Positions 1 to 64,000 are shown, counted from the stretch's first letter. The stretch: DNA of 64,000 nt from Candidatus Terraquivivens yellowstonensis (GCA_023539445.1 JAKCEW010000003.1:2250-66249), one strand, 5' to 3'. Made by a program: numbers and translations. The notes: a model not told the origin generated them from the letters alone.

Positions 1-476
1 TTACGATAGATTCACTTATTACAGGAAACTTCTCGACGTTCGTGGACGCCTTATCTCATCTTATTCTACCATCTTTCGCCTTGGCGCTTGGGCCGATTGC
101 CCAAGAGGCTAGGATAACCCGTGCTAGTGTTGTTGAGAATCTGAATAAGGACTACATACTCGCAAGCATTTCGCACGGCATACCCGAAAGGTTGATAGTT
201 TTAAAATATTTGATGAGACCTTCGCTGATACCGACAGTATCCATATTGGGCTTAGACATTGCATCGCTTATGGGTTGGGCATTCCTTGTAGAGTCGATAT
301 TTAATTGGCCCGGAATGTCGAGATACGGCATAATAGCGATGCTTAGGAAAGATCTGAATGCTATAGTAGGCGTGGTCATGGTTACAGGACTAGTATTTGC
401 TATAGCAAATATAGTAGTGGACGTAATAGTGTCCCTACTAGACCCAAGGATAAGAATGGTAGAGAGGGCGAAGTAG
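1..476 (+). CDS. ABC transporter permease, OppB/DppB family, C-terminal part. The gene continues upstream of the window; reading frame starts at nt 3.
   Basis: Translation ITGNFSTFVDALSHLILPSFALALGP...LLDPRIRM is typical of the C-terminal TM region of OppB/DppB permeases. The frame is open from the window edge. Confidence 0.6.
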   Translation, partial: TIDSLITGNFSTFVDALSHLILPSFALALGPIAQEARITRASVVENLNKDYILASISHGIPERLIVLKYLMRPSLIPTVSILGLDIASLMGWAFLVESIFNWPGMSRYGIIAMLRKDLNAIVGVVMVTGLVFAIANIVVDVIVSLLDPRIRMVERAK

Positions 477-479
477 CCA

Positions 480-1388
480 ATGTGTATCATGTTTTTGCTG
501 GAAAAATTGAAAGACTTAGGCATATTATCACCAAGGAAAGCGGAGGACTACAAAAAAGCATGGTATAAATTTTCTAGAAACCCGTTATCTGTTGCCGGTC
601 TCGTGATCGTCATCGTGGTGGTTGCGCTTGCCATTTTAGCGCCATACGTAACACCATACCCTCACCATGCTGAGTATTATGTGGATTTTGCAAATGCAAA
701 CCAACCTCCCAGCCTAGCTCATCCATTTGGTACAGACCAGTTTGGAAGGGACGTGCTCACAAGGATAATTTTCGGTTTTAGATATTCCCTCATGATGGCG
801 GCCACAGTTCTAGCCATAGTCACACCGCCCGGCGTGATACTTGGTCTGATAGCCGGCTATTATAGAGATCGGTGGATAGACACGGTTATAATGAGAATAG
901 CAGACATATTTGTCGCAGTCCCTCCGCTTGTCTTAGCCCTATCTATATGTGCAGTTTTAGAGCCCAACATCTTTAATGCTATGATGGCGGTATCGCTCAT
1001 GTGGTGGCCATGGTACACTAGGCTTGTGTACAGCATGGCGTCTTCATTACGTATGGAACCGTTTGTTCAGGCTGCCGAGATAATCGGTGCGAGTAAGATT
1101 CACATAATGTTTAAAGAGATTCTGCCTAATTGTCTTGGAGCCATATTGACCAAGGTTACGCTTGATGCCGCTTGGGTAATCATCCTTGGTTCAGCCCTAA
1201 GCTTCGTAGGACTTGGAGCACAACCCCCGACGCCTGATCTTGGAACGATGCTATCAGATGGTGCCAAGTATATGCCGACCATATGGTGGATTACCGTATT
1301 CCCTGCAATCGCGATAGCGGTGATAGTGCTTGGATTTAACCTGCTGGGGGATGGAATTAGGGACATATACGCAGCTGAGGCTCGTTAA
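480..1388 (+). CDS. ABC transporter permease, OppC/DppC family
   Basis: 302 aa with an N-terminal TM region and an EAA-like permease loop. It sits immediately downstream of the OppB-like gene and upstream of two ABC ATPases. Confidence 0.75.
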   Translation: MCIMFLLEKLKDLGILSPRKAEDYKKAWYKFSRNPLSVAGLVIVIVVVALAILAPYVTPYPHHAEYYVDFANANQPPSLAHPFGTDQFGRDVLTRIIFGFRYSLMMAATVLAIVTPPGVILGLIAGYYRDRWIDTVIMRIADIFVAVPPLVLALSICAVLEPNIFNAMMAVSLMWWPWYTRLVYSMASSLRMEPFVQAAEIIGASKIHIMFKEILPNCLGAILTKVTLDAAWVIILGSALSFVGLGAQPPTPDLGTMLSDGAKYMPTIWWITVFPAIAIAVIVLGFNLLGDGIRDIYAAEAR

Positions 1389-1409
1389 ATAAATGCGGAG
1401 GTTAAAAAC

Positions 1410-2390
1410 ATGAGTAGCACTCTACTGAACGTTGAAGAACTTCAAGTACATTTCAAGGTTTATGGCGGCATATTGAAAGTTTTAAACGATGTCGCTCTAA
1501 CGGTGAATGAGAAAGAAAAGGTAGGACTGATAGGAGAGTCGGGTTGTGGCAAGACCACGACGATGAAAGCAATAATGAGAATTCTCCCTTGGAACGCTAT
1601 AGTACCGAAAGCCAAGATATACTTTAAAGGAAAAGACATCATGAAAATGAGCGACAGCGAACTAAAAAGACTCAGGAGAAGGAGCATATCTATGATATTT
1701 CAAGATCCCACTGCGGCATTGAATCCTGTATTCAAAATAAGGGACCAACTTTTCGATATAGTCAAGTACGCCAACCTTGAGATGGGGAAAAACTTGTCAA
1801 AAAAGGAGATAGAAGAGGAGGCGATTAGGCTTTTGAGAGAGGCTGCACTCCCAGAGCCCGAAAGAATACTCGACAGCTATCCATTCCAGCTCAGCGGGGG
1901 CATGAGACAGAGAGTATGTATAGCCATGGCGCTTGCATCGGCACATGAATTACTAATAGCGGACGAGCCTGGCACGTCACTCGACGTAACGATAGAAGAT
2001 CAAATCCTAAGGCTATTAAAACAGATAGTTGAGGAGAAGCGTACTTCAATAATACTCATCAGCCATGCGCTTGGTGCCGTCAAAGGTTTCGTGGACAGAG
2101 TTTATGTTATGTATGCCGGATGTATCGTTGAATCTGCAAGAACGCCCGACTTATTCCGTGAACCACTACATCCATACACGAAGGGTCTTCTCGCTGCCGT
2201 ACCTAAGCTGACAGGCGGGGGAATTCCTTCAGGAATTAAGGGCAGGGTTCCAGATTACATGAATCCACCCTTGGGTTGTAGGTTCGTTACACGGTGCGAA
2301 TACGCGATGCCGATATGCGAAAAGAAGCAACCAAGAATGATAAAAGCAGGAAACGATCACGAAGTGGCATGTTTCCTCTATGGTGAATGA
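1410..2390 (+). CDS. Oligopeptide/dipeptide ABC transporter ATP-binding protein (OppD-like)
   Basis: Walker A GESGCGKTT, ABC signature LSGGMRQR, Walker B LLIADEP. The C-terminal oligopeptide-transporter extension carries Cys residues. Confidence 0.8.
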   Translation: MSSTLLNVEELQVHFKVYGGILKVLNDVALTVNEKEKVGLIGESGCGKTTTMKAIMRILPWNAIVPKAKIYFKGKDIMKMSDSELKRLRRRSISMIFQDPTAALNPVFKIRDQLFDIVKYANLEMGKNLSKKEIEEEAIRLLREAALPEPERILDSYPFQLSGGMRQRVCIAMALASAHELLIADEPGTSLDVTIEDQILRLLKQIVEEKRTSIILISHALGAVKGFVDRVYVMYAGCIVESARTPDLFREPLHPYTKGLLAAVPKLTGGGIPSGIKGRVPDYMNPPLGCRFVTRCEYAMPICEKKQPRMIKAGNDHEVACFLYGE

Positions 2391-3361
2391 AAGTGTCAAG
2401 CGAAAACATACTGGAAGTTATAAATCTCAAGAAGTATTTTAAGGTCAGCAAGGGCATCATTAAAGCCGTTGACGACATCAGTTTCAATGTCAAGTATGGG
2501 GAGACGTTCGGTCTCGTAGGCGAGTCAGGTTCAGGAAAGAGCACGACGGGACACATTATAGTCGGACTTTACGCACCAACTTCCGGTAAAATTCTATTTG
2601 AGGGGAGAGACATCTCGATGGGGGTCGAAAGGAGGCCTCTTGCCCTAAAAAAGAAAATTCAGATGGTATTCCAAGACCCTGCCACCTCGCTCAATCCTAA
2701 GAGAACCGTTAGGCAGATCATAGAGCTACCCTTAAAAGTCCACGGCATATGCCATGGGGACACCACTCAGAAAGTAGCTGAACTATTGCAAATGGTTGAG
2801 CTCCCGGTTGAGTACATGGAAAGGTATCCTACGGAGCTGGGTGGTGGCGAGAAGCAAATGGTGGCAATCGCCAGGGCTTTAGCCGTGAACCCCTCATTCA
2901 TAGTCCTAGACGAGCCGACGTCAGCCCTCGATGTATCAATCCAAGCAAAAATAATAAACATGCTTATGAGAGTTCAGAAGGAGTTCAATCTATCTTACTT
3001 GTTCATAACGCACAATCTAAGCCTGATGAGGAACGTCGCATCACGTGTAGCCATAATGTACTTGGGTAAAATCGTGGAACTTGCATCAACCGAGGAATTC
3101 TTCTACAATCCACTCCACCCATACACGAAGATGCTTCTCTCATCCATACCTGTAATAACGGATGAGGAGGAAGCTATGAAACCAAAGAAGATAATCTCAA
3201 CCGGCGAGATTCCTGGAGCTCTTAACGTACCTCCGGGTTGTAGCTTCCATCCAAGATGCCCTGAAAGGTTAGAGGTTTGCGATAAAATAGAGCCATGCAT
3301 GTTGGAAATCGCTCCCGGCCATTTTGTTAAGTGTCATCTATACAATTCTGCAAGGGCATAA
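2387..3361 (+). CDS. Oligopeptide/dipeptide ABC transporter ATP-binding protein (OppF-like)
   Basis: Walker A GESGSGKST, signature LGGGEKQ, Walker B VLDEPTSALD. It overlaps the upstream ATPase by 4 nt. Confidence 0.8.
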   Translation: MKVSSENILEVINLKKYFKVSKGIIKAVDDISFNVKYGETFGLVGESGSGKSTTGHIIVGLYAPTSGKILFEGRDISMGVERRPLALKKKIQMVFQDPATSLNPKRTVRQIIELPLKVHGICHGDTTQKVAELLQMVELPVEYMERYPTELGGGEKQMVAIARALAVNPSFIVLDEPTSALDVSIQAKIINMLMRVQKEFNLSYLFITHNLSLMRNVASRVAIMYLGKIVELASTEEFFYNPLHPYTKMLLSSIPVITDEEEAMKPKKIISTGEIPGALNVPPGCSFHPRCPERLEVCDKIEPCMLEIAPGHFVKCHLYNSARA

Positions 3362-3376
3362 ACAACTAACAATTTT

Positions 3377-3453
3377 TGGTGGACCGGCGGGGATTTGAAC
3401 CCCGGACCTCTCGGGTGCAAACCGAGTGCTCTTCCAGACTGAGCTACCGGCCC
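3377..3453 (-). tRNA. tRNA-Ala (anticodon TGC) with encoded CCA
   Basis: The reverse complement folds as acceptor GGGCCGG/CCGGTCC with a G3:U70 pair (the alanine identity element). D arm GCTC/GAGC, anticodon stem CTCGG/CCGAG with loop TTTGCAC, T arm CGGGG-TTCAAAT-CCCCG, discriminator A plus CCA. Total 77 nt. Confidence 0.85.
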
Positions 3454-3593
3454 CGTGTAAATCTCCAAGTACATCTTATTTATATGCCTGTTCCTCTCTT
3501 TTCCATATTCGACTGCCTTTTAGCCCTCCTTAAGGTTTACTACAATCCTCAAAGCAATAATAAGTCTGGTGATATATCACGATTGACTTACCT

Positions 3594-4283
3594 ATGTACA
3601 AAAAGATAATGACAATAAAAGTTGGCAACCTTGCAATCAAGCTTTATGAGGATAAAAGAGTTTACCGGCCGCTATCTGTCTCAAAGTTAATGGCGAATTG
3701 CATTACATTAAGAGGTGGTGAACACGTTTTAGACTTAGGCACTGGTAGCGGCTTTTTGGCGATAGTGGCATCCAAGCTTGGCGCTGGAAGTTGTGTGGCT
3801 ACGGACATATCACCAGACGCCGTAGCGATTGCAAGAGCTAACGCAGAATTGAATGCCGTGTACAATATTGATGTTAGACAGGGGAACCTTTACGAGCCAG
3901 TAGAAAACGAGCGATTCGACTTAATAATCTCAAACCCACCCATGACACCATCGCCAAGGCACTTAAAACCAGAAACCTACGGAGGGCCAGACGGCAGGAT
4001 TGTTTTGGATGCCGTTTTAAAAGGTGCGAAGGATCACCTAAAACCGGGCGGCAGACTCTTAATCCCGACGATATCGATAATCGGCATAGACGTGACGGCT
4101 AGGATGTTAACCCAGCTGGGCATGAGCTATAGGTGCGTGGGATATGCCGTCGTCCCCTTCAGCAGACTTTTGAAAAATTTAGAGGACTACATAAAAAAGT
4201 TGCCGAATGCCAGCATAATATATGATAGACAAATCAGGCCTTGCTGGACGGCCGTAGTATTCGAGGCCAGGCTACTACCTTAG
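3594..4283 (+). CDS. SAM-dependent methyltransferase, HemK/Mtq2-like (N5-glutamine or amino-methyltransferase family)
   Basis: Motif I VLDLGTGSGFLAI and catalytic motif ISNPPM (NPPY-type). Confidence 0.5.
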   Translation: MYKKIMTIKVGNLAIKLYEDKRVYRPLSVSKLMANCITLRGGEHVLDLGTGSGFLAIVASKLGAGSCVATDISPDAVAIARANAELNAVYNIDVRQGNLYEPVENERFDLIISNPPMTPSPRHLKPETYGGPDGRIVLDAVLKGAKDHLKPGGRLLIPTISIIGIDVTARMLTQLGMSYRCVGYAVVPFSRLLKNLEDYIKKLPNASIIYDRQIRPCWTAVVFEARLLP

Positions 4284-5513
4284 CATATCGCTAAACGCTC
4301 TTCCAAGTCTAGATATACCTTCAACCAAATTCTCTATAGAGTTAGCGAAGCTAATCCTGATGAAGCCCTCACCGTATGCACCCATGGACGAACCATGAAG
4401 AACGGCTACACCATAGTTCTCGATTAGTCTAGTGACCAGCTGTTCAGAATTCATACCAATACGTGATAAAATCTTTTGGACGTTAACGAATGCATAGAAT
4501 GCTCCCTGTGGTCTCAAGTATGTAATGCCCTCTACCTCTTTGAGTTTTTCCATCACCACATCCCTTCGTTCCTCGTATGCTTTCACCATCTTCTTCACAG
4601 AATCTTGCGGTCCCCTAAGTGCCTCTATGCCGGCATACTGGACAAACTGGTTTGGACACGACGTCATGTTATTCAACAGCTTGGTCATAGGTTCGACAAG
4701 GTCCGGGGGGACAACTGCATACCCAAGTCTCCAACCAGTCATAGCATACCTCTTTGAAAAACCATCCACCAATATCACGTTGTCCTTTTTTGTAAACGAT
4801 AGCGGCGAGTAGTGCTTCAGTCCGTCAAACAATATAGGATAGTATATTTCGTCAGATATCACGAATGCGTTTCTATCTTCCGCGATCTCCACTATACCCT
4901 TTACATCCTCCTTTCTCAAGACGGAGCCGCATGGGTTATGGGGTGAATTAATGATTATTGCCTTCGTTCTGCTGGTAGTTAGTTCGTTAACTTCTTCAGG
5001 CGTCATTCTAAAACCGTTATTCTCACTCAACCTTAACGGCACAGGCTTTCCGCCCACATACGCTGTGATGGATTCGTATGCAGGATATCCTGGGTTTGGA
5101 TATATCACTTCATCACCATCATCCACGATGGATGCAATAGACGCAAATATTGCTTCTTTGCATCCAAGCGTCACAAGTACATTCTTCCAATCAACGCTAA
5201 CACCTAATTCAGCGGAGACCTTCTCTGCGATGGCCTTTCTGAGTTCCGGTATTCCAGGTGTCGGCGTGTAGTGCGTTGCACCCCTCGCCAAGGCCTCTAT
5301 CGCCGCCCTCTTTATGTTTTCTGGCGTATCAAAATCTGGCTCACCAATCTCCATATGTATCACGTTCTTTCCCTTTGCTTCAACTTCTCTTGCCTTAGAA
5401 AGAACTGCAAAGGCACCCTCTTGGGTTATCTTATGAACCTTGCTAGACGTTCTCTTCATATACGTTTCAGAAATTTCTGATGTTTTGTTCTTATAAAAAC
5501 TTTTGGAATGCAT
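4275..5513 (-). CDS. PLP-dependent aminotransferase class I/II (aspartate aminotransferase-like)
   Basis: 412 aa. The fold-type I layout shows a lysine-containing segment SKRYAMTGWRLGY and NPxNPxG-like IINSPHNPCG. Confidence 0.8.
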   Translation of the reverse strand: MHSKSFYKNKTSEISETYMKRTSSKVHKITQEGAFAVLSKAREVEAKGKNVIHMEIGEPDFDTPENIKRAAIEALARGATHYTPTPGIPELRKAIAEKVSAELGVSVDWKNVLVTLGCKEAIFASIASIVDDGDEVIYPNPGYPAYESITAYVGGKPVPLRLSENNGFRMTPEEVNELTTSRTKAIIINSPHNPCGSVLRKEDVKGIVEIAEDRNAFVISDEIYYPILFDGLKHYSPLSFTKKDNVILVDGFSKRYAMTGWRLGYAVVPPDLVEPMTKLLNNMTSCPNQFVQYAGIEALRGPQDSVKKMVKAYEERRDVVMEKLKEVEGITYLRPQGAFYAFVNVQKILSRIGMNSEQLVTRLIENYGVAVLHGSSMGAYGEGFIRISFANSIENLVEGISRLGRAFSDMLR

Positions 5514-6896
5514 AAGTTAATAAAAATGTCGTGTAAACAAAAGCGTGAGTTGGACAAAATGGACATGCTGGAGTTGCAAGGATACTCAGGCAGGGTTAGG
5601 GAGCTTCTAGAACGGGAAAACATAAACATTGGAGATGAGATCGAGATAATCTCAAACGGTAGGAGATATAGGGGCATCCTGATGGCTAGATACGAGCTTG
5701 CAGACCCGAACTATATCACACTAAAACTGCCTAACGGTTACAACATAGGCATAAGGGTGACGGAGAATACAACTGTATCTAAAATCTCCGTTGGAGTGAG
5801 GCCGACGTTCGTGCGACCTCCCAAACCCCAAACCCTCAGCGATCTCCCAAATGTTGTCATAATCAGTACAGGAGGGACAATAGCTAGCAGAGTAGAGTAT
5901 AGGACTGGAGCGGTTAGGCCTGCTTTAGATGCAGAAGACCTTTTGGCAATAGTTCCCGAACTTGCAGAGATCGCAAAGATAGACACTGAGGTATTATACA
6001 ACGTGTGGAGCGAGAATATCCAAGTTCAACATTGGATAGGAATGGCTGAGGCTATAGACAGGTCTATTCGTAAAGGCGTGGATGGCGTGGTTTTAACTCA
6101 CGGCACAGACACTATGGGATATACGGCCGCAGCACTCAGCTTCGCTCTTCAGAAACCGCCAATTCCGATAGTTCTAGTTGGCGCACAAAGATCTTCAGAT
6201 AGACCTTCAAGCGATGCCACAACTAACCTAATTGCCGCCGTCGCAACCGCCGCTAAAGCGCCTTTCGGCGAAGTTGTCGTCGCCATGCATAAATGGCATT
6301 CCGATGATGTCATAGCTCTGCATAAGGGAACTAGGGTTGTCAAGTTGCATACAAGCAGCAGAGATGCATTTCGCTCAGTGAATTCAAGACCAATCGCTTA
6401 CTATCAGCATGGCGAGCTCAAGGTGGTGGTAAATAATTTGAACCCAAGAGGTTCTAACGAATACGTTTTTAAACCAAAGTTTGATACAAGAGCATTTCTC
6501 ATAAAGTTCTTCCCATCCATGAAGCCAGATATACTGAACATTCTAGCCGATGCCGGCATAAAGGGTTTCATAATAGAAGGGACGGGGCTAGGGCATGTTT
6601 CCTCAGATTGGGTGCCAGTTATAAGGGGATTAACAAAAAGGGGCATATTCGTTGGTATGACGTCCCAGTGTAAGTTCGGAAAAGTTAACATGAATGTTTA
6701 CGATAGCGGCAGGGATTTACTAAAGGCAGGAGTCATTCCACTAGATGACATGCTCTCTGAGGTCGCACTCGTTAAGCTTATGTGGACTTTAGGCAACCTT
6801 GGCGAGGGGGCCGAGCTGGAAGAGATTAAAAACCTTATGCTAAAGAATATTGCTGGGGAGATTTACTCAAGAAGTTTGCCTAACGTGGGCTTGTGA
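5508..6896 (+). CDS. gatD: Glutamyl-tRNA(Gln) amidotransferase subunit D (asparaginase-like domain). The true start may be an internal Met near nt 5562.
   Basis: N-terminal GatD-specific domain followed by an L-asparaginase-type domain (VVIISTGGTIAS..., HGTDTMGYTAAALS). It is followed directly by gatE with a 4-nt overlap. Confidence 0.85.
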   Translation: MHKLIKMSCKQKRELDKMDMLELQGYSGRVRELLERENINIGDEIEIISNGRRYRGILMARYELADPNYITLKLPNGYNIGIRVTENTTVSKISVGVRPTFVRPPKPQTLSDLPNVVIISTGGTIASRVEYRTGAVRPALDAEDLLAIVPELAEIAKIDTEVLYNVWSENIQVQHWIGMAEAIDRSIRKGVDGVVLTHGTDTMGYTAAALSFALQKPPIPIVLVGAQRSSDRPSSDATTNLIAAVATAAKAPFGEVVVAMHKWHSDDVIALHKGTRVVKLHTSSRDAFRSVNSRPIAYYQHGELKVVVNNLNPRGSNEYVFKPKFDTRAFLIKFFPSMKPDILNILADAGIKGFIIEGTGLGHVSSDWVPVIRGLTKRGIFVGMTSQCKFGKVNMNVYDSGRDLLKAGVIPLDDMLSEVALVKLMWTLGNLGEGAELEEIKNLMLKNIAGEIYSRSLPNVGL

Positions 6897-8809
6897 TAGT
6901 TATGGAGGATTATTCCAACATAAAATTGAAAGTCGGTCTGGAGATACATAGGCAACTGGACACAAAGAGGAAATTGTTCTGTGATTGTCCGACGGAAGAG
7001 GCCGAAGATGGTGAAACCATAACTTTTGTCAGAAAATTAAGAGAAGTTCAGAGTGAGCTTGGTACAGTAGACGCGGCGGCAATGTTCGAATCAAAAAAGC
7101 GAAAAACGATAGTCTACCATGCAAACCTCAAGAATGTTTGCCTAGTCGAGATGGATGAGGAGCCTCCGCATAACTTGAATCCTGAGGCTCTTGAAATCGC
7201 TCTTACTGTTGCTCTTTTACTCGACTCCAAACCAGTTGATGAAGTTCACGTAATGCGCAAGATAGTCATAGACGGTTCTAACACGACAGGATTCCAGCGC
7301 ACGTGTATAATCGGGATAGGAGGGCAAATAAAGATAAAGAATAAAACCATACCCATACAGACGATAACCCTCGAGGAAGATGCTGCTAGGATAATAGAGG
7401 TTGGAAAAGACGAGGTTCATTACGACCTATCAAGGCTTGGCATACCATTAATAGAAATTTCGACGGAACCAGTCATCGAATCGCCTGAAGAAGCAATGGA
7501 AGTAGCTTACGCCATAGGAAGAATATTAAGGGCAACGGGCAAGGTTAAGCGGGGCATAGGGACTATCAGACAAGACTTGAATATATCAATTAAGGATGGA
7601 GCACCTGTCGAGATAAAAGGTGTCCAAGAGCTCGAGCTTATCCAAAAGGTTGTGGAAAACGAGGTTAAGCGGCAACTGCATCTTTTGTGGATAAAAGAGG
7701 AATTGCTAAAACGCGGTGTTAGGAAGGAAGATATTTGGAACGCAAAACCCGTTGATGTTACCCACATATTCTCCAAAACTTCCAGCAAGATAATCAGAAG
7801 ACAGCTTGAAGCGGGCGGGGTCGTGTACGCAATAACATTGAAGGGATTTGCCGGATTGCTGAGTCTACAACCATCGCCCGGCATAAGGCTTGGTGCAGAG
7901 ATTGCAGGAAGGGTAAGGGCATGGAGCGACGTGGAAGGAATATTCCATACGGATGAGCTCCCCAATTACGGAATAACGATTGAAGAGGTTAAAGCTCTGA
8001 AAGATGCAATGGGTGCTGGAGAATACGACGCCGTGGTCATTGTGGCAGCGGAAAGGGACAAGGCATTGGATGCGATAGAGGTTATTAAGGAAAGAGCGGC
8101 GGAGGCCTTAGATGGGGTACCCGAAGAAACTAGAGCGGCAAGGCCTGACGGAACAACCGTCTACATGAGACCGAGACCGGGCTCGGCAAGGATGTATCCA
8201 GAGACGGACATCCCACCAATCATAATTTTACAAGAATATATTGAATACCTGAGAGCGAGGCTTCCAAAGACTTTGGACGTTGTGAGTCAACAACTTGTTG
8301 AGAAGTATGGACTCAGCAAGCAACTTGCAAATGATCTTATAGACAGTGAGGTGGTTGAAGATTTTGAAGAGATTGTTTCGAAAACTGGAGTATCTCCTAC
8401 CGTCGTAGCATCCACGTTGACGGAAGTTCTCAGAAGTTTAAGGAGGGAGGGGGCTAACGTTGAAAAGATAACCAAAGCGCACATAATGAGGTTCTTTGAA
8501 CTCGTGTCATGCAACAAGGTGGCGAAGGAGGCCGTTAGGGATGTCTTAGCGGCCGTAGCACAGAAAGGACGGAGCGTAGATCAAGTCATAGACGAACTTG
8601 GTCTTTGGTCTCCTCCAGCTTCAGAGGTGGAGGGCAGAATTAAGGCGCTTGTTGAAGAGCACAAGCAAGAGATCTTTGCTGATGAAAGGAAAGCCGTAGC
8701 TAAGTTGATGGGTGAGCTAATGAAATATTACAGGGGCAGGGTTGATGGGGCGCTCATAAACAGCATGCTAATAAAGGCGATTCGAACGCTCAAATCTGGG
8801 GAGCAATAA
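6893..8809 (+). CDS. gatE: Glutamyl-tRNA(Gln) amidotransferase subunit E
   Basis: 638 aa with a GatB/GatE catalytic domain and a GatE-specific insertion. It forms an operon with gatD. Confidence 0.85.
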   Translation: MIVMEDYSNIKLKVGLEIHRQLDTKRKLFCDCPTEEAEDGETITFVRKLREVQSELGTVDAAAMFESKKRKTIVYHANLKNVCLVEMDEEPPHNLNPEALEIALTVALLLDSKPVDEVHVMRKIVIDGSNTTGFQRTCIIGIGGQIKIKNKTIPIQTITLEEDAARIIEVGKDEVHYDLSRLGIPLIEISTEPVIESPEEAMEVAYAIGRILRATGKVKRGIGTIRQDLNISIKDGAPVEIKGVQELELIQKVVENEVKRQLHLLWIKEELLKRGVRKEDIWNAKPVDVTHIFSKTSSKIIRRQLEAGGVVYAITLKGFAGLLSLQPSPGIRLGAEIAGRVRAWSDVEGIFHTDELPNYGITIEEVKALKDAMGAGEYDAVVIVAAERDKALDAIEVIKERAAEALDGVPEETRAARPDGTTVYMRPRPGSARMYPETDIPPIIILQEYIEYLRARLPKTLDVVSQQLVEKYGLSKQLANDLIDSEVVEDFEEIVSKTGVSPTVVASTLTEVLRSLRREGANVEKITKAHIMRFFELVSCNKVAKEAVRDVLAAVAQKGRSVDQVIDELGLWSPPASEVEGRIKALVEEHKQEIFADERKAVAKLMGELMKYYRGRVDGALINSMLIKAIRTLKSGEQ

Positions 8810-8880
8810 GAGTCCTAATGGAAGACGTGGCGATAAATTTTAATGTATGCAATTCTTGACATTTATGTTGGTTAAAGACT

Positions 8881-9351
8881 TTGCAAGATGTGAAGAGTCT
8901 TAAGATAAGGATACAGCATGACGACGTCTCCGTCGAGTTTGATGGAAATTATGAAGAGGTATGGATGAGCGTTAACAAATACCTTTCGGAGCTTTACCCA
9001 TCTCTCTCAATAGTAAAGAAGTTTCTTGGCGCTGTCGATGTCTCTCACATTATGTCCCTACTCTCGGGAAAAGCCCAGATAGTAAACGGCAGGATAATTG
9101 TTTCAGCTCAGGTGGATGCTAAGAAAAAGATAATCATATGCCTCGCGGCTGCATACGTGGGTAAGGTACTTGGGCTTTTGGAGAATGATGCGCTCTCTCC
9201 CAAAGAGGTTTCGTTAATCACAGGTTTAGAAGAAAGCGTTACCAGAGCTAGGCTAAGCGAGATGAGAAAGGCGGGTCTCGTCATAAAGGTTGACGGCGGA
9301 AGGTATGTTTTTAATACATCTGCCATCAACGTGCTGGCAGAGGAGGTCTGA
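8881..9351 (+). CDS. Uncharacterised small protein, paralog A: N-terminal beta-rich domain plus C-terminal winged-helix
   Basis: 156 aa. The C-terminal ARLSEMRKAGLVIKVDGGRYVFN is a typical wHTH wing. It is homologous along its whole length to the next ORF. Confidence 0.5.
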   Translation: MQDVKSLKIRIQHDDVSVEFDGNYEEVWMSVNKYLSELYPSLSIVKKFLGAVDVSHIMSLLSGKAQIVNGRIIVSAQVDAKKKIIICLAAAYVGKVLGLLENDALSPKEVSLITGLEESVTRARLSEMRKAGLVIKVDGGRYVFNTSAINVLAEEV

Positions 9352-9353
9352 TT

Positions 9354-9845
9354 ATGGGCGAGGAGATTATGAAAGTTTCAATACAGTATAAAGATGTCCG
9401 GGCAGATTTTGAAGGTAGGCCTGATGACGTTTACAGAAGTATCGTATCATTTATGGAGAAAGTGATACCTTCGTACTCACTTGCGAGCAAGATAAGCTAT
9501 TCTGTGGACCTTCAAAGCTTGATTGAAAAATTGAGGGATTACCTAGCATATAACCAAGCTGAGGGGGTCTTTTTGCTTAAACCTCTAAATGCGCTATCAG
9601 TTTCCGAGGCAATAATGCTTTTGTGTATAAAGAGGTACCTTGAGCATGGATTGGGTCTAGCAGAGTCCCCCTCCATAAATGCTTCGGAACTCGCGAAAAA
9701 CATAGCCAAGTCCGAGAAGACAATATCGGGAAAACTAAGCCTGCTTTTGCGGAAGGGCTATATAAGACGTCTGGATAGGGGAGATTACGTTATAACGATG
9801 TTAGGCATTAAAGAATTTGTGGAAGGCAAGGTCGAGAAAAAATAG
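9354..9845 (+). CDS. Uncharacterised small protein, paralog B (same architecture as 8881-9351)
   Basis: The N-terminus MKVSIQYKDVRADFEGRPDDVY aligns with LKIRIQHDDVSVEFDGNYEEVW of paralog A. The C-terminal wHTH reads LSLLLRKGYIRRLDRGDYVIT. Confidence 0.5.
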   Translation: MGEEIMKVSIQYKDVRADFEGRPDDVYRSIVSFMEKVIPSYSLASKISYSVDLQSLIEKLRDYLAYNQAEGVFLLKPLNALSVSEAIMLLCIKRYLEHGLGLAESPSINASELAKNIAKSEKTISGKLSLLLRKGYIRRLDRGDYVITMLGIKEFVEGKVEKK

Positions 9846-10301
9846 CTACTCGTTATTGGATTCGCTCTCTTCGGTTTCCACTTTCGCCGTTGATGCAGGT
9901 TGTGCTGAGTACAAGTATCTTCTGGGTCGGCCTATCCTAACTAAGACACCCTCTCTTACCATATCCAGTAAAACGTGGGCCACGGCGGTCGGATCATAAT
10001 GATGACCCCTTCTGGCCAATTCTGCCACAACTTCAGACAATGGCCTTGGTGTGGAAAACCACCCTTCCTTAAGCATGTTCTCCACCAAACCCCTACACGT
10101 AGACGTCTCAGCGGACCTCGTACGTTTTTGGGGTTCTGATTCGGGTTCTAATGTCTCTGAAACGCCGAGCGCTGCCATAACGTCCTTTATAGACTTCTCT
10201 AGCAGATCAGGAGGTGCCTCTATCTCCACGTTCGCCTTTCCTACCGTTATCTTGACCCTTATTCTTTCTTGAGACATGAGCAAATTACCCAAATTGCGCA
10301 A
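9846..10301 (-). CDS. Uncharacterised small protein, paralog C (third member, convergent orientation)
   Basis: N-terminal IRVKITVGKANVEIEAPPDLLEKSIKDV and C-terminal wHTH LARRGHHYDPTAVAHVLLDMVREGVLVRIGRPRRYLYS, ending in an acidic tail. Its stop codon abuts the stop of paralog B. Confidence 0.45.
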   Translation of the reverse strand: MRNLGNLLMSQERIRVKITVGKANVEIEAPPDLLEKSIKDVMAALGVSETLEPESEPQKRTRSAETSTCRGLVENMLKEGWFSTPRPLSEVVAELARRGHHYDPTAVAHVLLDMVREGVLVRIGRPRRYLYSAQPASTAKVETEESESNNE

Positions 10302-10316
10302 TATTTATAAGCACAT

Positions 10317-11387
10317 GTGTCCCTAAAGTTATTAGTGATGAAGCGGATGGGCGCACTCATAAGCACCGAGACCCCTTTTATTGAGAACTTCTTAGGGGTA
10401 TTTAAAGCATTTTCTAAGATGGGGCTGGGCTCGATGGAAAACCTAAGGAAAGCCTTGCCCGTCGTCAGTATTAATGGACTTGGACATCATATTGGCCATG
10501 ATGTTATGCTGGAGTTGGACAAGATGACCTCCGTCAGAGCCTACAAATTGAGGCCTTCAGGCAAGGCGTGCGATGTGATTGCATGCGATACCTCAGTCAT
10601 AAAGCTGGCTGAGGGACCTTTTGGCTACCTCGCCGCTCTGAGGGGGTCTGTGGTAAGGAGAAAAAAGTCTGGCGGTATCGAATCATGGATAATTGGCCCT
10701 CTCATCTTTTTCGTATCTTTCGACGATAACCTACCTTTACTCTCCTTTATGTCTGAGCTCGTGGATGGTCAGCCGCTTAGCGAAGACTTTGAGACGATAC
10801 ATAGAAGCATCAGCAGCTTACTCGAAAAATGGCTTCAACGTTCGTTAGCATCAACTTTTTCTGACTCGATACTACTGTTCGATGGTTCACTGACGGCAGG
10901 GCCAGCGGACAATTCCTTACAGCTGATTCGTGAGACGCTCAATGAGGCTGAACGAAACGGCAACGTTGTGCTTGCCTTTTCGAAATCAACACACTTATCC
11001 TATCTTGGAACTAGGATAACATCATTGGTACCAGACATGGACCCCCCGTGCGTAATTGATGTGAGCGATGCTGTATGCTCGTCCCCTAAAATCCACAAGC
11101 TCGGCAGGATACTCGTATCTCATCTATCCAGAACTTTCTTTCCATACAGGCTTGATGTGAGCGGGAAGGAAATAGGAGACGTCTTGCAAATAATTGGTAA
11201 CCTCTTAAGCAGCGATGCCTTGATATACGGCTACCCAGAAACCCTGCTATTAGCCCACAATTATTGCACCTTCAACAAGTTAGACGTGTTGGCGTTGCAG
11301 AAGTTGCTGAAGCAAGAATTTAACATAGATGCTTTCAACATAGGAGATGTGAGGAGTAGCCTTTTCAATCCTTTGGATGGTCATTAG
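10317..11387 (+). CDS. nurA: NurA-like 5'-3' nuclease
   Basis: 356 aa with D-x-S motifs (ACDTS, LLFDGSL) characteristic of the NurA RNase H-like fold. It lies immediately upstream of herA with a 2-nt gap. Confidence 0.55.
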   Translation: MSLKLLVMKRMGALISTETPFIENFLGVFKAFSKMGLGSMENLRKALPVVSINGLGHHIGHDVMLELDKMTSVRAYKLRPSGKACDVIACDTSVIKLAEGPFGYLAALRGSVVRRKKSGGIESWIIGPLIFFVSFDDNLPLLSFMSELVDGQPLSEDFETIHRSISSLLEKWLQRSLASTFSDSILLFDGSLTAGPADNSLQLIRETLNEAERNGNVVLAFSKSTHLSYLGTRITSLVPDMDPPCVIDVSDAVCSSPKIHKLGRILVSHLSRTFFPYRLDVSGKEIGDVLQIIGNLLSSDALIYGYPETLLLAHNYCTFNKLDVLALQKLLKQEFNIDAFNIGDVRSSLFNPLDGH

Positions 11388-11389
11388 AC

Positions 11390-12877
11390 ATGAAGATCTT
11401 TTCTAAGCAAAAGGATACGCTGGATATATTGGCATTTCCCTCAGAGATTGTGGTCGAGAAAGGGCAATATCTCGTGGTAAGTGAGGGGGACAAGTTCATG
11501 CTTGCTCAGGTGGTAGACGTAAGCTATGCTGACATTCCCGGTATACTAGAAGACATGTTACGAGAAGTTTCGTTAGAAATCGTGAATCATGAAAACATCT
11601 TCGACCCATTTGATATGGGATCACTAACCGTGATGATAAAGGAGGCAAGAATTGTAAGATGTAAGATAAGGTGTATCGTGGAAGGGGATAGAATTGTGCA
11701 TAATAGCTCATGGCTTCCTTCGAGGTTTAGGTCAAACATATCCGCTGCGGGAGCGGACTTGTTGAGGAGCGTGATGAAGCTAGCAGGTAAGCGAAAAATA
11801 CACATCGGAACAGTAGGAGGAGAAGATTTCTGGGTTGATGCAGAATCTTTCGATGGCAGACTGACTATAATAACTGGGAAGAAAGAGACTGGAAAGTCTC
11901 ACATAATGAAGTTGATATCGACCGCGTTGGTTGAGTATGGAGCCTTGGTTATAGTGTTTGACATTAATGGAGAATATGTAAACCTAAATAGAAGAGTTGA
12001 CGGAGGCCAGAGCAGCATAGCACTTCGGCACGAAGTACTTGAGCCTGGTAAGAACTTTAAAGTTAGAACAGAAGACGTCGGTCTCAGAACTTTTATGGAT
12101 ATATTGATACATGTTTACGACACGCCGTCAAGCAGTAGCCGAGAATTTTTTAGAATATGGAATGCTGTAAAGAGGAATAGAGGCAAAGTTACCCTCAAGG
12201 ATTTGATAGAGATTATTCAAAAGACGCAGTTACACGAGTCCGTTAAGGAAGCGTTAATGAGTAGGCTTATGGCAATAGAAGCTACTGGCATAATTACAGA
12301 TGATGAATGCGTAACATCCTTCGAGGACGTTGTCAAATGTATTGGTGGTAAAATGCTCGTAATCAACCTTAGAGATCTGTTGCCCTCTACAAGGAGGATG
12401 GTTGTCGAATATTTGCTCAGCAAACTCACCGAGTTACTGCAAGCAAGGAGGTTACCACCGATATTCCTCGTGGCTGAGGAGGCACACCTCTACCTAAGGG
12501 ATACCTATTGGGATGATATTGTGACAAGAATGAGACACTTAGGCTTATCGCCAATCTTCGTGACGAACCAACCCGATTCCATACCCGAGACGATATACAG
12601 ACAGGCAGACAACGTAATTCTTTTTAACTTCACCAACGAAGCTGATTTGGAGGCAATAGCAAAAACTTCGCGCATAGATTCTGAAAGCGTGAAGACCATA
12701 GCGGCTTCTTTACCCCCGCGTTATTGCCTACTCATAGGCTACTTGGTCAAGGACATACCCGTCGTGGTCAAAGTTAGAGAGATCGATGTGGAGACTATGG
12801 GAAAAACTAGGTTATTTTTTGAACTTTCCGATAGGCAACTACATATACCGAAAGTGGTGAGAGAACAAGTAGCATGA
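11390..12877 (+). CDS. herA: HerA-type FtsK/HerA-superfamily DNA helicase/translocase
   Basis: N-terminal HAS-barrel-like segment. Walker A TGKKETGKSH and Walker B FLVAEEAH. Its ~495 aa length is typical of archaeal HerA. Confidence 0.75.
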   Translation: MKIFSKQKDTLDILAFPSEIVVEKGQYLVVSEGDKFMLAQVVDVSYADIPGILEDMLREVSLEIVNHENIFDPFDMGSLTVMIKEARIVRCKIRCIVEGDRIVHNSSWLPSRFRSNISAAGADLLRSVMKLAGKRKIHIGTVGGEDFWVDAESFDGRLTIITGKKETGKSHIMKLISTALVEYGALVIVFDINGEYVNLNRRVDGGQSSIALRHEVLEPGKNFKVRTEDVGLRTFMDILIHVYDTPSSSSREFFRIWNAVKRNRGKVTLKDLIEIIQKTQLHESVKEALMSRLMAIEATGIITDDECVTSFEDVVKCIGGKMLVINLRDLLPSTRRMVVEYLLSKLTELLQARRLPPIFLVAEEAHLYLRDTYWDDIVTRMRHLGLSPIFVTNQPDSIPETIYRQADNVILFNFTNEADLEAIAKTSRIDSESVKTIAASLPPRYCLLIGYLVKDIPVVVKVREIDVETMGKTRLFFELSDRQLHIPKVVREQVA

Positions 12878-13497
12878 ATGATACCGTCAGCAAGTATCTG
12901 AAGATTTACGAAGAGAGACGCGAAGAGATAGAAGCTAGGCTTAGGGAATTTAAGGAAGTCCTACGAAAAAGCGATGAGGAGGTATTCGCGGAGCTTTGCT
13001 TTTGCATATGCACTCCTCAAACTAGAGCAAGGGCTGCGGACGCGGCAATATCGATTATGAAGGAAGAATCAACGTTACTCAACGGTGACGAGAAGTATAT
13101 AGCAGATATTTTAAGGAAAAACGGCGTTCGCTTCCCCGAGTCAAAGGCTAGATACATAGTCGCTGCGAGGGCGTATTTGAGGGCGTTAAAGAGCTTACCG
13201 TCGGATGCTTACAGGGCAAGAGAATGGCTTGTTAAAAACATAAAGGGCCTAGGTTACAAAGAGGCAAGCCATTTTCTGAGAAACATCGGTTATGAAGGGT
13301 TAGCGATTTTGGACAGGCATATACTGAGGGGTATGAAGGAGGTTGGGGTTATAAAAGAGGTGCCAAAAAATTTAACAAAAAGAACGTACCTAGAACTTGA
13401 AAAGAAGTTTATACAACTTGCTAATGATTTAGGTATGAGACCTGAAGCCCTTGACCTCGTCATGTGGGCTGATAAAACGGGGGAAGTGTTCAAGTAG
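12874..13497 (+). CDS. ogg: N-glycosylase/DNA lyase, Ogg2 family (8-oxoguanine DNA glycosylase)
   Basis: 207 aa. Contains ELCFCICTPQTRA (Ogg2 signature region), the HhH-GPD lysine in IKGLGYKEASHFLRNIG and the catalytic Asp in AILDRHI. It overlaps the herA stop codon by 4 nt. Confidence 0.65.
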   Translation: MNDTVSKYLKIYEERREEIEARLREFKEVLRKSDEEVFAELCFCICTPQTRARAADAAISIMKEESTLLNGDEKYIADILRKNGVRFPESKARYIVAARAYLRALKSLPSDAYRAREWLVKNIKGLGYKEASHFLRNIGYEGLAILDRHILRGMKEVGVIKEVPKNLTKRTYLELEKKFIQLANDLGMRPEALDLVMWADKTGEVFK

Positions 13498-13517
13498 GCT
13501 TAAGAGTCAGGTGATGA

Positions 13518-14465
13518 ATGTTGAACAGCATTAAGATGAGTGAGGACCTCAAAAATCTTCTGTATAGCATACCAGAAATTGACGTTGAAAGTTTGCTAGG
13601 AAGCTATCAAAAACCTATGCGAGAATCCATCAGAATCAACACCCTAAAGGCTCGAGAAGAGGATGTATTATACATGTTAAAGGAGAAGGGTGTAGAACTT
13701 GAGAAGATACCTTGGGCGAGGTACGGTTATTGGGTCTTGAACGATGTCAATATCTCAAATACAATCGAACACATGCTCGGCCTTGTATACATTCAGGGTG
13801 CAGTCTCTATGGCACCAGTTGAAGTGTTATCACCTAAACCTGGCGAGCTCGTTCTGGACCTTTGTGCCGCTCCAGGTAGTAAAACTACACAAATAGCACA
13901 ATTTATGCAAGGAGAAGGTGTAATAGTCGCCAACGACGTGAATCTCAAAAGGATAAGGGCTCTCTCTTCTAATGTTCAGAGGTGCGGTATTATAAACTGC
14001 ATTATCACGCAGGCCGATGGGAGGAGGTTCCCATTGTGGGCTAAGGGATTTTTTGACAAAGTTCTCGTAGACGCACCATGCACATCGCTCGGCATAGTAA
14101 GTAAAGATTGGGGTGCTGCGAAAAAATGGAGCTTTCGGGCTTCCGAGCGGTTATCTAAGCTTCAGCTCAGCCTAGCCATATCCGGCTTCGAATGTCTGAA
14201 GGTTGGCGGCACGATGGTCTATGCCACATGCACACTCAGTCCACAAGAAAACGAATGGGTCATAGACCGCCTCATTGCAAGCAAACCAAACGCACGTCTG
14301 GAGAGCATAAATTTGGAGGGGTTAAAGATGAAAAAGGGACTTCTGGAATGGCAGCATGAGAAGTTTAATCCTGAGATTGAACGGTGCGTGAGAGTTTATC
14401 CGTATGAACATGAGGCTGAAGGATTCTTTATGGCGAAGATAGTGAAGGAAAGTGATGGCCCGTGA
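13518..14465 (+). CDS. NOL1/NOP2/Sun family RNA cytosine-C5 methyltransferase
   Basis: Motifs LDLCAAPGSKT, DAPCTSLG (PC motif IV) and TC motif YATCTLSPQENE. Confidence 0.75.
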   Translation: MLNSIKMSEDLKNLLYSIPEIDVESLLGSYQKPMRESIRINTLKAREEDVLYMLKEKGVELEKIPWARYGYWVLNDVNISNTIEHMLGLVYIQGAVSMAPVEVLSPKPGELVLDLCAAPGSKTTQIAQFMQGEGVIVANDVNLKRIRALSSNVQRCGIINCIITQADGRRFPLWAKGFFDKVLVDAPCTSLGIVSKDWGAAKKWSFRASERLSKLQLSLAISGFECLKVGGTMVYATCTLSPQENEWVIDRLIASKPNARLESINLEGLKMKKGLLEWQHEKFNPEIERCVRVYPYEHEAEGFFMAKIVKESDGP

Positions 14466-14920
14466 AAAAAATAGTTTTGTTAAATTCCTCAAAAAAGTCA
14501 GCGTTCCAGACGCTACTTGAGAGACAGTATGGTGCTGAAGATTTTTCCGATAAAGTTTTGATACAGGCTGGTGAAGGTAAAATTAGACTGACTACAAGCG
14601 ATACAATAAAGGTTGCAGAAAAAATGCGAGGTGTACAATCTTTGGGCTTATACATAGCAAAGATTGAAGGGCAGGAGGTTGTACTTTCTATCGAAGGGTC
14701 TCAAATCCTCTGTAACAGAATTACGAGAAACCGTATAGAATTAACCGAAGAACAGGCTAAGCTCTGGATGGAAGGGGCACCAATACAACTTGATAAGTTT
14801 ACTGCAGTAAAGTATGTCGTTGCATTCTATAAACACCTATGCCTAGGATGTGGACGGGTTTCAGCAGACGGAAAAGTCTACCCCCAAGTGCCTAAATGGA
14901 GGCGGTTACAACAAGAGTAA
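14462..14920 (+). CDS. Small RNA-binding-like protein (possible PUA/Nip7-like partner of the upstream methyltransferase)
   Basis: 152 aa, translationally coupled to the Sun methyltransferase by a 4-nt overlap. The domain assignment is tentative. Confidence 0.3.
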   Translation: MKKIVLLNSSKKSAFQTLLERQYGAEDFSDKVLIQAGEGKIRLTTSDTIKVAEKMRGVQSLGLYIAKIEGQEVVLSIEGSQILCNRITRNRIELTEEQAKLWMEGAPIQLDKFTAVKYVVAFYKHLCLGCGRVSADGKVYPQVPKWRRLQQE

Positions 14921-14933
14921 CTTCGGATGGGTT

Positions 14934-17204
14934 TCACTTAACTAGGAGCGTTATTTTATACGGCAGATATTTGTTTGTGTGGTATATCACATATCCACTC
15001 ATTGCATCGAATTGTGAGAGCGTATCTATATCCTCTTGAAGAACTATCGCCGGAGTCATCCAGCCCTCTGCAATGTCCATAGCATCAATGCTAAAGAGTG
15101 TCTTACGCTTTATATCATATGGCAGGGAGCGCAACAATTCAGGCAGATAGTTTCTATAATCATTGAATGTAGCATTGTTGAGGTTGTTTTGATAAAACAT
15201 GCTTAACCATGAGGATGTTTTAATCACTAAATAGTCAACATTCTTAGCAAGAATTTCCACATGTTGCGGTTCTGTCCTGACGTCCAGATCTCCTAACATT
15301 ATCTGTTTTGAACATGCCTTAATGGTAGGCGCAAGCTTGTCCAGAAGATATGAAACGCTTTCTATGTGCGCTTCATCATTGTATCTAAACTTGTCCAATA
15401 AAAATACGCCGTCAAAGTTAAAGTCTTTAATGATCCTCAATATTTTCGACGAGAAGTACTCCGCATATGGTTGCTCGAATAAAACATACACACCATCCGG
15501 CTTTAATTTTCTCTGGAATTCTATGATTCCAAACTCGTTTAGTACTTCTCTATGAAGCTCCTTTAACCAAATGGACCTATAACCCTGTATACCATAACGT
15601 ATGCTAAACTTTTCTGGTTCAAGATATACGCCTAACATAACGGAGACACCTCTTCTCTTCAACTCTTCCACTACACGTTTTAGGTCTTGAGCGGGCCAGC
15701 TGAAAGAAGACACTCTGAACTTGGAGTACTCTGATAGATGCGCATGCTCCTCGTATCCTTTATAAGTGTTAACGAAGTCTATACTAAAGGGTATAACAAT
15801 ATGTGTTATATTGTATTTACTCAAGAACTCATCTATACCATAACCTTCTTTCAAAACAAAAGCTGATTCCAGACTTTCGATTACACCAACCCTTACCGGC
15901 AGGTTTGGAACACTAATACCAGCAGGTGTCGGGAACGTCGTTATGGTCACTAAGAAAAGTATGAGGATGGCTATGACCGTCCATTTTGAGGCTATGCTTA
16001 GATTAATCTTTTGAAGTTTTGAGAGATCAAAAAGGAGGGCAACTATCCTGCTAGAACCGAATATTCCCGCTGCCAGCACGATAGCACCATACACGTTGAT
16101 TTCTTTGAAGTCTAAATTTGTAAGATTTCCAATGTAGGCTAAGTCGTACCCGTTACATAGTCCTATACTCCCGATAAGAAAGGCATAAGCACTGATATTC
16201 AACATAAGTAAGTTTAACCTGTAGTCTTTCGCATCAGAATACAATGCGTAAATTAGCAAAAATGGCAGGACCCATATTACGTATTGAACGTTTACTTTTG
16301 TCGATGTGGCGAGAAACGCCAACAGGGTCAACGTTGAACCTTTGATTAGTATCTCTTTTGGACATGTTTCACGCGTCAAAATTTTAGCGAAGATCAGAGC
16401 CAGAACTAAAACAAAAATCATTGTACTTATGTACCCTAAACTTGTGTAACCTATAAATCCAGAAAGCGCGACCCAGTATGTAAACTGGCCTACGTTACTG
16501 AAGTGGAAAAGAAGTTTATTAAAATAAGAAAATGGATCATAAAGGAAAGGAATTGAGGATGCGATGGGAATTATAAATGTATACATGATGTATTCTAATG
16601 CTTTTCTCTTGAAACCAATATCTTGAGTCCTCTTAATATAGAGCAATATTGGTAATATGAGCAAACCTGGGAAAATTTTTACGCTTATGCCAATACCTAG
16701 CAGTAGCGCGCTCAACCTGTACCTTCCCTTGAACATGTGATATACTGACGCGAAACCGAAAAGGGCCGCAATCGAATCGAACATTCCCCATATTGAAGAA
16801 ATAAAAATCGGAAGCGGGTTTAGAAACCATAAAGCTGAAATTTTTGTGGCTAAACTCTTGTCATTCTTAAGCAGTATGACAAATTTGTAAAGGATGAGCC
16901 CGATGATTATGTCGGAGAGTATTATGGGCAACTTCACAAAAAACGCAAAAACGTTCAGATTCTGCGCAAGCCCATATAACAGCGAGGGTAGTGAAGTCCA
17001 GTACAACCAGATTGGAGGGTAGGCATAAAAGCCCCAAGGATAGTTCGGTATCTCTTCAACTTGATAGACGTTTGTACCATAGTATGCTGTCATCTCTCCC
17101 GCTTTCAGCCAAGTAAACATGTCTATAGGGTGGCCGAAAAAGGGCGCAACAGCCAACCGTACTATCAAGCTAACTGCGACTATTGTTAGAAGTCTCTTGT
17201 CCAT
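14934..17204 (-). CDS. Large polytopic membrane protein: GT-C-like glycosyltransferase membrane domain fused to a C-terminal glycoside-hydrolase-like soluble domain
   Basis: 756 aa. Roughly 12 predicted TM helices fill the first ~430 aa. The C-terminal ~300 aa are hydrophilic with TIM-barrel-like beta-alpha periodicity (VMLGVYLEP..., DGVFLLDKF). Confidence 0.4.
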   Translation of the reverse strand: MDKRLLTIVAVSLIVRLAVAPFFGHPIDMFTWLKAGEMTAYYGTNVYQVEEIPNYPWGFYAYPPIWLYWTSLPSLLYGLAQNLNVFAFFVKLPIILSDIIIGLILYKFVILLKNDKSLATKISALWFLNPLPIFISSIWGMFDSIAALFGFASVYHMFKGRYRLSALLLGIGISVKIFPGLLILPILLYIKRTQDIGFKRKALEYIMYTFIIPIASSIPFLYDPFSYFNKLLFHFSNVGQFTYWVALSGFIGYTSLGYISTMIFVLVLALIFAKILTRETCPKEILIKGSTLTLLAFLATSTKVNVQYVIWVLPFLLIYALYSDAKDYRLNLLMLNISAYAFLIGSIGLCNGYDLAYIGNLTNLDFKEINVYGAIVLAAGIFGSSRIVALLFDLSKLQKINLSIASKWTVIAILILFLVTITTFPTPAGISVPNLPVRVGVIESLESAFVLKEGYGIDEFLSKYNITHIVIPFSIDFVNTYKGYEEHAHLSEYSKFRVSSFSWPAQDLKRVVEELKRRGVSVMLGVYLEPEKFSIRYGIQGYRSIWLKELHREVLNEFGIIEFQRKLKPDGVYVLFEQPYAEYFSSKILRIIKDFNFDGVFLLDKFRYNDEAHIESVSYLLDKLAPTIKACSKQIMLGDLDVRTEPQHVEILAKNVDYLVIKTSSWLSMFYQNNLNNATFNDYRNYLPELLRSLPYDIKRKTLFSIDAMDIAEGWMTPAIVLQEDIDTLSQFDAMSGYVIYHTNKYLPYKITLLVK

Positions 17205-17254
17205 CTCGTCACCCTTTGTTGGACGGTTTATCCTTATGCGTAAAAAAAGTTTCG

Positions 17255-18133
17255 TTAGGTTGCATAATAAAGTATCTCGAATATAGCTCTCGCTGCTAAA
17301 AATTCCGTCACTTCGTTATCCGGAATCTTGCGGAGGCAAACCACGTCGCAACCGACTATTCTTCCCTTTATGCTTTTGATTAGTTTTGTAAACTCCCTAA
17401 AGCTTATGCCAAGGGGCTCCGGATGATCAACAGCTGGTGCGATTGATGGGTCGAATACGTCAATATCCAAAGACAGATACACTTTCCTGCCTTTTGTCAA
17501 ATTTGAAAGAATCTTCGCGGCAGCATTCAATCCATTTCGCGATAACAATTTTTCAGATGTGATGAGGAGTATACCATTCTTCTTTGCATAAACTAATTGT
17601 TCCTCATCGCCCGACCTTACGCCTATAACCGCGGCCTTTTTAAACATCTTTTCCTCTGATGCCCATCTAAGCCATGTCGCATCGTTCAACTTTTTATCGA
17701 TCATTGTGCTCTCGTTAATGTAGTCAAGCTCGACGATCTTCTCGTCCATGTAACTTTCTCGTAAGTCACAGTGTGCATCGAAAACCAGTAAGATCACATC
17801 CTTCGGCATAGCCTTAAGTGCATGATATGTTGCAAGGTGACCGCCGCCAAGCATCAAAGGAAGTTTGCCTTCCGACAATATTGAAGACGTCGTTTTCGTG
17901 ACGTTCTCTAAGTCATCGTAGGATGTTAACTTTATGTCACCGATGTCATAAACCCTTGCCCTTTCGAGGAGGTTCCTCTTAGATGCTATATCAAACACTT
18001 CAATAAACCAGCTGGCCTCCCTTATCGCATTAACAGATTCTGCTGCCTTTCTTCCTAAAATTACACCAAAAGCGATAACGTTCGATTCCTCCCTACTATA
18101 TATGTTGGTTATGAGTGGTCTACCCATAGACAC
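17255..18133 (-). CDS. Arginase/agmatinase/formiminoglutamase family ureohydrolase (likely agmatinase)
   Basis: Mn-binding motifs GGGHLATY, DAHCDL and SLDIDVFDPSIAPAV. Confidence 0.75.
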   Translation of the reverse strand: MSMGRPLITNIYSREESNVIAFGVILGRKAAESVNAIREASWFIEVFDIASKRNLLERARVYDIGDIKLTSYDDLENVTKTTSSILSEGKLPLMLGGGHLATYHALKAMPKDVILLVFDAHCDLRESYMDEKIVELDYINESTMIDKKLNDATWLRWASEEKMFKKAAVIGVRSGDEEQLVYAKKNGILLITSEKLLSRNGLNAAAKILSNLTKGRKVYLSLDIDVFDPSIAPAVDHPEPLGISFREFTKLIKSIKGRIVGCDVVCLRKIPDNEVTEFLAARAIFEILYYAT

Positions 18134-18272
18134 TTTTCACCCTATCACATTAACCGATTTGTCGGACAAGGGCATTATAAACCATGCGTAATTTAGAGAC
18201 AAACTCTCAGATGCTAACTTCCCATTCCTTAGTAGTTAAATTTAAATTCGCCATAGGAAAGCATGGTCATAG

Positions 18273-18626
18273 ATGTGTAGCATTAAGAGGTTGATGGGAA
18301 CAGATACTGTTAGGATAAAGATAAGAAGGGAGCATGGTGAGTATGTTTGGCCAGATATAACTCAGCCGATTGTTAACCTTTTCCCGAGGCTCATACAAAC
18401 GTTCAAGGAGGCTGATTATTTCTTTCAAGAAAAAACTTCGATGTATCCATTAGAGTATTATGAGTTATTCGTCCGTCCTGCCGTAGCAATTCTTTCATCG
18501 GAAGAGGCTGAGAAGTTGATAACGATCTTGGAGGAAAAGACTTCGGCTAAGGTTGACGAAGCACCGTTTAGGGCATCATTTGACGGGAAACCGTATACAA
18601 TATCTATAGAGTATCCGTGTGGATAG
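18273..18626 (+). CDS. Hypothetical protein
   Basis: 117-aa ORF with a coding-like composition and no recognisable motif. Confidence 0.3.
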   Translation: MCSIKRLMGTDTVRIKIRREHGEYVWPDITQPIVNLFPRLIQTFKEADYFFQEKTSMYPLEYYELFVRPAVAILSSEEAEKLITILEEKTSAKVDEAPFRASFDGKPYTISIEYPCG

Positions 18627-18628
18627 AG

Positions 18629-20020
18629 TTAACTTACTTTTCTGAGTAATGCCACAAAGAAACCGTTGCACATATCGCGATGTGGATAAAACCTTCTGCA
18701 CTTATCTAAACCTAAAAGTCCCGGCGATCCTGATTTTATAGGAATTTCCTCAAGCTGAAAATTAGGATTGGATGTTAAGAATTCCTTGATTAAATTCTCG
18801 TTTTCTTCGAGTGTGACGCTACAAGTACAGTATAAGAGCAGACCGTGGTTCTTTACGTATTTTGCGGCGTTCTTTAACATTTTCTTCTGTATAGTTGAAA
18901 ATTTCTTTATTGTGGTAGGTCTTACAACCCATCTATAAGAGGGTTCGCGCCAAAACAGGCCAGTGGAACTACATGGAGGGTCAAGCATTACAACATCAGC
19001 GCTTATATGTGTCGGTAAATCCTGAGTAGCGTCGCAAAGAACGACGTCAGCATTCTCAACCCCTAAACGTCGCGTATACGAAATGTAGGTTTTTATCCTA
19101 TGCGATGATATATCGATGGAAAGGATCCTAGCTTTGTTTTGTGTGTAGATCGCAAACAAAGATGTTTTTATGCCAGGAGCGGCACAGATGTCTAAGATCT
19201 TCATGCCGCTTTTTGGTTGAGCAGAAATGACGGAGAATACGCTCGAAAAGTCCTGAATCGCTATAAGTCCACGTTTGTATGCCGCTAAATCCTTTACCGA
19301 TTTGGACGAAATTATTTTATAAAGTAAGGGCGCCCTCTTGTCTCTCTCAAATTCCACCCCGTCCTTTTCTAGAACCCTCAGTATTTCGTCTTCGGTTGCC
19401 TTCAACCTGTTGAGAATGAAATAAGTCGGCGGCTTTTCGTTGCTGATACGCATTAGCTCAATAGCTTCGGCTTTGCCCAATATGTTAAAAAGATATTCAA
19501 CAAACCACTTGGGATGCCCATACATAAGGCTTACGTATTCTAGATCATTCCCGCATTCTATTACCCTATCTTCAAACTTCAACGCATATAACCTACCGAG
19601 TAACGGTTCTAATGGTGCCATCCAGTCTTTTCCGAAGGCAATTCTCGCCGCTTGGGCGAATTTTGCAGCCTCAAGTCTATTGCAACCTTTTATGATTACT
19701 TGATTGGTAAAAAGTTCAAGAAGAATCCTCCGATCGGGCAAAAATGCCTCATCTTTTAACACTTTACTGAGTATTTTGGATAAAAGGTTCCTCCTCGTCC
19801 CATGCTCCCAGATCAGTCTTCTTGCTATTTCCACAGATTTTGCAGGATACTTTTTTTCTCGCACAACCTCGTAAAGGCATGATTTAAGGGAGTGCCTTGT
19901 TTCCCTATGTCTAGCGTAAGCCTGCACCACCGCTTTTAGAGCTGCACCTAAAATCTCCGGAGGAGTCACAACCAACCATCGGCTTGAGTTTTCGGCGCTC
20001 ATGCTTAACGTCACTAACAT
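18629..20020 (-). CDS. rRNA cytosine-C5 methyltransferase, RsmB/Nop2-like, with NusB-like N-terminal domain
   Basis: 463 aa. N-terminal antitermination-like helices, then motifs LDICAAPGIKT, DPPCSSTG and YCTCS. Confidence 0.7.
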   Translation of the reverse strand: MLVTLSMSAENSSRWLVVTPPEILGAALKAVVQAYARHRETRHSLKSCLYEVVREKKYPAKSVEIARRLIWEHGTRRNLLSKILSKVLKDEAFLPDRRILLELFTNQVIIKGCNRLEAAKFAQAARIAFGKDWMAPLEPLLGRLYALKFEDRVIECGNDLEYVSLMYGHPKWFVEYLFNILGKAEAIELMRISNEKPPTYFILNRLKATEDEILRVLEKDGVEFERDKRAPLLYKIISSKSVKDLAAYKRGLIAIQDFSSVFSVISAQPKSGMKILDICAAPGIKTSLFAIYTQNKARILSIDISSHRIKTYISYTRRLGVENADVVLCDATQDLPTHISADVVMLDPPCSSTGLFWREPSYRWVVRPTTIKKFSTIQKKMLKNAAKYVKNHGLLLYCTCSVTLEENENLIKEFLTSNPNFQLEEIPIKSGSPGLLGLDKCRRFYPHRDMCNGFFVALLRKVS

Positions 20021-20144
20021 AGGTTCCTAGATAGGACCGGTATACTACCATCGTGTAGGGGTGACCCAAAATATTAATATGTTAATATTTTTGAGTAAAA
20101 TTTGAGAATCGTTGTCGGCTGTGCCGACGGGCAGGGGGTAAAGG

Positions 20145-20444
20145 TTGAGTCAAAGTTTTAGTAGAGAGCCAACTCCAGTGTGCAACCCTCTTTGTAGGTT
20201 TTTTAGATGTGTCAAAAAAGCGCTGAACTATAAACAAAACCCTCCATTATGCGATTGGGTAGGCGGAGTGTGCACGGGTCATCGTTGTCCATACGCAAGC
20301 TGCATACAAGTAAAGCTGCTCCCAGACGGAAGATGTGGTCTGTTCGTCAAAAGGAAGACCGTTGAAACAGGCGAGCCGGAGATAAAGCTCGGGGCTGACG
20401 TTGCAATCAGGGCCAAGAAAAGGCTAGATAAGTTCGGCGCATAA
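20145..20444 (+). CDS. Small cysteine-rich protein (10 Cys in 99 aa), putative metal-binding
   Basis: CNPLCRFFRC ... CDWVGGVCTGHRCPYASC ... DGRCG. Function unknown. Confidence 0.3.
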   Translation: MSQSFSREPTPVCNPLCRFFRCVKKALNYKQNPPLCDWVGGVCTGHRCPYASCIQVKLLPDGRCGLFVKRKTVETGEPEIKLGADVAIRAKKRLDKFGA

Positions 20445-20483
20445 TGCATCACTCAATTTATATCCTACCGACCAAACACTTAG

Positions 20484-21248
20484 ATGACGTTGAGCGGTAG
20501 CATAGAAATCATAGGTATAAGGGGCTTACCGATCATCAGACCCGGTGACGACCTAGCTAGCATGATAGTTGAAGGCGCAAAAAAGATGGGCGTTGGTATA
20601 AAGGATGGCGACATTATAGTTGTCACACATGTTGCCGTGGCTAGAGCCGAGGGGAAAATAATACGACTTGAGGATGTCAAACCTTCCGAGTTGGCGGAAC
20701 GCATCGCTGAAGAGGTTGGAAAGGACCCTAGGCATGTTGAGGTCATACTAAGGGAGTCAAAGAGCATACTAAGAATGCATAACGGGATAATAATATCTAG
20801 GACAAAGCACGGAATTATCTGTGCTAACGCTGGTGTGGACGCTTCCAACGCATCTGAGGATGGCGGTGTCGTCACGCTACCAGACGACCCAGACTTATCG
20901 GCTAAGAGGATAAGGGAAGGGATAGAAAGACTCACAGGCTCGCGGGTTGCCGTTATTATATCAGATACACAAGGCAGACCTTTCCGTAGAGGTTTGATTA
21001 ACGTGGCCATAGGTTGTAGCGGCATACAACCGCTTTGGGATAGAAGGGGCGAGGTGGACCTTTTTGGGAGGACTTTACGTTCAAAGATTACATGTGTGGC
21101 AGACGAGTTATGTAGCGCAGCCGAGCTCGTGATAGGACAGGCTGCTGAAGGCATACCTGTAGCCATAATCAGAGGGTACAAATATGTGAGAGACGAGGTG
21201 CCTGCTTCCGTCATACTAAGGGAGAGGCATGAGGAACTCTTTATCTGA
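20484..21248 (+). CDS. cofE: Coenzyme F420-0:L-glutamate ligase
   Basis: 254 aa with the CofE signature segments GDIIVVTHVAVARAEG, TKHGIICANAGVD and AVIISDTQGRPFRRG. Confidence 0.75.
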   Translation: MTLSGSIEIIGIRGLPIIRPGDDLASMIVEGAKKMGVGIKDGDIIVVTHVAVARAEGKIIRLEDVKPSELAERIAEEVGKDPRHVEVILRESKSILRMHNGIIISRTKHGIICANAGVDASNASEDGGVVTLPDDPDLSAKRIREGIERLTGSRVAVIISDTQGRPFRRGLINVAIGCSGIQPLWDRRGEVDLFGRTLRSKITCVADELCSAAELVIGQAAEGIPVAIIRGYKYVRDEVPASVILRERHEELFI

Positions 21249-22002
21249 CCTTAACATTAAACCCGAAATAGTTACCAAGGTAGCTGAGAATCTACTTAAG
21301 CTCACTTTACAAGGCAACAGAACCACGATAGATACCTTAGCAGCATACAGCATGGTTTCAAGAGGTGTCGCGTATGAGGTTGTCGCAAGGTTGCTTGACA
21401 AAGATTTTGATGCAAACAATGTCGAGGTTGCAGACGATGTTAAGCTGACCGTAGTCCTAAAGTGTATTAGAAACGGTGCTCCTGCTGAAATTCTTGCCAG
21501 ATATTTGTCTTGGAAGAATTTTGAGGCACTCTCAGCAAAAGTTCTGAGGGAATATGGTTTTGATGTGTTAACGAACTTGAGGTTACAGTTTTTAAGAAAA
21601 AGATGTGAGATAGATGTTTTGGCTGCAAGAGATACCAACGTCTTACTTCTTGACTGCAAAAGATGGAATGCCATTCTAAGTGGAAAGAGATTATCGCTTG
21701 TATCAGAGAGCCAAATGAAAAGGGCACGGATGTTTTCGGAGTACCTCTTGAGTACGCTCGGGGAGGGAGGAATAGTTATTGAAATAATTCCAGCAATCCT
21801 GACACTTTATGGTTCGAGCAAATGGGTCGAGAGCGGCGTGGCGGTCGTTCCTATTGAGTTTCTGGGAAGTTTTGTCGAAAAGTTACCAGAGATAAAATAT
21901 AACCTTAAACGTATAAAAGTAAGGGTTAGTTCTACGTTGGATATTTGGTTTAGACAGCAAAGGGAAGGTAACGCCCCTCAGCGACCCTATGGTTCTTCAT
22001 AA
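21229..22002 (+). CDS. Hypothetical protein with PD-(D/E)xK nuclease-like core
   Basis: EIDVLAARDTNVLLLDCKRW matches the E/D...D-x-K restriction-endonuclease-fold motif. Its start overlaps the cofE end by 20 nt. Confidence 0.4.
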   Translation: MRNSLSDLNIKPEIVTKVAENLLKLTLQGNRTTIDTLAAYSMVSRGVAYEVVARLLDKDFDANNVEVADDVKLTVVLKCIRNGAPAEILARYLSWKNFEALSAKVLREYGFDVLTNLRLQFLRKRCEIDVLAARDTNVLLLDCKRWNAILSGKRLSLVSESQMKRARMFSEYLLSTLGEGGIVIEIIPAILTLYGSSKWVESGVAVVPIEFLGSFVEKLPEIKYNLKRIKVRVSSTLDIWFRQQREGNAPQRPYGSS

Positions 22003-22101
22003 GCTCCGTGTGAGCTTTGGGCTCTTCATTGGGGCAAAATTTAGATATAAAGTCCTACCGTATAAACATTCGGATATAAATGGGTACATTTTTGTGCCAA
22101 A

Positions 22102-22572
22102 TTAATACCCACATTCTTTTTCGATCATCTCAACGCATTTTGGTACAGCAACCTTTACCTCCTCACTCAGTCCCTCTTGGTAGCAACGCGGTTCTTGGAT
22201 TGTTATCCCAAAAATAACCACTTCATCCGGAAAAGACTCTCTATCGATAGCTTTAATGAGTTCAACGGAGGTTACGAAGTCTATATCGTGAAAACCGATA
22301 AATCGCTTGGGTGTTGTTTTGATGTCCTCAAGCGTTAACCTCAGTATTTTTCCGGGTTCGGTACCTTCCTCAACCAAGGCATCTACGATTATTGCCTTCT
22401 CGTAACCGAGCATCGCCTCCGCCACGGCTAAACCTCCGGCGCATAGCTCGATGACATCAACGAGTCCAGCCAAGCGCCTCTTTAACTCGGATGCTACAAC
22501 TAGACCTACCATATCGTCGCCAAGTATCGGATTACCAAGCCCTATCACGACCGTCCCGCGCTTTCTATTCAA
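22102..22572 (-). CDS. Hydrogenase maturation endoprotease (HycI/HybD family)
   Basis: 156 aa with VIGLGNPILGDDMVG and a conserved His/Asp metal site, characteristic of [NiFe]-hydrogenase C-terminal processing proteases. Confidence 0.75.
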   Translation of the reverse strand: MNRKRGTVVIGLGNPILGDDMVGLVVASELKRRLAGLVDVIELCAGGLAVAEAMLGYEKAIIVDALVEEGTEPGKILRLTLEDIKTTPKRFIGFHDIDFVTSVELIKAIDRESFPDEVVIFGITIQEPRCYQEGLSEEVKVAVPKCVEMIEKECGY

Positions 22573-22750
22573 GGGGTCTTATCCCGGCCACGAGTTTTTC
22601 GTTAGCATCATATATACGTATTATAAACAACGTCTTGGTAGCATAATTATGGCCTGAGTGCTTTTTTAATGCTAAATAAATACCTTTAATTATCGGCATT
22701 GATTTCGGCAAAGTACAATATATGTTATAGTTTGTGGAGATTTTGTATAG

Positions 22751-25045
22751 TTGATGGAAAAAGTTAGGGCCGAGATCAGGGTTTCGGGCATAGTCCAAGG
22801 AGTGGGTTTCAGGCCGTTCATCTACAGAATCGCCGTTAATATGGGACTTAAAGGGATGGTTCAGAATCTAAAAGATGCGACCGTTAGGATAGTCGTAGAA
22901 GGGCCCGAGTCCAGCATAAAGTCCTTTTTGGATGCCATGATTAAGGAGAAGCCGCCTTTAGCCCGTATAACCAAAGTTGATGTGAGTTACTCAGAACCGA
23001 AGAACGATTTTAATGATTTCAAGATAATGATGAGTTCGGAGCAAGGCTCGGTTGCGGGTTCTGTGATACCGGCGGATGTTGCAATATGCGATGACTGTAT
23101 CAGAGAACTCTTGGACCCTAATGACAGAAGGTTCGGCTACTTTTTTATAACATGCACGAATTGCGGGCCGAGGTTCACCGCTATATTGGATACGCCATAC
23201 GATAGACACAATACATCAATGAGAGATTTCCCGATGTGTAAATCATGTAGTTCCGAATATGAGGACCCTCTGAATAGGCGATTTCATGCTCAAACTATCG
23301 CATGTCCCGAGTGCGGTCCGATTGTTTATCTAACAACTAATGATGGAGAATTGATTGAATGTAAAGACCCCATAAAGGAAGCCGCCAGGCTTATCGATGA
23401 GGGATACATAGTGGCGGTAAAAGGCAACGGAGGCTTTCATGTGGCAACGGCAACGACGATCTCGGAGCCCATAATAAGGCTTAGGAAGGTTAAGCATAGA
23501 CGACAAAAACCTTTTGCAATAATGGCTAAAGATTTGGAGAGCATAAAAACTTTCGCTGTAGTTAGCGACCAAGAAGAAGAGCTGCTCAAATCCCCAGCGC
23601 ACCCCATCGTTTTATTACGTAAAAGCGAGGATTACTACCTATCTGAGGAAATCGCGCCGGGTCTTCACAACATAGGCGTAATGCTACCTTATACTGGCCT
23701 TCATTTTCTCCTACTGCTTAACAGTAAGGAGCCAGCCTATGTGATGACGAGTGCAAACCCTTCAGGTGAGCCGATAGTTATACAAAATCAAGAGGCCTAC
23801 ATAAGGATCGGAAAGGATGTTGACTACATGCTCCTCCACAACCGAGAAATCGTTAATAGATGTGACGATTCTGTGGTAAGAATAGTTGACGGCTCTACTA
23901 GCTTTATACGTCGTTCGAGGGGCTATGCGCCGGAGCCGATTGTTTTACCGCATGAATATGGTAAAAACGTCTTTGCTTTAGGTGGTGAGCTTAACGTTGC
24001 CGCTTGCATCCTCATGGGCGATAGGGCTTTCTTAACGCAACATATTGGAGACGTAGAATGCGTGGAAACCTATGAATTTTTGAAATCGGCAATCCATCAC
24101 CTAGCTAGGCTTATTAGGGCACAACCAGAGTTGATAGTCCACGATCTACACCCAGGGTTCCAGACAACTAGGCTTGCGAAGGAGCTGGCTGAAAAGATTG
24201 GCGTGCCGACGTTGGCCGTCCAGCACCATCATGCGCACGTTGTCTCGGTAATGGCAGAATATGGTTTAGAGGAGGCCATAGGAATAGCATGTGACGGGTT
24301 CGGTTATGGTAGCGATGGCTTGGCGTGGGGTGGTGAGATTCTTTTATGTGATGGTAACGGTTACCACCGTTTGGGACATCTGGAGAACCATCCAATGCCG
24401 GGTGGCGACCTAGCTGCAAAATATCCAGCAAGGATGGCCGCAGGAATACTGTTTGGGTCAAATATATGCGAGGAGTGGTTATTTTCGAATACCGATAAGC
24501 TTCCGAGGGGAAGGGAAGAGGCAGAGATATTATTGAAACAACTTAAGAGCGGAAGGAACATAAAGACTTCGAGTGCTGGTAGAGTTTTGGACAGTGTCGC
24601 GACCATATTAGGTGTATGCCATGAAAGGACTTACGAGGGCGAGCCTGCTATGAAGCTCGAATCCAAGGCGATAGGTGGTTCAGACATCCTAGGTCTGAAG
24701 CCAGAAATAAAAGGTAGGGTCTTGAATACGAAGCACATGGTAGAATCAATTGCTGAGATTACAATGAAAGGGCTGGATCCAAAGAAAGTGAGAGACCTTG
24801 CCTTCTCGGCCCAAAATTATTTGGCGTTAGGCTTAGCTGAGTTTGCCTCGGAAATTGCAATCAGTGAAGGGGTGAGAAATGTTGTTTTCACTGGCGGCGT
24901 GGCTTACAACGAGCAAATAACGGCGACTATAAGACGAATTGTTGAGAACAATGGATTAAGATTCTACACGAACACGAAAGTCCCACCCGGCGATGGTGGA
25001 CTCTCGCTTGGTCAAGCAGTAATCGCTGCTAAACTAAGCGGCTAG
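22751..25045 (+). CDS. hypF: [NiFe]-hydrogenase maturation carbamoyltransferase HypF
   Basis: 764 aa with an acylphosphatase domain, two Zn-finger CxxC pairs (CDDC, CTNCGPR, CKSC, CPECGP), a YrdC-like domain and a Kae1-like domain. Confidence 0.9.
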   Translation: MMEKVRAEIRVSGIVQGVGFRPFIYRIAVNMGLKGMVQNLKDATVRIVVEGPESSIKSFLDAMIKEKPPLARITKVDVSYSEPKNDFNDFKIMMSSEQGSVAGSVIPADVAICDDCIRELLDPNDRRFGYFFITCTNCGPRFTAILDTPYDRHNTSMRDFPMCKSCSSEYEDPLNRRFHAQTIACPECGPIVYLTTNDGELIECKDPIKEAARLIDEGYIVAVKGNGGFHVATATTISEPIIRLRKVKHRRQKPFAIMAKDLESIKTFAVVSDQEEELLKSPAHPIVLLRKSEDYYLSEEIAPGLHNIGVMLPYTGLHFLLLLNSKEPAYVMTSANPSGEPIVIQNQEAYIRIGKDVDYMLLHNREIVNRCDDSVVRIVDGSTSFIRRSRGYAPEPIVLPHEYGKNVFALGGELNVAACILMGDRAFLTQHIGDVECVETYEFLKSAIHHLARLIRAQPELIVHDLHPGFQTTRLAKELAEKIGVPTLAVQHHHAHVVSVMAEYGLEEAIGIACDGFGYGSDGLAWGGEILLCDGNGYHRLGHLENHPMPGGDLAAKYPARMAAGILFGSNICEEWLFSNTDKLPRGREEAEILLKQLKSGRNIKTSSAGRVLDSVATILGVCHERTYEGEPAMKLESKAIGGSDILGLKPEIKGRVLNTKHMVESIAEITMKGLDPKKVRDLAFSAQNYLALGLAEFASEIAISEGVRNVVFTGGVAYNEQITATIRRIVENNGLRFYTNTKVPPGDGGLSLGQAVIAAKLSG

Positions 25046-25121
25046 CACTATAAAAAACTTGAAAACCATCAAATAACTGAGAAGCAGATATAAGGTGGCA
25101 ATCCTTTAAATTTATGATCAT

Positions 25122-25934
25122 ATGGGCTGGTCTGAAAAGACAAATGGTAACCTAACAATTAGCGAGAGAGTTAAAAAGGCGATGCAAAATCTGGGTCTTA
25201 CAGATTATGAGGTTAGGGCATACCTTCCGCTTATCCAAATGGGACCGCTGACCGCTAGTGAGTTGAGTAACATAGCCGAGATACCCTACTCGAAGATTTA
25301 CGAAGTGCTGGGAAGCTTGGAAGAAAAGGGATGGGTCAAGGTTGGAGGTGGAAGGCCTGCGAAATATTATGCAAAATCTCCCGTTACGGCTGTTGAAACC
25401 ATGAAATTGAAGCTTGAAGAAAAACTCCAACAAAATGGTGAGATAATAATCTCTGAGCTCATGCCAATCTTCGAGAATAGGTGGGCTAAGGAAAAGCCCG
25501 ATATCTGGATATTGAGGGGGGAACAGAATATCTTAGCTAAGCTGAAGGAACTCATCGCTAATTGCGAGCGGGAGCTTCTATTAGCGACCCCATCCCTTCC
25601 TAAGGAAGTTTTACATGCACTGTTACCGTTTTTCATAACGATCAAGGGTAAGAACGGCAGGATACAAATAATGCTCACACCGGACACTGACCAACAAACC
25701 TTGAAAAAGTTAGCTGAGGTTGCAGAGGTCAGAATTAGGGAACATATGTTTGGCTGCGGTGCAATCCGTGATTCGAAGGAGGTTATGATAATATTTTCGG
25801 CCGAGAATGGAAAGAGGCCGGCCATAGCCATATGGTCGGAGCACATAAGTTTGGCAAAGTTTGCTAGGGATTACTTTGATTATCTTTGGAATAGCGCATA
25901 CGTCGTAAAAAAGTTTAAAGCCAACAATGAATAG
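25122..25934 (+). CDS. TrmB-family transcriptional regulator
   Basis: N-terminal wHTH LTDYEVRAYLPLIQMGPLTASELSNIAEIPYSKIYEVLGSLEEKGWV, with a TrmB-like C-terminal domain. Confidence 0.7.
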   Translation: MGWSEKTNGNLTISERVKKAMQNLGLTDYEVRAYLPLIQMGPLTASELSNIAEIPYSKIYEVLGSLEEKGWVKVGGGRPAKYYAKSPVTAVETMKLKLEEKLQQNGEIIISELMPIFENRWAKEKPDIWILRGEQNILAKLKELIANCERELLLATPSLPKEVLHALLPFFITIKGKNGRIQIMLTPDTDQQTLKKLAEVAEVRIREHMFGCGAIRDSKEVMIIFSAENGKRPAIAIWSEHISLAKFARDYFDYLWNSAYVVKKFKANNE

Positions 25935-25945
25935 GCTCGAACAGT

Positions 25946-28753
25946 ATGCGGGTTTCAAATCACCCAAACAGCAGCTCGTCATCAAGAAAATGGGCAATTA
26001 GGATAGTAGCGGTAATAATAATCTTATTGATATTTTTTGCAACAGGTAGTCAGACAGTTAACCTAATCCTAAACTTCGTGGAGTTCGGCGAACTTTTCAT
26101 AAGGCCCTTTTACTATGCTTTGGTTGGCGGCCTAGTGCTTTCAGCGATAGCCTTCTTTAGGGTTGACTTTAAGAACAGAAGGTCGCTTCTTTTTTGGTTC
26201 TTCAAGTTACTTGTAAACATTGTCAGAAGCCCCGGCATAATCCATCTCGATCTGATAGATTTCTCAAACTTCAAGATGAGCGTGCGTAACTTTGTAATCT
26301 GGCAGATAACTAAAACAATAGTGGGCACACTATTCTTCACGAATACGCTCTTCGGTATGTCAGTGCTGGCAATGCTGAACGGATGGGACTCGAAGCTAGG
26401 CGAGGTTTGGAGGATATTTTCTTTACCGTTCATCACACCATCTCCGAATGAAGCGTTCGCCCAAAGCACAGTAATACCAGCGCTTCCAGCACTATTGCTT
26501 ATTATACCTCCACTACTCAGCGCATTGGGGGTCAGACTTATCGTTCTGGTAGGCATAACACAACTTGTCAAAAGCATTAGTATATCGATCGTAAAGTATT
26601 TTGAGGAAGGTAGAGTCATAATACCGATTGCCACGATAGAAGCGCTAATATCGGTCGGGCTCTTCTGGACTGCTCTTAATTCGTTCTTCACAACATACAT
26701 TGATTATAATACGAAGGTGACTTTGATAGCAACAATAACTATTGCGACATTATTTGCAATTTATGCATTTATTGATCACCGTAAGTTGGGCAGGTTGGGA
26801 AACATTTACGTAAGAATTGGAACCATAGTGCTCGTTGCCCTGTTAGCAGGTTCTGTCATCGCTATACAGAACAGCATAGCGGATGCGAGAAAAGTGGAGT
26901 GGTTAGGTCCTTATGTCGTTCAAGAAATATCAGTAAACCGCTATCTGGCAGAGCTTGATAAGATCAAGGAATTAACTTACAATTTTTCCATAAAGGAGAT
27001 ACGTCAAGATATGATTTCTCTATACGTTGAAAGGAACAAGAACATATTATCGAAAATTAGGCTGTGGGATTGGGATGCCGCATTCACGAAGCTTAAACCA
27101 GAAATAGGCCTTATACCGTATGTTGACTTCGAAGATTCTGACATAATAAGGTTCAACGATACACTTTACTGGAGCGCATCCATGAAACCGATACTACCAG
27201 CATTCGTGAGACCTGAAGATCGTTGGTTCAACGAGCACATGGTTTATACGCATGTGCCAAATGGCTTCCTTATGCTGAATGCGCATAATGGGACGATTGA
27301 AGATTCTAGCAAATTCTTCAAACAACGTAGAATCTACTACGGAGAGGGGGGTTTGCTTTCAACAACATGGTCGGCTTACATAGTTGGCGAGGGGACGAGT
27401 AAGGAGGTTACCGGGCATTTTTACTCAGGAAAAGGTGGCGTGGATGCTCAGCCGCCATTGAGCTGGCTGTTTGACGTAACTTTCATGCTATCATATCCCG
27501 ACAAAACCGTTCACATAATGAGGTATAAGGATGTGTACGATAGGATGAAACTTCTATTCCCTTATTTCTCGTATGAATGGGGAAACTCACCGATCGATAT
27601 GTTTCCTGTGACGGATGGTGAAAGGACCTACTGGTTGATGCCGCTTATCTTCAAGGTACCTGCTGAGAATGTGCCATGGAGCAGGGGAGAGCTCTTCGCG
27701 CGCTTCGTCGGATACTCGCTGATAGACATCTACGATGGTACGATACAACTTATAATAATAGGCGACGATTTCTTCAGCGAACTATTCAAAAATCTTTATG
27801 CCGAGTATGTTAGCACTGAAATTCCTGCCTGGTTGTATAAACAAACAAGATATCCTGTCGAATTGTTTGAGTGGAGGATTAATATGTACAATAAGTATCA
27901 TGTCAGAGATCCCGCTACATTTATAGGTGCAAGGGAGTTCTACGAAATTCCTGAAGGGCTTGAAACATACTTCATATACGCACAGCCGCCTGGTTTCGAT
28001 GGTGTCGAGTTCGTCGGCATACTTTCTTTACAACTTAAAGGCGCTTTAGGAAAGAATCTTGCGGGTTATGCCGTGGTAAGAAACGATTACCCCCACCTTG
28101 GCGAAGTGCTCGTCTATAAAGTTCCCCTAGAGTCTACGGTTAAGCTTTTAGGCCCGACGGCGGCAATTGAGACCCTAAAAAGGGACCCGGTCTTTAAACA
28201 AATGGAAACGTTGCTCAGAAACCCAAGGATAGGCGACAATATACTATACCAAATTGGTGATTACCCAGTTTACTTTATACCAGTATACACCGCACCAGCG
28301 GAGGGCGTCATAACAACGATCGGTACTGTAGCCGCCGTGGGAGCTGCATTTACTGGAGAATACTATGTGGGTCTTGGTTCTACGCCCGAAGAGGCATTTA
28401 GAGCATTCTTGTCAAAGTTGGCAGGGCTGGAAACACCTCCTCCCAGAATTATGGAGGAAGGACAAAAGATTTCCGACGTTAAGGAGTTTGTTAGGACATT
28501 ATTAGAGCGTGCAAACGTCACAATAGCGAGACCTGAAAAGATAAACGCCCACTTAGTTTTCTCTGAAGGTAAAGTAAGCGTGAAGTCAACTGAGGACTAC
28601 AAGAAGGTGGAAGGCCTGGTTCAGGCGTTTATAAAAGAATGGGCAGGGAATAGGGTTCTAGAGTGGGTAGAGGGTAATGTTATTAACTACGGCGTCATTA
28701 TAGTAGAAAATGGGATAGTAGAGTTGCATTACATATCCATCATTTTGGAATAG
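25946..28753 (+). CDS. Large integral membrane protein, UPF0182/COG1615-like
   Basis: 935 aa. Several N-terminal TM helices are followed by a long soluble region. Size and topology match the UPF0182 family found in archaea. Confidence 0.45.
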   Translation: MRVSNHPNSSSSSRKWAIRIVAVIIILLIFFATGSQTVNLILNFVEFGELFIRPFYYALVGGLVLSAIAFFRVDFKNRRSLLFWFFKLLVNIVRSPGIIHLDLIDFSNFKMSVRNFVIWQITKTIVGTLFFTNTLFGMSVLAMLNGWDSKLGEVWRIFSLPFITPSPNEAFAQSTVIPALPALLLIIPPLLSALGVRLIVLVGITQLVKSISISIVKYFEEGRVIIPIATIEALISVGLFWTALNSFFTTYIDYNTKVTLIATITIATLFAIYAFIDHRKLGRLGNIYVRIGTIVLVALLAGSVIAIQNSIADARKVEWLGPYVVQEISVNRYLAELDKIKELTYNFSIKEIRQDMISLYVERNKNILSKIRLWDWDAAFTKLKPEIGLIPYVDFEDSDIIRFNDTLYWSASMKPILPAFVRPEDRWFNEHMVYTHVPNGFLMLNAHNGTIEDSSKFFKQRRIYYGEGGLLSTTWSAYIVGEGTSKEVTGHFYSGKGGVDAQPPLSWLFDVTFMLSYPDKTVHIMRYKDVYDRMKLLFPYFSYEWGNSPIDMFPVTDGERTYWLMPLIFKVPAENVPWSRGELFARFVGYSLIDIYDGTIQLIIIGDDFFSELFKNLYAEYVSTEIPAWLYKQTRYPVELFEWRINMYNKYHVRDPATFIGAREFYEIPEGLETYFIYAQPPGFDGVEFVGILSLQLKGALGKNLAGYAVVRNDYPHLGEVLVYKVPLESTVKLLGPTAAIETLKRDPVFKQMETLLRNPRIGDNILYQIGDYPVYFIPVYTAPAEGVITTIGTVAAVGAAFTGEYYVGLGSTPEEAFRAFLSKLAGLETPPPRIMEEGQKISDVKEFVRTLLERANVTIARPEKINAHLVFSEGKVSVKSTEDYKKVEGLVQAFIKEWAGNRVLEWVEGNVINYGVIIVENGIVELHYISIILE

Positions 28754-28756
28754 CCG

Positions 28757-29188
28757 GTGCGAATAATGCAGACCAGCAAAGACCGTAGGGTTCAGGAGCT
28801 CAGGCCCTTGGCAATGGCACTTTTAGCGGCACTCATCATAGTCATCATTGTCTTTACCCTCAGGGTACAGAGAGGTTTTGTAGGAATCTTGCTGGCATTG
28901 CTCACGGCATTCGTTCTATTCTACTGGATAAAAGAGGTACGTAAGATGCTCAAAAAGCCAGGGCTAAGGGACTTCATATATGAAGTGCTGGATGAAGGAA
29001 ATTATGTGAGCATAATCGCGCAAGTTCCAGGCCCTGAAGAATACGTAAAAGTTTTGACGTCAGGCAAACGCATAATTATAAAAGGCGGCGGCGGTTTTAG
29101 AAAGACCGTGGTTTTGCCATGTAAAGTGGAGTTAGTACAGCAATCGTATAAAAATGGGGTTTTAACAATAAAAATGCAAAAATTGTAG
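28757..29188 (+). CDS. Small membrane-anchored protein with Hsp20/alpha-crystallin-like C-terminal beta domain
   Basis: 143 aa. One TM helix, then YEVLDEGNYVSIIAQVPGPEEYVKV...GVLTIKM, which resembles an ACD fold. Confidence 0.3.
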   Translation: MRIMQTSKDRRVQELRPLAMALLAALIIVIIVFTLRVQRGFVGILLALLTAFVLFYWIKEVRKMLKKPGLRDFIYEVLDEGNYVSIIAQVPGPEEYVKVLTSGKRIIIKGGGGFRKTVVLPCKVELVQQSYKNGVLTIKMQKL

Positions 29189-29208
29189 ATTTTTAGGGTG
29201 TTTAAATC

Positions 29209-30846
29209 TTACTCAGATTCGCTCTTCTTTTCCTCTTCACTCTTCTTTTCTGTGAACTTCTTTCTCGAAGCTGCGACGACGTCGTCGATACGCAATATCA
29301 TCGCGGCCGCCTCTAGAGACGACTTCAGCGCATTCTCTTTGACCCTCAGCGGCTCTAGGACGCCCAGCTTTAGCATATCATCGACCTTGCCAGTGAATAG
29401 GTTAATGCCATAGCTTCTGCCGTCATTCTCGTGTGCATGTCTTAATGCAGTCATTATTTCAACGGGCTCGAGGCCTGCATTCTCTGCGAGCGTCCTCGGT
29501 ATAACTTCTACGGCGTCTGCAAAAGCGAGGAATGCCAGCTGTTCCTTACCCGTTAGCTTGCCCATCTCTTTTCGTATAGCTTTGGCTATCTCTACTTCCG
29601 TAGCACCGCCACCCGGTACTATCTTGTTATTCTCCACGAGGTTGATGACGTTCATTATGGCATCGTTTAAAGCCCTCTCAGCTTCATCCATCTGCCTCTC
29701 CAGACCAGCACGAATCAGTATGGAAACCGCACCCGGGTTCTCGCATTGCTCAACGAAAACTAGCCTATCCTCACCTATCTTCCTCTCCTCTACCAGCCCG
29801 GCTTTCCCTAGGTCTTTCTCAGTGAGGCTTTCGATGTTTGTAACTATTCTTCCTCCTGTAGCCTTTGCCAGCTTTTCCATGTCAGACCTCTTAACACGTC
29901 TTACGGCAAGTATGCCGGCCTTCGCTAGGAAGAACTGAGCGGCATCATCTATACCCTTCTGACACACCACGACGTTCGCGCCAACAGAAACTATCTTGTC
30001 AACCATCTCTTTGAGAATGTTAGTCTCTTCGTCTAAGAATGCCTTTATCTTGGATGGGTCTCTAATTCTGATCTCAGCGCTGAATTCTGTCTTTTCTATC
30101 TCTAACGGCGTATCAAGCAAGGCTATCCTGGCATTCTCTACCCTCTTCGGCATTGCAGGATGGACGACCTCTTTGTCAATCACGATACCCCTTATAAGCT
30201 CTGACTCCATAAGACTCTTGCCGACCTTCTTTACGATCTGTATGTCGTCCTTGTCAGCCACTAGCTTGCCATCTCTTTCCTTTATGACCGAAAGGACTGC
30301 CTCTATTGCTAGGTCTGCTATGTGGTCGAGTGCATACCCTAGTGATTTGCTACTGAGCGCCGTCTTTACGACCTTCTTGAGAGTTTCTTTGTCCTTCAGG
30401 TCTACGGTTAGCGTTATATCTTGAAGGGCTCTATAAGCGACGTCCAATGCTTTCCTGTAACCGCTGATTATCGTACTCGGGTGGATTTTCTGCTCCATGA
30501 GTTCCTCAGCCTTTTTCAGGAGCTCACCCGCAAGGATGACCGCAGTGGTCGTGCCGTCGCCAACTGTTTCGTCCTGCGCCTTCGCAACCTCCACTATCAT
30601 CTTAGCGGCAGGATGTTCAACATCTACCTTCTTGAGTATGGTTGCACCGTCATTCGTGACAACGACGTCACCTAGGCTATCTACCAGCATCTTATCCATT
30701 CCCTTCGGTCCAAGCGTACTCTTGACCATTTCAGCGATTATCTTAGCAGCTAGAATGTTATTGTGCTGAGCTGGCCTACCCCTCGTCCTCTGAGTTCCTT
30801 CCTTTAATATCAATATAGGTTGCCTTGTCATAGACATGAAGATCAC
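29209..30846 (-). CDS. Thermosome (group II chaperonin) subunit
   Basis: 545 aa. ATP-binding GDGTTT, VPGGGA, the equatorial/apical layout and a charged EEKKSE tail are all typical of thermosome. Confidence 0.9.
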
Positions 30847-30990
30847 CTCTCAACAGTTTCTGAGAGATTTACCGAAGCAAGTAAAATATTAAGGTTTAGT
30901 CGTGATTGCGTCCTATTCTGGCGATTTCACGGTTTTTAACGGTTTAATGACGAAATGCTTAATTTGTAGGCGCCTATAAACTATTCTGCT

Positions 30991-31065
30991 GCTCCGGTAG
31001 TATAGTCCGGTCAAGTATACGGGCCTCTCGAGCCCGGGACCCGGGTTCAAATCCCGGCCGGAGCA
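30991..31065 (+). tRNA. tRNA-Glu (anticodon CTC), no encoded CCA
   Basis: Acceptor GCTCCGG/CCGGAGC, anticodon stem CGGGC/GCCCG with loop CTCTCGA, T arm CCGGG-TTCAAAT-CCCGG, discriminator A. Total 75 nt. Confidence 0.8.
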
Positions 31066-31259
31066 CTATGCAACATGATTTTGCCAAAGCATACTCTCAC
31101 TTGAGATTATAAAATTTTTGGAAAACGGTAAGAGAATTTGTTGAGGTCCATTTCTTCACATTAAGATAAATTCGCATGGAACGCTCGTATTTTTATTTAG
31201 ACATCTCATTGAAGTAAAATAGCAGCAACTGGGATGCAAATACAGGGAGCTGACGTCCT

Positions 31260-32306
31260 TTGGACAGAATAACGATTGCCCATGGCGCGGGAGGCGTCGT
31301 GATGCAATCTCTAATCAAGGACTTTATACTTAAGAACCTTAGCTGGGGAAACGCCGAAGTCCCTCTGGAGGCGCTGGACGATGCTGCTGTAGTGGATGGC
31401 ATCGTGATAAAGTCGGATTCCTATACAGTTAAACCACTGTTCTTTCCGGGCGGTGATATAGGAAGGTTAGCGGTTTCAGGAACCGTGAATGACATATCCA
31501 TGCTGGGAGCTGAGCCTGTTGCGCTCGCGATGGGATTTGTTTTGGAAGAAGGGTTTCCGTTGTCGGATTTTGAGAGGATAATTTTGAGCATAAGACAAAC
31601 GTGCATAGAGGCTGACGTGTTCGTAGCAACAGGTGACACGAAGGTTGTGGAAAGGGGTGCTTTGGATAAGTTCATCATAAACTCGTCTGGTATCGGTAGA
31701 AGGCATGCTGCGTTAGATTACAACCTTAGCGTCGTTAGACGCTACAGGAATCTCGAGACAAGGTGGCTTCTTGACTCCAACATCAGGCCGGGCGATAAGA
31801 TAATAGTTTCTGGAACTATCGGCGACCATGGTATAGCCATACTTTCCTCAAGAGAAGGCTATGGGTTCGATACTGTCATAAAGTCTGACGTTGCACCTCT
31901 TAACAAAATGGTAAAGAAAGCTTTGGAAGTTGGCGGAGTCGTTGCCATGAAGGATCCAACAAGGGGTGGTCTATCAAATGCCCTCAACGAATGGTCCCAA
32001 AAGTCGGGGGTCGGACTTTACATAAAGGAGGAGAAAATACCGATAAGAGAGGGAGTTAGGGCTGCCTGTGAAATGTTGGGTATAGACCCGCTCGAGGTGG
32101 GAAACGAAGGAAAGGCGATAATCGCCGTAGTGCCTCATATGGCTGAGGCAGTGCTGGAGGCTATACGTGAGACACCAGAAGGTAGGGATGCAGAGATAAT
32201 AGGCGAGGCCACCGATAAGTATGAGCACGTTGTGCTCGAGACAATAGTGGGTGGCAGGAGGCTTCTACCTCCGCCAATAGGCGATCCTGTTCCAAGGATT
32301 TGTTGA
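31260..32306 (+). CDS. hypE: Hydrogenase maturation factor HypE
   Basis: 348 aa with a PurM-like fold and the invariant C-terminal PRIC motif. Confidence 0.9.
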   Translation: MDRITIAHGAGGVVMQSLIKDFILKNLSWGNAEVPLEALDDAAVVDGIVIKSDSYTVKPLFFPGGDIGRLAVSGTVNDISMLGAEPVALAMGFVLEEGFPLSDFERIILSIRQTCIEADVFVATGDTKVVERGALDKFIINSSGIGRRHAALDYNLSVVRRYRNLETRWLLDSNIRPGDKIIVSGTIGDHGIAILSSREGYGFDTVIKSDVAPLNKMVKKALEVGGVVAMKDPTRGGLSNALNEWSQKSGVGLYIKEEKIPIREGVRAACEMLGIDPLEVGNEGKAIIAVVPHMAEAVLEAIRETPEGRDAEIIGEATDKYEHVVLETIVGGRRLLPPPIGDPVPRIC

Positions 32307-32357
32307 ACTGTGCTCCAAATATGTTGATGTGGGTCTCTCATAATTTGAGTTTAATCT

Positions 32358-33443
32358 TTATAAGTGCACCATGTGAGTTGCCCAGATTCTGCATGTGCCC
32401 TCGATGGATACCATGCATGGCCCGACGGGTTTATTTGGTTTGCATACCTTCATGTATAGCGGGCACTGTGTTGGCTTGATCCTCCCAAGCATAATCTCGG
32501 CGCACCTACATCCCGGATGCATCTCGCTGACGTAATCTACATTCTTCAAACCGTACTTGTATCTCGCGTCGTAATCCTTAAACTCTTCCTTCAATGCGAA
32601 GCCTGTACGTTCTATCATACCTATGCCCCTCCAATGAGCGTCGGTTAGATCGAATACTTGATTAATTGTTTGCATCGCCCTAACATTACCTTCCCATGTA
32701 ACGGACCTCGAATACTGGTTCAGCACTTCCGCCCTGCCCTCCGATATCTGTTTAATCAACATGAAAATAGACATTAAAACATCCACGGGCTCGAAACCGG
32801 AGGCGACGACTGGTATTCCGTATTCCTTGGCCAAGGGCTCGTAAGCCTTCAAGCCGCTTATCGTCGTGGCATGACCTGGTGCTATTACGCCATCCATTTC
32901 CAGCTTGCCCCGTGAGTAAAGGTTGATGACCGCGGGTGGTACATACCTATGTGAGTTGAGTATAGAGAAGTTTTTAGGTGGCGTCCGGAGTATGTGTAGT
33001 GCGGTAATTGGTGCTGTAGTCTCGAACCCTACTGCGAAGAAAACGACTTCCTTGCTTTGATCTGATTCCGCTAGCTTAAGCGCGTCGAGTATGCTATAAA
33101 CGATTTTCACACTACCGCCTTCCGATCGCACACCCTCTAGGGAATATTTGGTACCGATAGACCTTGATACGTCTCCAAAGACCGCAACAGTCTTGCCTTC
33201 GAGTGCGAGCTCTGCCGCTTGGTCAATATCCAAAGCGGGGGTTATGCATACAGGACAGCCAGGTCCTGCGATAAGCTCTATGTTATCTGGGAGGAGCGAG
33301 CGCAAACCATAATGAATGATTGTCCATTCATGCGTACCGCATACATGGCATATCCTGACCGGTTTCTTAATGGGAATATCCTTGATTTTGCGCACAAGCG
33401 CCTCTGCTAACTCTTTATTCCTGAATTCCTTCAAAAAGCTCAA
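32358..33443 (-). CDS. hypD: Hydrogenase maturation factor HypD
   Basis: 361 aa with the conserved CGxH, GPGCPVC and C-terminal FeS cysteines. Confidence 0.9.
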   Translation of the reverse strand: MSFLKEFRNKELAEALVRKIKDIPIKKPVRICHVCGTHEWTIIHYGLRSLLPDNIELIAGPGCPVCITPALDIDQAAELALEGKTVAVFGDVSRSIGTKYSLEGVRSEGGSVKIVYSILDALKLAESDQSKEVVFFAVGFETTAPITALHILRTPPKNFSILNSHRYVPPAVINLYSRGKLEMDGVIAPGHATTISGLKAYEPLAKEYGIPVVASGFEPVDVLMSIFMLIKQISEGRAEVLNQYSRSVTWEGNVRAMQTINQVFDLTDAHWRGIGMIERTGFALKEEFKDYDARYKYGLKNVDYVSEMHPGCRCAEIMLGRIKPTQCPLYMKVCKPNKPVGPCMVSIEGTCRIWATHMVHL

Positions 33444-33463
33444 GCAAATTCACCAATGGCCGT

Positions 33464-33682
33464 CTACCCTTTGCTGAGCATCTCGGACAACAGCTCTATT
33501 GTCTTGAGAGCTTCATCTTCGTTAAGTACCTGTATAGCGTAGCCGGCATGGACGAGTACGTACTGTCCTACGGAAACGTCTACGAGCGAAACGTCTACAT
33601 CCCTGAGCGTATTATCGCCAAAATCTACTTTAGCTATATTGCCGACTTTTTCGACAACCTTCGCAGGTATGGCTAAGCACAT
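33464..33682 (-). CDS. hypC: Hydrogenase maturation factor HypC
   Basis: 72 aa starting MCLAIP, the hallmark N-terminal Cys2 motif. Confidence 0.85.
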   Translation of the reverse strand: MCLAIPAKVVEKVGNIAKVDFGDNTLRDVDVSLVDVSVGQYVLVHAGYAIQVLNEDEALKTIELLSEMLSKG

Positions 33683-33727
33683 CTTTTAGAAAATTGCGAG
33701 AACCCAACTAATAAACTCTCACAATAT

Positions 33728-34096
33728 TTAAAGCTCGAGCCTTACCCTTTTTATGATGCAACCCTTTCCCTCCAAAACTTCTACAGGGCTTCCACAGATG
33801 GGACACAAGAATAGGGGGGCCGAGATATGATAAGAGGCATCATCAGCGTAGTCCGGCTTACCGTCAAATCCACAGACTTTACACCTAACGTGAGCCTCTA
33901 TCGTATTGATGGTAAGACGAGAATTTTCTAGAATTGTGCCCTTAGAAAGCACCTCATACGCAAAGCGCATCTGCTCTGGATTGAGAAATGAGAGCTGGCC
34001 AACGTCTAACTCGACCTCTATAACTCTTTTCGCATCTCTTTTTCTGGCTTCCTCCACCACTCTCTCTACGAGTTGCGATACTACGGAGAACTCGTG
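33728..34096 (-). CDS. hypA: Hydrogenase nickel-incorporation protein HypA. The start is reassigned to the internal Met of the listed ORF.
   Basis: Begins MHEFSV and has Zn-finger CKVCG...CPICG. The listed 142-aa ORF would overlap the hypB stop; starting at MHEFSV leaves a 5-nt gap. Confidence 0.8.
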   Translation of the reverse strand, partial: HEFSVVSQLVERVVEEARKRDAKRVIEVELDVGQLSFLNPEQMRFAYEVLSKGTILENSRLTINTIEAHVRCKVCGFDGKPDYADDASYHISAPLFLCPICGSPVEVLEGKGCIIKRVRLEL

Positions 34097-34101
34097 CATT
34101 T

Positions 34102-34803
34102 CTACAACAGACCCAGTACCTTGGCTACCTTTTCTACACCTTCGCCAGTCTTGCAACTCGCCCTAACGACCACGACATCCGGAGAAACTTTTTTTATCTT
34201 GGCTTCCAACTCATCAACATCTACGCCCATGGCTTCTGCTAAGTCTATCTTGTTGATAACGGCTACATCTGCTTCCATGAATATGTAAGGATGCTTCAAA
34301 GGTGTGTAGGGACCCTCGGTCACGCTTATTACAACAACTCTAGTGTCAGTTCCTAGCGGAAACTCGGCTGGACATATCAGATTTCCAACATTCTCGATGA
34401 AAAGCAAATCGATATCATTCAAGTCTATTTTACTTAGGGCCTTTCTCACGAGGTTGGCGTCGAGGTGACATTCTTTGCCGGTGTTTATCTGCAGCGTCTT
34501 AGCACCGGATCTCCTCAACCTTTCGGCATCTATCGTCGTCGTAACATCACCACCAAATACAGCAATCCTGTACTTGTCCTTTAACAGCCCTATTAGCTTC
34601 TCGATCAGCGTTGTCTTTCCAGAGCCCACTGAGCCCATTACGTCAATAGCCCTTATGCGATGCTTTTCCAAGAGTTGTTTGTTTTCCTCGGCTATCCTCC
34701 TATTCGCCTCGAGCAAGTCTTCTTCGAGTTCTATGTCGAAAACTTCACCCTTATCAGGCATTATTATCTCTATTTCATCTGGCAAAGTTAGACGCTCCTT
34801 CAA
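34102..34803 (-). CDS. hypB: Hydrogenase nickel-incorporation GTPase HypB
   Basis: GTPase P-loop GSVGSGKTTL and the G-domain layout of HypB/UreG. Confidence 0.85.
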   Translation of the reverse strand: MKERLTLPDEIEIIMPDKGEVFDIELEEDLLEANRRIAEENKQLLEKHRIRAIDVMGSVGSGKTTLIEKLIGLLKDKYRIAVFGGDVTTTIDAERLRRSGAKTLQINTGKECHLDANLVRKALSKIDLNDIDLLFIENVGNLICPAEFPLGTDTRVVVISVTEGPYTPLKHPYIFMEADVAVINKIDLAEAMGVDVDELEAKIKKVSPDVVVVRASCKTGEGVEKVAKVLGLL

Positions 34804-34964
34804 CTACAGTGATTTGTTCTAAAATTTAAAGATGAGGTGAGCGGTCCTATAAAAGGGTCTTTGCTCAACTATTAGCAGGAGATTAACACCACTCATCCAT
34901 GTATTTGGTTAGAAATCTTTAAAAATCACAAAAGGCTTTTTTGTAACAAATTCGGTGTCATCCC

Positions 34965-36545
34965 TTGACCCAGACTGCTAAATCTTTAAAGGAAGATGCG
35001 AAGATCATTGCTACTACCCAGAGCATCTGTCCTACATGTAATGCGATAATACCGGCACAGCTTGTCGAAGTTGATGGAAAGGTTCTGATGATGAAGTCCT
35101 GTCCAGAGCACGGTTACGTTGAGGAACTTTATTTTGGCGATGTGAACATGTACAGAAGGTTTAGCAAGTGGGCACATGACGGTAAGGGGATAGAAAATCC
35201 GAACGTTCAAGTTAAGGAGCCAACCTGTCCGATGGACTGCGGTTTATGCAACATGCATTTGAGCCATACTGCTCTTGCAAACATTGTTGTGACAAACAGG
35301 TGCGATCTCAGATGCTGGTACTGCTTCTTCTACAGTGAAAAAGTAGGATACGTTTACGAGCCTACGTTGGAACAAATAGAAGAGATGGTAAAAATCCTCA
35401 GAGCGGAGAGGCCGGTTCCAGGAAACTCCGTCCAGTTGACCGGCGGGGAGCCGTGCCTGAGAGATGACCTTCCGGAGATAGTTCGCATAATAAAAAAGTA
35501 CGGTGTTGACCATGTTCAGCTTAACACGAATGGTATAAGACTTGCCAACGATTTTGAGTTCTTTAGAAAGGTTAAGGAGGCTGGTTTGAGCACACTTTAC
35601 CTAAGCTTTGATGGTGTAACACCGGAGACAAATATAAAGAACCATTGGGAAATACCAGCGATTTTGGATAACGCAAGGAAACTTAACGTCGGCGTCGTTC
35701 TTGTGCCAACCATAATAAAATCCGTTAATGATCACGAGTTGGGAGATATCATCAGATTCGGTTTTAAGAACGTTGACATCGTTAGATCTGTGAACTTTCA
35801 GCCAGTATCCTTGACGGGTTTGATGCCAAAGAAGGACAGGGATAGGTACAGGATAACGATACCCGATTGCATTCACCTCATAGAGGAACAAACTGATGGG
35901 CAGATACCAGCGGACGCATGGTTCACAGTACCAACATGCACGCCGGTGACACACTTCGTAGAGGCCCTAACACTCAAGCCACAATATGAATTAACAACAC
36001 ACTTCGTCTGCGGTGCGGGAACTTATGTTTTTAAAGATGGTGACAGACTCGTGCCGATAACGGAGTTCGTAGATATTGAAGGGCTGCTTAATTACATCTC
36101 CGAGAAGGCGGAGGAGATAAGGCAAGGGAAGAGCAAGTATATAGTCGGGCTCAAGCTACTTATGAAGATAAAGAGTTTCATAAACGAAAGTAAAAAGCCG
36201 GCTGGGATGAACATATCCAGGATACTCTTCCAAATACTTGTAAATCATGACTACAGTAGCCTCGGTGAATGGCATAAAAGAAGCCTTTTCCTTGGTATGA
36301 TGCATTTCCAAGACAAGTACAACTACGACATAGAGAGAGTTAAAAGGTGCAGCATCCACTATCTCGTGCCAGATGGCCGCATCATTCCATTCTGTGCGTT
36401 TAACGTGTTACCGGAGATTTACAGGGACGTCATACAAGCGAAGTACGGCATACCTATTCCTGAGTGGGAGAGGCGCACAGGCAGAAAGCTGAGCCAAGAT
36501 TTCTACGTTAGAAAGCAAGCAACTGTTGTTGGGGGTCCACCATAG
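34965..36545 (+). CDS. Radical SAM enzyme with N-terminal Cys4 Zn-ribbon-like motif, function unknown
   Basis: CPTCN...CPEHG at the N-terminus, then radical SAM CxxxCxxC (NRCDLRCWYC) and glycine-rich SAM motif LTGGEP. 526 aa. Confidence 0.6.
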   Translation: MTQTAKSLKEDAKIIATTQSICPTCNAIIPAQLVEVDGKVLMMKSCPEHGYVEELYFGDVNMYRRFSKWAHDGKGIENPNVQVKEPTCPMDCGLCNMHLSHTALANIVVTNRCDLRCWYCFFYSEKVGYVYEPTLEQIEEMVKILRAERPVPGNSVQLTGGEPCLRDDLPEIVRIIKKYGVDHVQLNTNGIRLANDFEFFRKVKEAGLSTLYLSFDGVTPETNIKNHWEIPAILDNARKLNVGVVLVPTIIKSVNDHELGDIIRFGFKNVDIVRSVNFQPVSLTGLMPKKDRDRYRITIPDCIHLIEEQTDGQIPADAWFTVPTCTPVTHFVEALTLKPQYELTTHFVCGAGTYVFKDGDRLVPITEFVDIEGLLNYISEKAEEIRQGKSKYIVGLKLLMKIKSFINESKKPAGMNISRILFQILVNHDYSSLGEWHKRSLFLGMMHFQDKYNYDIERVKRCSIHYLVPDGRIIPFCAFNVLPEIYRDVIQAKYGIPIPEWERRTGRKLSQDFYVRKQATVVGGPP

Positions 36546-36547
36546 GC

Positions 36548-37378
36548 TTAATTTTTCGTTTTAACCTCTTGGCGCCTACTTTTATACCATTCACAGTAAG
36601 CTGTTATGGGACACATTTCGCATCTCGGTCTCGGTTTTCTGCAGATTTCCCTTCCAAACTTAACCAGTATACTGTTTACGATTCTTCTCATATGCAACGG
36701 TGTGATCTTCTCTATGCTCTTTCTCGTATCCTCGTACTTTGCATTCCACTTGGCTATCCCAAGCCTTTTGGAGACGGCGTCAACATGCGTATCTACTGCC
36801 ACAACCGGCTCGCCATAGGCGACCGACAGCACGATGTCAGCTGTCTTGTAACCTACGCCCGGTAGCTCTATGAGGACCTCCCTACTTCTTGGAACTTGGC
36901 CATTGTAATGCTTGAGTATTAACTTTGCCACCTCCTTTATCCTCTTAGCCTTCTGCCTGTAAAACCCTACGGGCTTTATCAAACGTATTATGTCGTTTAG
37001 CGGCGCCCTTGCAATTTCCTCAGCGTTTTTATACTTTGAAAAGAGCCTGCTGAATGCTAAATCTGTCATCTCATCACGAGTTCTATGCGAAAGTATAGTG
37101 CCCACGAGTACCCTGAATGGGTCTGGATTATCTAAATGTATAGGAGCTTGCACACCGTAGCGCTCAGCTAGTAAGTTTATTATCCTTACGAAGGTTTCCT
37201 CGTCCAACCCTACATCCTTAAACTTTACCTGTAAGCTATGTACTCTTTGCCAAGCAATTCCCTTGCCACTATTATCTTCATTATCTCTGTGGCACCCTCG
37301 GCCCACATGTACGACCTTACACCTCTTAATGCTATCTGGAGCGGGCAATCGGCCATGTAACCATATGCTCCGTACCAT
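36548..37378 (-). CDS. nth: Endonuclease III (HhH-GPD with [4Fe-4S] cluster loop). The true start is probably internal, because the listed ORF overlaps the upstream gene by ~150 nt.
   Basis: HhH motif LIELPGVGYKTADIV, catalytic-Asp context VDTHV, and C-terminal C-x6-C-x2-C-x5-C (CRKPRPRCEMCPITAYC). Confidence 0.7.
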   Translation of the reverse strand: MVRSIWLHGRLPAPDSIKRCKVVHVGRGCHRDNEDNSGKGIAWQRVHSLQVKFKDVGLDEETFVRIINLLAERYGVQAPIHLDNPDPFRVLVGTILSHRTRDEMTDLAFSRLFSKYKNAEEIARAPLNDIIRLIKPVGFYRQKAKRIKEVAKLILKHYNGQVPRSREVLIELPGVGYKTADIVLSVAYGEPVVAVDTHVDAVSKRLGIAKWNAKYEDTRKSIEKITPLHMRRIVNSILVKFGREICRKPRPRCEMCPITAYCEWYKSRRQEVKTKN

Positions 37379-38436
37379 TGCATGGCGTCGTTTATCGCAT
37401 CAAATGCAACCCATGGCGCTAGCATCTTAGCCTCTGCCGCTACCTTCGTCACCTCAAACCTTGTGAACTTGCCCTCTCTCTGCTCTTTATCAAACATCCA
37501 TAGTGCTTTGTATCCCAGAAGCCTAACAGCATCCAGCTTTGCGTAGTTTTCCGCCAGCTTAAACTGTACACCCTCATATTTGGCCAACGGGTTACCGAAG
37601 ACCTTTCTTTGCTTTATGTAATCCATCACCATCTCGAGAGCCGACATTGCCGCACCACAGCAGACAACCGATATTATTGACCTAGCAAAATCGAAGCCCT
37701 CCATGCAAATGTAGAACCCTCTGTTCTCTGGTCCGACCATATTCTCCTCGGGAACCTCCACATCCTTTAACGAAAAGCCTCCGGTCGATATGCCCCTTCT
37801 TCCAAATTCTTTGAGGTACGTAATGCTAACTTCTCCAGAAACTTCTTTTATCGGTACGTAGAACAGCGACATGCCCCTTGTTCCCTTTGATGGGTCGGTT
37901 TTTGCCAAGGTGAGAAAACCGCCACCTTCAGGGAGAAGTTCCATCACCTCCCTCACACCAGATGTGTAGAGTTTCTCACCGTTAAGGATGTATGAACTAC
38001 CCTTCTTTACGGCAGTCATGCCTATGTTTGCAAGGTCTGAGCCGGCTGCTGGTTCAGTAGTCGCTATTCCAAGGAATGCTCTACCCTTTGCGACTTTTGA
38101 AAGAACCTTCTTTGAAAGTTCAGGGTCCCCATACTTGTCGAATATGTAGCCCCATGCTGCGGGGACGAGGTAGAAGACTGCTGTAGCACATGATATGTCC
38201 GCCCTACCTATCTCCTCACCCGCTATGCCCGCAGTCACGGCATCCGCGCCAGCCCCACCCTTTTCTGGCGACGCTGTCACAGCAAGGACTCCTATGTTCG
38301 CCAAACCCTCAATCACATCGTGAGGTATCCTACCGCCTTCCTCTATCTCAAAGAGTCTCGGGGCCAAGTTCTTTTGACAGTATTCCCTAAGGGATTTTCT
38401 AAAAAGCTCCTGCTCCTCGGTAAAATCGAAATCCAT
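37225..38436 (-). CDS. Acyl-CoA dehydrogenase
   Basis: 403 aa with ACAD N-terminal, middle beta and C-terminal helical domains. The C-terminal catalytic-Glu region reads ...YMWAEGATEIM. Confidence 0.8.
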   Translation of the reverse strand: MDFDFTEEQELFRKSLREYCQKNLAPRLFEIEEGGRIPHDVIEGLANIGVLAVTASPEKGGAGADAVTAGIAGEEIGRADISCATAVFYLVPAAWGYIFDKYGDPELSKKVLSKVAKGRAFLGIATTEPAAGSDLANIGMTAVKKGSSYILNGEKLYTSGVREVMELLPEGGGFLTLAKTDPSKGTRGMSLFYVPIKEVSGEVSITYLKEFGRRGISTGGFSLKDVEVPEENMVGPENRGFYICMEGFDFARSIISVVCCGAAMSALEMVMDYIKQRKVFGNPLAKYEGVQFKLAENYAKLDAVRLLGYKALWMFDKEQREGKFTRFEVTKVAAEAKMLAPWVAFDAINDAMQWYGAYGYMADCPLQIALRGVRSYMWAEGATEIMKIIVARELLGKEYIAYR

Positions 38437-38514
38437 ACTTATGCACCTCTTCGAATCAGGACGTAAGTAGACTGCTAAGCGTTATAAGTCTTTTTTGCGT
38501 CTAAAAACTTATTC

Positions 38515-39612
38515 TCAGATATCGGTTGGTGATATGTTCATCATAGCTACCTCTACACTTCCCGTCTTTCCCCTTTGTACGAACATTTTGTCCGGAAATC
38601 TGATTGCTAAGTTGTTGAACACATCATGAACCATGCTTGGTGTTGAGAATAGTTTTCTTTCTAGCAAAAGGAAAACACAAAGCCTTTCCAGCATGTTAAG
38701 GTTTACCGCGTTCCCTTTACTCGTAAACCTACCATATGCTTCAATTAGCATGCTTGCTACATCGAGCCTACTAGCTTTCGTCAGACCCGGAACCATGAGC
38801 GGTGCTAGATCTTTTATGACTTCTTCCTCGATTCTTTTCAAGGAAACCTTAAGGTAACCTTCGAATAGCTCTTTACACTTAACAAAGCTCTCCTCTGCGG
38901 AATACTTACCCCTACCAGATCTTTTGAGAATGCCCAAATCTACGAGCCACTCTAATCTAGGCGGAGCTATATGCCTGTATTTGGCATACTGGCTGCTCTT
39001 TATCCATTCGCTTTTATTCTCTAAACTGAGTCTTTTCATCTTGAATTTTTCTGCCTCGGCTATCTCCTTCTCCACCATGCTCCTCTTCTTCGCATCAACC
39101 TTTGTTACAATACTCTTCAAAGCAGATGGGTAAAGCTCCTCCATCATGTAATTCATCGCTTCCATCCTAGTAAACTCCTCACGTTCTAAAGCCCAAATTA
39201 TAGTATTCAGCAAAAATGGAAAGTCCGCGGAGATTAAAGTGGTGAAGAACAGCATTTTTTCAACGGGATTTAGCGTCAATAACTCTTCGTGTGTAATTTG
39301 TTTGCTTTCGTGGAGGAATTTTGTTGCGGAGTTGAGTCTTACGTAAATCCTGCCGATGTCTCCCAAAGTCTGCGTCTTTCTATCGAGTATGTTCATCTCT
39401 GCCGCAACGGAGACGTAATTTCTTGCGTTTACCGGTCTAGTGATTATCCCTATGGGTTTTATCGGAAGCTGCGGCGGCCCGATGTTGCGTATGAAGTCGT
39501 AAAGATTGGATGCCAAGAAGTCGAAGCTTTTCGGTGTGTCCTCCTCTGCGAGGCAAGCTATAAGTCTCATGTAACCCAGTCTGCAAACATCTCCATGTGT
39601 TTCCAGAATCAT
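38515..39612 (-). CDS. Hypothetical protein, candidate restriction-endonuclease partner of the upstream DNA methyltransferase
   Basis: 365 aa with no recognisable motif. It is translationally coupled to the methyltransferase by a 4-nt overlap. Confidence 0.3.
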   Translation of the reverse strand: MILETHGDVCRLGYMRLIACLAEEDTPKSFDFLASNLYDFIRNIGPPQLPIKPIGIITRPVNARNYVSVAAEMNILDRKTQTLGDIGRIYVRLNSATKFLHESKQITHEELLTLNPVEKMLFFTTLISADFPFLLNTIIWALEREEFTRMEAMNYMMEELYPSALKSIVTKVDAKKRSMVEKEIAEAEKFKMKRLSLENKSEWIKSSQYAKYRHIAPPRLEWLVDLGILKRSGRGKYSAEESFVKCKELFEGYLKVSLKRIEEEVIKDLAPLMVPGLTKASRLDVASMLIEAYGRFTSKGNAVNLNMLERLCVFLLLERKLFSTPSMVHDVFNNLAIRFPDKMFVQRGKTGSVEVAMMNISPTDI

Positions 39613-40808
39613 GCAAAAACCTCCATCGGCACCTTAGCCCAAGCGACAGGCTCGTCGTTGGGTATGGGATTACCTTTGTGGAGTTCTAGTATCCTCTCTC
39701 GGCTCACACCTTCCTCTTCTTTTATATACATAAGGTGCTTGTTGGACTTTGGTATAGAGTCCGAAATCAATCTAGCGACGGTAAAGCCTACGGTTTCAGC
39801 TATCGGTGCTATCATCTCCGCCATGTTGATGTAGTAGCCGTTCAGCCTCACGTCACCAACAACCACAAAACAGGCTGAGTCGTCCTTTAAGACCCTAAAC
39901 ATCTCTTTCAGGGATTCGTACATGAAAATTTTAAATTTCTGCTTCGATTCTGATTGAAATAGCTTACTCTTCACCTCTAGGTAATCATATCCTAAAAACC
40001 ATAATCTCAGCCAGTTGTCCCAAGCATAGGTCTGCATGTTGAAATAGGGCGGAGACGTAACTATCAAGTTAACGCTTTCATCCTCTAGTGGTAGATTCCT
40101 AGCGTCTTCCATCGTCGCTATGCCTCTAATCTTCGGCAGACCGTCTTCTAAAACCCTTTCGGCCTTCATGAGTAGGCACTTCAATACGTCCCTCTTGGGT
40201 TTTCTTAAGCCGTTCTTCTTGATAAAACGCCGTATATACTTTGGAGACATCGAGAAGGCGTGAGAACACGGTACGCTCAAGTGCATTTTGGTAGGGCCGT
40301 GGAGTATTCCGCACATGAGTGCTTTTATGAAATTTGCAAGGTCTGAATCGTCGTCCATCAATATATCCCTTATCGCCAATATCTGCTTAAGCGTAGATTT
40401 GCTAAAGAACACGCGGACGTCGTCGCTTATTTCGTCAACGTCATAGCTTTCCGGGTCCCACTTTGCCCTTGTCTTGCATATCCATTCTTTTACGCAATCC
40501 AAAGTAACTGGGTTCACTTTAGCTCTCGTTATAACATATGCCTCTGGTGCCAAATCGTTGCCTATTCCGATTCTTCCATTCAGACAGGCCTCAAGGGGCA
40601 AGGTTCCCTTTCCAGAGAAAGGGTCAAGAACAACATCACCACGCCTAGAGTACCTTTTTACGAAGTAATGAGCAAGAGCGGGAGGGAACGAGCCAGTTCT
40701 GGAACATATCCTATGAAGGCTCGAGCCCCAGCCATCGCCTGCATACTTCCAAGAATCATGTATCTCTGTGCTTAAAACCGTGAGGTAGTTTTTCATCGAA
40801 GGGCGCAC
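39609..40808 (-). CDS. DNA methyltransferase, N4-cytosine/N6-adenine type (PF01555-like)
   Basis: Motif X/I HRICSRTGSFPPAL...VVLDPFSGKGT, then a ~170-aa variable region, then catalytic motif IV TSPPYFN. SPPY is typical of m4C methyltransferases. Confidence 0.75.
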   Translation of the reverse strand: MRPSMKNYLTVLSTEIHDSWKYAGDGWGSSLHRICSRTGSFPPALAHYFVKRYSRRGDVVLDPFSGKGTLPLEACLNGRIGIGNDLAPEAYVITRAKVNPVTLDCVKEWICKTRAKWDPESYDVDEISDDVRVFFSKSTLKQILAIRDILMDDDSDLANFIKALMCGILHGPTKMHLSVPCSHAFSMSPKYIRRFIKKNGLRKPKRDVLKCLLMKAERVLEDGLPKIRGIATMEDARNLPLEDESVNLIVTSPPYFNMQTYAWDNWLRLWFLGYDYLEVKSKLFQSESKQKFKIFMYESLKEMFRVLKDDSACFVVVGDVRLNGYYINMAEMIAPIAETVGFTVARLISDSIPKSNKHLMYIKEEEGVSRERILELHKGNPIPNDEPVAWAKVPMEVFA

Positions 40809-40928
40809 AGCTTTGGCCCAAAGCTATAACTGTTGGGTTTACGCGGATGTTCGAATAATTCTTACATTAAGTCGACGTACTAATAGGAGAATCTGCCTAC
40901 CCATTTCGTACGCAATCATAGAAATCAT

Positions 40929-41561
40929 GTGCGGCAGGGCTTCCTTGAAAAACTTATACATCCATATATCATCCAAAAACAGTTGGTGGACGGGTTGGCG
41001 TATGTATTGAAATATGAAGGTCAAGAATACTATGAACTGGAGATAAAAGGTTTCAAGAGAAAACTGCCTCTCATTCAAGTATCTCCAGACACTTGGATTG
41101 CATACTTTGACAGCTTAGGCGATAGGGAATTCATAAGCCATTGCGCAAAAGAGCTCTACAAGCATTTACTTACATGCGATGTTCTCATGACGGCCGAGAG
41201 CAAAGGCATACCGCTCGTTCATGAGCTTGCGAGCATGCTAAATCATAGATATTACGTAGTATGTAGGAAAGAAATTAAACCGTTCATGCGCGATCCGATA
41301 TGCGCGTTCTACAAGCCTATAACCTCCAACAAGGAGCTAACGCTTTGTATAGACGGAAGGTATAAGGAGAAGATCGCCGGGAAGAGGGTAGGGATAATAG
41401 ACGACATAGTTAGCACTGGTGAGACTTTAAACGCCATGGAGGAAATCGTCACAAAGGCCGGCGGAATAGTCGAAAAGAAGATAGCGATACTCTTGGAAGG
41501 TAATAAGCGGGACGATGTCATTTACCTGGGCATATTGCCGATATTCAAGAAGGCGGTTTAG
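40929..41561 (+). CDS. Type I phosphoribosyltransferase (purine/pyrimidine PRTase family)
   Basis: PRPP-binding motif RVGIIDDIVSTGETL and PRT fold segment DVLMTAESKGIPLV. Confidence 0.6.
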   Translation: MRQGFLEKLIHPYIIQKQLVDGLAYVLKYEGQEYYELEIKGFKRKLPLIQVSPDTWIAYFDSLGDREFISHCAKELYKHLLTCDVLMTAESKGIPLVHELASMLNHRYYVVCRKEIKPFMRDPICAFYKPITSNKELTLCIDGRYKEKIAGKRVGIIDDIVSTGETLNAMEEIVTKAGGIVEKKIAILLEGNKRDDVIYLGILPIFKKAV

Positions 41562-41602
41562 CGGAAAGCTGAAATAGGACGATAAAAAATCCTTTAGTTG
41601 AT

Positions 41603-41715
41603 AGCCCGGTCGTCTAGCGGCCAAACATTCGGTCAGATGGGCCAAGGATCGCGGGCTCTGGATCTTGTGATGGAGGAGAACCCCGCGGACGCCGGTTCGA
41701 ATCCGGCCCGGGCTA
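41603..41715 (+). tRNA. tRNA-Gln (anticodon CTG) precursor with two introns
   Basis: Acceptor AGCCCGG/CCGGGCT (A1:U72) and an archaeal Gln-like D arm GTCTAGCGGCCAA. The anticodon stem GCGGG/CCCGC has loop CUCUG followed by a ~19-nt insert. T arm GCCGG-TTCGAAT-CCGGC, discriminator A. The gene is 113 nt against ~75 expected. About 21 extra nt in the D-arm/position-26 region and ~19 nt after position 37 imply two introns. Confidence 0.65.
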
Positions 41716-42516
41716 TCAATTCTTTGCTATCAAGCGTTGGACGGCTTTTGGGTATCCGTATTTCGATAAGATGGCCCTAGCGGCAGGGCTCTTCGTTAAA
41801 GATTCATAACCAACTTTAGCCGTCTTATCGTTCTCCTTGATTATTCTTGCCAGTGGGTCGCCTGGTTCGACATCTTTCGTGAGCAATGCTAAACCTGTAA
41901 ATACAAGCCCACTTGGTTTTATGCCATCAACATGTAACACGTCCATCGCTACCCACTCCACGCTTGCACCGCTTATCTCACCCGATTCTATCATTCGATT
42001 CACGTTCAGGTCCGATATCCAGACGAGTGCTTCGACCGCGCCGTTCTCGTAATCGGCAACGATTACAAAATTTTCCGGAAACGGTAGCACCTTCGAATGA
42101 TTTATACTCACCGGTCTCATGGCGAGGCTCCTAGCCGCCAGCCTTAATTCTTCTTCAGTAAAAAGGGTGTTATTCAGAGTCTTTCCGACGTGTAAAGCTT
42201 TGACCTTCCAAACCTTGGCACCCTTTGACTCAGCCAAATTCTTGTAGAGCTGGAATGTATCTGAGGCCCATTTGAAAGACTCAGTACCAGAGGCATGCTT
42301 CTCAAACCACTCTTTGGCTTTCTCGAGCGTCCAACCCTTAGCCTTTGAGAAGAGGTAGCTCTGAATCTCCATTCCTTGCTTTCCCTTCGGCTTGGCGACT
42401 ATGGCCTTTATCCCTTTCTCTGGATCTATATCTATGGTTCTGAACGTGCCTTCCTCAAAATCGTTAGGATCTCTATGACCGCTTCTTATATACTCCTCAG
42501 TTTCTTCCCACGGCAT
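41716..42516 (-). CDS. HK97-family prohead protease-like protein (tentative) with an N-terminal extension
   Basis: 266 aa. A His in VSINHS and a Ser in ISGASVEW lie ~45 residues apart, the same spacing as the catalytic His/Ser of U35/S78 prohead proteases. It sits directly downstream of a portal-sized gene. Confidence 0.35.
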   Translation of the reverse strand: MPWEETEEYIRSGHRDPNDFEEGTFRTIDIDPEKGIKAIVAKPKGKQGMEIQSYLFSKAKGWTLEKAKEWFEKHASGTESFKWASDTFQLYKNLAESKGAKVWKVKALHVGKTLNNTLFTEEELRLAARSLAMRPVSINHSKVLPFPENFVIVADYENGAVEALVWISDLNVNRMIESGEISGASVEWVAMDVLHVDGIKPSGLVFTGLALLTKDVEPGDPLARIIKENDKTAKVGYESLTKSPAARAILSKYGYPKAVQRLIAKN

Positions 42517-42519
42517 GGT

Positions 42520-43788
42520 TTACTCTTTCACCTCTGTCCCCTCGGTTAGCATGAAACCAAGCCTCTTCAGCATCTCCCGTAGTTCATCAAGTCTTACGAC
42601 CGGCACCCCTCGTGCCAGCAGTTCGGCGAACTTTATAAGATGATCTACCTCTATTCTTGGTTCTTCTTTCAGACCCCAATTCCATCTTACGTTTGCCTGC
42701 CTAGGGTCTATACCGTGCGTCCTGAGAAATTCGTCGAATATTTCGCGCTCCGTCACACGCTTGATGAACCTTCTAATTGCCATGAGCTTCCTCTCCATCG
42801 TCGCATCCGCTACCCTCGCGGACGCCTCAGTGAACCCAGGAGTCGTGAAGAGCCTTACATGGTGTGTCTGCGTCCCTATCACAAATTGGTCGAATATGTG
42901 CTTCCAGAAGAACTCTAAGACTGCCCTAGAGGAAACACCTACCTCCCTTACGTCGAACTCTTTACTGTTTGTCAGGAAGTCCTGCTCTGGTTCAAGCTTT
43001 TCTAATTGTGATTGTGCCTCTTTCAGAACATCAAGGGGCATTGTGGGAAATACGTAAACGTGTCTTGGTATCGCCTTTATAGCAAGCCTCATTGACGCAT
43101 CGTCTAGTTTCTCCTTCAACCTGACGAACGGCTCACGCTTTCTGAGTTTGCCCCTTATCATAAACCCCACACCTTCCGTCAGCATCGATGTAAGCCAACC
43201 CGTTCCAAAGGCACGTTCATCAACGACGTTCCATCTGTAGTGAATGACGAGCTTGGATGATAGCTTGGTCTGTTGGCCCTTATAAAGGCGGTTATACCAT
43301 AAAACCGTTCCATCTGGTGCTCGCACGGCCGATACTATAGAGCTAAGCGGCAAAGGCTTTATGTCTACCAACGTCGCACCCTTTGCTGGAACTATGATTT
43401 CCACTTTCGCTGATGTCCAAGGATCTTTGAGCACATCGATATCGTAAACGTCGTAAATCCTCTCCAAGAAGAAGTTGCCACATAACGTCGTCCACTTCGC
43501 TATTTTTAAATGAAGCTCGTCAAGGTTTATTTTTGCATTGAACTCATCGATGCTGTCCTTCGCAACGTCAACGTCGGCTGTCGTGTAACCTCCCATACCT
43601 GCGATTGCCTGCTCTATATAATCGGCCGCGCTCATGATAAGCGGGTCGCTCAGATAATAATCCACGTATTGCTGGAACGGAATGATTGGATATTCGATAG
43701 TCCCGGATGTCATGTAAGTGGTTGAATGCTGCACGGATTCGGCTATTGCTCTGATGGACACTTTTTCCATCAATCTTCTCAGGAACAT
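42520..43788 (-). CDS. Portal-like protein (tentative; size and gene order only)
   Basis: 422 aa, acidic, no Walker motif (so not a terminase). It lies immediately upstream of the protease-like gene, as in HK97-type head modules. Confidence 0.3.
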   Translation of the reverse strand: MFLRRLMEKVSIRAIAESVQHSTTYMTSGTIEYPIIPFQQYVDYYLSDPLIMSAADYIEQAIAGMGGYTTADVDVAKDSIDEFNAKINLDELHLKIAKWTTLCGNFFLERIYDVYDIDVLKDPWTSAKVEIIVPAKGATLVDIKPLPLSSIVSAVRAPDGTVLWYNRLYKGQQTKLSSKLVIHYRWNVVDERAFGTGWLTSMLTEGVGFMIRGKLRKREPFVRLKEKLDDASMRLAIKAIPRHVYVFPTMPLDVLKEAQSQLEKLEPEQDFLTNSKEFDVREVGVSSRAVLEFFWKHIFDQFVIGTQTHHVRLFTTPGFTEASARVADATMERKLMAIRRFIKRVTEREIFDEFLRTHGIDPRQANVRWNWGLKEEPRIEVDHLIKFAELLARGVPVVRLDELREMLKRLGFMLTEGTEVKE

Positions 43789-43904
43789 TTCAACGTAATG
43801 TTAAAACAACGTAAATAAAAATAGCATAACACAAAATGTGGTGAAACTGAAGCGAAAATACATGTAAAAAATTTATGACCAAGTTTTTGTGAAAATTATT
43901 TGGG

Positions 43905-44159
43905 ATGAGAGAGCTGGAGCAGTTCGTAAAGATATTAGAATTGGCGAATGCCGGTGGTGTTACGCCCTACAGGATTGGGCGCGTACTGGGAATCAACTAT
44001 CAAAAACTTAAGCGTATTTTGGAGTATGCGGTAAACGAAGGGATAATGACGTATAAACAGGCAAGGGCTGGCTCGAAAGTTTATGAACTTACCGAGAAGG
44101 GGGAGAGGTTGCTGAATGTTTGGGTTAGCTTTAACTATGAAGATGCAACGAATATATGA
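43905..44159 (+). CDS. Small winged-helix DNA-binding protein
   Basis: 84 aa. TPYRIGRVLGINYQKLKRILEYAVNEGIM is an HTH recognition helix, followed by the wing KVYELTEKG. Confidence 0.5.
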   Translation: MRELEQFVKILELANAGGVTPYRIGRVLGINYQKLKRILEYAVNEGIMTYKQARAGSKVYELTEKGERLLNVWVSFNYEDATNI

Positions 44160-44223
44160 CGTCCCGTAATTTATGAAGTCTGCGTCATAGTTTTTAGGAA
44201 AGTATTTGTACAAAATTTTTTGA

Positions 44224-44658
44224 GTGGAAATGGATGCGTGGCCTGATTCAAACGTTGGGGATTTGGTTTCCCCGAGAGATGAGAGCGTCGTATTAAGTTT
44301 CAAAGCCGGTGCAACGATATCAAAAGGAGACCCCGTGTATCTAATGGATCGAGATACCGTAGCACCAGCAACTGCACCGACGAATTGTATAGGAATAGCC
44401 TTGGAGAATGCCTCAGAAGGTGACTATGTGCCAGTATGCGTGTTGGGTGTCGTGAAAGTCGTGGCGGGCGCGGCAATAACCATGGGTCAGGCTGTGTATG
44501 GTGCGGATTCATCAAAACGCATACTTCCGCTGACCGACCAAGATGTAAATGAAAGTGGGGTCAATACGTATACAATATACTATGCTAGGAGGCTCGGCAT
44601 CGCTCTCGATAACTTCACGGCCCCTGGCGATACTGGTAGAATCCTCGTGGTGAAGTGA
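44224..44658 (+). CDS. Head-decoration-like beta protein (tentative)
   Basis: 144 aa, Gly/Val/Ala-rich core GIALENASEGDYVPVCVLGVVKVVAGAAITMGQAVY. It sits immediately upstream of, and is translationally coupled to, the capsid-like gene. Confidence 0.35.
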   Translation: MEMDAWPDSNVGDLVSPRDESVVLSFKAGATISKGDPVYLMDRDTVAPATAPTNCIGIALENASEGDYVPVCVLGVVKVVAGAAITMGQAVYGADSSKRILPLTDQDVNESGVNTYTIYYARRLGIALDNFTAPGDTGRILVVK

Positions 44659-44659
44659 T

Positions 44660-45622
44660 ATGAGTTGGCAGGACATAATGCCCAAAAAGTTTGAGACACT
44701 ATACAGCGATCCAAAGATTAGAGATGAGATCAACGAGCTGTTGCCAAAATTCTCGGCAAATCCCATATTTACCCGCATCTCAGAGCTGTTTCCATCCGGC
44801 TACGAGTCCATAACAAGCAGCATGCTTGGTGCAATAGCCAGAATGCATGACGTGGTGGTCGAGGCAGCCCAGCCCAACTTGATAGCAAGGCAACTGGTTC
44901 AGGTCATAAGGACTTCAGACCCTATTGTGAGATTCCCCAAAGCGAAGAGGGCGAAGGCATATAGGAGTGCAGAGTTGGCTCAAGTGTGGATTACGGGCGA
45001 GAAATACGAGGTGCAGGATGTAAAAGCCGACTTAGAGATAAGGGCGGCTGCTGAATGGACGAGGAAGTTCCTCGAGGATGCCCCATGGAGCGTGTTAGAA
45101 AGACAGGCTGCGGAGCTGGGTAGGGCCGTCGGCCTACTTGAGACGGAGGAGGTTATAGGAATGTTCATGCGGATACCCGAAGACGAGCTCGCTGGAGGTT
45201 CTGAGGTCATCGCCGTCAACGATGGAAAGCTTAGTTACGAGGATGTTGTAAACGCTAGGAGGGCCGTTCTGAAGGAGATGTTCCATCCAGACTGCCTGCT
45301 TGTCAGTGTATCTAGAGAGGCCGACCTTTGGAAGGATGATAAGTTCATACATAGCTTTTACTTCGGCGAGACTGTCGATAAACAGAGGGGTGTGCTGGGC
45401 AACTTTCTAGGCCTAGAGCTAATAGTTGACAACAGCGGCTCGGTCCCGGATAATAAAGCATTTGTTATCGATAGAAAGGCGGCCGGTGTGCTACTTGTCA
45501 GACGGGACTTAACGATAAGTAGCTATGAGACGATGAAGGACGAGGTCTATGGCATAATGGCAAGCGAACGAATAGGCATGGAAATATTGCGTTCAAAAGC
45601 CGTAGCAAGGATAAGCATCTGA
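44660..45622 (+). CDS. HK97-fold major capsid/encapsulin-like protein (tentative)
   Basis: 320 aa. The C-terminal DLTISSYETMKDEVYGIM resembles the conserved DL[ST]IGYE..EKD..V ending of encapsulin/HK97 A-domains. Position after a decoration-like gene supports the call. Confidence 0.4.
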   Translation: MSWQDIMPKKFETLYSDPKIRDEINELLPKFSANPIFTRISELFPSGYESITSSMLGAIARMHDVVVEAAQPNLIARQLVQVIRTSDPIVRFPKAKRAKAYRSAELAQVWITGEKYEVQDVKADLEIRAAAEWTRKFLEDAPWSVLERQAAELGRAVGLLETEEVIGMFMRIPEDELAGGSEVIAVNDGKLSYEDVVNARRAVLKEMFHPDCLLVSVSREADLWKDDKFIHSFYFGETVDKQRGVLGNFLGLELIVDNSGSVPDNKAFVIDRKAAGVLLVRRDLTISSYETMKDEVYGIMASERIGMEILRSKAVARISI

Positions 45623-45627
45623 AGGAT

Positions 45628-45813
45628 ATGCCTCCGGCTAAGGTTAAGATGACAATAACAGTTGACATGCAGGTTGCCGAGTACCTCGAAGGATTGCACC
45701 GAAAGCTCGTCCAAAAGATGCTCGAAGAGCGTAGAAGACCCCCAAGCTTCAGCCAATTCATGAACGAGTGGTTGTCGAGGCACATTTCAGAAGAGATCGA
45801 AAGGACGGGCTAA
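45628..45813 (+). CDS. Ribbon-helix-helix (CopG/Arc-like) DNA-binding protein
   Basis: 61 aa. N-terminal beta strand KMTITVDMQVAEYLEGL followed by two helices. Confidence 0.45.
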   Translation: MPPAKVKMTITVDMQVAEYLEGLHRKLVQKMLEERRRPPSFSQFMNEWLSRHISEEIERTG

Positions 45814-45901
45814 ACCACCTACCTCCCCAATTTTTTACTTTCGAAAATCGGTGTAGGAGAATGTTTATTACGCTCGCTTGGAATGAGAAAACTTCGCGAG
45901 A

Positions 45902-46570
45902 ATGTCGGAGCAAGAACTTAGAAGGAAGATAGTGGCCGTAGGAAAAAAGGCTTTCGATTACAAACTTCTATCAGGGACTTGGGGCAACATAAGCGCAAGG
46001 TTTGGTAAAGGTAGAATGCTCATAACGCCAAGTGGTTTCGAGAAGGCGGCGCTAAAGCCGAGCGATATCATCCTAATGGACTTAGAAGGGAACATTCTGA
46101 AGGGAAAGTGGAAACCTTCCTCGGAGATGCCAATGCATAGCTTGATTTACAAAACCAGAGAAGACGTAAATGCAATAATACATACGCATTCATACTACGC
46201 AATCGCCTTGGCCGTTGCTGGACAAGAAATACCAGTTTTGACGTCCGAGTTCGCGTCCGCTGTAGGCCACAACGTTCCTGTTACACGCTATGTTACGTCC
46301 GGTACGCGAGAGTTTGCAGAAGAAGTTGTTAGGACATTAGGTGAGGGGAAGGCAGTCTTGTTACGGAATCACGGCGTCGTTGCGGTCGGCGACTCTTTGG
46401 AAGACGCATTCCAAACAGCTTTGTTGGTAGAGGACGAGGCGAGGACTTTCATTCTTGCAAGCTCCTTAGGTTATGCAAAGCCCCTCGATCTAAACGAGGT
46501 GAAGAAGCTTAGAGAGGCGTATCTAAAAAGTTATGGTCAGGAAAAAAGAAGGCTGAATCTGAGGCTCTAA
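45902..46570 (+). CDS. Class II aldolase/adducin family protein (fuculose-phosphate aldolase-like)
   Basis: 222 aa with Zn-binding HTHS and the class II aldolase fold segments GNISAR and NHGVVAVG. Confidence 0.75.
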   Translation: MSEQELRRKIVAVGKKAFDYKLLSGTWGNISARFGKGRMLITPSGFEKAALKPSDIILMDLEGNILKGKWKPSSEMPMHSLIYKTREDVNAIIHTHSYYAIALAVAGQEIPVLTSEFASAVGHNVPVTRYVTSGTREFAEEVVRTLGEGKAVLLRNHGVVAVGDSLEDAFQTALLVEDEARTFILASSLGYAKPLDLNEVKKLREAYLKSYGQEKRRLNLRL

Positions 46571-46618
46571 AGTAGTTTTTGGTAAAAGTTTATAGGGCGT
46601 TATCTTCAAACGCGCCTC

Positions 46619-46828
46619 ATGCGGAAAAGGCTGCTACTCCTTTACGTGTTCGCGATAATCATCGGCGCCATAGGCTTCCCGAGCTTACTCGCGCTCTTAC
46701 AACAACTTCAGTGGTATGAGGTAGTTATCCTTTCTGTAGTATATTCTTCGCTCCTCGTAGCCGGTGGCTTAGGTCTAGCTCTTGCTCTACGCAAAGAACG
46801 ACGTGAGAAAAAGGAGCTAAAAGTTTAG
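46619..46828 (+). CDS. Small membrane protein (2 TM)
   Basis: 69 aa with two hydrophobic helices and a basic C-terminus. Confidence 0.3.
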   Translation: MRKRLLLLYVFAIIIGAIGFPSLLALLQQLQWYEVVILSVVYSSLLVAGGLGLALALRKERREKKELKV

Positions 46829-47007
46829 GTGAAGTTAAAAGGGCTTTACACTTCTTTTAGAACGACGTATACAAGGTAGACGTGGTGATTGCTGGGTTTA
46901 CGGGAAAGGTCAAAAGCTGAGTAAGGAAACATGGCGATTCCCGTCCTCGTAGCATGGCGTAACTTTTTTAAGTTTAAACCTCAGAATAAGTTTGGGGTTG
47001 GTATACC

Positions 47008-47664
47008 GTGCCAATAGAGTTTGGGGGAATTAAGATAAGCTGGCTTGGTCATGATGCATTCAGGTTGAAGAACGATAAAACGATATACATAGATCCTTAC
47101 AAGATAAAAGGGAAAGAGGTTGCTGACATAATATTGATAACGCACGAACATTTTGACCATCTTAGCGTTGATGATATCAACAAGATATCCTCTGAGAATT
47201 CTGTGATAGTGGCCGCAAGACCATGTGCAAACCAATTGGGAAGGGTAAAGGCTAAGGAAATAAAGTACGTGAAACCCGGCGACGAACTCGAGATTGACGG
47301 TGTGAAAATAAGGGCCGTGCCTGCGTACAATATCACAAAATTCAGGGAGCCGGGAAGACCTTTCCATCCGAAAGATGCGGGCGGTGTCGGCTACATAGTA
47401 AACATGAAGGGCATAAGTATATACCATGTGGGCGATTCGGACTTCATCCCAGAGATGAAAGAGCTGAAGGTGGATGTCCTCCTGGTTCCGGTCAGCGGAA
47501 CATACGTCATGACGGCAGAAGAGGCGGCTTCTGTCGCAAACGCCATAATGCCAAAGCTCGCTATACCCATGCACTATGGCGCGATAGTCGGCTCAGAGAG
47601 GGACGCTGAACTGTTCAAAAAGCTGGCCAAATGCGAGGTAAAAATATTAAGCAAAGAGGATTAA
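47008..47664 (+). CDS. Metallo-beta-lactamase-fold hydrolase
   Basis: ITHEHFDH (HxHxDH) metal-binding motif with downstream His/Asp ligands. Confidence 0.75.
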   Translation: MPIEFGGIKISWLGHDAFRLKNDKTIYIDPYKIKGKEVADIILITHEHFDHLSVDDINKISSENSVIVAARPCANQLGRVKAKEIKYVKPGDELEIDGVKIRAVPAYNITKFREPGRPFHPKDAGGVGYIVNMKGISIYHVGDSDFIPEMKELKVDVLLVPVSGTYVMTAEEAASVANAIMPKLAIPMHYGAIVGSERDAELFKKLAKCEVKILSKED

Positions 47665-47787
47665 AGTTGACGCCTTTGATATAACATAGCATGCCGGCTT
47701 GTAAACGGGAACTTTTAATAGTAGGAGGTTATGTTTAATTAATGCTAAAATATATCCAATTTTTGGAGGTAGGGGGATAGATATAAG

Positions 47788-48537
47788 ATGACCGCGTTAG
47801 GTATAGCAGGGGCTTACGACAGGGCGATTACTGTCTTCTCGCCGCAGGGGAGACTGTATCAAGTAGAGTATGCCCTGGAGACCGTAAGGTCCGGATCCAC
47901 AGTCGTCGCCATAGCATCAAAAGAGGGCGTTGTCTTAGCAGTCGAGGAGAGGATGCATACAAAGCTCCAGAATCCAGAATATTCGTGGAAGCTTTTCCAG
48001 ATTGATGAACACATAGGAGCGGCGGCCGCGGGCCTAAACTCCGATGCGAGGGTCTTGGTGGATAATGCAAGAATATACGCCCAGATAGTAAGACTTTCAT
48101 ACGACGATGCGGCAACAGTAGAGGCCATCGGGAAGAGAATTGGGGACATAATGCAGATGTATACACAGCATGCAGGCGTGAGGCCATTCGGTGCCGCCCT
48201 GTTAATCGGCGGCGTTGATAAGACAGGCCCACACGTATTTTACACAGAACCGAGTGGCCTAGTTTTGGAATACTTTTCATGGTCCATAGGAAGGGGGGCT
48301 GATAAAGTAAAGGAATTCTTGGAGGCGAATTACAGAAACGACATAAGTCTGGAGGAGGCGATAAGGTTAGCCGTCGCTTCCTTGATAATCCAGGCAGAGA
48401 AGATAGACGAGGGATGGACTATTAGGCTCGTCACGATACCCACGTCCACGAAGAAGTACACGCCCATGCCGTTATCAGAGCTTGAGAAGTACATCAAAGA
48501 GATGATGGAAAAGTATAAGCCCCATGGCTTGAAGTAG
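47788..48537 (+). CDS. psmA: Proteasome alpha subunit
   Basis: N-terminal YDRAITVFSPQGRLYQVEYALE alpha-subunit signature. 249 aa. Confidence 0.9.
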   Translation: MTALGIAGAYDRAITVFSPQGRLYQVEYALETVRSGSTVVAIASKEGVVLAVEERMHTKLQNPEYSWKLFQIDEHIGAAAAGLNSDARVLVDNARIYAQIVRLSYDDAATVEAIGKRIGDIMQMYTQHAGVRPFGAALLIGGVDKTGPHVFYTEPSGLVLEYFSWSIGRGADKVKEFLEANYRNDISLEEAIRLAVASLIIQAEKIDEGWTIRLVTIPTSTKKYTPMPLSELEKYIKEMMEKYKPHGLK

Positions 48538-48550
48538 TCGGGTTTTTAGA

Positions 48551-49246
48551 ATGACGAAACAAAAAGAGTCTTATACAATCGCAAGGTTAGTGCGTGGTGA
48601 TACATTCGAGATACTCGTAGATCCGGATAACGCGCTCAAATACAAAATGGGTGAAAAGATACCTATTTCGAAGGTCCTCATATATGAAGAGATATACACC
48701 GATGCGAAGAAGGGCATAAGGGCATCGGAAGAGCAATTGCTGAAGGCTTTTAAGACGAAGGACAAATTGGCTATAGCTACCAAGATACTTACTGAGGGAA
48801 CCCTACAGATAACTTCCGAGCAGAGGCATAGGTTGATAGAGGAAAAGAAGAGGCAAATAATAGAGTTCATATCCAAGAGTGCAGTCGACCCGAGGACAAA
48901 ACTACCCCATCCGCCGCAAAGAGTTGAGTTGGCTATGGAGCAGGCAGGCATATCGATAGACCCGTTCATCGATGCGAAAGAGCAAGCGATGAAGGTTATA
49001 GAAAAGCTAAGCCCCATACTACCGATGAAGGTAGGCATGACGAGGATGTATGTTAGGGTGCCCGGCGAATATGTCGGCAAAGCGTACGGCCTTTTGAAGA
49101 ACATCGGAAAGATCTTAAAGGAAGAGTATAAAGGCGACGGTAGCTGGGTTGGTGAGGTTGAGATACTGGTTGGCCTTCAGGCCGACCTGATAGAGAAACT
49201 CAACAAGCTCTGCTCGGGAAGGGTAGAGGCAAGACCCATGGAGTAG
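48551..49246 (+). CDS. sdo1: SBDS/Sdo1 ribosome maturation protein
   Basis: 231 aa with the FYSH domain YTIARLVRGDTFEILVDPD...KVLIYEEIY. It occupies the conserved position between psmA and rrp4. Confidence 0.8.
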   Translation: MTKQKESYTIARLVRGDTFEILVDPDNALKYKMGEKIPISKVLIYEEIYTDAKKGIRASEEQLLKAFKTKDKLAIATKILTEGTLQITSEQRHRLIEEKKRQIIEFISKSAVDPRTKLPHPPQRVELAMEQAGISIDPFIDAKEQAMKVIEKLSPILPMKVGMTRMYVRVPGEYVGKAYGLLKNIGKILKEEYKGDGSWVGEVEILVGLQADLIEKLNKLCSGRVEARPME

Positions 49247-49945
49247 GTGGTCTGCATGCCTATTTACTTTAACGATAGGGAAATCGTTCTTCCGGGACAG
49301 CTTCTGTCCGATGACAGCAGGAGGGCAGGGGAGGGAACGTACGTCATGGATGGGAAAGTTTACGCGGCCACAGTCGGTGCGGCAACGATAAGGGATGGAA
49401 AAGTAGAGGTCATAACATTTAGGGGACCGTATAAGCCGGCGGCTGGTGATATGATCATCGGCGTGGTATCGGACATAAAACCGATAGGTGTGGAAGTAGA
49501 CCTTGGAGGCCATGTAACGGCTTTGCTTAAAGTTAAGAACGTAAAGGAGCTCGCGTCGCTTGACCTAAAAGTCGGGGACGTAGTTTATGCTAGGGTGAGC
49601 AGTAGCGGGCTTAAAGGAGTTTTATTGGAGTTGAACGAGCAATTTAAGAAGATAAACGAGGGAGTGCTGTTGAGGATGACCCCGACGAAGATACCGAGAT
49701 TGATAGGGAAGAGGGGATCCATGATAAACATGCTCAAGAAGATTACTGGATGTAATATAATGGTCGGTACGAATGGTTTTGTGATCGTGAATGGGCCATC
49801 GCCCGCAAAGGAGTTTGCCGCAATATCTGCAATAAGGCTCATAGAAAGGGAGGCCCATTCTCAGGGACTTACCGATAAGGTTATGGCATATTTAAGTAAA
49901 TTGGTTGGTGGTGAGGTTTCGCATGACACAGGTGATAAAGCCTAA
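49247..49945 (+). CDS. rrp4: Exosome RNA-binding subunit Rrp4 (S1 + KH)
   Basis: S1 domain followed by a KH GxxG motif [23 protein letters not shown]. Confidence 0.85.
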
Positions 49946-50657
49946 GCTTATCGATGAGAATGGTATAAGGTTGGATGGAAGGGGTCCAACGGATTTAAGA
50001 CCCCTGAGGATAGAGGTTAGTGTTCTCGAGAAGAGCGACGGTTCTGCATACGTGGAGCTGGGCAAGACAAAAGTGTACGCAGCAGTGTATGGACCGAAAG
50101 AGGCACATCCGAAGCACCTCGCAATACCGGACAGGGCAATACTCAACTGCAGATACCATATGACGTCCTTTAGCACGGATGAACGGAAAATTCTCGGCAT
50201 GACAAGGAGAGAGATAGAGCTCTCTAAGGTTATAAGGGAGGCTCTCGAATCTGTCGTGTTCCTTGAGGAATTTCCAAGGTCAGCAATAGACGTGTTCGTA
50301 GAAGTGGTACAGGCTGATGGTGGCACAAGGACTGCTGGGCTTACGGCGGCTTCACTCGCCTTGGCAGATGCGGGCATACCGATGAGGGAGTTGATAGCCG
50401 CGGTGGCTGTCGGCAAGGTGGATGGTACGATTATCTTAGACCCCTCGGATATAGAGGATAAGTATGGAGAGGCTGACATGCCAATCGGTGTTGCACCTGA
50501 GTCGAACACAATCGTATTGCTGCAACTAAACGGAAAGATGACAAAGGATGAGTTTAGGCGTGGACTTGAGTTAGCCCGTGTGGGCATTCAAAAGATTTAC
50601 CAAGCACAGCGCGAGGCTCTTAGAAGAAAGTATGGAGCCAGCACGACGGAGGTTTAG
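49905..50657 (+). CDS. rrp41: Exosome catalytic subunit Rrp41 (RNase PH domain)
   Basis: 250 aa, RNase PH fold with [14 protein letters not shown] and phosphate-binding residues. Confidence 0.85.
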
Positions 50658-50660
50658 ATT

Positions 50661-51482
50661 ATGTCATTCCTTCCACTCAAGGAGAGGTCTTTTACCATAA
50701 AGATAATGAGCGAAAAGATATACAAACTGCTCCAGCAAGGAAAGAGGATAGACGAAAGGTCACCATACGAGTTTAGGAAGATAACGATGCAGACAAATGT
50801 TGTGGAGAAGGCAAACGGCTCAGCCTTGGTTTCTGTGGGGAGCACGAGGATACTCACGGGGATAAAGGTGGAGTTGGGTACACCTTACAGCGATAGACCC
50901 AATGAGGGCGTATTCTCTGTTAATGCCGAGCTACTACCGCTTGCGTCAAAAAGCTTCGAGCCGGGCCCACCTGATGAGAGGGGCATAGAGCTGGCGAGGG
51001 TAGTAGATAGATGCATACGTGAAGGGAAAGCGATAGATCTCGAAAAGCTCTGTATAATTCCGGGAAAGATGGTTTATGTTCTCTACATAGACATCTACGT
51101 GCTGGATTATGATGGTAACTACTTTGATCCGTCTGTTATGTCAGCGATGGCCGCTTTAGCAACCTGTACAATACCAAAGTATTCGGCCACGGGCGAAAGG
51201 GTTGAAGGCGAAAACATAAAGGTACCTATCAGGGACGTGCCCCTTTCGGCAACTTTAGGCATAATCAGGGACAGGCTTCTAGTAGACCCTTGTCTGGTCG
51301 AGGAAGAATCATTGGATACCTCAATAGTTGTGTGCCTAGATAGTGCGTCTAACGTCGTTGCGATACAGAAGAACTCTCCGGGGCATATACCGTTCTCTTT
51401 GATGGAAAGTATAATAAATGTCGCAGAAGAGCAGATAAGCAAGATTAGGGCGCAATTCAAGGAGGTTGTGGGGATTGGGTAA
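50661..51482 (+). CDS. rrp42: Exosome subunit Rrp42 (RNase PH-like, inactive)
   Basis: 273 aa, second RNase PH-like gene directly after rrp41. Confidence 0.85.
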   Translation: MSFLPLKERSFTIKIMSEKIYKLLQQGKRIDERSPYEFRKITMQTNVVEKANGSALVSVGSTRILTGIKVELGTPYSDRPNEGVFSVNAELLPLASKSFEPGPPDERGIELARVVDRCIREGKAIDLEKLCIIPGKMVYVLYIDIYVLDYDGNYFDPSVMSAMAALATCTIPKYSATGERVEGENIKVPIRDVPLSATLGIIRDRLLVDPCLVEEESLDTSIVVCLDSASNVVAIQKNSPGHIPFSLMESIINVAEEQISKIRAQFKEVVGIG

Positions 51483-51699
51483 GAAGGTCGGGAATACCGT
51501 CAAGCGGTTCGGCGCAAGATATGGTGCGACTTTGAGGAAGAGGTTGCTGGAGATAGAGCAGCAGCAAAAAGCGACCTACGAGTGTCCGAAGTGTGGCTTG
51601 GTGGCTGTTAAGCGGAAGTTCATTGGTGTGTGGAGCTGCAGTAAGTGCGGTTACACTTTCGCAGGCGGTGCTTATACTCCATATGTTTCGAAGAAGTAG
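51466..51699 (+). CDS. rpl37ae: Ribosomal protein L37Ae (eL43)
   Basis: KRFGARYGATLRKR and the Zn ribbon CPKCG...CSKCG. Confidence 0.85.
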   Translation: MWGLGKKVGNTVKRFGARYGATLRKRLLEIEQQQKATYECPKCGLVAVKRKFIGVWSCSKCGYTFAGGAYTPYVSKK

Positions 51700-51705
51700 T
51701 GGAAC

Positions 51706-51963
51706 ATGGAAAAGCATGTAAAGGTCAGCATCTCTATACCAATGAAAGGAAGGGCATCGGAAGTTATCGCACGAGCGCTAAAAATCGAGGCAGAGAGCGT
51801 TTCTTCGAAGAGAGTAAAGGTGGATATAAAAGCTTCCGATGGTTTCCTCAATTTGGAAGTGAGGGCGAGCGACCTAACGGCCATGAGGGCCGGGATCAAC
51901 TCCTTTTTACGTTGGATAGATGCCGCTTTGCAGGTTTATGAGCTAGCATCCGGCAAAACCTAA
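51706..51963 (+). CDS. pcc1: KEOPS complex subunit Pcc1
   Basis: 85 aa. MRAGINSFLRWIDAALQV matches the conserved Pcc1 C-terminal helix. Its position between L37ae and prefoldin beta is conserved in archaea. Confidence 0.7.
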   Translation: MEKHVKVSISIPMKGRASEVIARALKIEAESVSSKRVKVDIKASDGFLNLEVRASDLTAMRAGINSFLRWIDAALQVYELASGKT

Positions 51964-52033
51964 CAGAACACGTTTATAGGGAAGCTTTAAAAAAGAAACT
52001 CCAGAATCATTAGAAGTTATTAGGGGTGGTAAG

Positions 52034-52393
52034 TTGTCAAAAGAGATACCGCCAAGTGTTCAGCAGCAATTGCTTAGGTTGCAGCAGCTTCAGCAGACGC
52101 TGAGCGCCTTATTGGCAGAAAAGCAGAGGCTCGAGGCCGAGCTGGCTGAAATAAACAACGCACTAGAGGAGCTTGAGAAGGTCGATGAGAATGCTGTCAT
52201 ATACAAGGCCGTAGGTCCTATACTCGTCAGGGTGAACAAAGATAGGCTCACGGTTGAACTGAAGGACAAAAAGGAACTGACGGAGACGAGGCTTAAAGTT
52301 TTAGAGAAGCAGGACGCTAAGATGAGAACGCAGATAGAGTCCGTCCAGAAAGATATACAGAGAATAATGTCCGGCCAACAGACTTCGTCATGA
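52034..52393 (+). CDS. pfdB: Prefoldin beta subunit
   Basis: 119 aa, coiled coil - beta hairpin - coiled coil (QQLQQ...ELEKVDENAVIYKAVGPILVRV...). Confidence 0.8.
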   Translation: MSKEIPPSVQQQLLRLQQLQQTLSALLAEKQRLEAELAEINNALEELEKVDENAVIYKAVGPILVRVNKDRLTVELKDKKELTETRLKVLEKQDAKMRTQIESVQKDIQRIMSGQQTSS

Positions 52394-53403
52394 AGGATGA
52401 AAAACTCGCCGAGGAGGTTGCTAACCTCCTTAAATCTATGAGTGGCAAGACAGTAGCCATAGTAACGCATGTTGGTGGAGACGCTGATGCAGTCGGTGCC
52501 GCCTACGTTCTTAAGAGAGTCCTCGAGGAGAATTTAGGCTGCACCACGGCGCATGTACACATACCGGATGAAATGTCAGCGCAAGTAAGAGCCATGGTAA
52601 ATTATCTCAAGCTCGAAGTTAAGAGCGGGGCCATAGGCGATGTTGATGCCGTTATATTAGTAGACATTGGTTCGCTCGAGCAGGTTGCTGAGCACCTTGA
52701 AGACGTTATGAAGATGCAAGGCAAGGTATACATCATAGACCACCACGCACCTCCTCATGGCGGGTATCCACAAGGTTTTTTTGTATTCTTTTCTGAAAGT
52801 TATCGCGCACTCTGCGAGCTCGTTATGGATGTTGTAAAACTTATGGGCATAAAGCTGGATACATTGGAGGCGGAGGCCCTATTTCTCGGGATATATTACG
52901 ATACCGCAAGATTGTCGCTCGCTGATTCGGAGACCATGGCTAACATTTGTGAGCTCGTAAAGCTAGGTATCAACCCTTCAAAGAGCATACAATCGGTAGA
53001 GGTTCCAATCGACATTTCGGAAAGGATAGCGCGTTTGAAGGGAGCCATGAGAATGAACCTATACAGGGCTGGCGAGTGGCTGATCGCAACATCCCAGGTA
53101 AGCTCCTTCCAGACGTCCGTCGCTAGGGCTATCTTATCGCTCGGTTGTCATGTATCAATAGTAGCTGGCGAGTATAAGAATGGTGTTGCTGTATCGATGA
53201 GGTCGCAACAAGATTTTTTTGCTAAAACCAACATAAACCTAGGAAAGGATGTTGCGCAGACCGTTGGTGCAAGGCTGGGAGGTTATGGTGGAGGGCATGC
53301 CACGGCGGCGAGGGCATATTGCAACTCAACGCCGGATGAAGTTATCAAGTTGTGCTTGAACTTATTAGAAGGCTTACTCGGTGAGAGATTGAACCGAGTG
53401 TAA
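52390..53403 (+). CDS. DHH/DHHA1 family phosphoesterase (NrnA/RecJ-like nanoRNase)
   Basis: Motifs HVGGDADAVGAA and DHHAPPHG with a DHHA1-like C-terminal region. Confidence 0.7.
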   Translation: MKDEKLAEEVANLLKSMSGKTVAIVTHVGGDADAVGAAYVLKRVLEENLGCTTAHVHIPDEMSAQVRAMVNYLKLEVKSGAIGDVDAVILVDIGSLEQVAEHLEDVMKMQGKVYIIDHHAPPHGGYPQGFFVFFSESYRALCELVMDVVKLMGIKLDTLEAEALFLGIYYDTARLSLADSETMANICELVKLGINPSKSIQSVEVPIDISERIARLKGAMRMNLYRAGEWLIATSQVSSFQTSVARAILSLGCHVSIVAGEYKNGVAVSMRSQQDFFAKTNINLGKDVAQTVGARLGGYGGGHATAARAYCNSTPDEVIKLCLNLLEGLLGERLNRV

Positions 53404-53409
53404 CCGAAG

Positions 53410-54264
53410 ATGGAAATAGTAAGGGTCGAGGGGCTGACATTTACCTACAGTGGCTTTGATACGCCTGCTATCAGTGACATAAATCTCAGTATCGAAGAAG
53501 GGGAATTTGTCCTTCTCCTTGGACCCAGCGGTTGCGGGAAGTCAACACTCTGCAGATGTCTGAATGGTCTCATACCGCACTTCTATGCTGGCAAGATGGA
53601 GGGGAGGGTATTGGTTGCTGGCATGGATGTTTCCAAAACGCCAACCTACGTACTCTCCCAATACGTGGGCATGGTATTCCAGAATCCAGAGAATCAGCTA
53701 TTCTCGTTGACCGTTGAGAACGACGTCGCCTTCGCGCTCGAGAATTTGGGCATGCCAAGGGATGAAATCAGACGTAGGGTGGATTTTGCTCTCAAAGCGG
53801 TCGGTATAGAGGATTTGAGAAAGAGGTCGCCTTTTGAACTGTCAGGGGGCCAGCAACAGAAGGTTGCTATAGCATCGATTCTCGCGTTGATGCCTAAAAT
53901 CATGGTATTCGATGAGCCGACATCCTCCCTAGATCCGGTATCCGCAAAGTCGATAATTGAGACGATATTTAAGGTAAAGAAGGAGCTCGGAACGAGTGTC
54001 GTGGTGGCTGAGCACAGGGTCGAGTTGCTGGCCGATAAGGTGGACAGAGTGATCGTGATGCAAAAGGGAAGGATCGTGAAAGATGGAAGGCCAAGGGAAG
54101 TTTTCGTCTCAGAGGAAATGATACCTTACGGTGTGCCCGTTCCTAAAGTTGTCAGCATGGCTAAGGGTGTGAACAGGCACTTTAAAGTGTTTAATGAAAT
54201 ACCACTAAGTTCTGAAGAATTCGAGCAAGGCATAAGGAGGTTCATCCATGATAAAGTTCGATAA
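53410..54264 (+). CDS. ecfA1: ECF transporter ATPase component A1
   Basis: Walker A GPSGCGKST, signature LSGGQQQ, Walker B VFDEPTSSLD. Confidence 0.75.
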   Translation: MEIVRVEGLTFTYSGFDTPAISDINLSIEEGEFVLLLGPSGCGKSTLCRCLNGLIPHFYAGKMEGRVLVAGMDVSKTPTYVLSQYVGMVFQNPENQLFSLTVENDVAFALENLGMPRDEIRRRVDFALKAVGIEDLRKRSPFELSGGQQQKVAIASILALMPKIMVFDEPTSSLDPVSAKSIIETIFKVKKELGTSVVVAEHRVELLADKVDRVIVMQKGRIVKDGRPREVFVSEEMIPYGVPVPKVVSMAKGVNRHFKVFNEIPLSSEEFEQGIRRFIHDKVR

Positions 54265-55084
54265 CGTAACTTATGTTTATCCGACGGGTGTGAAGGCGTT
54301 AAACAGTGTCAGCGTTGAGATCGGAAGGGGCGAGCTAGTGGCACTGATGGGTGAGAATGGTGCAGGAAAGACCACTTTCATAAAGCACCTGAACGGTCTT
54401 CTAAAACCCACGAGCGGAAACGTCTATGTGGACGGAAAGGATACCAAGACGCTCAGCGTGGCACAGCTGTCTAGGATTGTTGGGGTAGTGTTTCAAAATG
54501 CTGACGATATGTTTTTTCTCCCGACAGTTGAAGAGGAAGTTGCTTTCTCCTTAAGGAACTTGGGCTTCAGTGAGGATGTTGTGCAGAGAAGGGTAGATTG
54601 GTCCCTTAAATTTATGGAGCTTGAGGAATACAGGAATAGGTCTCCTTTTCTGCTGAGCGGTGGTGAAAAGAAGAGGCTTGCCCTTGCGATAATCCTAGCT
54701 TGGAACCCCCAAGTCATAGCGATGGACGAGCCTACAGTCGGCCAAGATAGTATGCAGAAGGAGAAACTAAAGGAAATGATAAAGCAGCTGAACTTACAGG
54801 GAAGGACTGTCATAATTTCGACGCACGATGTCGAATTCGTCGCGGAACTTAAGCCGAGAGTTATTTTGATGTCAAAGGGAAGAATAATCGCTGACGGCAA
54901 GGCTGAGTTTATCCTGACGGATGGCGAGTTACTAAGTAGCTGCTCGATACTCATGCCGCAGGTGGCCGCAACGATGTCTAGATTAGCAGACTTAGGCTTT
55001 AATGCCAAAGTTATCTCAGTCGAAGAGGCTGTAAGGAATATAGTGGAGGGGCTGAGAGGGCTTGAGCATACTAGAAGGGCTTAA
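54248..55084 (+). CDS. ecfA2: ECF transporter ATPase component A2
   Basis: Walker A GENGAGKTT, signature LSGGEKKR, Walker B AMDEPTVGQD. Confidence 0.75.
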   Translation: MIKFDNVTYVYPTGVKALNSVSVEIGRGELVALMGENGAGKTTFIKHLNGLLKPTSGNVYVDGKDTKTLSVAQLSRIVGVVFQNADDMFFLPTVEEEVAFSLRNLGFSEDVVQRRVDWSLKFMELEEYRNRSPFLLSGGEKKRLALAIILAWNPQVIAMDEPTVGQDSMQKEKLKEMIKQLNLQGRTVIISTHDVEFVAELKPRVILMSKGRIIADGKAEFILTDGELLSSCSILMPQVAATMSRLADLGFNAKVISVEEAVRNIVEGLRGLEHTRRA

Positions 55085-55820
55085 GTTCTATGCTGGCGAT
55101 ACGGCAATACACAAGCTTGACCCAAGGGTGAAATTTCTCGTTTCCATGCTAATGCTCATCATAGTTGTGATGTATGCAGAGGTATGGATGCTGACGATTC
55201 TCATAGCGGTGCAGGCTGCGATTGTTTATGTCGCCAAAGTCATGCGGCGCTGGCTCAAGACGATAAAGGGTTCGATGCCCCTAGCCGCCCTTGTCTTCGG
55301 CCTTAATGCTATATTCTTCATCTCAACTGGCACCTATACGACTTTGCAAGAGGTGTTTTACCACTCACTCGCGCTGGCGTACAGACTCGTGCTATTCCTT
55401 TCGTCGTTCTCCATATTCTTCTTGACAACGACGCCGGAGGAGATAGGGCTGACACTCACGAGCTGGCACGTTCCATACCAATACACGTTCGCCTTCATAT
55501 CAGCGATAAGGTTCACGCCAATAATAGCCCAAGAACTTAGGGACATCATGGATGCGCAAAGAGCGCGCGGTGTCGAGCTGGATAGGGGTGGACCCTTGCA
55601 GAGAGCTAGGAAATTCATACCGATACTTGTACCGCTCCTCGCGAACGCTCTCAAGAGGGCATACGAGTTGGCAGAGGCTATGGAGGTGAAATGTTTCGGT
55701 GCCGCAAAAAAGAGGACATCATTGATGGAGCTCAAAGCTAGACCTAAGGATTATGCAGTTTTGTTGACAGCGCTAGTCTTTTTTGGTCTGGCCGTGTACT
55801 ACAGGCTCTTCCCGTTCTGA
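55062..55820 (+). CDS. ecfT: ECF transporter transmembrane component T (CbiQ family)
   Basis: 252 aa with 5-6 TM helices and the conserved arginine-containing coupling helices AQRARGVEL. Confidence 0.7.
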   Translation: MSILEGLKFYAGDTAIHKLDPRVKFLVSMLMLIIVVMYAEVWMLTILIAVQAAIVYVAKVMRRWLKTIKGSMPLAALVFGLNAIFFISTGTYTTLQEVFYHSLALAYRLVLFLSSFSIFFLTTTPEEIGLTLTSWHVPYQYTFAFISAIRFTPIIAQELRDIMDAQRARGVELDRGGPLQRARKFIPILVPLLANALKRAYELAEAMEVKCFGAAKKRTSLMELKARPKDYAVLLTALVFFGLAVYYRLFPF

Positions 55821-55828
55821 GCCCACGA

Positions 55829-56818
55829 CTATATTTGGGCTAGCTTCCTGATTATCTCGCCCACCTTCTCTATCGGATGGTTCCTTATCTCCTCCATCTT
55901 CTTTTCGAGTATTAGCCTACTCCTCGGGTCCTCGCTCCAGAGCCTTGCGAAGGAGCCGTCTTGAATCCTCCTGAGGGCCTCCCTCATGTTCTCCTTCACG
56001 TGCTCGTCAACTATCTGCGGACCTACAAGCAGACCGCCGAACTTCGCGGTATCGGATACAGCATTCAGCATGCCAACCAAGCCACCCCTATATATCAGGT
56101 CGACTATCAGCTTCATCTCGTTGCATGCCTCGAAATAGGCGAGCTCCGGCTGATATCCTGCCTCGACTAGCACCTCATACCCTTTCTTTATGAGCTCCAT
56201 GACACCACCGACTAGGACCGCCTGCTCTCCCAACAGGTCGGTCTCCGTCTCCTCCTTGAATGTCGTTTCGAGGACGCCAGCCCTAGCACAACCCAATGCC
56301 TTGGCCATAGCTAGGGCGATAGCCCTCGCATTCCCAGAGTAGTCCTGCCCTACAGCGAAGAGTGCAGGGACGCCTTTTCCTTCAAGGTAGAGCTCGCGCA
56401 TCCTCGGACCCGGCGCCTTAGGTGCGACGAGTATGACATCCACATAGCTAGGTGGCACTATCTGCCTGAAGTGTATGTTATACCCGTGAGAGAATCCCAA
56501 GACCTTTCCTGGCTTCATATTAGGCTCTATGAGCTTTTTGTAAACCTCAGGTTGCACCACGTCCGGTATTAGCATGTGGATTATGTCACCTTCCTTCGCG
56601 GCCTCTTCTATAGGAAGAGGCTCTAGGCCGTCTTCTTTTACCATTCTCCAAGATTTTCCTCCTTCCCTAACGCCAACGACGACGTCTACGCCGGAGTCCT
56701 TCATGTTGAGCGCTTGGGCCCTTCCTTGACTCCCATAACCTATTACGGCTACCTTCTTGCTGAGCAAGGGCTCGAGGCTTATATCACTATCGTAGTATAT
56801 TTTTGCCATACATCCCAC
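55829..56818 (-). CDS. ilvC: Ketol-acid reductoisomerase (class I)
   Basis: NADPH-binding [12 protein letters not shown] and Mg-binding residues in the C-terminal knotted domain. 329 aa. Confidence 0.9.
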
Positions 56819-56821
56819 CTC

Positions 56822-57100
56822 CTACACATTTGAAACTTTATTCAGACCCGCACCCAATGTTGTACAATCTACCTCCAGCACCACGGGCAAGCTAAATAGC
56901 TTTCTCTTTAGCCACTCGGCCTTTTCAGGTTTTAACGATACGGACATCGTAAGGAGCTTAACGTTATCCATTCCTGATTCGCATACCTCGGCGCTTATTA
57001 GCTTTGCCTGAGCTTGCCTCGTGGTCAGAAGCACCTTGATGACGGCTTCCAGAGAGTCCTCAACCAGTACGCTAAACACGTATGCGCGCATGTACATCAA
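56822..57100 (-). CDS. ilvN: Acetolactate synthase small (regulatory, ACT-domain) subunit, copy 1
   Basis: ACT-domain start YVFSVLVEDSLEAVIKV. It is downstream of and overlapping ilvB. Its last ~23 codons lie outside the duplicated segment. Confidence 0.75.
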   Translation of the reverse strand: MMYMRAYVFSVLVEDSLEAVIKVLLTTRQAQAKLISAEVCESGMDNVKLLTMSVSLKPEKAEWLKRKLFSLPVVLEVDCTTLGAGLNKVSNV

Positions 57101-58844
57101 ACCCCGTAGGCGTCATCATTTGGTTAAACCACTTGCCAGGAGGTACCATAGGCAATACCCTTTCCTCCTTGTCTATCGGCAGATCTATGACGAATGCTTG
57201 TCCCGACCTAACTGCCCTCCTCACAAGCATCCTTAGATCGTCCAAAGATTCTGCCACTGCGCCCTCAACGCCCATGGATTCTGCGAGCTTCACGTAGTCA
57301 ACGCTTCCCTTAACGTACCTTTTCAGGTATATCTCGAGACATTCGTCTTTGTACCTCTTTTGGTAGAAGAGGTCCTGCCACTGTCTTATCATGCCGAGGA
57401 CCCTGTTATCGAAGATTATGCATATGACAGGGATGTCATACTGGGCCATCGGTATTAGGCTTTGGCACGTCATCGTGAAGCTACCATCACCGTCGATGCA
57501 TGCCACAGTCCTGTCGGGCGCAGCAATCTTCGCACCGACTGCAGCAGGAAGCCCGAAGCCCATCGTACCAAGACCGCAACTTGTTATCAATGTTCTTGGT
57601 TCGAAGATCTTGAAGCAAAGTTGTACCCACATCTGGTGCTGCCCGACACCAGTAGTAACTATTGCATTCCTCGGCAATTCCTCCCTTATCACCTTCAAAG
57701 CACGCCAAGAGGTCATCCTATTGGGTTCACCGTAGTTGTTCATAAACTCCTCGAACCTTTCGCCTATTGCTTTAAGCCTCTGGACGAATGGTCTTGCTTC
57801 CTTTCTCGCGGTTCTAGATATGATGCAGGCGTAAAGCTCCGACAGCACCTTCTTTGCGTCACCAGCTATGCTTACTGTCGGTGTAACGTTCTTGCCGAGT
57901 TCGCTCGCATCTATGTCTACGTGAATCACCTTCCTGCCTTTCTGAAATTCATCGAATCTTCCGACAGATCTATCGGCGAATCTCATACCGACTGCAAGTA
58001 TTGTGTCCGACTCCATCACGGCAAGATTAGCCTCAATTCTACCATGCATTCCGATAACACCCAGCATGAGCGGATGGTCGGAAGGCATTGAGCCCAGACC
58101 CGGGGTCGTGACTACGACAGGGGCCATGAGGTACTCCGCTAACTTGACCAGCTCTTCCGTTGCATTGCTTAATATTACACCTCCACCAGCTATTATTACC
58201 GGCTTATCGGCATTCATCAAAATGTCGGCCGCTCTGGATATGAGTTCTGGGTCCGGCTCCTGAGTCTGCTTCATGACAAGGCCCGATGCGTACTTTATCA
58301 GACTTGGTTCATCCTTCCAGTAAGGCTCTACGTCCGCTTGGAACACGTCCCTAGGAACATCAATAAGAACGGGACCTGGCCTACCAGCGGTCGCGATATG
58401 GTATGCGTCCACGAAGGTCTGGGCTAGTTTTGATGGTTCTTTAACGATTACGGCATACTTTGTGACTGGTAGGAGTATGCCGGTTATGTCCGTTTCTTGG
58501 AAGGCATCAGTTCCGAGAACCTCCCGCGGTACTTGACCGGTTATCGCAACGACCGGCTGGCTGTCCATCATGGCATTAACTATGCCTGTCACTAGGTTCG
58601 TCGCACCGGGACCTGAGGTCGCTACGGCCACTCCAGGCCTACCCCTAACCCTTGCATAACCCTCTGCGGCGTGCGCTGCCTGCTGTTCATGTCTCATCAG
58701 TATGGTCCTTATGTTGCTGTCGTAAAGCGCATCGTAGAACGGCAAGATAGAACCGCCGGGTATGCCAAAGATGACGTCCACACCCTTGGATTCCATAGCC
58801 TTGACTAAAGCATCAGCTGCCCTTACCATATGACTTCACCACTC
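56893..58844. repeat. Tandem direct repeat unit 1 (~1.95 kb: 3' part of ilvN, all of ilvB, and 15 nt upstream of the ilvB start codon)
   Basis: Nucleotide identity with 59081-61029 is essentially 100%, except a patch at 57296-57526. Read directly from the sequence. Confidence 0.9.
57072..58829 (-). CDS. ilvB: Acetolactate synthase large subunit (TPP-dependent), copy 1
   Basis: 585 aa with the three TPP-enzyme domains and Mg/TPP motif GDGSF...N. Confidence 0.9.
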   Translation of the reverse strand: MVRAADALVKAMESKGVDVIFGIPGGSILPFYDALYDSNIRTILMRHEQQAAHAAEGYARVRGRPGVAVATSGPGATNLVTGIVNAMMDSQPVVAITGQVPREVLGTDAFQETDITGILLPVTKYAVIVKEPSKLAQTFVDAYHIATAGRPGPVLIDVPRDVFQADVEPYWKDEPSLIKYASGLVMKQTQEPDPELISRAADILMNADKPVIIAGGGVILSNATEELVKLAEYLMAPVVVTTPGLGSMPSDHPLMLGVIGMHGRIEANLAVMESDTILAVGMRFADRSVGRFDEFQKGRKVIHVDIDASELGKNVTPTVSIAGDAKKVLSELYACIISRTARKEARPFVQRLKAIGERFEEFMNNYGEPNRMTSWRALKVIREELPRNAIVTTGVGQHQMWVQLCFKIFEPRTLITSCGLGTMGFGLPAAVGAKIAAPDRTVACIDGDGSFTMTCQSLIPMAQYDIPVICIIFDNRVLGMIRQWQDLFYQKRYKDECLEIYLKRYVKGSVDYVKLAESMGVEGAVAESLDDLRMLVRRAVRSGQAFVIDLPIDKEERVLPMVPPGKWFNQMMTPTGFDVHARIRV

Positions 58845-58950
58845 TAAAGAGGTTTTCAGAGAAGGGGGAACAACGCGGTACTAGAGAGTATATACTAGGC
58901 GAGGGGTTACCCGCCATTTCTAGAGAATTTGGCGCACCATTTCGCCCTCA

Positions 58951-58996
58951 CACTTCGAGGTGGATAATTGTATAGCAATATTATAAAAAGGTTTCG
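58951..58996 (-). promoter_or_regulatory. ilvB copy-1 promoter: BRE/TATA (rc TTTTTATAAT) plus a 12-bp wobble palindrome CACTTCGAGGTG ~29 bp downstream, overlapping the predicted start site
   Basis: An AT-rich TATA-like box is preceded by a purine-rich BRE on the coding strand. The palindrome is conserved in position with the copy-2 promoter. Confidence 0.5.
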
Positions 58997-59018
58997 TAAA
59001 CGCGCCACGAATGCGTGT

Positions 59019-59288
59019 TCAGGTTTCCTTTAAAACGGCATTCAATCCTACGTAATTTGCTTCAAGCACCGTCGGCAAGTTGGATAGCTTTCTCTTTAGC
59101 CACTCGGCCTTTTCAGGTTTTAACGATACGGACATCGTAAGGAGCTTAACGTTATCCATTCCTGATTCGCATACCTCGGCGCTTATTAGCTTTGCCTGAG
59201 CTTGCCTCGTGGTCAGAAGCACCTTGATGACGGCTTCCAGAGAGTCCTCAACCAGTACGCTAAACACGTATGCGCGCATGTACATCAA
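59019..59288 (-). CDS. ilvN: Acetolactate synthase small subunit, copy 2 (divergent C-terminal tail)
   Basis: Identical to copy 1 over the first ~68 residues. Then a homologous but diverged tail SNLPTVLEANYVGLNAVLKET. Confidence 0.75.
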   Translation of the reverse strand: MMYMRAYVFSVLVEDSLEAVIKVLLTTRQAQAKLISAEVCESGMDNVKLLTMSVSLKPEKAEWLKRKLSNLPTVLEANYVGLNAVLKET

Positions 59289-61029
59289 ACCCCGTAGGCG
59301 TCATCATTTGGTTAAACCACTTGCCAGGAGGTACCATAGGCAATACCCTTTCCTCCTTGTCTATCGGCAGATCTATGACGAATGCTTGTCCCGACCTAAC
59401 TGCCCTCCTCACAAGCATCCTTAGATCGTCCAAAGATTCTGCCACTGCGCCCTCAACGCCCATGGATTCTGCGAGCTTCACGTAATCGATGCCCTTCTCA
59501 ACGTGCTTCACTGACAGACCGAGGTGCTCGTCTTTGTACCTCTTTTGGTAGAAGAAGTCCTGTAACTGTCTTATCATGCCGAGGGATCTATTGTCAAATA
59601 TTATGCATATGACGGGAATGTCGTACTGGACTATCGGCACCAAGCTTTGACAAGTCATTAAGAAGCTACCATCACCGTCGATGCATGCCACAGTCCTATC
59701 TGGAGCCGCCGCCTTCGCACCGACTGCAGCAGGAAGCCCGAAGCCCATCGTACCAAGACCGCAACTTGTTATCAATGTTCTTGGTTCGAAGATCTTGAAG
59801 CAAAGTTGTACCCACATCTGGTGCTGCCCGACACCAGTAGTAACTATTGCATTCCTCGGCAATTCCTCCCTTATCACCTTCAAAGCACGCCAAGAGGTCA
59901 TCCTATTGGGTTCACCGTAGTTGTTCATAAACTCCTCGAACCTTTCGCCTATTGCTTTAAGCCTCTGGACGAATGGTCTTGCTTCCTTTCTCGCGGTTCT
60001 AGATATGATGCAGGCGTAAAGCTCCGACAGCACCTTCTTTGCGTCACCAGCTATGCTTACTGTCGGTGTAACGTTCTTGCCGAGTTCGCTCGCATCTATG
60101 TCTACGTGAATCACCTTCCTGCCTTTCTGAAATTCATCGAATCTTCCGACAGATCTATCGGCGAATCTCATACCGACTGCAAGTATTGTGTCCGACTCCA
60201 TCACGGCAAGATTAGCCTCAATTCTACCATGCATTCCGATAACACCCAGCATGAGCGGATGGTCGGAAGGCATTGAGCCCAGACCCGGGGTCGTGACTAC
60301 GACAGGGGCCATGAGGTACTCCGCTAACTTGACCAGCTCTTCCGTTGCATTGCTTAATATTACACCTCCACCAGCTATTATTACCGGCTTATCGGCATTC
60401 ATCAAAATGTCGGCCGCTCTGGATATGAGTTCTGGGTCCGGCTCCTGAGTCTGCTTCATGACAAGGCCCGATGCGTACTTTATCAGACTTGGTTCATCCT
60501 TCCAGTAAGGCTCTACGTCCGCTTGGAACACGTCCCTAGGAACATCAATAAGAACGGGACCTGGCCTACCAGCGGTCGCGATATGGTATGCGTCCACGAA
60601 GGTCTGGGCTAGTTTTGATGGTTCTTTAACGATTACGGCATACTTTGTGACTGGTAGGAGTATGCCGGTTATGTCCGTTTCTTGGAAGGCATCAGTTCCG
60701 AGAACCTCCCGCGGTACTTGACCGGTTATCGCAACGACCGGCTGGCTGTCCATCATGGCATTAACTATGCCTGTCACTAGGTTCGTCGCACCGGGACCTG
60801 AGGTCGCTACGGCCACTCCAGGCCTACCCCTAACCCTTGCATAACCCTCTGCGGCGTGCGCTGCCTGCTGTTCATGTCTCATCAGTATGGTCCTTATGTT
60901 GCTGTCGTAAAGCGCATCGTAGAACGGCAAGATAGAACCGCCGGGTATGCCAAAGATGACGTCCACACCCTTGGATTCCATAGCCTTGACTAAAGCATCA
61001 GCTGCCCTTACCATATGACTTCACCATAC
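59081..61029. repeat. Tandem direct repeat unit 2
   Basis: Same as above. The units are separated by a 236-bp non-identical spacer carrying a promoter. Confidence 0.9.
59260..61014 (-). CDS. ilvB: Acetolactate synthase large subunit, copy 2
   Basis: 584 aa, identical to copy 1 except for a ~230-nt patch in the C-terminal TPP domain. Confidence 0.9.
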   Translation of the reverse strand: MVRAADALVKAMESKGVDVIFGIPGGSILPFYDALYDSNIRTILMRHEQQAAHAAEGYARVRGRPGVAVATSGPGATNLVTGIVNAMMDSQPVVAITGQVPREVLGTDAFQETDITGILLPVTKYAVIVKEPSKLAQTFVDAYHIATAGRPGPVLIDVPRDVFQADVEPYWKDEPSLIKYASGLVMKQTQEPDPELISRAADILMNADKPVIIAGGGVILSNATEELVKLAEYLMAPVVVTTPGLGSMPSDHPLMLGVIGMHGRIEANLAVMESDTILAVGMRFADRSVGRFDEFQKGRKVIHVDIDASELGKNVTPTVSIAGDAKKVLSELYACIISRTARKEARPFVQRLKAIGERFEEFMNNYGEPNRMTSWRALKVIREELPRNAIVTTGVGQHQMWVQLCFKIFEPRTLITSCGLGTMGFGLPAAVGAKAAAPDRTVACIDGDGSFLMTCQSLVPIVQYDIPVICIIFDNRSLGMIRQLQDFFYQKRYKDEHLGLSVKHVEKGIDYVKLAESMGVEGAVAESLDDLRMLVRRAVRSGQAFVIDLPIDKEERVLPMVPPGKWFNQMMTPTGFDVHARIRV

Positions 61030-61137
61030 CATGGAGAATCTAGGAATTGGGGGGAAGTACTGGTACCGCAGATTACATACTGGACGGGGGCGTGTCCGCC
61101 TTTGCTTAGAGGACTTGGCGCCTCATTATCACCCTCA

Positions 61138-61180
61138 CGCCTCGAGGCGGAAAAATATGCAACTATGTTATAAAAACGTT
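61138..61180 (-). promoter_or_regulatory. ilvB copy-2 promoter: TATA (GTTATAAAAACG) plus perfect palindrome CGCCTCGAGGCG at the same spacing
   Basis: Same architecture as copy 1. It lies in the 178-bp gap between the leuA stop and the ilvB-2 start. Confidence 0.5.
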
Positions 61181-61192
61181 TCGTGAGAGTTT

Positions 61193-62731
61193 TCATACCA
61201 TCCCCTCCCCAGCCGCGTGTAGCATGGCCTTTTCGATTCCCGATATTATGGCGTTCACTACAACAAAAGCAGGATCATGCCCAACTGCCTCGCCAACCAA
61301 CTCTTGCGAGTCGTTGACCGTTAGCACAACCTCTGCCTCACACGTCAAATCAGGTGAGTAAGATGTTGCATCAATTTTAAAGTCGATTAACTTGACGTTC
61401 ATCTTGCTGGATAAGGCATTCAGAAGGGCTGAAAGGGAAGCAGCGACCGGACTTTTGTCGAAAGACTCAGCCATGACGATGTCATCACCTATCTTCAGGG
61501 ATATGCGTGCCATCGCACCATTCATATTGGACGTGATGTCGAGTCCCTTCAGGGATATTAGCCGATCATCCCTCGGCTTCCCTGCAATTTCTTCAGCTAT
61601 AGCCTTGAGTTTGGTGTCTGAAACCCTCATGCCCATATCGCCAAGAGTTTTGACCCTTTCCAGAACTTCCTTAGCCTTCGCCCTGTCCATATCAAGACCG
61701 TACTCTTTCAGCATGAAGTCTATACCATGTATGCCCGAGTGCTTCCCAGCCACTATCTTCCTTTTCCTTCCGACCGTTTCTGGCATTATTGGTTCGTATG
61801 TTTCAGGAGAACCGAGTACACCATGTACGTGTATGCCACTCTCATGCGCAAATGCATTCTCGCCGACGATTGCTTTGTTCTTAGGAATCCAGACTCCAGT
61901 AAGCTTTGCGACAAGTTTTGATGTCTTGTATATCTCTTGAAGGTTTATGTTGGTCTTCACACCGTAGAGCGTATGCAACGCCACGACTATCTCCTCTAGG
62001 CTTGCGTTACCGGCCCTCTCACCTATACCGTTAACCGTTGCATGTATTATCTCTGCGCCCGCCTCAACGGCTGAGAGCGAGTTTGCTACTGCAAGTCCCA
62101 TATCATCATGACAATGGACTGCTATCGGCTTGCCCGTGACGGCCTTTGCGGACGACACAATCTTGCGGATCACCATGGGTATCGCAAAACCAACAGTGTC
62201 GGGTATGTCTATGCTATCAGCTCCAGCATCGGCTGCCACCTTCAACGCTTTCATTAAGAAGTCGTGCTCCGTCCTTGTCGCATCTTCGGCTGAATAGTGA
62301 ACTACTACCCCTCTCGACTTAGCGTACTCCACGGCTTCGGCTATCTTCGTTAGAGCCTGCTCCCTTGTCATCCTAAGCTTATACTTCAAGTGTATGTCGG
62401 AGGTCGCTAAGAATACGTGAACCCAGTCAACGCCAGTATCGACCGCGACGTCTATGTCGTTCTTCTCGCATCTCGCAAGCGCGCATATCTTTGCCGAAAG
62501 GCCGAGCTTGCATATATCCGATACAGCTTTCTGTTCACCCTTCGATGTTATCGGGAAGCCTGCTTCTATGATGTCAACACCAAGCTTGTCGAGCTGTATA
62601 GCTATCTCGACTTTTTCTTCTGGTGTCAGAGCGACGCCGGGTGTCTGCTCGCCATCCCTCAACGTTGTGTCGAATATGCTGACCCTTTCGGGAAGATTAT
62701 ATTCTCCTGAGAGGAGGTTCCTCCAAGCCAT
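61193..62731 (-). CDS. leuA: 2-isopropylmalate synthase / citramalate synthase family (LeuA/CimA)
   Basis: TIM-barrel motifs DTTLRDGEQ and HCHDDMGLAVANSL with a C-terminal regulatory domain. 512 aa. Confidence 0.85.
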   Translation of the reverse strand: MAWRNLLSGEYNLPERVSIFDTTLRDGEQTPGVALTPEEKVEIAIQLDKLGVDIIEAGFPITSKGEQKAVSDICKLGLSAKICALARCEKNDIDVAVDTGVDWVHVFLATSDIHLKYKLRMTREQALTKIAEAVEYAKSRGVVVHYSAEDATRTEHDFLMKALKVAADAGADSIDIPDTVGFAIPMVIRKIVSSAKAVTGKPIAVHCHDDMGLAVANSLSAVEAGAEIIHATVNGIGERAGNASLEEIVVALHTLYGVKTNINLQEIYKTSKLVAKLTGVWIPKNKAIVGENAFAHESGIHVHGVLGSPETYEPIMPETVGRKRKIVAGKHSGIHGIDFMLKEYGLDMDRAKAKEVLERVKTLGDMGMRVSDTKLKAIAEEIAGKPRDDRLISLKGLDITSNMNGAMARISLKIGDDIVMAESFDKSPVAASLSALLNALSSKMNVKLIDFKIDATSYSPDLTCEAEVVLTVNDSQELVGEAVGHDPAFVVVNAIISGIEKAMLHAAGEGMV

Positions 62732-62903
62732 AGCCTAACACCTCAGAGAAGAAGCAGAGCAAGATCGGGAGAGCAGAAGTTTCGGGATGCTTTGCTAGAC
62801 GTCAGCTCGAGATTTTTTATTAAGACTAATCGAGTTGGCTCACTTTGCTCACCGACCGAGCTTGCATTTTTTTCTTAGCAAATCGTATATAAGCATTTCC
62901 ACG

Positions 62904-62953
62904 AATTAGTTCAGCACGGTGGAAAAATTTTTTCCGCGGTGCTGAACTAAATT
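62904..62953. promoter_or_regulatory. Near-perfect inverted repeat (GAATTAGTTCAGCACGGTGGAAAAA / TTTTTCCGCGGTGCTGAACTAAATTC) in the leuA/leuB divergent intergenic region
   Basis: Arms of ~22 bp around an A5T6 centre. It sits between the two predicted TATA boxes, ~62808-62822 for leuA and 63033-63040 for leuB. Confidence 0.5.
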
Positions 62954-63066
62954 CACGGCCATTATCGAAAACTAAGACCTTGGTTCCATGGTACCAGCGT
63001 CCACCCGCTGAGAGAGGCTGCATTAGCCGAAAACTTTTAAATACGCAGGGAAAAAACGGGGCAGAA

Positions 63067-64000
63067 TATGGCGAACGTCATAAGCGTAATACCAGGCGAC
63101 GGCATAGGTCCGGTCATCGTCAAGTCCGCGATAAAGGTATTGGAGGCTACCTCAGAGATTTATGGATTCAAGCTGAGTTTCGTAGAGGCACCAGCCGGCG
63201 ATGCTGCTAAGAGGGATTTTGGCGAGCCTCTACCAAAGAGCTCGTTTGATAAGATAAGGTCCTCCGATGCATGTTTAAAGGGACCTGTCGGTGAAACGGC
63301 AAAGGACGTCATAGTCTTCCTAAGACAGAAGCTAGACCTTTATGCAAACATAAGGCCGTTTAAGACGTTGCCCGGTGTTAGCTCAAAGTGGAAGGACGTG
63401 GACCTCGTAATAGTCAGGGAGAACACTGAGGATTTGTACAAATGCGTCGAGGATGTAGGCGAAGAGCACGCAGTTGCTCTTATGGTACTGACCAAGAAGG
63501 CATGTTTGAGAATATCGAACGTTGCGTTCCAAATGGCGGAGAGTAGAAGGAAGAAGGTGACGCTTATCCATAAGATAAATGTGTTGAGGAGCTTTGAACT
63601 CTTCAGAAAGGCAGCGCTCGAGGTTGCTAGGTCTTATCCATCCGTAATCATAGAGGAAATGCTCGTCGATAATGCGGCGTATCAGCTCGTGACAAACCCG
63701 CAGAGGTTTGATGTGATGCTCACCACGAACATGTTCGGCGACATACTGAGCGATGAGGCGGCGGGCGTAGTCGGTAGCTTAGGCTTAGCGTACTCGGCCA
63801 ATGTGGGGGACGAGTTCGGCCTGTTCGAGCCAGTCCACGGAACAGCACCAGACATTGACCCGCTGTATGCTAACCCCATAGCCCAGATCATGGCTTCAAA
63901 GATTATGCTTGAGTGGCTCGGTAGGAAAAAAGGTAACGCGGCCATGATAGAAGCGGCAAACGGCTTAGAGAATGCTGTGTTCTACTTGCTACAAGACTCG
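63067..64000 (+). CDS. leuB: 3-isopropylmalate dehydrogenase / isocitrate dehydrogenase family, N-terminal part (continues beyond the window)
   Basis: Starts MANVISVIPGDGIGPVIV and carries the substrate-binding signature NLFGDILSDEAAGVVGSLGLAYSANVG. No stop codon before the window end. Confidence 0.8.

Follow-up and report, generated by a model that had tools for sequence, protein, structure and literature searches.

Two tandem units for AHAS, the enzyme that begins branched-chain amino-acid synthesis, each encoding a catalytic subunit and a small partner ORF, are present in the genome of Candidatus Terraquivivens yellowstonensis, and comparisons of their sequences point to recurrent gene conversion between the units with a protected functional island inside the catalytic gene. 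The explanation that best accounts for the observations as a whole, and which is considered probable, combines an ancient tandem duplication, recurrent conversion, islands protected from conversion and the retention of two isozymes.

Organisation of the duplicated locus

The window, that is, the whole stretch of 64,000 nucleotides analysed here, comes from a JGI-assembled contig of a short-read metagenome MAG of Ca. Terraquivivens yellowstonensis (Caldarchaeales). The host is a hot-spring archaeon. The genes lie on the minus strand in the order leuA, B2 large subunit, small ORF, B1 large subunit, small ORF and ilvC, which agrees with the placement between leuA and ilvC given in the earlier note. 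The tandem duplication described there is also real; the two units align as a direct repeat of about 2.1 kb (56866-58989 versus 59054-61176) with 94.7% identity, and no other large repeat is present within the 64-kb window. The features of the locus are as follows.

61193-62731, minus: leuA-like 2-isopropylmalate synthase, 512 aa, adjoining the duplicated units on the upstream side
61015-61192, minus: promoter and leader (about 150 nt) of unit 2, upstream-type; BRE/TATA ACGAAACGTTTTTATAA, TATA box 61168-61176
59260-61014, minus: B2, leuA-proximal (upstream) AHAS catalytic subunit, 584 aa, Leu-type, MCL7387590.1
59485-59712, minus: B2 patch, aa 435-508, conversion-free; Leu484 codon TTA at 59563-59565
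59019-59288, minus: small ORF 2, 87-89 aa, up-type tail SNLPTVLEANYVGLNAVLKET, overlapping the B2 end; orphan family, putative regulatory subunit
58830-59018, minus: promoter and leader of unit 1, downstream-type; BRE/TATA ACGAAACCTTTTTATAA, TATA box 58981-58989
57072-58829, minus: B1, ilvC-proximal (downstream) AHAS catalytic subunit, 585 aa, Trp-type (ancestral type), MCL7387588.1
57297-57527, minus: B1 patch, aa 435-509, conversion-free; Trp484 codon TGG at 57378-57380
56822-57100, minus: small ORF 1, 90-92 aa, down-type tail FSLPVVLEVDCTTLGAGLNKVSNV, overlapping the B1 end
55829-56818, minus: ilvC ketol-acid reductoisomerase, 329 aa, adjoining the duplicated units on the downstream side
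57528-58841 and 59713-61026: 1314-bp identical block, B codons 1-434 plus 12 nt of leader
56896-57296 and 59084-59484: 401-bp identical block, B C-terminus plus the first ~68 small-ORF codons

Full-length matches to the equivalog model TIGR00118 (cut-off 538.35) were obtained for B1 (668.9 bits) and B2 (661.3 bits), and both proteins carry the three ThDP-enzyme domains PF02776, PF00205 and PF02775 (TPP_enzyme_N, _M and _C) and the GDG...NN ThDP/Mg motif in the form GDGSF...FDN. By sequence, they are biosynthetic-type AHAS/ALS large subunits, with catalytic activity predicted. The flanking genes were assigned with similar matches, the leuA-like protein to NCBIfam NF002085 (584 bits, cut-off 517) and Pfam HMGL-like, HCS_D2 and LeuA_dimer, and the ilvC protein to NF004017 (481 bits, cut-off 336) with KARI_N and KARI_C present. 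A conserved BRE/TATA element precedes each unit, in keeping with the suggestion of separate promoters, and the BRE/TATA plus leader block GTGAGGGTGATAATG.GCGCCAA is kept in 14/14 aligned upstream regions. The TATA box of unit 1 is located 152 nt upstream of the B1 ATG, and a GGTGAA Shine-Dalgarno-like motif occurs directly 5' of the ATG in unit 2.

In both units the small ORF directly follows the B gene, its start overlapping the B stop, and this arrangement is kept in all the loci. Translations of the two C-terminal tails match those in the earlier note exactly, and the lengths of 87-92 aa fall within the small-subunit size range (~87-96 aa for IlvM and IlvN). The name ilvN given to these ORFs is a positional guess that no sequence method supports. 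Neither Pfam nor NCBIfam yielded any match, to ACT, ALS_ss_C or otherwise, even at E<=10, a PDB search with the small-ORF family profile gave no match at E<=10, and hhalign comparisons with E. coli IlvH, IlvN and IlvM gave probabilities <=1.7%. A set of 1.84 billion proteins contains just 2 representatives of the family. An AlphaFold2 model, all-helical with a mean pLDDT of 56.7 and built from a shallow 14-sequence alignment, is unusable for fold. The sole ACT hint is the UniRef name of P0018, which begins 'ACT domai'. The small ORF is a clade-restricted orphan without detectable ACT homology and a putative regulatory subunit.

Patterns of identity and the acceptor-specificity residue

The units had been described as identical over nearly their whole length; perfect identity is, however, confined to the 401-bp and 1314-bp blocks. 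The patch that separates them differs at 57 of 231 columns, a 3-nt indel included, and such clustering of all the differences far exceeds what chance would produce (Fisher exact test, p = 2e-56). The patch, in which the most telling functional difference lies (Trp484 in B1 versus Leu484 in B2), had been overlooked. The edges are homologous and diverged, as had been claimed, with the upstream regions showing 59-74% identity per 75 bp.

The window flanks are 99.5% identical to those of the conspecific L009, whose own paralogs differ at 326 sites; in the core its copies differ at 269 sites. Relative to L009, the 1314-bp block carries mainly up-type alleles in both copies together with three shared down-type tracts, and in the 401-bp block the catalytic C-terminus (HARIRV) and the small-ORF N-terminus (MYMRAYVF) are up-type in both copies. 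The B1 patch is 99-100% identical to the downstream copy of L009. Four other species have three paralog-specific islands, and these are erased in the window.

Comparison of orthologous loci for copy number, one of the checks proposed earlier, revealed the tandem pair on single contigs in L002, L009, L010, L011 and L016-L019 (16 contigs), representing at least four Ca. Terraquivivens lineages besides that of the window, and one copy only in L003 and L004. All the genomes with the pair agree in gene order and in where each paralog type lies. In four genomes other than that of the window, core identity is 85-93% between paralogs within a genome versus 81-83% between orthologs, and patch identity is 74-75% between paralogs, 81-83% between orthologs and 74% between cross-paralog pairs. 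Synonymous divergence (dS) between paralogs is 0.32-0.59 in core5 and 0.16-0.39 in core3, versus 0.71-1.64 and 0.82-2.35, respectively, between orthologs, that is, 2-8 times lower; in the patch it is 1.3-1.6 or saturated between paralogs. Patch dN is 0.03-0.10 between orthologs of both types versus 0.17-0.19 between paralogs, with an ortholog dN/dS of ~0.06 for both types, and both patch types are under purifying selection.

The phylogeny of flanks against core, also proposed earlier, separates the core, which groups by genome, from the edges, which group by paralog. In NJ bootstrap trees the core clades by genome have 85-100% support, the patch up-clade (five genomes) 96% and the small-ORF tail up-clade 100%, and the up-type leaders of the window, L009 and L010 group together at 100%. 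Since the patch, tail and leader group by paralog while the core groups by genome, the duplication predates speciation. Greater similarity of paralogs than of orthologs, reduced dS and discordance along the gene, three of the criteria for concerted evolution by interlocus gene conversion, were found. The earlier reading of an old duplication homogenised by gene conversion, as opposed to one recent event, is strongly backed by the multi-species pair, the tree discordance, the lowered core dS and the conserved BRE/TATA element of each unit.

The patch is located downstream of the GDG ThDP motif and extends through the loop bearing the acceptor-specificity Trp. W484 of B1 aligns to W586 of yeast AHAS and W574 of plant AHAS (W464 of E. 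coli AHAS II), whereas B2 lacks the conserved Trp, the change from TGG to TTA involving two nucleotides. In the six genomes examined, RQLQDFF is present in 6/6 upstream copies and RQWQD in all downstream and single copies. The EHLGLS loop is common to all upstream copies, and comparison of the loops (EHLGLS-K.H.EKG versus ECLEIYLKR....) indicates that 13 residues are remodelled in the Leu-type. Among 120 related clusters the acceptor site is Gln in 16 and Val in 3, and Leu is unique to the Terraquivivens cluster, occurring in none of the 119 others. Outside Terraquivivens, the nearest C-terminal domain has only 61% identity.

Proposed mechanism and its alternatives

In the proposed mechanism, one transcription unit comprising promoter, leader, AHAS catalytic subunit and ~90-aa partner ORF would have been duplicated in tandem in the distant past. 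Since then, recurrent intrachromosomal gene conversion would have moved sequence between the units, so that most of their coding sequence would have evolved in concert within each genome. Conversion would not have been fixed at the promoter/leader, the ~230-bp patch (residues 435-509) and the last ~22 small-ORF codons, and in other genomes three smaller islands would also escape fixed conversion. The patch may have avoided overwriting because of selection for the isozyme difference together with high local divergence that blocks heteroduplex formation. Homogenisation in the window (1314 + 401 identical bp) would be the most extensive seen, and mostly in the up-to-down direction.

Independent recent duplication in each species, or recent re-duplication over an older pair, would likewise give core clustering by genome; however, this candidate is contradicted by the clustering of patch, small-ORF tail and leader by paralog across species (96-100% bootstrap). 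The presence of Leu484 and the EHLGLS loop in all upstream copies and the constant gene order and position of each type argue against it as well, and a mosaic identity of 72-100% inside one gene is unexpected from whole-unit duplication, so that we regard it as very unlikely. That the core is alike through purifying selection on the protein, the patch being a less constrained loop, is exceedingly unlikely: AHAS is strongly conserved and the loop after the Trp does vary in length (a 9-aa gap versus the fungal enzymes), but selection on the protein cannot cause the lowering of core paralog dS described above, perfect nucleotide runs of >=55 bp separate diverged blocks, and the low patch dN/dS in both types does not fit an unconstrained loop. 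Decay or loss of function of the Leu-type B2, or horizontal import of the patch from a foreign AHAS, could be read from the disrupted upstream copy of L018, from conspecific MAGs without the Leu-type patch and from the higher patch dN of the up-lineage versus single-copy genes (0.18 against 0.10). The L018 disruption, however, coincides with a 100-N scaffold gap, the up-type patch is kept across five genomes with dN of 0.03-0.10 and high dS, and B2 passes TIGR00118 over its full length; no donor is visible for an import, given the distant nearest outside domain and the lack of Leu in the 119 other clusters. This alternative is therefore also quite unlikely.

The perfect identity in the window calls for a separate judgement, and here an assembly artefact stands at only a little under an even chance. 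In that case the real genome would resemble L009, and the assembler would have collapsed short bubbles and walked the collapsed nodes twice, so that, apart from the unique edges, nothing but the patch, as the longest bubble, stayed distinct. The contig derives from a short-read metagenome, and in L009 at k=55 the patch forms a de Bruijn bubble of 266/269 bp, longer than any of the others (<=170 bp); a length-limited collapse could therefore mimic an identical core with a preserved patch. Conspecific assemblies also conflict: besides one with a diverged pair, the core is homogenised but with another U/D mosaic in P0042/P0045, both copies are Trp-type in P0036/P0038 and P0043 (twice), and L020 contains just one, chimeric unit. 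Many 1-3 kb contigs and contig ends occur at the AHAS locus, besides the gap in L018, and only such MAGs lack the islands that four species retain. On the other hand, at k=127 the L009 paralogs have no exact run in common, which means that an L009-like genome would pass through a high-k assembly uncollapsed; the allele switches fall inside dense blocks of 40-51 bp without a shared k-mer; and the artefact calls for collapse as well as double traversal, where traversal alone suffices for a repeat that is truly identical. The 100% identical core claimed earlier thus holds as read in the contig but is not to be taken at face value. An artefact cannot account for the paralog identities of 85-93%, the lowered dS and the discordant trees in other species, and since that evidence is untouched, it bears only on the 100% claim and not on concerted evolution. 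The erasure of the islands is either an artefact or very recent; if real, homogenisation in the window came after the split from the 99.5%-identical conspecific strain.

Comparison with known systems and the proposed isozymes

The Terraquivivens AHAS pair is a new instance of already known phenomena. Recurrent, long-lasting concerted evolution in prokaryotes has been described for tufA/tufB and for methanogen mtrA, mtmBC and mtbBC, with paralogs in several species closer within a genome than orthologs are between species and genes for partners of one complex converted together; AHAS is absent from the 26 concerted genes listed, and the seven archaeal cases all come from methanogens (PMC6053082). 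The Terraquivivens large subunit and small ORF are similarly homogenised as one unit. Whereas the tuf case is read as selection for uniformity, in the AHAS pair a defined stretch inside the gene, bearing a residue of known function, resists conversion.

Enterobacteria likewise have several biosynthetic AHAS per genome, ilvBN (AHAS I), ilvGM (AHAS II) and ilvIH (AHAS III), in each of which the catalytic subunit is followed by a small partner gene, and these isozymes, like the Trp/Leu pair, differ at the acceptor-specificity position. They are, however, dispersed, deeply divergent from end to end and, as far as is known, not subject to concerted evolution, while the Terraquivivens pair is tandem, 75-100% identical outside the patch and evolves in concert; its replacement is Leu, and no ACT subunit can be recognised in its partner ORF. 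Archaea are said to have a single AHAS pair (PMC5727371), in contrast to the tandem units of this archaeon.

The acceptor-site Trp is the key 2-ketobutyrate site of AHAS; AHAS II and III have Trp and prefer 2-ketobutyrate, AHAS I has Gln and no such preference, and the AHAS II Trp-to-Leu mutant has lost it (PMC5727371). Plant AHAS W574L is fully active and retains its catalytic efficiency, with kcat up ~2.5-fold, Km for pyruvate up ~4-fold and inhibitor binding lost (PMC9188596). The Terraquivivens Leu is the same change at the aligned position as plant W574L and E. coli AHAS II W464L; those are single laboratory or field-selected substitutions, whereas the Terraquivivens Leu is natural and anciently fixed, comes with a remodelled 13-residue loop and is kept beside a Trp copy. 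The outcome of an island that resists conversion would be two distinct AHAS isozymes, differing mainly in the acceptor-binding loop, the partner-ORF tail and the promoters. The analogy with isozymes and mutants from bacteria and plants, in particular E. coli AHAS I (Gln) and the Trp-to-Leu mutant of AHAS II, suggests that the Trp enzyme would prefer 2-ketobutyrate and serve the isoleucine branch, and that the Leu enzyme would no longer show this preference and would favour acetolactate for valine and leucine.

The duplicated AHAS locus of the window

The locus comprises two AHAS large-subunit genes, each followed by a small ORF, arranged between leuA and ilvC in the order listed below, all on the minus strand.

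Genes of the locus (window coordinates)
62731-61193, minus: leuA, 2-isopropylmalate synthase, 512 aa, confirmed by Pfam and NCBIfam
61014-59260, minus: B2, upstream (leuA-proximal) AHAS large subunit, 584 aa, TIGR00118
59288-59019, minus: small ORF 2, 87-89 aa
58829-57072, minus: B1, downstream (ilvC-proximal) AHAS large subunit, 585 aa, TIGR00118
57100-56822, minus: small ORF 1, 90-92 aa
56818-55829, minus: ilvC, ketol-acid reductoisomerase, 329 aa, confirmed by Pfam and NCBIfam

Both B1 and B2 score above the curated cut-off of TIGR00118 (biosynthetic AHAS equivalog) and carry three ThDP-enzyme domains each. The exact proteins, MCL7387588.1 (B1) and MCL7387590.1 (B2), belong to a Ca. Terraquivivens yellowstonensis MAG, in which a contig of 135,947 bp assembled by JGI encodes them; look-ups of the exact B2 protein and of P0001 for independent DNA assemblies of the window strain found none.

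Local alignment of the two units (56866-58989 and 59054-61176), the sole large repeat within the 64-kb window, gave 94.7% identity, which is unevenly spread. Two perfect blocks of 401 bp (56896-57296 = 59084-59484) and 1314 bp (57528-58841 = 59713-61026) enclose a diverged patch (57297-57527 versus 59485-59712). In the patch, 57 of the 231 alignment columns differ, a 3-nt indel among them, and the clustering of the differences there is highly significant (Fisher p = 2e-56). The earlier note had described a tandem ilvB-ilvN repeat identical over almost its full length with diverged edges. The repeat is as described: its outer edges lie no more than 3 nt from the positions given, and translation reproduces the small-ORF tails exactly. 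However, the internal patch had been overlooked and the near-full-length identity was wrong.

An invariant BRE and TATA box (ACGAAAC.TTTTTATAA) precedes both units as well as the single-copy genes. The TATA boxes of the two units (58981-58989 and 61168-61176) are separated from the ATG by about 150 nt. The element is followed on the 3' side by a conserved leader block (GTGAGGGTGATAATG.GCGCCAA) and then by a GGTGAA motif ahead of the start codon. The leaders (58830-58997 and 61015-61184, minus strand) are unusually long for an archaeon as conserved 5' leaders, and are paralog-specific in bootstrapped NJ trees. A structured RNA in the leader was considered and rejected, as no Rfam match was obtained in the leaders and RNAalifold showed compensatory change in 2 of 17 pairs only, with a covariation term of -0.58 kcal/mol. 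Hence, a separate promoter for each unit, also proposed in the earlier note, and a long leader are claimed from these sequence elements, and an RNA structure is not. Weak matches to the fluoride riboswitch model at the junctions of the large-subunit genes and the small ORFs in both units (57100-57156 and 59288-59344, minus strand; E=0.28; 17.2 bits, the gathering score being 34) lie inside coding sequence and are most likely due to chance. A 62-aa ORF at 61008-61196 (minus strand) covers the entire leuA-B2 intergenic leader, and several MAGs (L016-L018 and L020) have a gene call of 54-62 aa for it; the intergenic indels between species are not multiples of three, and it is therefore probably no conserved coding sequence.

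Synteny round the duplicated unit is fully conserved. Beyond ilvC, on the opposite strand (52034-55820, plus), lie ORFs of 119, 337, 284, 278 and 252 aa, in size and order as the prefoldin, DHH phosphoesterase, two ABC ATPase and CbiQ-type transporter genes of L016 and L020. The window also holds a tRNA-Ala(TGC) (3377-3453, minus) and a tRNA-Glu(CTC) (30991-31066, plus), which bear no relation to the AHAS genes.

The diverged patch and the specificity residue

All 20 positions at which the B1 and B2 proteins differ (19 substitutions and one single-residue indel) fall within residues 435-509; residues 1-434 and everything beyond residue 509 are identical. The segment encoded by the patch extends from just ahead of the GDGSF ThDP motif to the loop beyond the motif RQWQDLFYQKRY. 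It includes residue 484, which is Trp in the RQWQ motif of B1 (codon TGG, 57378-57380) and Leu in the RQLQ motif of B2 (codon TTA, 59563-59565), a change of two nucleotides. In an alignment with solved AHAS structures, Trp484 corresponds to position 529 of 1jsc_A, whose 630 residues fit residues 58-687 of yeast AHAS, so that position 529 is W586 in GMVTQWQSLFYEHRY; this residue is equivalent to plant W574 and to E. coli AHAS II W464.

The specificity Trp is the key site for 2-ketobutyrate; AHAS I has Gln in its place and no acceptor preference, and AHAS II ceases to prefer 2-ketobutyrate once the Trp is replaced by Leu (PMC5727371). Plant AHAS with the W574L substitution keeps its catalytic efficiency and loses inhibitor binding (PMC9188596). 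By analogy, the Trp isozyme would prefer 2-ketobutyrate and the Leu isozyme would favour the formation of acetolactate. Isozymes that differ at the specificity Trp, as the Terraquivivens pair does, are already known in enterobacteria (PMC5727371).

Among the 120 clusters closest to the C-terminal domain of B2, Trp was found in 93, Gln in 16 (RQQQELF), Val in three and Leu in one, namely the upstream copy of Terraquivivens; in the remaining seven, no motif was recognisable. The Val type (LGLVRQVQ(E/D)LF; P0054, P0056 and P0061) comes from Sulfolobales and other archaeal AHAS-like fragments. The natural Val and Gln variants indicate that replacement of the Trp is recurrent in the AHAS family.

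Concerted evolution in related genomes and the identity of the window copies

The loci of the relatives were compared for the presence of one or two units.

AHAS units in related genomes
L002, T. ruidianensis: tandem pair, one contig
L009, 558-kb contig, conspecific with the window: tandem pair, one contig
L010, 295-kb contig: tandem pair, one contig
L011, metagenome contig: tandem pair, one contig
L016-L019, 16 contigs, independent NCBI MAGs: tandem pair, one contig
L003, T. tikiterensis: single unit
L004, uncultured archaeon MAG: single unit

In every two-unit genome, the leuA-proximal (up-type) copy carries RQLQDFF...EHLGLS and a C-terminus ending in HARIRV, and the ilvC-proximal (down-type) copy, like all the single copies, carries RQWQD...ECLEIYLKR and a shorter C-terminus. 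In the single unit of L003 (8001-9996), the catalytic patch is Trp-type and down-like, and the tail of the small ORF (SNLPTVLEANY...) is up-like; this single copy may be a recombinant, or else the tail of the down type may be the derived one.

Concerted evolution was examined in four genomes (L009, L010, L002 and L011 or L016), each of a different species and none of them the window genome, considering separately the patch, the core segments on its two sides (core5 and core3), the leader and the small-ORF tail.

Nucleotide identity between paralogs within a genome, orthologs between species and paralogs across species
Core segments (core5 and core3): 85-93%; 81-83%; 79-80%
Patch: 74-75% (four of four genomes); 81-83%; 74%
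Leader: 61-76%; 71-73%; about 62%
Small-ORF tail: 50-55%; 69-80%; about 50%

In bootstrapped NJ trees of the core segments, both copies of each genome cluster together (85-100%). In the tree of the patch, all five upstream copies form a clade (96%), with the downstream and the single copies outside it, and the upstream small-ORF tails are likewise separated from the downstream and single ones (100%). The core groups by genome, whereas the patch, the tail and the leader group by paralog. Synonymous divergence shows the same pattern: dS is 0.32-0.59 between paralogs and 0.71-1.64 between orthologs in core5, and 0.16-0.39 and 0.82-2.35, respectively, in core3, whereas in the patch it is 1.3-1.6 or saturated between paralogs and not lower between orthologs. 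The patch dN of 0.03-0.10 between orthologs of both types (0.17-0.19 between paralogs) indicates purifying selection on both patch types across species. A sliding scan, again without the window, identified further, smaller paralog-specific islands that are conserved between species: at about aa 51-70 and aa 261-300, where the large-subunit C-terminus meets the small-ORF N-terminus, and in the small-ORF tail. The first three of these are erased in the window, where both copies are of the up type.

As intermediate identities and lowered dS are beyond the power of an assembler to create, these comparisons argue robustly for an old duplication in which gene conversion recurs and a functional island stays free of it. 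The proposal in the earlier note of concerted evolution of an old duplication is thus strongly supported; the perfect identity in the contig, on which it had partly been based, is not secure, since conspecific assemblies disagree at this locus.

The flanking DNA of L009 is about 99.5% identical to that of the window, and the L009 paralogs differ at 326 sites. At these sites, the window core carries up-type alleles in both copies, save for three shared down-type tracts, and its patch and edges retain strict up/down orthology to L009 (98-100% identity). Taken at face value, this would reflect a large, mostly up-to-down conversion after the split of the two strains. Selective collapse of assembly bubbles could produce the same result, and a real and an artefactual origin of the 100% identity are considered about equally probable. 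The differences between the L009 paralogs are gathered in short dense blocks (10-170 bp), with identical runs of at least 55 bp between them, and the longest bubble is the patch itself (266/269 bp), the very stretch that remains distinct in the window; all the other blocks are of at most 170 bp. However, the L009 copies have no exact match as long as 127 bp in common, so that an assembly at k=127 would leave such a genome uncollapsed, allele switches occur inside blocks of 40-51 bp without a shared k-mer, and an artefact needs both collapse and double traversal of the repeat.

The conspecific assemblies, which contradict one another, add to the suspicion of an artefact. The pair is fully diverged in P0034/P0044 and in L009, has a homogenised core with distinct patches and another allele mosaic in P0042/P0045, and consists of two Trp-type copies in P0036/P0038 and also for P0043, whose two accessions in a single MAG lie two genes from each other. 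Two identical 581-aa Trp-type proteins (MCL7385197.1 and MCL7385199.1, compared as proteins alone) occur in one Ca. T. yellowstonensis MAG. Such MAGs reflect either loss of the Leu-type patch in some strains or assembly collapse. In conspecific L020 (Ga0080004_1121054, 3266-5270), leuA and ilvC flank just one unit, a chimera whose 5' end and Leu patch are up-type and whose C-terminus and small ORF are down-type; either unequal crossover really deleted a copy and left a Leu-only strain, or the assembler skipped the repeat loop. The ilvB locus is also the site of many 1-3-kb contigs and contig ends, and in L018 a 100-N scaffold gap (about 2552-2651) within the upstream ilvB of a 1.23-Mb 'contig' splits the gene call into 524 aa and 59 aa. 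This gap led us to reject the contigs of about 1 Mb (L016-L019) as long-read assemblies; they are short-read scaffolds. Among them, a 17-bp block with six differences at about aa 544-557 of the large subunit (alignment columns 1934-1950) is polymorphic in its conversion state, the paralogs being different in L016, both up in L017 and L019, and both down in L018, with the same ambiguity between real and artefact as for the window identity. In practice, the locus is assembled inconsistently in metagenomes, and ilvB copy number and allele content in these MAGs are therefore not to be trusted without reads.

The small ORF and probable significance of the pair

The start of the small ORF overlaps the large-subunit stop in all loci, and the ORF is homogenised jointly with the large subunit. 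The family is clade-restricted: clustering at 90% identity gives 20 clusters, each of them annotated as hypothetical, and an exhaustive HMMER profile search of 1.84 billion proteins retrieved two representatives. The earlier note had named it ilvN. Neither small ORF matched Pfam or NCBIfam even at E<=10; permissive Pfam scans, the profile search of PDB sequences and hhalign against E. coli IlvH, IlvN and IlvM (approximate sequences) likewise failed to connect the ORF with the ACT-type regulatory subunits of AHAS, so that name found no support. With this IlvH sequence, hhalign placed the small ORF colinear with the ACT domain at 25% identity, with a probability of at most 1.7%; the AlphaFold2 model (pLDDT 56.7) was unusable, and one UniRef name starting 'ACT domai' is the sole external hint. 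L006, inspected for a genuine bacterial small subunit, had none downstream of ilvB. From its gene position, the small ORF is a putative partner or regulatory subunit, and it is flagged here as an orphan partner protein currently annotated as hypothetical.

Archaea are stated to have a single AHAS gene pair (PMC5727371). Recurrent, long-lasting concerted evolution in prokaryotes is documented and rare, with 26 genes reported, seven of them archaeal and all of these in methanogens; AHAS is absent from that list (PMC6053082). Acetolactate synthase goes unmentioned in the one indexed paper that treats Terraquivivens genomes. The pair is a new instance of known phenomena and no new kind of system, with a protected island that is unusually interpretable. 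The island covers the residue of AHAS that is best characterised for specificity and for inhibitor binding.

A tentative reading, to which we give somewhat less than even weight, is that selection has kept an island of about 230 bp free of conversion in a concerted tandem pair over a time exceeding the Terraquivivens species radiation, that the isozymes differ essentially only in the Trp/Leu loop, the promoter-leaders and the tail of a hitherto unrecognised partner subunit without detectable ACT homology, and that the orphan ORF represents a new class of AHAS regulatory subunit. If true, the pair would be a clean natural case of homogenisation by gene conversion set against selection for functional divergence, in thermophilic Nitrososphaeria, a group without any listed case of such conflict. 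It would also constitute a natural 'domain-swap experiment' on the partition of AHAS flux between isoleucine and valine/leucine, and would predict that two archaeal isozymes divide the work between them in a way that can be tested.
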